Origin: Escherichia coli
GTDB taxonomy: Bacteria > Pseudomonadota > Gammaproteobacteria > Enterobacterales > Enterobacteriaceae
Length of the DNA stretch: 64,000 nt
Assembly (NCBI RefSeq): GCF_030384885.1
Contig: NZ_CP128613.1
Reading direction: 5' to 3' (one strand)
The notes under the pieces are model-generated. The model saw only the letters and a program-made list of their open reading frames with translations, had not been told where the DNA came from and made no database searches. How positions within the stretch are numbered: position 1 is the first letter of the stretch; each line of letters begins with the position of its first letter. Below, piece by piece: positions 1 through 64,000 of this stretch. Position numbers and translations under genes: made by a program.

Positions 1-1780
<1,780 letters not shown>

Positions 1781-1812
1781 TTTGTACACCGTCCGGCACT
1801 CAATCGCCAAAA

Positions 1813-2040
1813 AGAAAAAAGCCAGCAGATAATCACTGCTGGCGTGGCGATTAACACCAATACTCAGTCACACATGATGTCCGCAAATCAGTAGTCAGAA
1901 TGACTCCCCTCCCACTGCATCAGCTCTTCAAGCATGGTTAATCGTTGTGGGACGCTTAACCAACGCAACCAGCACAACGTCGCTGTCGCGGTAAAATAGT
2001 GCTGATAAAACTGACGCATGGGGCACCTCCTTGCTTCATC
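1813..2040 (-). ncRNA. sgrS: SgrS small RNA (glucose-phosphate stress), ends approximate
   Basis: Minus strand reads GATGAAGCAAGG…CCCCATGCGTCAG (sgrS 5' end and sgrT start), the conserved GAGUAUUGGUGU seed, and a terminal hairpin GCCAGCAG-N7-CUGCUGGC followed by a U-run; divergent from sgrR. Confidence 0.85.
1888..2019 (-). CDS. sgrT: SgrT, 43-aa peptide encoded within sgrS
   Basis: MRQFYQHYFTATATLCWLRWLSVPQRLTMLEELMQWEGSHSDY; the ORF-track entry 1888..2187 is over-extended upstream of this ATG. Confidence 0.8.
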   Translation of the reverse strand: MRQFYQHYFTATATLCWLRWLSVPQRLTMLEELMQWEGSHSDY

Positions 2041-2107
2041 GTTAGGAATTATTGACTTAATATAGGGAAAATAAAATTGCTGACTTTTGCGCAGGAGTTC
2101 CCCTTTT

Positions 2108-3763
2108 ATGCCATCCGCTCGTCTGCAACAACAGTTCATCCGCCTGTGGCAATGCTGCGAGGGTAAATCGCAGGACACGACGCTCAACGAACTGGCAGCG
2201 TTATTGAGCTGCTCGCGTCGTCATATGCGCACCCTGCTCAACACCATGCAGGATCGCGGCTGGCTGACGTGGGAAGCGGAAGTCGGGCGCGGTAAACGCT
2301 CTCGTCTGACATTCTTCTACACCGGGCTGGCGCTTCAGCAACAGCGAGCAGAGGACCTGCTGGAGCAGGATCGTATCGATCAACTGGTGCAACTGGTTGG
2401 CGACAAAGCGGCTGTGCGGCAAATGTTGGTTTCTCATCTGGGGCGTACCTTCCGCCAGGGGCGGCACATCCTGCGCGTTCTCTACTATCGTCCGTTGCGC
2501 AATCTGCTGCCCGGCAGTGCATTGCGCCGTTCCGAAACCCATATCGCCCGGCAAATCTTCAGTTCGCTAACGCGCATAAATGAGGAAAATGGGGAACTGG
2601 AAGCAGACATCGCCCACCACTGGCAGCAAATATCACCGCTTCACTGGCGCTTCTTTTTGCGTCCAGGAGTCCATTTTCACCATGGTCGTGAACTGGAAAT
2701 GGACGATGTGATCGCCTCTTTAAAACGAATCAATACGCTTCCGCTCTATTCACATATTGCGGACATTGTGTCGCCGACGCCCTGGACGCTGGATATCCAT
2801 CTCACGCAACCGGACCGCTGGTTACCGTTACTGCTGGGGCAAGTTCCGGCGATGATCCTGCCACGAGAATGGGAAACCCTCAGTAACTTTGCCAGCCATC
2901 CCATCGGCACCGGTCCGTATGCGGTGATCCGCAACAGCACCAATCAACTGAAAATTCAGGCATTCGATGACTTCTTCGGTTACCGGGCATTAATCGACGA
3001 AGTTAACGTCTGGGTTCTGCCGGAAATTGCCGACGAGCCAGCCGGCGGTCTGATGCTAAAAGGTCCACAGGGCGAGGAAAAAGAGATTGAAAGTCGGCTG
3101 GAGGAAGGTTGCTACTATTTACTGTTCGACAGCCGCACCCACCGTGGGGCGAATCAGCAAGTCAGGGACTGGGTAAGTTATGTGCTTTCTCCAACTAATC
3201 TGGTCTATTTCGCCGAGGAACAATACCAGCAACTCTGGTTTCCGGCTTATGGACTGCTCCCCCGCTGGCATCATGCCCACCCGGCGCAGTGCGAAAAACC
3301 TGCCGGGCTGGAAAGCCTCACCCTGACCTTTTATCAGGATCATATTGAGCATCGGGTGATTGCCAGGATCATGCAGCAGATTCTGGCAAGTCATCAGGTC
3401 ACACTTGAAATTAAAGAGATCAGCTATGATCAGTGGCACGAAGGAGAGATCGAGAGCGATATCTGGCTTAACAGCGCCAACTTTACGCTGCCGCTGGATT
3501 TTTCGCTGTTCGCGCACTTGTGCGAGGTGCCGCTGCTCCAACACTGTATTCCGATCGACTGGCAAGCCGACGCCGCCCGCTGGCGCAATGGCGAAATGAA
3601 CCTGGCGAACTGGTGCCAGCAACTGGTCGCCAGCAAAGCAATGGTGCCGCTCATCCACCACTGGCTGATCATTCAGGGGCAACGCAGTATGCGCGGCCTG
3701 CGCATGAACACTCTCGGCTGGTTCGATTTTAAATCCGCGTGGTTTGCGCCACCGGATCCATGA
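2108..3763 (+). CDS. sgrR: Transcriptional regulator SgrR
   Basis: Protein from [17 protein letters not shown]… recognised as SgrR; ATG at 2108 with AGGAG RBS at 2093-2097; the track start at 2087 is a TTG extension. Confidence 0.93.
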
Positions 3764-3794
3764 TTGCTGGTTGATAACAAAATCACTACACTAA

Positions 3795-3900
3795 CGCCGT
3801 TCTCAACGGGGTGCCACGCAGACGCGTGCGCTGAGAAAATACCCGTCGAACCTGATCCGGATAACGCCGGCGAAGGGATTTGAGGCTCCTTCTCAAGTCC
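3795..3900 (+). promoter_or_regulatory. TPP riboswitch (thi box) in the thiBPQ leader
   Basis: GGGGTGCC…CTGAGAAAATACCCGTCGAACCTGATCCGGATAACGCCGGCGAAGGGA fits the thi-box consensus directly upstream of thiB. Confidence 0.85.
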
Positions 3901-3926
3901 TTTGCCACTCTTCTTTGAGGTGCAAA

Positions 3927-4910
3927 GTGTTAAAAAAATATCTTCCCCTGCTGTTGCTCTGTACAGCACCCGCTTTCGCTAAACCCGTTCTGACTGTTTA
4001 TACCTACGATTCCTTCGCCGCCGACTGGGGGCCAGGTCCGGTGGTGAAAAAAGCCTTTGAAGCCGACTGTAATTGCGAACTGAAACTGGTGGCGCTGGAA
4101 GATGGCGTTTCGCTTCTCAACCGTCTACGGATGGAAGGCAAAAACAGCAAAGCCGATGTGGTGCTGGGGCTGGATAACAATCTGTTAGATGCCGCCAGCA
4201 AAACCGGGCTGTTTGCTAAAAGCGGTGTGGCAGCAGATGCGGTAAATGTACCCGGCGGCTGGAATAATGACACTTTCGTCCCGTTTGATTACGGTTATTT
4301 CGCCTTCGTCTATGACAAGAACAAACTGAAAAATCCGCCGCAAAGCCTGAAAGAGCTGGTTGAAAGCGATCAGAACTGGCGAGTGATTTATCAGGATCCA
4401 CGTACCAGTACGCCGGGCCTGGGCCTGTTGTTGTGGATGCAAAAAGTCTATGGCGATGACGCCCCACAAGCCTGGCAGAAACTGGCGAAGAAAACGGTCA
4501 CGGTCACCAAAGGCTGGAGCGAAGCCTACGGCCTGTTCTTAAAAGGCGAAAGCGATCTGGTACTGAGTTACACCACCTCTCCGGCTTATCACATTCTCGA
4601 AGAGAAGAAAGATAACTACGCCGCCGCGAACTTCAGCGAAGGTCACTATTTGCAAGTGGAAGTCGCCGCCCGCACCGCTGCCAGCAAACAGCCGGAGCTG
4701 GCGCAAAAATTCCTCCAGTTTATGGTTTCTCCGGCTTTTCAGAATGCGATCCCAACCGGCAACTGGATGTATCCGGTGGCAAACGTCACGCTGCCTGCCG
4801 GTTTTGAAAAATTGACCAAACCGGCAACCACGCTGGAGTTCACGCCAGCCGAGGTGGCGGCACAACGTCAGGCATGGATTAGCGAATGGCAACGCGCCGT
4901 CAGCCGTTAA
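3927..4910 (+). CDS. thiB: Thiamine ABC transporter periplasmic binding protein
   Basis: Recognised as ThiB/TbpA with signal peptide (LLLLCTAPAFA); probable GTG start at 3927 with GAGG RBS at 3917-3920; track start 3915 is TTG. Confidence 0.92.
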   Translation: MLKKYLPLLLLCTAPAFAKPVLTVYTYDSFAADWGPGPVVKKAFEADCNCELKLVALEDGVSLLNRLRMEGKNSKADVVLGLDNNLLDAASKTGLFAKSGVAADAVNVPGGWNNDTFVPFDYGYFAFVYDKNKLKNPPQSLKELVESDQNWRVIYQDPRTSTPGLGLLLWMQKVYGDDAPQAWQKLAKKTVTVTKGWSEAYGLFLKGESDLVLSYTTSPAYHILEEKKDNYAAANFSEGHYLQVEVAARTAASKQPELAQKFLQFMVSPAFQNAIPTGNWMYPVANVTLPAGFEKLTKPATTLEFTPAEVAAQRQAWISEWQRAVSR

Positions 4911-6496
4911 TTCCCGGCTGGTTAATTCCAGGCGTAAGCGCCGCTACGCTTGTGGTGGCGGTTGCACTGGCGGCATTTCTCGCCCTGTGGTGGAACGCGC
5001 CGCAGGGTGACTGGGTGGCAATCTGGCAGGACAGCTACCTGTGGCATGTGGTGCGCTTCTCCTTCTGGCAGGCGTTTCTCTCGGCGCTGCTCTCTGTCGT
5101 ACCCGCGATATTCCTCGCCCGCGCGCTCTATCGCAGGCGCTTTCCGGGTCGGCTGACGCTGTTGCGTCTGTGCGCAATGACCTTGATCCTCCCGGTGCTG
5201 GTTGCTGTTTTCGGCATTCTTAGCGTCTATGGTCGCCAGGGCTGGCTGGCATCACTCTGCCAATCGCTCGGTCTGGAGTGGACCTTTTCGCCCTACGGCC
5301 TGCAAGGTATTTTGCTGGCGCACGTATTTTTTAATCTGCCGATGGCGAGCCGCTTATTACTCCAGGCACTGGAAAACATTCCCGGCGAACAACGTCAACT
5401 TGCCGCCCAGCTTGGGATGCGCGGCTGGCATTTTTTCCGCTTCGTCGAATGGCCGTGGTTACGGCGTCAAATCCCGCCGGTTGCCGCGCTTATCTTTATG
5501 CTCTGTTTCGCCAGCTTCGCCACCGTGCTATCGCTGGGCGGCGGTCCGCAGGCGACCACTATCGAGCTGGCAATCTATCAGGCGCTGAGTTACGACTACG
5601 ATCCCGCCCGCGCGGCGATGCTGGCGCTGATCCAGATGGTTTGTTGCCTTGGGCTGGTGCTGTTGAGTCAGCGACTAAGTAAGGCCATTGCGCCCGGCAC
5701 CACGCTGCTGCAAGGCTGGCGCGACCCGGACGATCGTCTGCATAGCCGCATTTGCGACACGGTGTTAATTGTGCTGGCGCTGTTGCTGTTGCTGCCACCG
5801 TTACTGGCGGTGCTCGTCGATGGGATAAATCGCCAGTTGCCGGAAGTGCTGGCGCAGCCGGTGCTGTGGCAGGCACTGTGGACCTCGTTGCGTATTGCGC
5901 TGGCGGCAGGCGTATTATGCGTAGTGCTGACCATGATGCTGCTATGGAGCAGTCGCGAATTGCGGGCACGGCAAAAAATGCTGGCGGGTCAGGCGCTGGA
6001 GATGAGCGGAATGCTGATCCTCGCCATGCCGGGGATTGTGCTGGCAACGGGCTTCTTTTTACTGCTCAACAACACCATCGGCCTGCCACAATCTGCTGAC
6101 GGCATCGTGATTTTCACCAATGCGTTAATGGCCATCCCTTATGCGCTGAAAGTGCTGGAAAACCCGATGCGCGATATCACTGCCCGCTATAGCATGCTTT
6201 GTCAGTCGCTGGGCATTGAAGGCTGGTCGCGCTTAAAAGTGGTGGAGCTGCGCGCCCTGAAACGTCCGCTGGCGCAGGCGCTGGCCTTTGCGTGTGTGCT
6301 GTCGATTGGTGATTTTGGCGTGGTGGCGTTGTTCGGTAACGATGATTTCCGCACCCTGCCGTTTTATCTCTACCAGCAAATTGGCTCCTATCGTAGCCAG
6401 GATGGCGCGGTGACCGCGTTAATTCTACTGCTGCTCTGTTTTCTGCTGTTTACCGTGATTGAAAAACTACCGGGGCGAAATGTTAAAACTGACTGA
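4886..6496 (+). CDS. thiP: Thiamine ABC transporter permease
   Basis: 536-aa polytopic membrane protein recognised as ThiP; overlaps thiB 3' end. Confidence 0.95.
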
Positions 6497-7178
6497 TATC
6501 ACCTGGCTTTATCACCATTTGCCGATGCGTTTTAGCTTAACGGTGGAACCCGGCGAGCAGGTGGCGATCCTCGGGCCAAGCGGCGCGGGTAAAAGTACCC
6601 TGCTAAATTTGATCGCCGGTTTTCTGACGCCAGCCAGCGGTTCGCTGACTATCGATGGTATTGATCACACCACTACGCCGCCGTCACGCCGTCCGGTATC
6701 GATGCTGTTTCAGGAGAACAACCTGTTCAGTCACCTGACGGTCGCGCAGAACATCGGGCTGGGGCTTAATCCTGGATTGAAGCTGAACGCGGCGCAGCAG
6801 GAGAAAATGCATGCTATCGCCCGCCAGATGGGGATTGATAATTTAATGGCGCGATTACCGGGCGAGCTTTCTGGCGGTCAGCGACAGCGCGTGGCGTTAG
6901 CGCGTTGTATGGTGCGCGAACAGCCGATTTTATTGCTCGATGAACCGTTCTCTGCGCTCGATCCGGCGTTACGTCAGGAGATGCTGACGCTGGTGAGCAC
7001 GAGCTGCCAGCAGCAAAAAATGACGCTATTGATGGTGTCGCACAGTGTGGAAGATGCGGCCCGGATCGCCACACGCTCGGTGGTGGTCGCCGACGGGCGC
7101 ATCGCCTGGCAGGGTAAGACTGAAGAATTGTTGAGCGGTAAGGCGAGTGCTTCGGCAATATTGGGGATTACGGGTTAG
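6480..7178 (+). CDS. thiQ: Thiamine ABC transporter ATP-binding protein
   Basis: Walker [10 protein letters not shown] and ABC signature LSGGQRQR; start taken at ATG 6480 (MLKLTDITW); overlaps thiP end. Confidence 0.93.
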
Positions 7179-7184
7179 TATGCA

Positions 7185-7280
<96 letters not shown>

Positions 7281-7290
7281 AGACTATCCC

Positions 7291-8055
7291 CTAAACCCCA
7301 ACCACTTTCCGCAAAATATCGATATATACCGGCATCAACGGGTGGCGAATTAACACCACCAGCGCCACCACGCCGATGGCAGAAATCAACGGTGTCAACC
7401 ACAACAAATGACCGCGCGACAAATAATGACTTAAACGATCAGTTACCTTGCCGCTGCGCCATAACCGCCAACACAGCCAGCCGCCAACCCACAAAAACAC
7501 CGCTGTTGCCAGCAGCAACCACTTAAATTCACCGCTCTGCATCCCGGCAGGAATATCGATCGCCGCACCCGCCAGAATCCCCGGCAGGAAGTAAAACGGA
7601 GGCCATAACAGGCAGCCGATAATATTTGGCGTAATAAATTTCGCCACCGGGAGATCCAACATTCCCGCCACCATTGGCACCAGCGGACGCGTCGGGCCGA
7701 CAAAACGACCGACCAGAATGGTAAACATGCTGTGTTGATGCAACGCATGTTCAGTTTTATCGAGTAATGCTTTGTTCTTCTTCAGAAACGACCAGCGATG
7801 CAACGGCTTTTTAAAACGCCAGCCCAGCCAGAAGGAGATCCAGTCGCCCATCAGGCAACCGACAATCCCTGCCAGCCAGGCGTGCCAGAAACTTAACTCG
7901 CCGCTGCCAATCAGCGCTCCCAGTCCTGCCATCAGCACCGTACCGGGCAGAATCAAACCGACCAGCGCCAGCGACTCCAGAAAGGCCACCAACATTACCG
8001 CCATCAATGAATACACGGTGGATTGGGTAATAAAGTGTTCCAGCAATGCTTGCAT
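7291..8055 (-). CDS. yabI: DedA-family inner membrane protein
   Basis: 254-aa hydrophobic protein at the K-12 yabI position between thiQ and araC. Confidence 0.9.
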   Translation of the reverse strand: MQALLEHFITQSTVYSLMAVMLVAFLESLALVGLILPGTVLMAGLGALIGSGELSFWHAWLAGIVGCLMGDWISFWLGWRFKKPLHRWSFLKKNKALLDKTEHALHQHSMFTILVGRFVGPTRPLVPMVAGMLDLPVAKFITPNIIGCLLWPPFYFLPGILAGAAIDIPAGMQSGEFKWLLLATAVFLWVGGWLCWRLWRSGKVTDRLSHYLSRGHLLWLTPLISAIGVVALVVLIRHPLMPVYIDILRKVVGV

Positions 8056-8140
8056 AATGTGCCTGTCAAATGGACGAAGCAGGGATTCTGCAAACCCTAT
8101 GCTACTCCGTCAAGCCGTCAATTATCTGATTCGTTACCAA

Positions 8141-9019
8141 TTATGACAACTTGACGGCTACATCATTCACTTTTTCTTCACAACCGGCACGGAACTCACT
8201 TGGGCTGGCCCCGGTGCATTTTTTAAATACCCGCGAGAAATAGAGTTGATCGTCAAAGCCAACATTGCGACCGACAGTGGCGATAGGCATCCGTGTGGTG
8301 CTCAAAAGCAGCTTCGCCTGGCTGATGCGTTGGTCCTCGCGCCAGCTTAAGACACTAATCCCTAACTGTTGGCGGAACAGATGTGACAGACGCGACGGCG
8401 ACAGGCAGACATGCTGCGCCACGCTGGCAATATCAAAATTGCTGTCTGCGAGGTGATCGCTAATGTACTGACAAGCCTCGCGTACCCGATTATCCATCGG
8501 TGGATGGAGCGACTCGTTAATTGCTTCCATGCGCCGAAGTAACAATTGCTCAAGCAGATTTATCGCCAGCAGCTCCGAATAGCGCCCTTCCCCTTGCCCG
8601 GCGTTAATGATTTGCCCAAACAGGTCGCTGAAATGCGGCTGGTGCGCTTCATCCGGGCGAAAGAAACCGGTATTGGCAAATATTGACGGCCAGTTAAGCC
8701 ATTCATGCCAGTAGGCGCGCGGACGAAAGTAAACCCACTGGTGATACCATTCGCGAGCCTCCGGATGACGACCGTAGTGATGAATCTCTCCTGGCGGGAA
8801 CAGCAAAATATCACCCGGTCGGCAGACAAATTCTCGTCCCTGATTTTTCACCACCCCCTGGCCGCGTATGGTGAGATTGAGAATATAACCCTTCATTCCC
8901 AGCGGTCGGTCGATAAAAAAATCGAGATAACCGTTGGCCTCAATCGGCGTTAAACCCGCCACCAGATGGGCGTTAAACGAGTATCCCGGCAGCAGGGGAT
9001 CATTTTGCGCTTCAGCCAT
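8141..9019 (-). CDS. araC: Arabinose operon regulator AraC
   Basis: Protein from [15 protein letters not shown]… recognised as AraC (292 aa); the track ORF is extended by 17 codons. Confidence 0.95.
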
Positions 9020-11058
<2,039 letters not shown>

Positions 11059-11068
11059 GGACACGACA

Positions 11069-12571
11069 ATGACAATTTTTGATAATTATGAAGTGTGGTT
11101 TGTAATTGGCAGCCAGCATCTGTATGGCCCGGAAACCCTGCGTCAGGTCACCCAACATGCCGAACACGTCGTTAATGCGCTGAATACGGAAGCGAAACTG
11201 CCCTGCAAACTGGTGCTGAAACCGCTGGGCACCACGCCGGATGAAATCACCGCTATTTGCCGTGACGCGAATTACGACGATCGTTGCGCTGGTCTGGTGG
11301 TGTGGCTGCACACCTTCTCTCCAGCCAAAATGTGGATTAACGGCCTGACCATGCTCAATAAGCCGTTGCTGCAATTCCACACCCAGTTCAACGCGGCGCT
11401 GCCGTGGGACAGTATCGACATGGACTTTATGAACCTGAACCAGACTGCACATGGCGGTCGCGAGTTTGGCTTCATTGGCGCACGTATGCGTCAGCAACAT
11501 GCCGTCGTTACCGGTCACTGGCAGGATAAACAGGCACATGAGCGTATCGGCTCATGGATGCGTCAGGCGGTCTCTAAACAGGATACCCGTCATCTGAAAG
11601 TTTGCCGCTTTGGCGATAACATGCGTGAAGTAGCGGTTACCGATGGCGATAAAGTTGCCGCACAAATCAAATTCGGTTTCTCCGTCAATACCTGGGCGGT
11701 TGGCGATCTGGTGCAGGTGGTGAACTCCATCAGCGATGGCGATGTTAACGCGCTGGTCGATGAGTACGAAAGCTGCTACACCATGACGCCTGCGACACAA
11801 ATCCACGGCGAAAAACGGCAGAACGTGCTGGAAGCTGCGCGTATTGAGCTGGGGATGAAGCGTTTCCTGGAACAAGGTGGCTTCCATGCGTTCACCACCA
11901 CCTTTGAAGATTTGCACGGTCTGAAGCAGCTTCCAGGCCTGGCCGTGCAGCGTCTGATGCAACAGGGCTACGGCTTTGCGGGCGAAGGCGACTGGAAAAC
12001 TGCCGCCCTGCTTCGCATCATGAAGGTGATGTCAACCGGTCTGCAGGGCGGCACCTCTTTTATGGAGGACTATACCTACCACTTCGAGAAAGGTAATGAC
12101 CTGGTGCTCGGCTCCCACATGCTGGAAGTCTGCCCGTCGATCGCTGCAGAAGAGAAACCGATCCTCGACGTTCAGCACCTCGGTATTGGTGGTAAAGACG
12201 ACCCGGCCCGCCTAATCTTCAACACCCAAACCGGTCCGGCCATTGTCGCCAGCCTGATTGATCTCGGCGATCGTTACCGTCTGCTGGTTAACTGCATCGA
12301 CACGGTGAAAACGCCGCACACCCTGCCGAAACTGCCGGTGGCGAATGCGCTGTGGAAAGCGCAGCCGGATCTACCAACCGCTTCCGAAGCGTGGATCCTT
12401 GCTGGTGGCGCGCACCACACCGTCTTCAGCCATGCGTTGAACCTCAACGATATGCGCCAGTTTGCCGAGATGCACGACATTGAAATCACGGTGATTGATA
12501 ACGACACCCGCCTGCCAGCGTTTAAAGATGCACTGCGCTGGAACGAAGTGTATTACGGATTTCGTCGCTAA
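11069..12571 (+). CDS. araA: L-arabinose isomerase
   Basis: 500-aa protein recognised as AraA. Confidence 0.97.
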
Positions 12572-12574
12572 GTA

Positions 12575-12678
12575 GCCGCATCAGGTATGTAACGCCTGAT
12601 GCGACGCTGACGCGTCTTATCTGGCCTACACGTTCCGATTTTGTAGGCCGGATAAGCAAAGCGCATCCGGCACGAAGG
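12575..12678. repeat. REP/BIME elements between araA and araD
   Basis: GCCGCATCAGG…CGCCTGATGCGACGC and TGTAGGCCGGATAAG…GCGCATCCGGCA palindromic units. Confidence 0.7.
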
Positions 12679-12685
12679 AGTCAAC

Positions 12686-13381
12686 ATGTTAGAAGATCTC
12701 AAACGTCAGGTTTTAGAAGCCAACCTGGCGCTGCCAAAACACAACCTGGTCACGCTGACCTGGGGCAACGTCAGCGCCGTTGATCGCGAGCGCGGCGTCT
12801 TTGTAATCAAACCTTCCGGCGTCGATTACAGCATCATGACCGCTGACGATATGGTCGTGGTCAGCATCGAAACCGGTGAAGTGGTAGAAGGTACGAAAAA
12901 GCCCTCCTCCGACACGCCAACTCACCGGCTGCTCTATCAGGCATTCCCGTCCATTGGCGGCATTGTGCATACGCACTCGCGCCACGCCACCATCTGGGCG
13001 CAGGCGGGCCAGTCAATTCCGGCAACCGGCACCACCCACGCCGACTATTTCTACGGCACCATTCCCTGCACTCGCAAAATGACCGACGCAGAAATCAACG
13101 GCGAATATGAGTGGGAAACCGGTAACGTCATCGTTGAAACTTTCGAAAAACAGGGTATCGACGCAGCGCAAATGCCTGGCGTTCTGGTCCATTCTCACGG
13201 CCCGTTTGCATGGGGTAAAAACGCTGAAGACGCAGTGCATAACGCCATCGTGCTGGAAGAAGTCGCTTATATGGGGATTTTCTGCCGCCAGCTTGCTCCG
13301 CAACTGCCTGATATGCAGCAAACATTGCTGGATAAACACTATCTGCGTAAGCATGGTGCGAAGGCATATTACGGGCAGTAA
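12686..13381 (+). CDS. araD: L-ribulose-5-phosphate 4-epimerase
   Basis: 231-aa protein recognised as AraD. Confidence 0.97.
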
Positions 13382-13384
13382 TGA

Positions 13385-13400
13385 CTGTATAAAACCACAG
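13385..13400 (+). promoter_or_regulatory. LexA (SOS) box of polB
   Basis: CTGTATAAAACCACAG fits CTGT-N8-ACAG; lies upstream of a TATAAT hexamer (13421-13426) and the polB GTG start. Confidence 0.8.
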
Positions 13401-13455
13401 CCAATCAAACGAAACCAGGCTATAATCAAGCCTGGTTTTTTGATGGAATTTCAGC

Positions 13456-15807
13456 GTGGCGCAGGCAGGTTTTATCTTAACCCGACACTGGCGGGACACC
13501 CCGCAAGGGACAGAGATCTCTTTCTGGTTAGCGACGGACAACGGGCCGTTGCAGGTTACGCTTGCACCGCAAGAGTCCGTGGCGTTTATTCCCGCCGATC
13601 AGGTTCCCCGCGCCCAGCATATTTTGCAGGGTGAACAAGGCTTTCGCCTGACGCCGCTGGCGTTAAAGGATTTTCATCGCCAGCCGGTGTATGGCCTTTA
13701 CTGTCGCGCCCATCGCCAGTTAATGAATTACGAAAAGCGCCTGCGTGAAGGTGGCGTTACCGTCTACGAGGCCGATGTGCGCCCGCCGGAACGCTATCTG
13801 ATGGAGCGGTTTATCACCTCTCCGGTGTGGGTCGAGGGTGATATGCGCAATGGCGCTATCGTTAATGCCCGTCTGAAACCGCATCCCGACTACCGCCCGC
13901 CGCTCAAGTGGGTTTCTATTGATATTGAAACTACCCGCCACGGTGAACTGTACTGCATCGGTCTGGAAGGCTGCGGGCAGCGCATCGTTTATATGCTGGG
14001 GCCGGAGAATGGCGATGCCTCCGCGCTTGATTTCGAACTGGAGTACGTCGCCAGTCGTCCGCAGCTGCTGGAAAAACTCAACGCCTGGTTTGCTAACCAC
14101 GATCCTGATGTGATCATCGGCTGGAACGTGGTGCAGTTCGATCTGCGAATGCTGCAAAAACATGCCGAGCGCTACCGTATTCCACTGCGTCTGGGGCGCG
14201 ATAACAGTGAGCTGGAGTGGCGCGAGCATGGCTTTAAAAACGGTGTGTTTTTTGCCCAGGCTAAAGGTCGGCTAATTATCGACGGTATCGAGGCGCTGAA
14301 ATCTGCATTCTGGAATTTCTCTTCGTTCTCGCTGGAAACCGTCGCTCAGGAGTTATTAGGCGAAGGAAAATCTATCGATAACCCGTGGGATCGGATGGAC
14401 GAAATTGACCGCCGTTTCGCCGAAGATAAACCTGCCCTGGCGACTTATAACCTGAAAGATTGCGAGCTGGTGACGCAGATCTTCCACAAAACTGAAATCA
14501 TGCCGTTTCTACTCGAACGGGCGACGGTGAACGGCCTCCCAGTAGATCGGCACGGGGGATCGGTGGCGGCGTTTGGTCATCTCTATTTTCCGCGAATGCA
14601 TCGCGCTGGTTATGTCGCGCCTAATCTCGGCGAAGTGCCGCCGCACGCCAGCCCTGGCGGCTACGTGATGGATTCACGGCCAGGGCTTTATGATTCGGTG
14701 CTGGTGCTGGACTACAAAAGCCTGTACCCGTCGATCATCCGCACCTATCTGATTGATCCCGTCGGGCTGGTGGAAGGCATGGCGCAGCCTGATCCAGAGC
14801 ACAGCACCGAAGGCTTTCTCGATGCCTGGTTCTCGCGGGAGAAACATTGCCTGCCGGAGATTGTGACTAACATCTGGCACGGGCGCGATGAAGCCAAACG
14901 CCAGGGCAATAAGCCACTGTCGCAGGCGCTGAAGATCATCATGAATGCCTTTTATGGCGTGCTCGGGACTACCGCCTGTCGCTTCTTCGATCCCCGCCTG
15001 GCGTCGTCAATCACCATGCGTGGTCATCAGATCATGCGGCAAACCAAAGCGTTGATTGAAGCGCAGGGCTATGACGTAATCTACGGCGATACTGACTCAA
15101 CGTTTGTCTGGCTGAAAGGCGCACATTCGGAAGAAGAAGCGGCGAAAATCGGTCGTGCACTGGTGCAGCACGTTAACGCCTGGTGGGCAGAAACGTTGCA
15201 ACAGCAACGGCTGACTAGCGCATTAGAACTGGAGTATGAAACCCATTTCTGCCGTTTTCTGATGCCAACCATTCGTGGAGCCGATACGGGCAGCAAAAAG
15301 CGCTATGCCGGGCTGATTCAGGAAGGCGATAAACAACGGATGGTGTTTAAAGGGCTGGAAACCGTACGCACCGACTGGACACCGCTGGCCCAGCAGTTTC
15401 AGCAGGAGCTATATCTACGTATCTTCCGCAACGAGCCATATCAGGAATACGTTCGCGAAACCATCGACAAACTGATGGCAGGCGAACTGGATGCACGGCT
15501 GGTTTACCGTAAACGCCTTCGCCGTCCACTGAGCGAATATCAGCGTAATGTGCCGCCTCATGTACGCGCCGCTCGCCTTGCCGATGAAGAAAACCAAAAG
15601 CGCGGTCGCCCCTTGCAATATCAGAACCGCGGCACCATTAAGTACGTCTGGACCACCAACGGCCCGGAGCCGCTGGACTACCAACGTTCACCACTGGATT
15701 ACGAACACTATCTGACCCGCCAGCTGCAACCGGTGGCGGAGGGAATACTCCCTTTTATTGAGGATAATTTTGCTACACTTATGACCGGGCAACTTGGGCT
15801 ATTTTGA
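13456..15807 (+). CDS. polB: DNA polymerase II
   Basis: 783-aa family-B polymerase (YGDTDS motif); GTG start. Confidence 0.96.
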
Positions 15808-15970
15808 GCAAAAAAAGAGTTCGCCAGATACCATTTTGATGCGTGACGAATGCTTTGCCATCCAGTACCATAGCGCCCTTTCCATTCCTGGACCTGAATA
15901 ACACCACTACCTCATAAGCACGGTAGCGGGTGGTTATTGCCTGCAATTAAAGATATAGAGCCGAACACAT

Positions 15971-32735: not shown

Positions 32736-34067
32736 TTACCCCATTCGTTGCCTGCGAATCGTCATATTGCTGGTCTGGGCCAGCGACATCCCCCGTGTCT
32801 CTGGCGCAAACGCAATGGAAATCAACAAACCAAACAGCGAGATACCTGCTCCCATCAGCATCGTGTTACTGATGCCGTAATTATTGATAAAGATCGGCAG
32901 CGCCCAGGTTGAAACAATGGTGCCAATACGGCTTAAGGACATAATAACGCCCACAGCAGAGGCGCGAATATCCGTCGGGAAGAGTTCATTAGGATAGAGC
33001 CACTGCAAATTACCCGGCCCACCAGAGAAAAAGGCATACACCGCAAATGCCATCACTACCAGCCAGATCCCCATATCCGGGATCAGCCCCAAAACCGCCA
33101 ACGCCAGCGTCATCATGGCAAAGCTGCCAATCAACAACGGACGCCGTCCGGCAGTGTTTAGCCACAGCATCGGCGGAATACAGCCGAGCATAAAGAACAG
33201 GCTAATCACCACGTTCCCCAGTGCCGCGTTTTTGCCAACGCCCAATCCCAGCAGACCAACGATTTGCGGGCCAAAGGTGTAAATAGCGAACATCGGGATC
33301 ACCTGGCAGGTCCAGATGGCGGCAACAAACAGAACAAAAGGAAAATGGCGGCGATTAAACAGATCGCGAAAACGGGTTTGCTGCGGCTGCTCTTCGTCGA
33401 AAGCCACCGGCTCACCAAACAGTTTGATCATCATCTCTTCGCACTCTTTCACTCGCCCTTTGCGTAATAACCAGCGGGGAGATTCTGGCAGTTCGAATCG
33501 ACCAATCAAAATCAACAAACAGGGGATCGCCGCGCTACCCAGCATCCAGCGCCAGCCGCCTTCCACATCATAAAGCCAGTAGCCGACCAGATCGGCACAG
33601 GTCGCGCCGACATACCACATAGCGGCGATAAAGCTGATGGAAAACGCCCGCTGACGGGTGCTGGAGAACTCGGTGATCATCGAAGTCGCGATGGGATAAT
33701 CCGCACCGATGACAATGCCGATGAGTACCCGCATCACCAGTAGTTCGATGGGGGATGAGACAAACATCGTTGCTACCGATATCACACCGATGGCGATGAT
33801 ATCAATGAGGAACATTTTGCGCCGTCCGACTTTATCGGAGATATAGCCAAACAGCGATGTGCCAACGAACAGCCCGGCGAGCGTTCCCGCGCCCAGCAAG
33901 CCAATCCAGTCAGCGTCCAGTTTCAGCGCCGGAGTCAGTTGCTCCAGCGCCACGCCAATCATTACCAGTACATAACCATCCAGAAACGGACCACCGCTTC
34001 CCCACAGCAAAATGCGGCGGTGAATAGAAGAGAATTTAAGATCGTCAAAGTTTCTGGACGGTTGCAT
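32736..34067 (-). CDS. yaaU: MFS transporter YaaU
   Basis: 443-aa 12-TM MFS protein at the K-12 yaaU position. Confidence 0.93.
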   Translation of the reverse strand: MQPSRNFDDLKFSSIHRRILLWGSGGPFLDGYVLVMIGVALEQLTPALKLDADWIGLLGAGTLAGLFVGTSLFGYISDKVGRRKMFLIDIIAIGVISVATMFVSSPIELLVMRVLIGIVIGADYPIATSMITEFSSTRQRAFSISFIAAMWYVGATCADLVGYWLYDVEGGWRWMLGSAAIPCLLILIGRFELPESPRWLLRKGRVKECEEMMIKLFGEPVAFDEEQPQQTRFRDLFNRRHFPFVLFVAAIWTCQVIPMFAIYTFGPQIVGLLGLGVGKNAALGNVVISLFFMLGCIPPMLWLNTAGRRPLLIGSFAMMTLALAVLGLIPDMGIWLVVMAFAVYAFFSGGPGNLQWLYPNELFPTDIRASAVGVIMSLSRIGTIVSTWALPIFINNYGISNTMLMGAGISLFGLLISIAFAPETRGMSLAQTSNMTIRRQRMG

Positions 34068-34126
34068 GGGTTATTCCTGTTTTTTTTGCAATGAGAGTCA
34101 GTACGGCGTTACGTATCAAACCAACA

Positions 34127-34414
34127 TCAGCCGTAACGAAACTCCACACCAAAGGTGCCGCGCGGGTATTCCCACTGTTCCAGCGCCGACCCCAGCCCCA
34201 GAATTCGGCAGGTACCACACTCCAGACATCCGGCGTAATCGAAACGCACGCTGCCGTCATCCTGCTTCTTATACAGACCTGCGGGGCACGCTTTCACCAG
34301 CAGCTCCAGCGCCTGTTTATCCGCATCGGCCTTTACAACAATGTGCGGATGCTCTTCATCGACATTGAATTTATTGACGCCCAGTTTGACGTCCACATTG
34401 ACGGGAGAAGTCAT
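34127..34414 (-). CDS. fixX: Ferredoxin-like protein FixX
   Basis: 95-aa protein with a Cys cluster (CPAG…C…CLECGTC). Confidence 0.95.
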   Translation of the reverse strand: MTSPVNVDVKLGVNKFNVDEEHPHIVVKADADKQALELLVKACPAGLYKKQDDGSVRFDYAGCLECGTCRILGLGSALEQWEYPRGTFGVEFRYG

Positions 34415-35697
34415 AAAACGGTCACTCCTTTCATGCCATCCTTGATCAGATTGATGAAGCCCACTTTCTTGCCGTGGCGGAGGATTTTCTTGCGCATCAG
34501 TTCCGGCGCGCTGCCGTCAATGGTGAACAGGTCACGCGCCACGCCCACCGCCAGTTCCGGGTAGCCGCTAAACATGCGTGGGTTATCAAGGAACGCCGGT
34601 AGTTTCTGGTACATGCGCATATCGCGCAGTGGGCCACTCTCCAGATGCTGACGATATTCCGTCAGTTTTTGCTTACTGAAATCGTCGCTTTTCATCGCTG
34701 AAAGCACGGTTTTTGCAGCAGCTTCCCCGGCGGCAATCGCCAGATCCATACCGCGAATGGTAAAACCGAGGTTCATACACATTCCGGCGGCATCACCGGC
34801 AATCAGTACGCCGTCACCGACCAGCTCCGGCAGCATGTTGATGCCTGCTTCCGGCACTACGTGAGCGGAATATTCCACCAGCTTGCCGCCTGCGATCAGC
34901 GGTGCAACGGCCGGATGTTGTTTGAAATCTTCCAGCATTTGCGGCACCGATTTTTTCGCGTCATGCAGATGATGGAGACCGCAAACCAGCCCCAGCGACA
35001 GGGTATTTTCATTGGTATAAAGGAAGCCGCCGCCCATCAGGCCATCAGTAGGTGATCCCGCAAACAGGCAAGCCGCGCCCTGATTACCCTGCAACTGAAA
35101 ACGGTCTTCGATAACCGACTTCGGTAATTCGATCAGTTCCTTCACGCCAACCGCCACATCCGTCGGTTTGACGCGTTTTGCCATCCCCAGCTTTTCGGCA
35201 AGGATGGAATTCACCCCGTCAGCAAGGATCACCGTTTTCGCTTCAATCACATCGCCATCGGCTTCTACGCCGACAACTTTGCCATCGCGCTGTACGAGGT
35301 TATCGACGCGGATCCCGGTAATTAACTGCGCGCCCGCCTCTTCGGCCTGCTCCATCAACCAGGCATCAAATTTACTGCGCAAAACGGAGTAAGAACGCTG
35401 GGATGGCGAGGTTTCGTCGCCATTGCAGTAGTCCATAGTCATCGCTGACTTTTCCGTCATAAACGCGAGTTTTTCATGGGTGATCAGGCGTTCTACGGGG
35501 GCGGATTCGGCGAAACCAGGAATAATGTGTTCCAGACTGTGGGCATAGAGACGCCCGCCGGTGACGTTCTTGGCACCTGCGGAATTGCCACGCTCGATAA
35601 CTAACACTTGCGCCCCTTCGCGGGCGAGCACCAGTGCGGCAACCGAACCGGCAAGCCCTGCACCGACGATGATGGCGTCAAAGATATCTTCGGACAT
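34411..35697 (-). CDS. fixC: FAD-dependent oxidoreductase FixC
   Basis: 428-aa protein with GAGLAG dinucleotide-binding motif; overlaps the fixX start. Confidence 0.96.
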   Translation of the reverse strand: MSEDIFDAIIVGAGLAGSVAALVLAREGAQVLVIERGNSAGAKNVTGGRLYAHSLEHIIPGFAESAPVERLITHEKLAFMTEKSAMTMDYCNGDETSPSQRSYSVLRSKFDAWLMEQAEEAGAQLITGIRVDNLVQRDGKVVGVEADGDVIEAKTVILADGVNSILAEKLGMAKRVKPTDVAVGVKELIELPKSVIEDRFQLQGNQGAACLFAGSPTDGLMGGGFLYTNENTLSLGLVCGLHHLHDAKKSVPQMLEDFKQHPAVAPLIAGGKLVEYSAHVVPEAGINMLPELVGDGVLIAGDAAGMCMNLGFTIRGMDLAIAAGEAAAKTVLSAMKSDDFSKQKLTEYRQHLESGPLRDMRMYQKLPAFLDNPRMFSGYPELAVGVARDLFTIDGSAPELMRKKILRHGKKVGFINLIKDGMKGVTVL

Positions 35698-35747
35698 AAG
35701 AGCTCCCTGTCAGCGGCAGGGCCGAAATGCAGCCCTGCCAGAGTGGA

Positions 35748-36689
35748 TCAACGCGCTAAAGCGGCGGTCAGCGCCGGAAGGATCTTCACGGCGTCACCAA
35801 CAATGCCGTAATCCGCGAACTGGAAGATCGGCGCATTTTTATCTTTGTTGATGGCGAAAATAGTTTGCGACGCGTTAGCGCCAACCATGTGCTGGATCTG
35901 CCCGGAGATCCCCACCGCCAGGTACAATTCAGGTTTCAGCATCAGGTTGGAGATACCGACATAGCGTTCGTGCTCCATCCATTTTTCGTTTTCCGCCACC
36001 GGACGAGAACAGGCCAGCTCCGCACCTATCGCCTTGCAAAGCTGTTCTGCCAGCGCAATGTTCTCTTTGCTGCCAATGCCGCGACCGACGCTGACCACCA
36101 GACGGGCTTTATCCAGATCGACGCTGTTGCTCTGGCGCGCCTGCGTTGCCGTGCGGGTAATCGCCACCGCCGGAGCCTGCCACGCCACGGTGTGTGTTTC
36201 GCCAGTACGTGACGCGTCTGGCTGAGCCGCATCAAACGTGCCGCTGCTGATGGTCAGTACCGCATACGGCGTGGCAATGCGTTCTTCGCCAATCGCCAGA
36301 CCGCCGTAAACCATGTGTTTCACTGTCGCTTTACCGTCCTGCACGCTAACGGCGCTGGCATCGTTCGAAACCGCCGCTTTAAGGCGGTAACCCAGTTTTG
36401 CCGCCAGTAATTTGCCGCGACGGGTATTCGGCAACAGCACCAGACCGTCTGCGCCGTGCTGGCGAATAGTGTCAGCCATGACACCGGCGTAATCTTCGAT
36501 CATCCGATCGTCCGGTTTGCCGCTTAATGTCCAGACATGATTAGCACCAAGCTGGATTGCCAGTGCGCCGTCGGCATCATTGAGGACAAAGGTGTTGATT
36601 TGATTAGCTAAAGCCTGCGCACCGTTCATCAGTTCCGGCAGACGAGAAGGGGTATCGCTGAATACCCAGACTTGAGAAAACGTGTTCAT
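35748..36689 (-). CDS. fixB: Electron transfer flavoprotein alpha-subunit homologue FixB
   Basis: 313-aa protein recognised as FixB. Confidence 0.96.
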
Positions 36690-36703
36690 AGCATCCCCTG
36701 TAA

Positions 36704-37474
36704 TTAAATGACTTTGCGAAGATTTTCAGCAAATGCGGCGATCTGTTCTTCGCCGTCGCCTTCAATCACAATGCGCTGACGCTCGCGCTGTTTCGGTGCG
36801 GCAACCTGTTGTTCAGACCAGGCTTCCATGGCGTTAAAGCCAATGTCCGCCGCCGACCATACCTGGACTGGCTTTTTCGCCGCGCCGAGAATGGCTTTCA
36901 TCGAAGGAATTTGTGGGGAATTGATATCAGTGGAAACAGCAACAACCGCAGGCAGCGGAATGCTTAAGGTTTCTGTTTCATCTTCCAGTTCGCGCTCAAC
37001 GGTGAGGGTATCTGCCGTCAGGGAGATAATTTTGCTGACGCCGTTAACTGCCGGAATATTGAGGATTTCGCCCACCAGCAAACCAACCTGCTGGGCATAA
37101 AGGTCGGAAGAACCATCGCCACAAAGGATCAAATCAAAGCCTGCTTTCTGGGCGGCAGCAGCCAGTGCGGTCGCCGTTTGTTGCGGCAGTGCCTGCTCGA
37201 ACTGGTCATCAATCACCACAATCAGTTCATCCGGGCCGCGCGATAGCACATCTTTACGCCCTTTGGCGTTGGTCAGGGCTTTACCGCCCACACTTAAGGC
37301 TGTCACCTGCGCCTCTGCTGTCTGTTGCTTTAGCTGGCAAGCCGCTTCAATAGCGTTGAGATCGTATTGGCTTATTTTGGCATCGGCTTTACTGAAGTCT
37401 AACGAACCATCAGCATTATTGACCGCAATATCCTGTTCATCAGGCACGCACTTATAGCAAGTAATAATCTTCAT
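36704..37474 (-). CDS. fixA: Electron transfer flavoprotein beta-subunit homologue FixA
   Basis: Start taken at [14 protein letters not shown]… (256 aa); the track ORF has a 21-codon extension. Confidence 0.93.
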
Positions 37475-39462
<1,988 letters not shown>

Positions 39463-39492
39463 TTAACCCACAAAATATCAAGAGGTTGAAAG

Positions 39493-40635
39493 ATGGATTT
39501 TAATTTAAATGATGAGCAGGAACTGTTTGTCGCCGGTATCCGCGAACTGATGGCCAGCGAAAACTGGGAGGCCTATTTTGCCGAGTGCGACCGTGACAGC
39601 GTCTACCCGGAACGTTTTGTCAAAGCACTGGCAGATATGGGTATCGACAGCCTGCTTATCCCGGAAGAGCACGGCGGGCTGGACGCAGGTTTTGTCACCC
39701 TCGCCGCCGTGTGGATGGAATTGGGTCGTTTGGGGGCACCAACCTACGTGCTGTACCAGTTGCCGGGTGGATTCAACACCTTCCTGCGCGAAGGCACACA
39801 AGAGCAGATCGACAAGATTATGGCGTTTCGTGGTACTGGTAAGCAGATGTGGAACTCAGCGATTACCGAACCAGGGGCTGGCTCTGACGTGGGTAGCCTG
39901 AAAACGACTTATACCCGTAGAAATGGTAAGATTTATCTTAATGGTAGTAAGTGTTTTATTACCAGCAGCGCCTACACCCCGTACATCGTGGTGATGGCGC
40001 GTGACGGGGCTTCTCCGGACAAACCTGTCTACACCGAATGGTTTGTTGATATGAGCAAACCGGGCATCAAAGTGACCAAACTAGAGAAGCTCGGTCTGCG
40101 TATGGATAGCTGCTGTGAAATCACCTTTGACGATGTGGAACTGGACGAGAAAGACATGTTCGGTCGGGAAGGTAACGGCTTTAACCGCGTCAAAGAAGAG
40201 TTCGATCATGAACGTTTCCTGGTAGCTCTCACCAACTACGGTACGGCGATGTGCGCCTTTGAAGATGCGGCGCGCTACGCCAACCAGCGCGTGCAGTTTG
40301 GCGAGGCTATTGGTCGTTTCCAGTTGATTCAGGAAAAATTCGCCCACATGGCGATCAAATTAAACTCCATGAAAAACATGCTGTATGAAGCAGCGTGGAA
40401 AGCAGACAACGGCACCATCACCTCTGGCGATGCAGCGATGTGCAAATACTTCTGCGCCAATGCGGCATTTGAAGTGGTGGATAGCGCAATGCAGGTGCTG
40501 GGCGGTGTTGGGATTGCGGGCAACCACCGCATCAGCCGCTTCTGGCGTGACCTGCGTGTAGACCGCGTTTCCGGAGGATCTGACGAAATGCAGATCCTGA
40601 CGCTGGGTCGTGCGGTGCTGAAACAATACCGCTAA
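39493..40635 (+). CDS. caiA: Crotonobetainyl-CoA reductase
   Basis: 380-aa acyl-CoA dehydrogenase-family protein recognised as CaiA. Confidence 0.97.
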
Positions 40636-40639
40636 GTCC

Positions 40640-40735
40640 GTGCGCTGCCTGATGCGACGCTACCGCGTCTTATCAGGCCTACGGGAGCACGAATGTAGGC
40701 CTGATAAGGCGTTTACGCCGCATCCGGCAGTCATG
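40640..40735. repeat. REP/BIME elements between caiA and caiB
   Basis: GCCTGATGCGACGC…CTTATCAGGCCTAC and TGTAGGCCTGATAAGGCG…GCATCCGGCA units. Confidence 0.7.
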
Positions 40736-40745
40736 CGCTACATAA

Positions 40746-41981
<1,236 letters not shown>

Positions 41982-42054
41982 ACGCGTGGCGTCAGTCAGC
42001 TTGCCTGACTAGCGCCCGCCCAATAACAAACGAACAAAAATGGATAGAGGTGCA

Positions 42055-43608
42055 ATGGATATCATTGGCGGACAACATCTACGTCAAATGTGGGACGATC
42101 TGGCGGACGTTTACGGTCATAAAACGGCGCTGATTTGTGAATCCAGCGGCGGAGTCGTTAACCGGTATAGTTATCTTGAGTTAAATCAGGAGATTAACCG
42201 CACGGCAAACCTGTTTTATACGCTGGGGATTCGCAAAGGCGACAAGGTTGCTCTACATCTCGACAACTGCCCGGAATTTATCTTTTGCTGGTTCGGGCTG
42301 GTAAAAATTGGCGCAATTATGGTGCCGATTAACGCCCGCCTGTTGCGCGAAGAAAGCGCGTGGATCCTGCAAAATAGCCAGGCGTGCCTGCTGGTGACCA
42401 GTGCGCAGTTCTATCCCATGTATCAACAGATTCAGCAGGAAGATGCCACGCAACTGCGGCACATTTGCCTGACAGATGTGGAGCTTCCCGCTGATGATGG
42501 CGTGAGTTCGTTTACTCAACTGAAAAATCAACAACCTGCCACCTTGTGCTATGCACCGCCGCTATCGACTGACGATACGGCGGAAATTCTCTTTACCTCC
42601 GGTACCACTTCCCGGCCGAAAGGGGTGGTGATTACCCATTACAACCTGCGCTTCGCCGGATATTACTCCGCCTGGCAATGTGCACTGCGTGACGATGACG
42701 TCTACCTGACGGTAATGCCTGCATTTCATATCGATTGCCAGTGTACTGCGGCGATGGCGGCATTTTCTGCCGGAGCCACCTTTGTGCTGGTCGAGAAATA
42801 CAGCGCCCGCGCCTTCTGGGGACAGGTACAAAAGTACCGCGCCACCGTTACCGAATGCATTCCGATGATGATCCGTACCTTGATGGTGCAGCCGCCTTCT
42901 GTGAACGATCGGCAACACCATCTGCGGGAAGTGATGTTTTATCTCAACCTGTCGGAGCAGGAAAAGGACGCATTTTGTGAACGCTTTGGCGTCCGCTTGC
43001 TGACGTCTTATGGGATGACGGAAACCATTGTTGGCATTATCGGCGATCGCCCCGGCGATAAACGACGCTGGCCGTCAATTGGCCGTGCAGGATTTTGCTA
43101 CGAAGCGGAGATCCGCGACGATCACAACCGTCCGCTCCCGGCTGGTGAAATCGGTGAAATCTGCATTAAAGGCGTACCAGGGAAAACCATCTTCAAAGAA
43201 TATTTTCTTAACCCGCAAGCCACTGCCAGAGTCCTGGAAGCCGATGGCTGGCTGCACACTGGCGATACCGGATACCGCGACGAAGAGGGCTTTTTTTATT
43301 TCGTCGATCGCCGCTGCAATATGATTAAACGCGGTGGCGAGAATGTCTCCTGCGTGGAGCTGGAAAATATTATCGCCGCACATCCAAAAATTCAGGATAT
43401 CGTGGTTGTGGGTATTAAAGATTCGATTCGCGATGAAGCCATCAAAGCATTTGTGGTGCTGAATGAAGGTGAAACATTGAGCGAAGAGGAATTTTTCCGC
43501 TTCTGCGAACAAAATATGGCGAAATTTAAAGTGCCCTCTTATCTGGAGATCAGAAAAGATCTGCCACGTAATTGCTCGGGGAAAATAATCAGAAAGAATC
43601 TGAAATAA
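42055..43608 (+). CDS. caiC: Crotonobetaine/carnitine-CoA ligase
   Basis: Adenylate-forming enzyme ([10 protein letters not shown]); start taken at ATG 42055 (MDIIGGQHL…, RBS GAGG); an alternative in-frame ATG lies at 42040. Confidence 0.9.
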
Positions 43609-43716
43609 ATGAAACGGCAGGGAACTACCCTGCCCGCTAATAATCACGTTCTAAAACAATATGCATTTTTTGCAGGGATGTTGTCGTCCCTGAAAAAGCA
43701 AAAATGGAGAAAAGGA

Positions 43717-44502
43717 ATGAGTGAATCATTACATCTGACCCGCAATGGATCAATTCTGGAAATTACCCTTGATCGCCCAAAAGCGAATGCTATTGATGCA
43801 AAAACCAGCTTTGAAATGGGCGAAGTATTTCTAAATTTCCGTGACGATCCGCAATTACGTGTCGCCATTATTACCGGTGCCGGAGAGAAATTCTTTTCCG
43901 CAGGCTGGGATTTAAAGGCGGCAGCAGAAGGCGAAGCACCTGATGCTGGCTTTGGCCCGGGTGGTTTTGCGGGATTAACCGAAATTTTCAATCTCGACAA
44001 ACCGGTTATCGCAGCTGTGAACGGCTACGCCTTTGGCGGCGGCTTTGAACTGGCACTGGCGGCAGATTTTATTGTCTGTGCCGATAACGCCAGCTTCGCC
44101 CTGCCGGAAGCCAAACTGGGCATCGTTCCTGACAGCGGCGGTGTGCTGCGTCTGCCGAAGATCCTGCCGCCTGCTATCGTCAATGAAATGGTGATGACCG
44201 GCAGAAGAATGAGCGCAGAAGAGGCGCTGCGTTGGGGGGTAGTCAACCGCGTGGTTAGCCAGGCGGAACTGATGGATAACGCCCGCGAACTGGCACAGCA
44301 ACTTGTTGACAGCGCCCCACTGGCGATCGCAGCGCTGAAAGAGATCTACCGCACCACCAGCGAAATGCCAGTAGAAGAAGCGTATCGCTATATTCGCAGC
44401 GGCGTGTTGAAACACTATCCATCGGTTCTGCATTCGGAAGATGCCATTGAAGGGCCACTGGCGTTTGCCGAGAAGCGCGATCCGGTGTGGAAAGGACGTT
44501 AA
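43717..44502 (+). CDS. caiD: Carnitinyl-CoA dehydratase
   Basis: 261-aa enoyl-CoA hydratase-family protein from [11 protein letters not shown]…; the track ORF 43609 is over-extended. Confidence 0.94.
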
Positions 44503-44507
44503 CAACC

Positions 44508-45098
44508 GTGAGTTATTACGCCTTTGAGGGGTTAATTCCGGTGGTTCACCCGACGGCGTTTGTCCATCCCAGTGCAGTATTGATTGGCGATGTGATTGTG
44601 GGAGCCGGTGTCTACATCGGCCCACTCGCCTCACTGCGTGGTGATTACGGGCAGTTGATCGTGCAAGCGGGAGCCAATATTCAGGATGGCTGCATTATGC
44701 ATGGCTACTGCGACACTGACACCATCGTTGGGGAAAACGGCCATATCGGGCACGGAGCAATCCTACATGGTTGTGTGATTGGTCGCGATGCATTGGTCGG
44801 GATGAACAGCGTGATTATGGATGGCGCGGTCATTGGCGAAGAGAGCATTGTTGCCGCTATGAGCTTTGTCAAAGCGGGCTTTCGCGGCGAGAAACGCCAG
44901 TTGTTGATGGGCACGCCTGCCCGCGCTGTACGCAGTGTTAGTGACGACGAGTTACACTGGAAGCAGTTGAATACCAAAGAGTATCAGGATCTTGTCGGCC
45001 GCTGCCATGTAGCGTTACATGAAACGCAGCCGTTGAGACAAATGGAGGAAAATCGTCCCCGTTTGCAGGGGACGACGGATGTGGCGCCAAAGCAGTGA
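44508..45098 (+). CDS. caiE: Carnitine operon protein CaiE (hexapeptide-repeat family)
   Basis: Start taken at GTG 44508 giving (M)[14 protein letters not shown]…; an alternative GTG lies at 44487; overlaps the caiD end. Confidence 0.9.
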
Positions 45099-45100
45099 CA

Positions 45101-45195
45101 TCGTCGGATGCGGCGTAAACACCTTATCCGACCTGACTGGAGAGCAACCGTAGGCCAGATAAGATGCCAGCATCGCATCCGGCAACCAGACCGCA
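45101..45195. repeat. REP/BIME elements between caiE and caiF
   Basis: GGATGCGGCGTAAACACCTTATCCGACC and TAGGCCAGATAAGATGCCAGCATCGCATCCGGCA units. Confidence 0.7.
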
Positions 45196-45214
45196 CGGTA
45201 TCAACGAAATTAAA

Positions 45215-45610
45215 TTAACGACGCATACTCTTCGACAACATCATTTGCCACTTCTGCTCGCGGTTAAGTTCCGTGAGTGGAACGGCAGGAATACGCGGTG
45301 TCTTTCTTACGCCGACTAATTTTTCCCGACTGTTATTGCGCAGGCGCGCGTAAATTTGCTCATCGATATCGACCACTTTAACCAGTCGCTGACACTGGCA
45401 TCCCCGCCCTTCCAGCTTATTAGGGATCATCTTAACTTCGCAGCTTATTTCTGTGACTTCCGACAGAATATAAGTCAGGGTATTAACCGCCTTGCTGTGT
45501 TCAATATCGAAATGAATAGAGATCTCTCTTGCTATCACCCACCGATTTTCAGCCATCATCCATTCGGCGATTAACAAGTAGCGTGGTTTTTCAACATATC
45601 CTTCACACAT
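45215..45610 (-). CDS. caiF: Transcriptional activator of the cai/fix operons
   Basis: 131-aa protein from MCEGYVEKPRYLLIAEWMMAENRWVIARE…; the track ORF is extended by 35 codons. Confidence 0.93.
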   Translation of the reverse strand: MCEGYVEKPRYLLIAEWMMAENRWVIAREISIHFDIEHSKAVNTLTYILSEVTEISCEVKMIPNKLEGRGCQCQRLVKVVDIDEQIYARLRNNSREKLVGVRKTPRIPAVPLTELNREQKWQMMLSKSMRR

Positions 45611-45870
45611 ACGAACTCCAGTTTCACAAATTAAAAGTCTGGCTATGACTCGTTTTGAAGCAATTAAACAAGGCCATATTAAAATTGTGGATATATCGAT
45701 AGTATGCAACTTCACCGTCGATAAGTGTGAGCTAAATCCTGCTTATGTCATCAAAAATATCGATTCCCCAAAAGATTTACTTAATGGGCAAAAAAAACGG
45801 TCCTCATCAGAGAACCGTATTAGTTATTCGATCAAATTAGCGGATGAAAAATATCCGCCATGACACGCTA

Positions 45871-48800
45871 TTATTTGATCTGCGCGTGCATTTCCTGCAC
45901 CGAAATTACTTTTTCAGTCGCATCGGCATTCAGCGCCATCGCGGTAGCGAAACCACCGTTCAGGGTGGTGTCATAATGCACTTTATATTGCAGCGCACTG
46001 CGACGAATCACGCGGGAGTCTTCAATCGCGCGACGGCCTGAGGTGGTGTTGATGATGTAGGTATATTCGCCATTCTTGATGCGGTCCTGAATGTGCGGAC
46101 GACCTTCATGCACCTTGTTCACCAAACGCGGGTTAATACCTGCTTCGCCCAGCACAATCGCTGTGCCGTGGGTCGCATCCAGCTCGAAGCCCTGTTTCAG
46201 CAGTTTTGCCGCCAGGTCTACCACGCGTTCTTTATCGCCTTCGCGCACGGAAAGCAGCGCACGACCGTGTTTCTTCATGGTGGAGTTGCTGCCCAGCTGC
46301 GCTTTGGCAAACGCTTCAGCGAAGGTGCGGCCCACGCCCATCACTTCCCCGGTAGAGCGCATTTCTGGCCCTAACAGCGGGTCAACGCCGGGGAATTTGT
46401 TGAACGGCAGCACCACTTCTTTCACCGAGTAATATGGCGGGATAACTTCTTTAGTTACGCCCTGCTCAGCCAGCGATTTGCCAGCCATCACACGCGCCGC
46501 CACTTTCGCCAGCGGTACGCCGGTGGCTTTGGAGACGAACGGAACGGTACGCGCCGCACGCGGGTTAACTTCAATCAGGTAGACTTCGTTGTTTTTCACC
46601 GCAAACTGCACGTTCATCAGACCGCGCACCTGCAATTCGAAGGCCAGTTTCTGCACCTGTTGGCGCATCACATCCTGAATTTCCTGACTTAAAGTGTAGG
46701 CTGGCAGAGAACATGCGGAATCACCGGAGTGTACGCCCGCCTGCTCAATATGCTCCATGATGCCGCCAATCAGCACCATTTCACCGTCGCAGATGGCGTC
46801 CACATCCACTTCTACCGCGTCATCGAGGAAGTGGTCCAGCAATACTGGTGCATCGTTAGACACGCTCACCGCCGTCTGGAAGTAGCGACGCAGGTCAGCT
46901 TCGTCATAGACGATTTCCATCGCCCGACCGCCGAGAACGTAAGACGGACGCACCACCAGCGGGTAACCAATCTCTTTTGCCTTCTCAACCGCCATTTCAA
47001 TAGCGGTAACGGTGGCGTTCGCCGGTTGTTTCAGTTTCAGACGGTCAACCGCATGCTGGAAGCGTTCACGGTCTTCCGCACGGTCGATAGCATCCGGGCT
47101 GGTGCCGATAACCGGTACGCCAGCGGCTTCCAGTGCGCGCGCCAGTTTCAGCGGGGTCTGACCGCCGTACTGAACGATAACGCCTTTCGGCTTCTCAATA
47201 CGCACGATTTCCAGCACATCTTCCAGGGTTACCGGCTCAAAGTAGAGGCGATCGGAAGTGTCGTAGTCAGTGGAGACGGTTTCCGGGTTACAGTTAACCA
47301 TGATGGTTTCGTAACCGTCTTCACGTAGCGCCAGCGAGGCGTGTACACAGCAGTAGTCGAATTCAATACCCTGACCGATACGGTTCGGGCCGCCGCCGAG
47401 CACCATGATTTTGTCACGGTCAGATGGGTTGGATTCGCACTCTTCTTCATAGGTGGAGTACATATACGCGGTGTCGGTGGCAAATTCTGCCGCACAGGTA
47501 TCCACACGTTTGTAGACCGGGTGCAGGTCATACTGGTCGCGTAGCTTACGGATTTCTGCTTCACGCACGCCCGCGAGTTTTGCCAGACGCGCATCGGCAA
47601 AGCCTTTGCGTTTCAGCTGGCGCAGGAAGTCAGCGTTCAGGCCAGTGATGCCCACTTCCGCTACTTTCTCTTCCAGGCGCACCAGCTCTTCAATTTGTAC
47701 CAGGAACCAGCGGTCGATATTGGTCAGATTGAAGACGCCGTCTACGGACAGGCCCGCACGGAACGCATCGGCGATATACCAGATACGCTCTGCGCCTGCG
47801 TCTTTCAGCTCGCGGCGAATTTTGGTCAGCGCTTCCGGGTCGTCGAGACTCACTTTCGGGTCGAAGCCAGTTGCGCCCACTTCCAGGCCACGCAGCGCTT
47901 TTTGCAGGGATTCCTGCTGCGTGCGACCAATCGCCATCACTTCGCCAACCGATTTCATCTGAGTGGTCAGACGGTCGTTAGCACCGGCGAATTTCTCGAA
48001 GTTGAAGCGAGGAATTTTGGTGACCACGTAGTCGATGGACGGCTCGAAGGAGGCCGGAGTACGCCCGCCGGTGATGTCGTTCATCAGTTCGTCGAGGGTG
48101 TAACCCACCGCCAGTTTCGCCGCCACTTTAGCAATCGGGAAGCCGGTCGCTTTCGACGCCAGCGCCGAAGAACGCGACACGCGCGGGTTCATTTCGATAA
48201 CAATCAGGCGACCATTTTTCGGGTTCACCGCAAACTGGACGTTGGAACCACCGGTTTCAACGCCGATTTCACGCAGTACCGCCATCGAGGCGTTACGCAT
48301 GATTTGATATTCTTTGTCGGTCAGCGTTTGGGCTGGCGCGACAGTGATGGAGTCACCGGTGTGGATGCCCATCGCATCGAAGTTTTCGATAGAGCAGACG
48401 ATGATGCAGTTGTCGTTTTTATCACGCACCACTTCCATCTCGTACTCTTTCCAGCCGATCAGCGACTCATCAATCAGCAGCTCTTTGGTTGGGGAGAGAT
48501 CCAGACCGCGGGCGCAAATTTCTTCAAACTCTTCGCGGTTATAAGCGATACCACCACCGCTACCACCCATGGTAAAGGATGGGCGAATAATGCACGGGAA
48601 GCCCACTTCAGCGGCAACTGCCAGCGCTTCTTCCATGGTGTGTGCGATACCAGAACGCGCAGTTTCCAGACCGATTTTCTTCATCGCCACGTCGAAACGG
48701 CGGCGGTCTTCGGCTTTATCAATCGCATCGGCGGTGGCACCAATCATGGTGACGCCGAACTCTTCCAGCACGCCCTGACGCTCCAGCTCCAGCGCACAGT

Positions 48801-49089
48801 TCAGCGCTGTCTGACCGCCCATCGTTGGCAACACCGCGTCCGGACGCTCTTTTTCAATAATCTTGCGTACCACTTCCCAGTGAATCGGCTCGATGTAGGT
48901 CGCATCAGCCATTTCCGGGTCGGTCATGATGGTCGCTGGGTTGGAGTTCACCAGAATGACGCGGTAACCCTCTTCGCGCAGGGCTTTACATGCTTGCGCG
49001 CCAGAGTAGTCAAACTCACACGCCTGACCGATAACAATCGGGCCCGCACCCAGAATCAGGATACTTTTTATATCTGTACGTTTTGGCAT
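45871..49089 (-). CDS. carB: Carbamoyl-phosphate synthase large subunit
   Basis: 1072-aa protein with duplicated ATP-grasp halves, recognised as CarB. Confidence 0.97.
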
Positions 49090-49106
49090 GGCTCTTTTAC
49101 TCCTGA

Positions 49107-64000: not shown

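Follow-up and report, generated by a model that had tools for sequence, protein, structure and literature searches.

A setA-less leuD-sgrS junction in a divergent Escherichia coli strain and the probable polarity of the two sgrS alleles

The stretch of Escherichia coli DNA that we analysed (64 kb, hereafter the window) comes from a strain without the MFS sugar-efflux gene setA between leuD and sgrS and carries the short allele of a presence/absence polymorphism already known at this site. With a probability of roughly 0.9, we believe that this allele arose by one early deletion in Escherichia and that the setA cassette of K-12 was most likely recombined in. According to this reading, setA would have stood immediately downstream of sgrS in the ancestor of the Enterobacteriaceae, and a single deletion of ~1.25 kb early in Escherichia would have removed it, leaving leuD and sgrS convergent and 28-33 nt apart. 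Several species of Escherichia would then have inherited the short allele, as would most E. coli outside A/B1, including the deep-branching strain 2013C-4282. The K-12-like E. coli would possess another segment of ~1.4 kb, in which the final ~25 nt of leuD and a spacer are followed by setA, an alternative 3' end of sgrS and a different C-terminus of sgrT; this segment most likely entered by recombination through the conserved flanks.

Part of this picture is already known, namely the setA polymorphism, as a gain in A/B1, and the existence of two SgrS alleles. González-Alba et al. 2019 (PMC6896753) count SetA as one of the functions that the A/B1 sublineage of E. coli has acquired, and the SgrS of K-12 was reported to be 99% identical to that of A/B1 strains and only 88% identical to that of CFT073/O157:H7 (Horler & Vanderpool 2009, PMC2760817). 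The latter work also reported a start-codon change in the sgrT of O157:H7, and its synteny figure, according to the legend, marks setA where the gene is present; judging from that legend, CFT073 and O157 are drawn without setA (Figure 2). The expression of setA in K-12 depends on transcription that passes the sgrS terminator, and this readthrough drops under stress (Morita et al. 2015, PMC4509938); for the K-12 sgrS-setA operon itself, Sun & Vanderpool 2011 is the source cited in PMC4021124 and PMC4509938. The present analysis adds the polarity at the level of the family, a single deletion junction shared across Escherichia species and the exact breakpoints of the cassette.

The window starts inside leuC, and the features of the locus are arranged as follows.

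1175-1780, + strand: leuD, 3-isopropylmalate dehydratase small subunit (ORF list and RefSeq annotation of the identical genome)
1756-1912: allele-specific block (private substitutions, sgrS alignment and per-segment identities)
1781-1808: spacer TTTGTACACCGTCCGGCACTCAATCGCC, 28 nt, from the leuD stop to the SgrS U-tract (junction alignments)
1809-1843, - strand: SgrS intrinsic terminator (terminator scan, folds and Rfam structure line)
1814-2040, - strand: sgrS, the dual-function small RNA SgrS (Rfam RF00534)
1854-1879, - strand: SgrS seed core, 26 nt (alignments and folds)
1888-2019, - strand: sgrT, 43 aa, glucose uptake inhibitor (ORF list, annotation and SgrT variants)
2041-2107: divergent sgrS/sgrR promoter region, 97% identical to K-12
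2108-3763, + strand: sgrR, transcriptional activator of sgrS (ORF list and annotation)
3797-3896: TPP riboswitch upstream of thiB, as expected (Rfam RF00059, 66 bits)

The annotated thiBPQ genes follow sgrR and the riboswitch. The leuD gene stops with TAG at 1778-1780, its protein ending in ...FMR, and the interval from there to sgrR (1781-2107, 327 bp) is too short for a setA of 1.18 kb. A first reading made from the sequence only had given the same gap, with coordinates that agree exactly, and had placed the leuD stop ~30 bp from the sgrS terminator, which is a fair description: leuD and sgrS are convergent across a gap of 28-33 nt, and there are 28 nt from the stop to the end of the U-tract and 40 nt to the base of the hairpin.

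The SgrR-SgrS-SgrT module is complete at the sequence level. The Rfam model RF00534 matched the window along its entire length (positions 1-232 of 232 against 2040-1814 on the - strand) with 228 bits and E=5.8e-65, compared to a gathering score of 37. The 5' end of sgrS lies 67 nt from sgrR, and the two are transcribed divergently. The sgrT frame embedded in sgrS has an intact ATG start, is annotated as SgrT and matches relatives in Pfam PF15894. Its C-terminus, ...QWEGSHSDY, is the type that accompanies the setA-less allele, the K-12 type being ...QWDDRNSES. The 26 nt of the seed core are the same as in the experimentally studied SgrS of K-12 and are unpaired in the predicted fold, with different flanking sequence; ptsG, with whose mRNA the 3' region of SgrS would pair, lies outside the window. 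The terminator hairpin (1843-1821 on the - strand) has 8 bp, six of them G-C, in the form GCCAGCAG-UGAUUAU-CUGCUGGC, and is followed by U6-C-U5 at 1820-1809, such that the longest consecutive U run at the 3' end of SgrS is 6 here and 8 in K-12. In the predicted folds, both alleles have the same 3' architecture of an unpaired seed, a small hairpin, the 8-bp terminator and a U-tract. The opinion of the sequence-only reading that seed and terminator are intact is thus borne out, and the slight departure from K-12 that it had remarked at the 3' end of sgrS corresponds to the allele-specific block, which tracks the presence or absence of setA.

The terminator hairpin of sgrS is flanked by an inverted repeat, AATCGCCA (1802-1809) and TGGCGATT (1845-1852), through which a longer composite stem is possible on either strand; the repeat is kept in E. 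albertii with one wobble change. We considered the hairpin as a bidirectional terminator that also serves leuD and dropped the idea, as there is no T-tract behind the hairpin on the + strand and the terminator scan found no + strand terminator after leuD. Because a canonical + strand terminator is missing there, transcripts of the leu operon may run antisense into sgrS. Conversely, readthrough of the sgrS terminator in this strain would yield an RNA antisense to leuD, not a setA mRNA. The SgrR-SgrS-SgrT module is probably functional here; the SgrR regulon would simply be short of the efflux arm provided by SetA, and the glucose-phosphate stress response would operate without it.

We assigned the loss of setA at the level of the family by scanning bacterial genomes, one for each species, for the conserved SgrS seed and mapping LeuD, SetA, SgrR and ThiB in each locus. 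In all 36 of the 36 informative loci from Enterobacteriaceae other than Escherichia, setA was found directly downstream of sgrS. Informative loci were those that extended past sgrS; three more ended too early, and the eight hits from beyond the family had arisen by chance. The genera represented were Citrobacter, Salmonella (arizonae, diarizonae), Klebsiella, Raoultella, Enterobacter, Siccibacter, Pluralibacter and Superficieibacter. Such a uniform arrangement indicates that an sgrS-adjacent setA is ancestral in the family and that the short junction is a deletion. One sequence found in the search with SgrT (P0140) proved to be of the Citrobacter amalonaticus type, with setA.

The short junction was also present in E. 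albertii, E. whittamii, Escherichia sp. E1V33, SCPM-O-B-8794 and CP055649, the last being a divergent genome with an sgrR ~91% identical to that of E. coli. In the short allele, leuD ends with ...ATGCGTTAG and is followed by a spacer of ~30 nt ending in ...CAATCGCC and then by the sgrS terminator. The junction of the window aligns base for base with those of O157:H7 and all five of these lineages, and this homology across the setA-less Escherichia points to a single deletion event. Between any two setA-less alleles, sgrS is 93-99.6% identical, also when they come from different species. The leuD end ...FMR is shared by the window, Salmonella and Citrobacter, and K-12 ends with ...FMN-TAA; since FMR is common to the outgroups, it is the ancestral form and FMN the derived one. 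The spacer is the scar of the deletion, at the place that setA occupies in other genera, and we found in it no significant remnant or repeat that would point to a mechanism. Local alignments of the 33-nt spacer against 15 setA-bearing intervals never beat those of shuffled spacers (p at least 0.14), and although several of the best alignments fell at codons close to the setA stop, none was significant.

In K-12, setA sits in a cassette of ~1.4 kb with sharp breakpoints of divergence, one within the final 25 nt of leuD and the other at the C-terminus of SgrT. When segments were compared one by one, K-12 was 96-98% identical to O157 and CFT073 in leuC, the 5' part of leuD, the 5' part of sgrS, the promoter region and the 5' part of sgrR. 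It was an outlier only within 1756-1912, which covers the last ~25 nt of leuD, ~100 nt at the 3' end of sgrS and the last codons of sgrT; the substitutions private to K-12 at the leuD end fall at 1756-1779. Over the whole of sgrS, the K-12 type was 84-88% identical to every setA-less allele. The genome of Escherichia sp. MOD1-EC7003 has an sgrR only ~92% identical to that of K-12, but its sgrS is 98.7% identical and its SetA 99% over the available part (positions 1-450 of the extracted locus). This K-12-type sgrS and SetA on a divergent background shows directly that the cassette has moved between lineages by recombination.

Where the cassette came from is less evident, and our confidence in a donor origin is lower than that in the polarity discussed below. 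The setA of K-12 is 72-80% identical to the setA genes of the outgroups, and the sgrR of K-12 falls in the same range; as the two genes are equally distant, none of the sampled genera is a plausible recent donor. Comparison of the identities of setA, sgrR, leuD and thiB likewise made no donor genus stand out. Among the matches listed in a search for SetA homologs, there were near-identical E. coli entries and no intermediate relative or donor. One 94% SetA match (P0001) was considered as a divergent relative and was set aside as a K-12 allele with a small internal duplication. The equal distances of setA and sgrR would be equally compatible with a long persistence of both alleles inside Escherichia.

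Within Escherichia, the most parsimonious polarity has the short allele as the ancestral state of both crown Escherichia and E. coli, with a secondary gain of the setA cassette in A/B1. We consider this probable, with the qualification that it is parsimony over a limited set of lineages that does not include the type genomes of E. fergusonii, E. marmotae and E. ruysiae. That the K-12 (A/B1) state is derived is suggested by the sharp breakpoints of the cassette, by the uniformity of setA (at least 99% identical to K-12 in 3228 genomes) and by the published gain in A/B1 (PMC6896753). The opposite polarity, in which setA descended vertically in A/B1 from the ancestor of the genus and the short allele spread horizontally, would make the K-12 state ancestral within E. 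coli. It draws on the cassette demonstrably moving between lineages, as in MOD1-EC7003, on a K-12 setA whose distance to the outgroups equals that of sgrR, which was inherited vertically, and on the resemblance to Salmonella of the K-12 terminator together with the 11 nt that precede it. However, it requires many independent replacements across species, whereas the short alleles are consistent with the species that carry them, in the terminator loop (ATAATCA in E. coli, GTATTCA in all non-coli) and in the variants of the spacer, and so fit vertical descent. The short allele also retains the ancestral end of leuD and a Citrobacter-like 3' region of sgrS, and the published reconstruction places the gain of setA in A/B1 (PMC6896753). 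We therefore regard an ancestral K-12 state as unlikely.

If the short allele is ancestral in E. coli, the sgrS-setA operon of K-12 may be a secondary restoration. Escherichia would have lost setA once, and A/B1 and, separately, the MOD1-EC7003 lineage would have regained it at the exact ancestral position by allelic replacement of ~1.4 kb from a donor that has not been sampled and whose age is close to that of Escherichia, with the terminator/Hfq-binding module of SgrS and the C-terminus of SgrT swapped together. We offer this scenario tentatively and give it a little less than an even chance. Were it true, two co-adapted SgrS/SgrT alleles would segregate with the presence or absence of setA, and one possibility is that the terminator is leakier where setA needs readthrough and tighter where readthrough would be antisense to leuD.

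The absence of setA extends beyond the junction. Neither the SetA protein (tblastn) nor the setA DNA (blastn) of K-12 had a match in the whole 64-kb window. An 8-kb stretch matched the E. coli 2013C-4282 chromosome (NZ_CP027579.1; human stool, USA) with 100% identity, and a chimeric query, composed of a window-specific segment of kefC and the setA of K-12, matched this chromosome at megablast sensitivity in one place only, the kefC segment. The sequence-only reading had declared setA missing, given the K-12 order as leuD-setA-sgrS and proposed to look for the gene elsewhere; it was right in the first two respects, the K-12-type genomes having a setA of 1179 bp at this position, and the look elsewhere disclosed no second site on NZ_CP027579.1 at that sensitivity. 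That setA was relocated in the genome and not lost has in its favour only that the window spans no more than 64 kb. Against it stand the single match of the chimeric query and the counts in the complete E. coli genomes, where setA (3239) and the direct junction (2159) add up to 5398 of 5426, as fits mutually exclusive states. We consider a relocation very improbable. Plasmid-borne setA was seen in only three copies in the whole genome collection.

These counts describe a clean two-allele polymorphism, in which ~40% of the complete genomes have the uninterrupted leuD-sgrS-sgrR stretch and nearly all copies of setA are of the K-12 type. The carriers of the short junction include CFT073, O157:H7, O55:H7 and APEC O2:K1. 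The setA-less junction is an ordinary and already published variant of E. coli. The sequence-only reading had spoken of a lineage-specific loss, of which the loss holds with respect to the other Enterobacteriaceae and the lineage specificity does not, given its occurrence in 2159 of the 5426 E. coli and in other Escherichia. A recent deletion restricted to this strain or to its closest lineage might be thought of because the strain is an outlier, other complete E. coli being at most 98.1-98.6% identical to it over the tested segments; the identical junction in those 2159 genomes and in five other Escherichia lineages refutes such a deletion. An assembly artefact in which setA was collapsed or skipped can be dismissed, since thousands of genomes that were finished independently have this junction and the sequence continues across it without irregularity, the flanking genes being intact and SgrS complete.

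The strain itself is clearly separated from most sequenced E. coli. Apart from 2013C-4282, all of the complete E. coli genomes were at most 98.1% identical over the 8-kb stretch, and leuC, leuD, sgrR and thiB were only 94-97% identical to K-12, CFT073 and O157:H7. With these low identities, the window represents a deep-branching and poorly sampled lineage of E. coli, possibly a cryptic-clade-like one. Elsewhere in the window, an accessory insert between rluA and djlA (19759-20700) carries espY1, which encodes a T3SS effector, and a transposase fragment with a frameshift, in a gene order that is otherwise K-12-like. Between apaH and folA (28797-29528), there are a fragment of the ccdB toxin gene and a gene of the 'plasmid pRiA4b ORF-3 family'. 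The gene that follows rpsT (59561-61033) is annotated as a type III effector, and after it, within 59561-64000, comes a fimbrial operon in which frameshifts have made pseudogenes of the chaperone and usher genes.

For the study of SgrS, the distribution of the alleles means that the K-12 sgrS-setA operon cannot stand for the entire species. Some 40% of the complete genomes, including the UPEC strain CFT073 and O157:H7, have a glucose-phosphate stress response without SetA, and they also have a different 3' end of SgrS and a different C-terminus of SgrT. Conclusions drawn in K-12 on terminator readthrough and on the function of SetA are therefore not transferable untested to setA-less strains. 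Otherwise, the locus is well studied and its variation in gene content is of an ordinary kind, and we attach little weight to it as a discovery.

Among the known systems, the leuD-sgrS-sgrR loci of CFT073 and O157:H7 have the same setA-less junction, terminator and spacer as the window, with sgrS 98.7-99.6% identical to it, whereas their flanking genes are only 94-97% identical to those of the window. CFT073 has an IS200C inserted in the leuD-sgrS spacer, adjoining the U-tract of sgrS (2025-2483 of the extracted CFT073 locus). In O157:H7, the start codon of sgrT has changed from ATG to ATT, whereas the window keeps ATG, and the T3SS effector gene espY2 lies just downstream of sgrR (Z887; 4096-4100 of the extracted locus).

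The sgrR-sgrS-setA-leuD loci of Salmonella, Citrobacter, Klebsiella and Enterobacter have in common with the window the gene order of leuD and convergent sgrS, followed by sgrR and thiB. The C-terminus ...FMR of leuD is alike in the window and in Salmonella/Citrobacter, and the 3' region of sgrS in the window is Citrobacter-like. However, these genera keep setA, sometimes with further genes, between sgrS and leuD, where the window has no setA.

The sgrS-setA operon of K-12 matches the window in sgrR, the promoter region, the 5' part of sgrS with most of sgrT, and the seed core. It differs in ~100 nt at the 3' end of sgrS, including the loop of the terminator, whose closing pair is G-C in the window and G-U in K-12 and whose U-tract is U6CU5 in the window and U8 in K-12. 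The C-terminus of SgrT and the last two codons of leuD differ as well. In K-12, setA lies directly downstream of the sgrS terminator, whereas in the window that place is taken by the end of leuD, 28-33 nt away.

What the first reader, a model, noticed from the sequence alone, without database searches (positions are those of the whole stretch)
13385..13442. polB control region: LexA box plus an inverted repeat that contains the -10 hexamer
The SOS box CTGTATAAAACCACAG is followed by AAACCAGGC-TATAATCAA-GCCTGGTTTTTT. This looks like a terminator hairpin for araD, but TATAAT sits in its loop just upstream of the polB GTG start, so the same sequence may act as the araD terminator and as part of the polB promoter.
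Basis: partly seen in the sequence, partly recalled or inferred. Interest (0 to 1): 0.25.

Follow-up and report, generated by a model that had tools for sequence, protein, structure and literature searches.

The report
araD terminator overlapping polB SOS promoter
The 74-base gap between the arabinose gene araD and the DNA polymerase II gene polB holds a LexA repressor site and a hairpin that most likely ends araD transcripts, while the hairpin's loop holds the polB promoter's -10 box; it is a neat but already charted piece of E. coli gene control.

Summary
The window is E. coli: araD ends at 13381 and polB starts with GTG at 13456. The gap holds the LexA box (13385-13400) and the inverted repeat AAACCAGGC/GCCTGGTTT (13412-13438), whose loop contains TATAAT (13421-13426), followed by T's to 13441.

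The promoter reading is supported by experiment. Two independent K-12 start-site datasets place the polB start at 65803, which is window 13433. That is 7 nt after the loop hexamer and inside the descending arm, so polB mRNA lacks the left arm and cannot form the hairpin.

Across 79 Enterobacteriaceae species the LexA box core, the 20-nt spacing and TATA[A/C]T are essentially invariant, while the other three loop bases vary freely.

The terminator reading is inferred, not shown. The RNA hairpin is stable (-16.2 kcal/mol, z = -6) and is followed by U6, 31 nt after the araD stop. It is intact in 52 of 54 species where araD abuts polB, and decayed in 13 of 23 where another gene is inserted. I found no 3'-end data from arabinose-grown cells.

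TATAAT is a strain variant: K-12 has TATACT. The finding is already known and of low interest.

The parts
12686..13381 (+). araD (L-ribulose-5-phosphate 4-epimerase), the last gene of araBAD; stop codon TAA at 13379-13381
   Evidence: ORF list; RefSeq annotation of identical and near-identical genomes
13385..13400 (.). LexA (SOS) operator CTGTATAAAACCACAG, spanning -48 to -33 relative to the polB start site
   Evidence: Sequence. The core CTGTA.A.A....CAG is invariant in 79 species. The same sequence is listed as the polB LexA motif of a UV-induced transcript. polB reporters are used as LexA targets.
13398..13403 (+). Nominal -35 position, CAGCCA (3 of 6 matches to TTGACA), overlapped by the LexA box; effectively a promoter with a very weak -35
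   Evidence: 17-nt spacing from the -10 hexamer. The scanner finds no -35/-10 pair. The column consensus across species is CAGCAn.
13412..13420 (+). Left (ascending) arm of the hairpin, AAACCAGGC; also the -21 to -13 spacer of the polB promoter
   Evidence: Folds. Very low column entropy, and retained even in species that lack the right arm.
13421..13426 (+). polB -10 hexamer TATAAT (TATACT in K-12), located in the hairpin loop
   Evidence: The mapped start site lies 7 nt downstream. Five of six positions are invariant in 79 species, while loop bases 13427-13429 vary.
13430..13441 (+). Right (descending) arm GCCTGGTTT plus the remaining T's of the T6 run at 13436-13441 (six U's in the RNA; the first three can pair with the A's of the left arm); expected release zone for araBAD transcripts
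   Evidence: Folds. U-tract score and core stem of -10.8 kcal/mol. Retained in 52 of 54 species with araD adjacent.
13433..13433 (+). polB transcription start site (K-12 position 65803), inside the descending arm; 23-nt leader to the GTG
   Evidence: Kim 2012 supplement; Yan 2018 SMRT-Cappable-seq supplement; coordinate map taken from the alignment
13456..15807 (+). polB (DNA polymerase II), GTG start codon
   Evidence: ORF list; RefSeq annotation

Best explanation
One 30-bp inverted repeat serves two adjacent transcription units.

1. As RNA read from upstream. araBAD transcripts carry both arms. They fold into a stem of about 10-11 bp with six G/C-type core pairs, followed by U6. This is an intrinsic terminator that ends araBAD messages near 13439-13443 and shields polB from arabinose-driven transcription. 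This step is inferred.

2. As DNA. The loop hexamer TATAAT is the -10 element of the sigma-70 polB promoter. The promoter has almost no -35. LexA bound at 13385-13400 (-48 to -33) blocks RNA polymerase, and LexA cleavage during the SOS response frees the promoter. The promoter, the start site and LexA regulation are shown for K-12, whose sequence differs at one loop base.

3. Why the two roles do not collide. Transcription starts at 13433, inside the descending arm. polB mRNA therefore lacks the ascending arm, cannot form the hairpin and is not terminated by it. This follows directly from the mapped start site.

The overlap is most simply a product of compaction: the gap between araD and the LexA box is only 0-3 nt in many genera.
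For: Promoter:
- Identical start site 65803 (= window 13433) in two independent datasets, one of them built from full-length 5'-triphosphate reads covering polB alone.
- The tiling-array start of the UV-induced transcript agrees.
- polB is expressed at log-TPM 4.4-6.7 while araBAD is at 0-3.8, including in samples where araB and araA read zero.
- The LexA box core and hexamer positions 1-4 and 6 are invariant in 79 species, while the other loop bases vary. The 20-nt spacing holds in 76 of the 78 loci aligned; two have 21 nt, and Siccibacter, not aligned, has 10.

Terminator:
- Hairpin of -16.2 kcal/mol, z = -6.0; core stem -10.8 kcal/mol and U-tract score 4.43.
- It lies 31 nt after the araD stop codon.
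- The hairpin is intact in 52 of 54 species with araD within 150 nt, against 10 of 23 with an inserted gene. The exact GCCTGG right arm is present in 50 of 54 against 0 of 8 where the inserted gene is divergent. About 8 independent losses are seen, and only one of them has araD adjacent.
- The stem is fully compensated in Buttiauxella (AAAGTGGTC/GACCACTTT). There is a compensated A-U to G-C change in L070 and a compensated shortened stem in Siccibacter.
Against: - No direct araD 3'-end or read-through measurement was found. Adams et al. Term-seq lists none, but those cultures had no arabinose.
- The formal covariation count on the alignment is not significant: 88% of cells are paired against 87.6% in shuffles, because both arms are almost invariant. 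Stem conservation could therefore partly reflect promoter or leader constraints.
- The left arm is more conserved than the right, and it persists without a partner in about 13 species. Termination does not explain that.
- Eight species with a co-directional inserted gene have lost the hairpin.
- The 7-nt loop is at the large end of the range for efficient terminators.
- The Kim 2012 start site rests on only 2 reads.
Confidence: 0.75

Rival explanations
1. The region is a promoter only. The inverted repeat is a by-product of conserved promoter and leader sequence, and it does not terminate araBAD transcripts to any useful extent. Those transcripts would end by Rho action or run into polB.
For: Both arms are nearly invariant, so the formal covariation test is not significant. 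The left arm is conserved even without a partner. No 3'-end data were found.
Against: The right arm decays specifically where araD is no longer adjacent, while the promoter elements stay intact. Four positions are changed on both sides and remain complementary in Buttiauxella. The U6 run follows the stem, and the energy is far from shuffled controls. polB levels are uncoupled from araBAD levels in the expression matrix, although no arabinose-induced samples were present.
Confidence: 0.12
2. The palindrome is the operator of an unknown dimeric regulator that sits over the -10 and the start site of polB. This would be a second repressor besides LexA.
For: It is a perfect inverted repeat centred on the -10 and start site. 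The left half-site is strongly conserved.
Against: The half-site centres are about 17 bp apart, roughly 1.6 helical turns, which is awkward for a dimer. Buttiauxella changes both half-sites to a different sequence while keeping complementarity, which fits a nucleic-acid stem rather than a protein site. About 13 species keep only one half-site. The literature read here treats LexA as the sole regulator of polB.
Confidence: 0.05
3. The repeat acts at the DNA level. A cruciform or single-strand hairpin exposes the -10 in its loop, making polB transcription sensitive to supercoiling or to single-stranded DNA produced during SOS, as with hairpin promoters of phage N4 or the F-plasmid Frpo.
For: The DNA hairpins are stable on both strands (-10.3 and -9.9 kcal/mol, z about -5.8). 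The -10 lies exactly in the loop. The gene is induced by DNA damage.
Against: The promoter persists unchanged in species without the right arm. An ordinary duplex promoter explains the start site 7 nt after the -10. From general knowledge, arms of 9-11 bp with a 7-9 nt spacer extrude poorly in vivo. No special polymerase is involved.
Confidence: 0.04
4. The main polB promoter lies elsewhere, for example at the start site listed inside araD at K-12 65946 (window 13290), and the loop TATAAT is incidental.
For: Kim 2012 also lists a 2-read start site at 65946 assigned to polB.
Against: A transcript from 13290 would contain the complete hairpin and U-tract. The long-read dataset reports the polB operon from 65803 only. 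The hexamer is invariant across 79 species. The LexA box would lie downstream of such a start site rather than over a promoter.
Confidence: 0.03

Closest known systems
Canonical intrinsic (Rho-independent) terminators of E. coli operons
   Same: A G/C-rich stem, a short loop, a U-run immediately 3' of the stem, an upstream A-tract complementary to the U-tract, and a position a few tens of nucleotides after the last stop codon of an operon.
   Different: The loop carries a functional -10 hexamer and the descending arm carries the start site of the next gene. The loop (7 nt after the U-A closing pair) is larger than the typical 4 nt. Termination itself has not been measured here.
LexA-repressed sigma-70 SOS promoters (recA, uvrA, dinB and others); the polB/dinA promoter itself as charted in RegulonDB/EcoCyc
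   Same: A CTG-N10-CAG operator with an A/T-rich centre that overlaps the upstream part of the promoter, and SOS inducibility. The start site found in the datasets matches the RegulonDB operon.
   Different: There is no usable -35, so the promoter relies on a consensus or near-consensus -10 and a conserved -20 to -13 spacer. The operator starts only 4 nt after the upstream gene's stop codon.
The frd terminator / ampC attenuator overlap in E. coli (Grundstrom and Jaurin 1982; recalled from memory, not checked with the tools)
   Same: One hairpin is shared between the end of an upstream operon and the control region of the next, co-directional gene in a very short intergenic space.
   Different: In ampC the downstream start site lies upstream of the hairpin, so the hairpin also attenuates ampC. 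Here the start site lies inside the descending arm, so the hairpin cannot act on polB mRNA.
Hairpin or single-strand promoters (phage N4 early promoters, F-plasmid Frpo)
   Same: Promoter elements are embedded in an inverted repeat.
   Different: Those require extruded or single-stranded DNA and special factors. The polB promoter works as an ordinary duplex promoter and survives loss of one arm in many species.

Membership tests
Intrinsic terminator | Stable G/C-rich RNA stem of about 5-14 bp with a loop of 3-8 nt | tested here: met
   11 pairs with a 7-nt loop, -16.2 kcal/mol, z = -6.0; 7-bp core -10.8 kcal/mol
Intrinsic terminator | U-rich tract directly 3' of the stem | tested here: met
   UUUUUU at 13436-13441; weighted T score 4.43. 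The scanner missed the plus strand only because it pairs three U's into the stem.
Intrinsic terminator | Lies downstream of, and co-directional with, a gene or operon end | tested here: met
   31 nt after the araD stop codon. Hairpin intact in 52 of 54 species where araD is adjacent.
Intrinsic terminator | Base pairing maintained by compensatory change | tested here: inconclusive
   The alignment-wide count is not above shuffles. However, Buttiauxella has four doubly changed pairs, L070 has one, and Siccibacter has a shortened complementary stem.
Intrinsic terminator | Transcript 3' ends map to the U-tract, with measured termination efficiency | not testable with these tools
   No dataset from arabinose-grown cells was available. 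Adams et al. Term-seq tables list no araD end.
Sigma-70 promoter | -10 hexamer close to TATAAT | tested here: met
   TATAAT at 13421-13426; TATACT in K-12; invariant T,A,T,A,-,T in 79 species
Sigma-70 promoter | -35 hexamer close to TTGACA at 16-18 bp spacing | tested here: not met
   CAGCCA matches 3 of 6; the scanner finds no -35/-10 pair. The element still works as a promoter, probably one dominated by its -10.
Sigma-70 promoter | Experimentally mapped primary 5' end 6-8 nt after the -10 | tested here: met
   K-12 65803 = window 13433, from two datasets. This was measured in K-12, not in this strain; the intergenic sequences differ at 2 bases.
LexA (SOS) operator | CTG-N10-CAG with an A/T-rich centre (consensus CTGTATATATATACAG) | tested here: met
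   CTGTATAAAACCACAG; the conserved core is invariant in 79 species. The loose pattern is common in the window, but this is the only intergenic CTGTAT...ACAG match.
LexA (SOS) operator | Overlaps the promoter so that binding excludes RNA polymerase | tested here: met
   Spans -48 to -33 relative to the mapped start site. Spacing to the -10 is fixed at 20 nt in 76 of the 78 loci aligned.
LexA (SOS) operator | LexA binding and DNA-damage induction shown | not testable with these tools
   From the literature only: a UV-induced polB transcript with this motif, and polB reporters that behave as LexA targets.
Terminator doubling as an attenuator (frd/ampC type) | The downstream gene's start site lies upstream of the hairpin, so its own RNA forms the hairpin | tested here: not met
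   The start site at 13433 is inside the descending arm. The leader from 13433 shows no significant structure (z = -0.8).

The most novel reading that the evidence does not exclude
The overlap may be a regulatory coupling rather than mere compaction. Every RNA polymerase that transcribes araBAD in arabinose has to run through the LexA operator and the polB -10 before it is released 5-10 nt past the polB start site. Heavy araBAD transcription could therefore evict LexA or occlude the promoter, making Pol II levels depend on carbon source. Separately, the strictly conserved -20 to -13 segment AACCAGGC, which is kept even where its pairing partner is lost, could be a new promoter element or factor site that stands in for the missing -35.
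Probability: 0.12. Interest if true: 0.45.

Novelty: already known. Interest (0 to 1): 0.15.

Why it matters
This is a compact textbook-style example of how one stretch of DNA serves two neighbouring transcription units without conflict: a terminator for the upstream operon and a promoter for the next gene. Placing the start site inside the descending arm is what frees the downstream mRNA from the terminator.

There are practical consequences. araBAD deletions and insertions that remove 13412-13441 also remove the polB promoter. The TATAAT/TATACT polymorphism probably changes Pol II levels between E. coli lineages.

It does not open a new question. The LexA box, the promoter and the start site are already charted for K-12.

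Tried and rejected
- The original papers (Iwasaki 1990, Lewis 1992, Bonner 1990, Stringer 2014, Thomason 2015) are not held in the library. My recollection that Chen et al. 1990 (DNA Cell Biol 9:631) already described a LexA site over the -35 and a hairpin over the -10 could not be verified.
- Text searches for the hairpin sequence, and for polB with araD and terminator, gave only primer lists and strain tables.
- The Ettwiller 2016 supplements held here have no entry at this site. No supplements are held for Conway 2014, Choe 2022 or Grunberger 2022.
- The stored part of the PRECISE expression matrix has no arabinose-induced samples, so it cannot measure read-through.
- Rfam has no family here, only sub-threshold chance hits.
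- The alignment-wide covariation test gave no significant signal. I therefore do not claim statistical covariation, only individual compensated lineages and context-dependent decay.
- A second, degenerate LexA box that would use the CCAG of the left arm was considered and rejected: there is no CTG 10 nt upstream, and that region is variable.
- The minus-strand terminator call was set aside, because no minus-strand gene converges on this site.

Full report
**What is there**

The window is E. coli. It is 100% identical over 1.3 kb to strain 2013C-4282 and 90-99% identical to about 5400 other complete genomes. The genes araB, araA, araD, polB and rapA all lie on the plus strand.

The araD-polB gap is 74 nt (13382-13455).
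- LexA box CTGTATAAAACCACAG at 13385-13400.
- Left arm AAACCAGGC at 13412-13420.
- Loop TATAATCAA at 13421-13429.
- Right arm GCCTGGTTT at 13430-13438, then TTT at 13439-13441.
- polB GTG at 13456.

As RNA, the hairpin region folds at -16.2 kcal/mol (z = -6.0, 0 of 200 shuffles as good). The whole spacer folds at -24 kcal/mol (z = -5.2).

K-12 MG1655 differs at two bases in the spacer, one of which turns TATAAT into TATACT. I used 51-mers in which that SNP is central, so that megablast can only seed on the matching allele. About 2403 complete E. coli genomes carry the TATAAT class and about 2969 the K-12 class. The perfect -10 is therefore a common allele, not a universal feature.

**The promoter reading is backed by experiment**

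The coordinate map is window x = 79236 - K-12 position, taken from the alignment. The evidence is:
- Kim et al. 2012 list a polB start site at 65803 (minus strand; 2 reads; 23-nt leader). The printed upstream sequence ends ...GGCTATACTCAAGCCT.
- Yan et al. 2018 define a polB-only operon starting at 65803, built from full-length 5'-triphosphate long reads and scored "same" as RegulonDB.
- Position 65803 is window 13433: the T of GCCTGG, 7 nt after the loop hexamer.
- A UV tiling-array study places the start of the induced polB transcript about 47 nt after the start of the LexA motif, near 13430.
- polB reporters that carry the cloned polB promoter region behave as LexA targets.
- In the part of the PRECISE matrix that is stored, polB sits at log-TPM 4.4-6.7 while araBAD sits at 0-3.8, including in samples where araB and araA read zero.

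The LexA box therefore spans -48 to -33. The nominal -35 (CAGCCA, 13398-13403) matches the consensus at 3 of 6 positions, and the consensus scanner calls no promoter here. This is a promoter with a very weak -35 whose upstream half is covered by LexA.

**Comparative evidence**

One scan of GTDB species genomes with the PolB N-terminus returned 80 Enterobacteriaceae loci. In 78 of them plus the window (alignment A2, 79 sequences):
- The box core CTGTA.A.A....CAG is invariant.
- The distance from the box to the hexamer is 20 nt in 76 of the 78 loci, and 21 nt in the other two. Siccibacter, which was not aligned, has 10 nt.
- The hexamer is T-A-T-A-[A 70 / C 9]-T.
- The remaining three loop bases carry 0.7-1.8 bits of entropy, and the 12 nt between the box and the left arm carry 0.9-1.95 bits.

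A terminator loop is normally free to vary. An invariant hexamer next to freely varying loop bases is the signature of a -10 element.

**The terminator reading is indirect but coherent**

The anatomy is canonical:
- A 7-bp G/C-rich core of -10.8 kcal/mol.
- An A-tract and U-tract extension of the stem.
- A 7-nt loop.
- A U6 run.
- A position 31 nt after the araD stop codon.

araD lies upstream of polB in 76 of the 80 loci; the other four are cut by a contig end (L005, L015, L041) or could not be classified (L068). About 23 species have 240-1400 nt inserted between the two genes. The inserts include:
- a DUF4751 gene on the opposite strand (Salmonella and several Citrobacter);
- a DUF218 gene on the same strand (Phytobacter, Buttiauxella, Franconibacter, Superficieibacter and others);
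- other genes.

I counted the hairpin as intact when it had at least 7 pairs, at least 4 of them G-C. The results were:

| Context upstream of polB | Hairpin intact | Exact GCCTGG right arm |
|---|---|---|
| araD within 150 nt | 52 of 54 | 50 of 54 |
| Co-directional insert | 7 of 15 | 5 of 15 |
| Divergent insert | 3 of 8 | 0 of 8 |

The naive Fisher test gives p of about 1e-7, but the species are not independent. When the losses are ordered on a polB neighbour-joining tree, they fall into about eight events, only one of which (Pluralibacter) has araD adjacent. All of these species keep the LexA box, the spacing and the -10.

Two conclusions follow. The right arm is dispensable for the promoter. 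It is maintained where araBAD transcription arrives.

Individual lineages show compensation:
- Buttiauxella has AAAGTGGTC-TATAATCA-GACCACTTT, with four positions changed on both sides.
- L070 has AGACCAGGC/GCCTGGTCT.
- Siccibacter has AACCAGC/GCTGGTT.

Against this, the alignment-wide pair count is no better than shuffles (88.0% against 87.6% of cells paired). Both arms are almost invariant, and the Buttiauxella stem is off register in the alignment. I therefore do not claim statistical covariation.

I found no araD 3'-end data. The Term-seq tables I could search came from cultures grown without arabinose.

**How it most likely works**

Transcripts from PBAD contain both arms. They fold and terminate at the U-run. 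This step is inferred.

RNA polymerase starting at the polB promoter begins at 13433, inside the descending arm. polB mRNA (UGGUUUUUUGAUGG...) therefore lacks the ascending arm and cannot form the terminator. Its leader shows no significant structure (z = -0.8). This follows directly from the mapped start site.

LexA at -48 to -33 represses the promoter, and SOS relieves the repression (literature).

**Rivals**

- Promoter-only, with the hairpin as a by-product. The context-dependent decay of the right arm and the compensated stems argue against it.
- An operator for a second dimeric regulator. The 17-bp half-site spacing, the concerted change of both half-sites in Buttiauxella, and the species that keep only one half-site argue against it.
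- A DNA cruciform or hairpin promoter. The DNA hairpins are stable, but the promoter is unchanged in species that lack one arm.
- A start site inside araD at K-12 65946 (2 reads). Such a transcript would contain the whole terminator, and the long-read data support 65803.

**Unexplained**

The left arm AACCAGGC (-20 to -13) is more conserved than the right arm: 0-0.55 bits against 0.23-0.93 bits. It remains AAACCAGGY in the species that have lost its partner. Termination cannot explain this. It points to a promoter-spacer or extended-10-like constraint (G at -14), or to an unknown factor.

The fifth base of the -10 flips between A and C in at least six lineages, and also within E. coli.

**Comparison with known systems**

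The parts are a standard LexA operator, a sigma-70 promoter dominated by its -10, and a standard intrinsic terminator. The arrangement resembles the frd-terminator/ampC-attenuator overlap, which I recall from memory. It differs in that the downstream start site lies inside the hairpin, so there is no attenuation of polB.

Rfam has nothing at this site.

The LexA box, the promoter and the start site are already in the K-12 literature and databases. I also recall, but could not verify, that the 1990 polB sequence paper noted a hairpin over the -10.

**Verdict**

The promoter part is shown by experiment; the terminator part is inferred, at a confidence of about 0.75. The finding is already known and of low interest.

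Noticed in passing
window 13425 (fifth base of the -10 hexamer): There is an A/C polymorphism here. TATAAT (this strain) and TATACT (K-12) split the complete E. coli genomes about 2403 to 2969. The same A-to-C change recurs in at least six other enterobacterial lineages (9 of 79 species).
   Followed up: partly
window 13413-13420: The left arm AACCAGGC (-20 to -13 of the polB promoter) is more conserved than the right arm, and it persists in about 13 species that have lost the hairpin. This suggests a promoter-spacer element or a factor site unrelated to termination.
   Followed up: partly
window 13290 (K-12 65946), inside araD: Kim 2012 lists a second, 2-read start site assigned to polB. A transcript from there would cross the LexA box and end at the hairpin, giving an RNA of about 150 nt from the araD 3' end.
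   Followed up: no
L007, L009, L010, L012, L017, L020, L021, L024 (about 900-1000 nt between araD and polB): Salmonella and several Citrobacter species carry a DUF4751 gene on the opposite strand between araD and polB. In all eight, the right arm of the hairpin is mutated or gone.
   Followed up: yes
L011, L014, L022, L027, L038, L048, L051, L062, L078: A co-directional ORF is inserted between araD and polB. Pfam confirmed it as a DUF218 gene in the five ORFs tested (L014, L027, L038, L062, L078). In L011, L027 and L078 its reading frame runs across the LexA box and stops just before the left arm. Some of these species have lost the hairpin, which suggests co-transcription with polB.
   Followed up: partly
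L056, L060, L061, L066, L067 (Kosakonia) and others: The araD stop codon directly abuts the LexA box (a gap of 0-3 nt in many genera). This shows extreme compaction of the spacer.
   Followed up: no
window 12572-12685: The araA-araD spacer contains REP-like palindromes (gcctgatgcgacgc and ggccggataagc motifs).
   Followed up: no
window 1814-2040 (-), 3797-3896 (+), 50303-50355 (-): Rfam hits above the gathering threshold: SgrS sRNA, a TPP riboswitch and ES003 sRNA.
   Followed up: no
window 12600-13900: Only 2 of 5400 E. coli genomes are at least 99% identical over this 1.3 kb, and 2111 are only 90-95% identical. The window comes from a comparatively divergent E. coli lineage.
   Followed up: no
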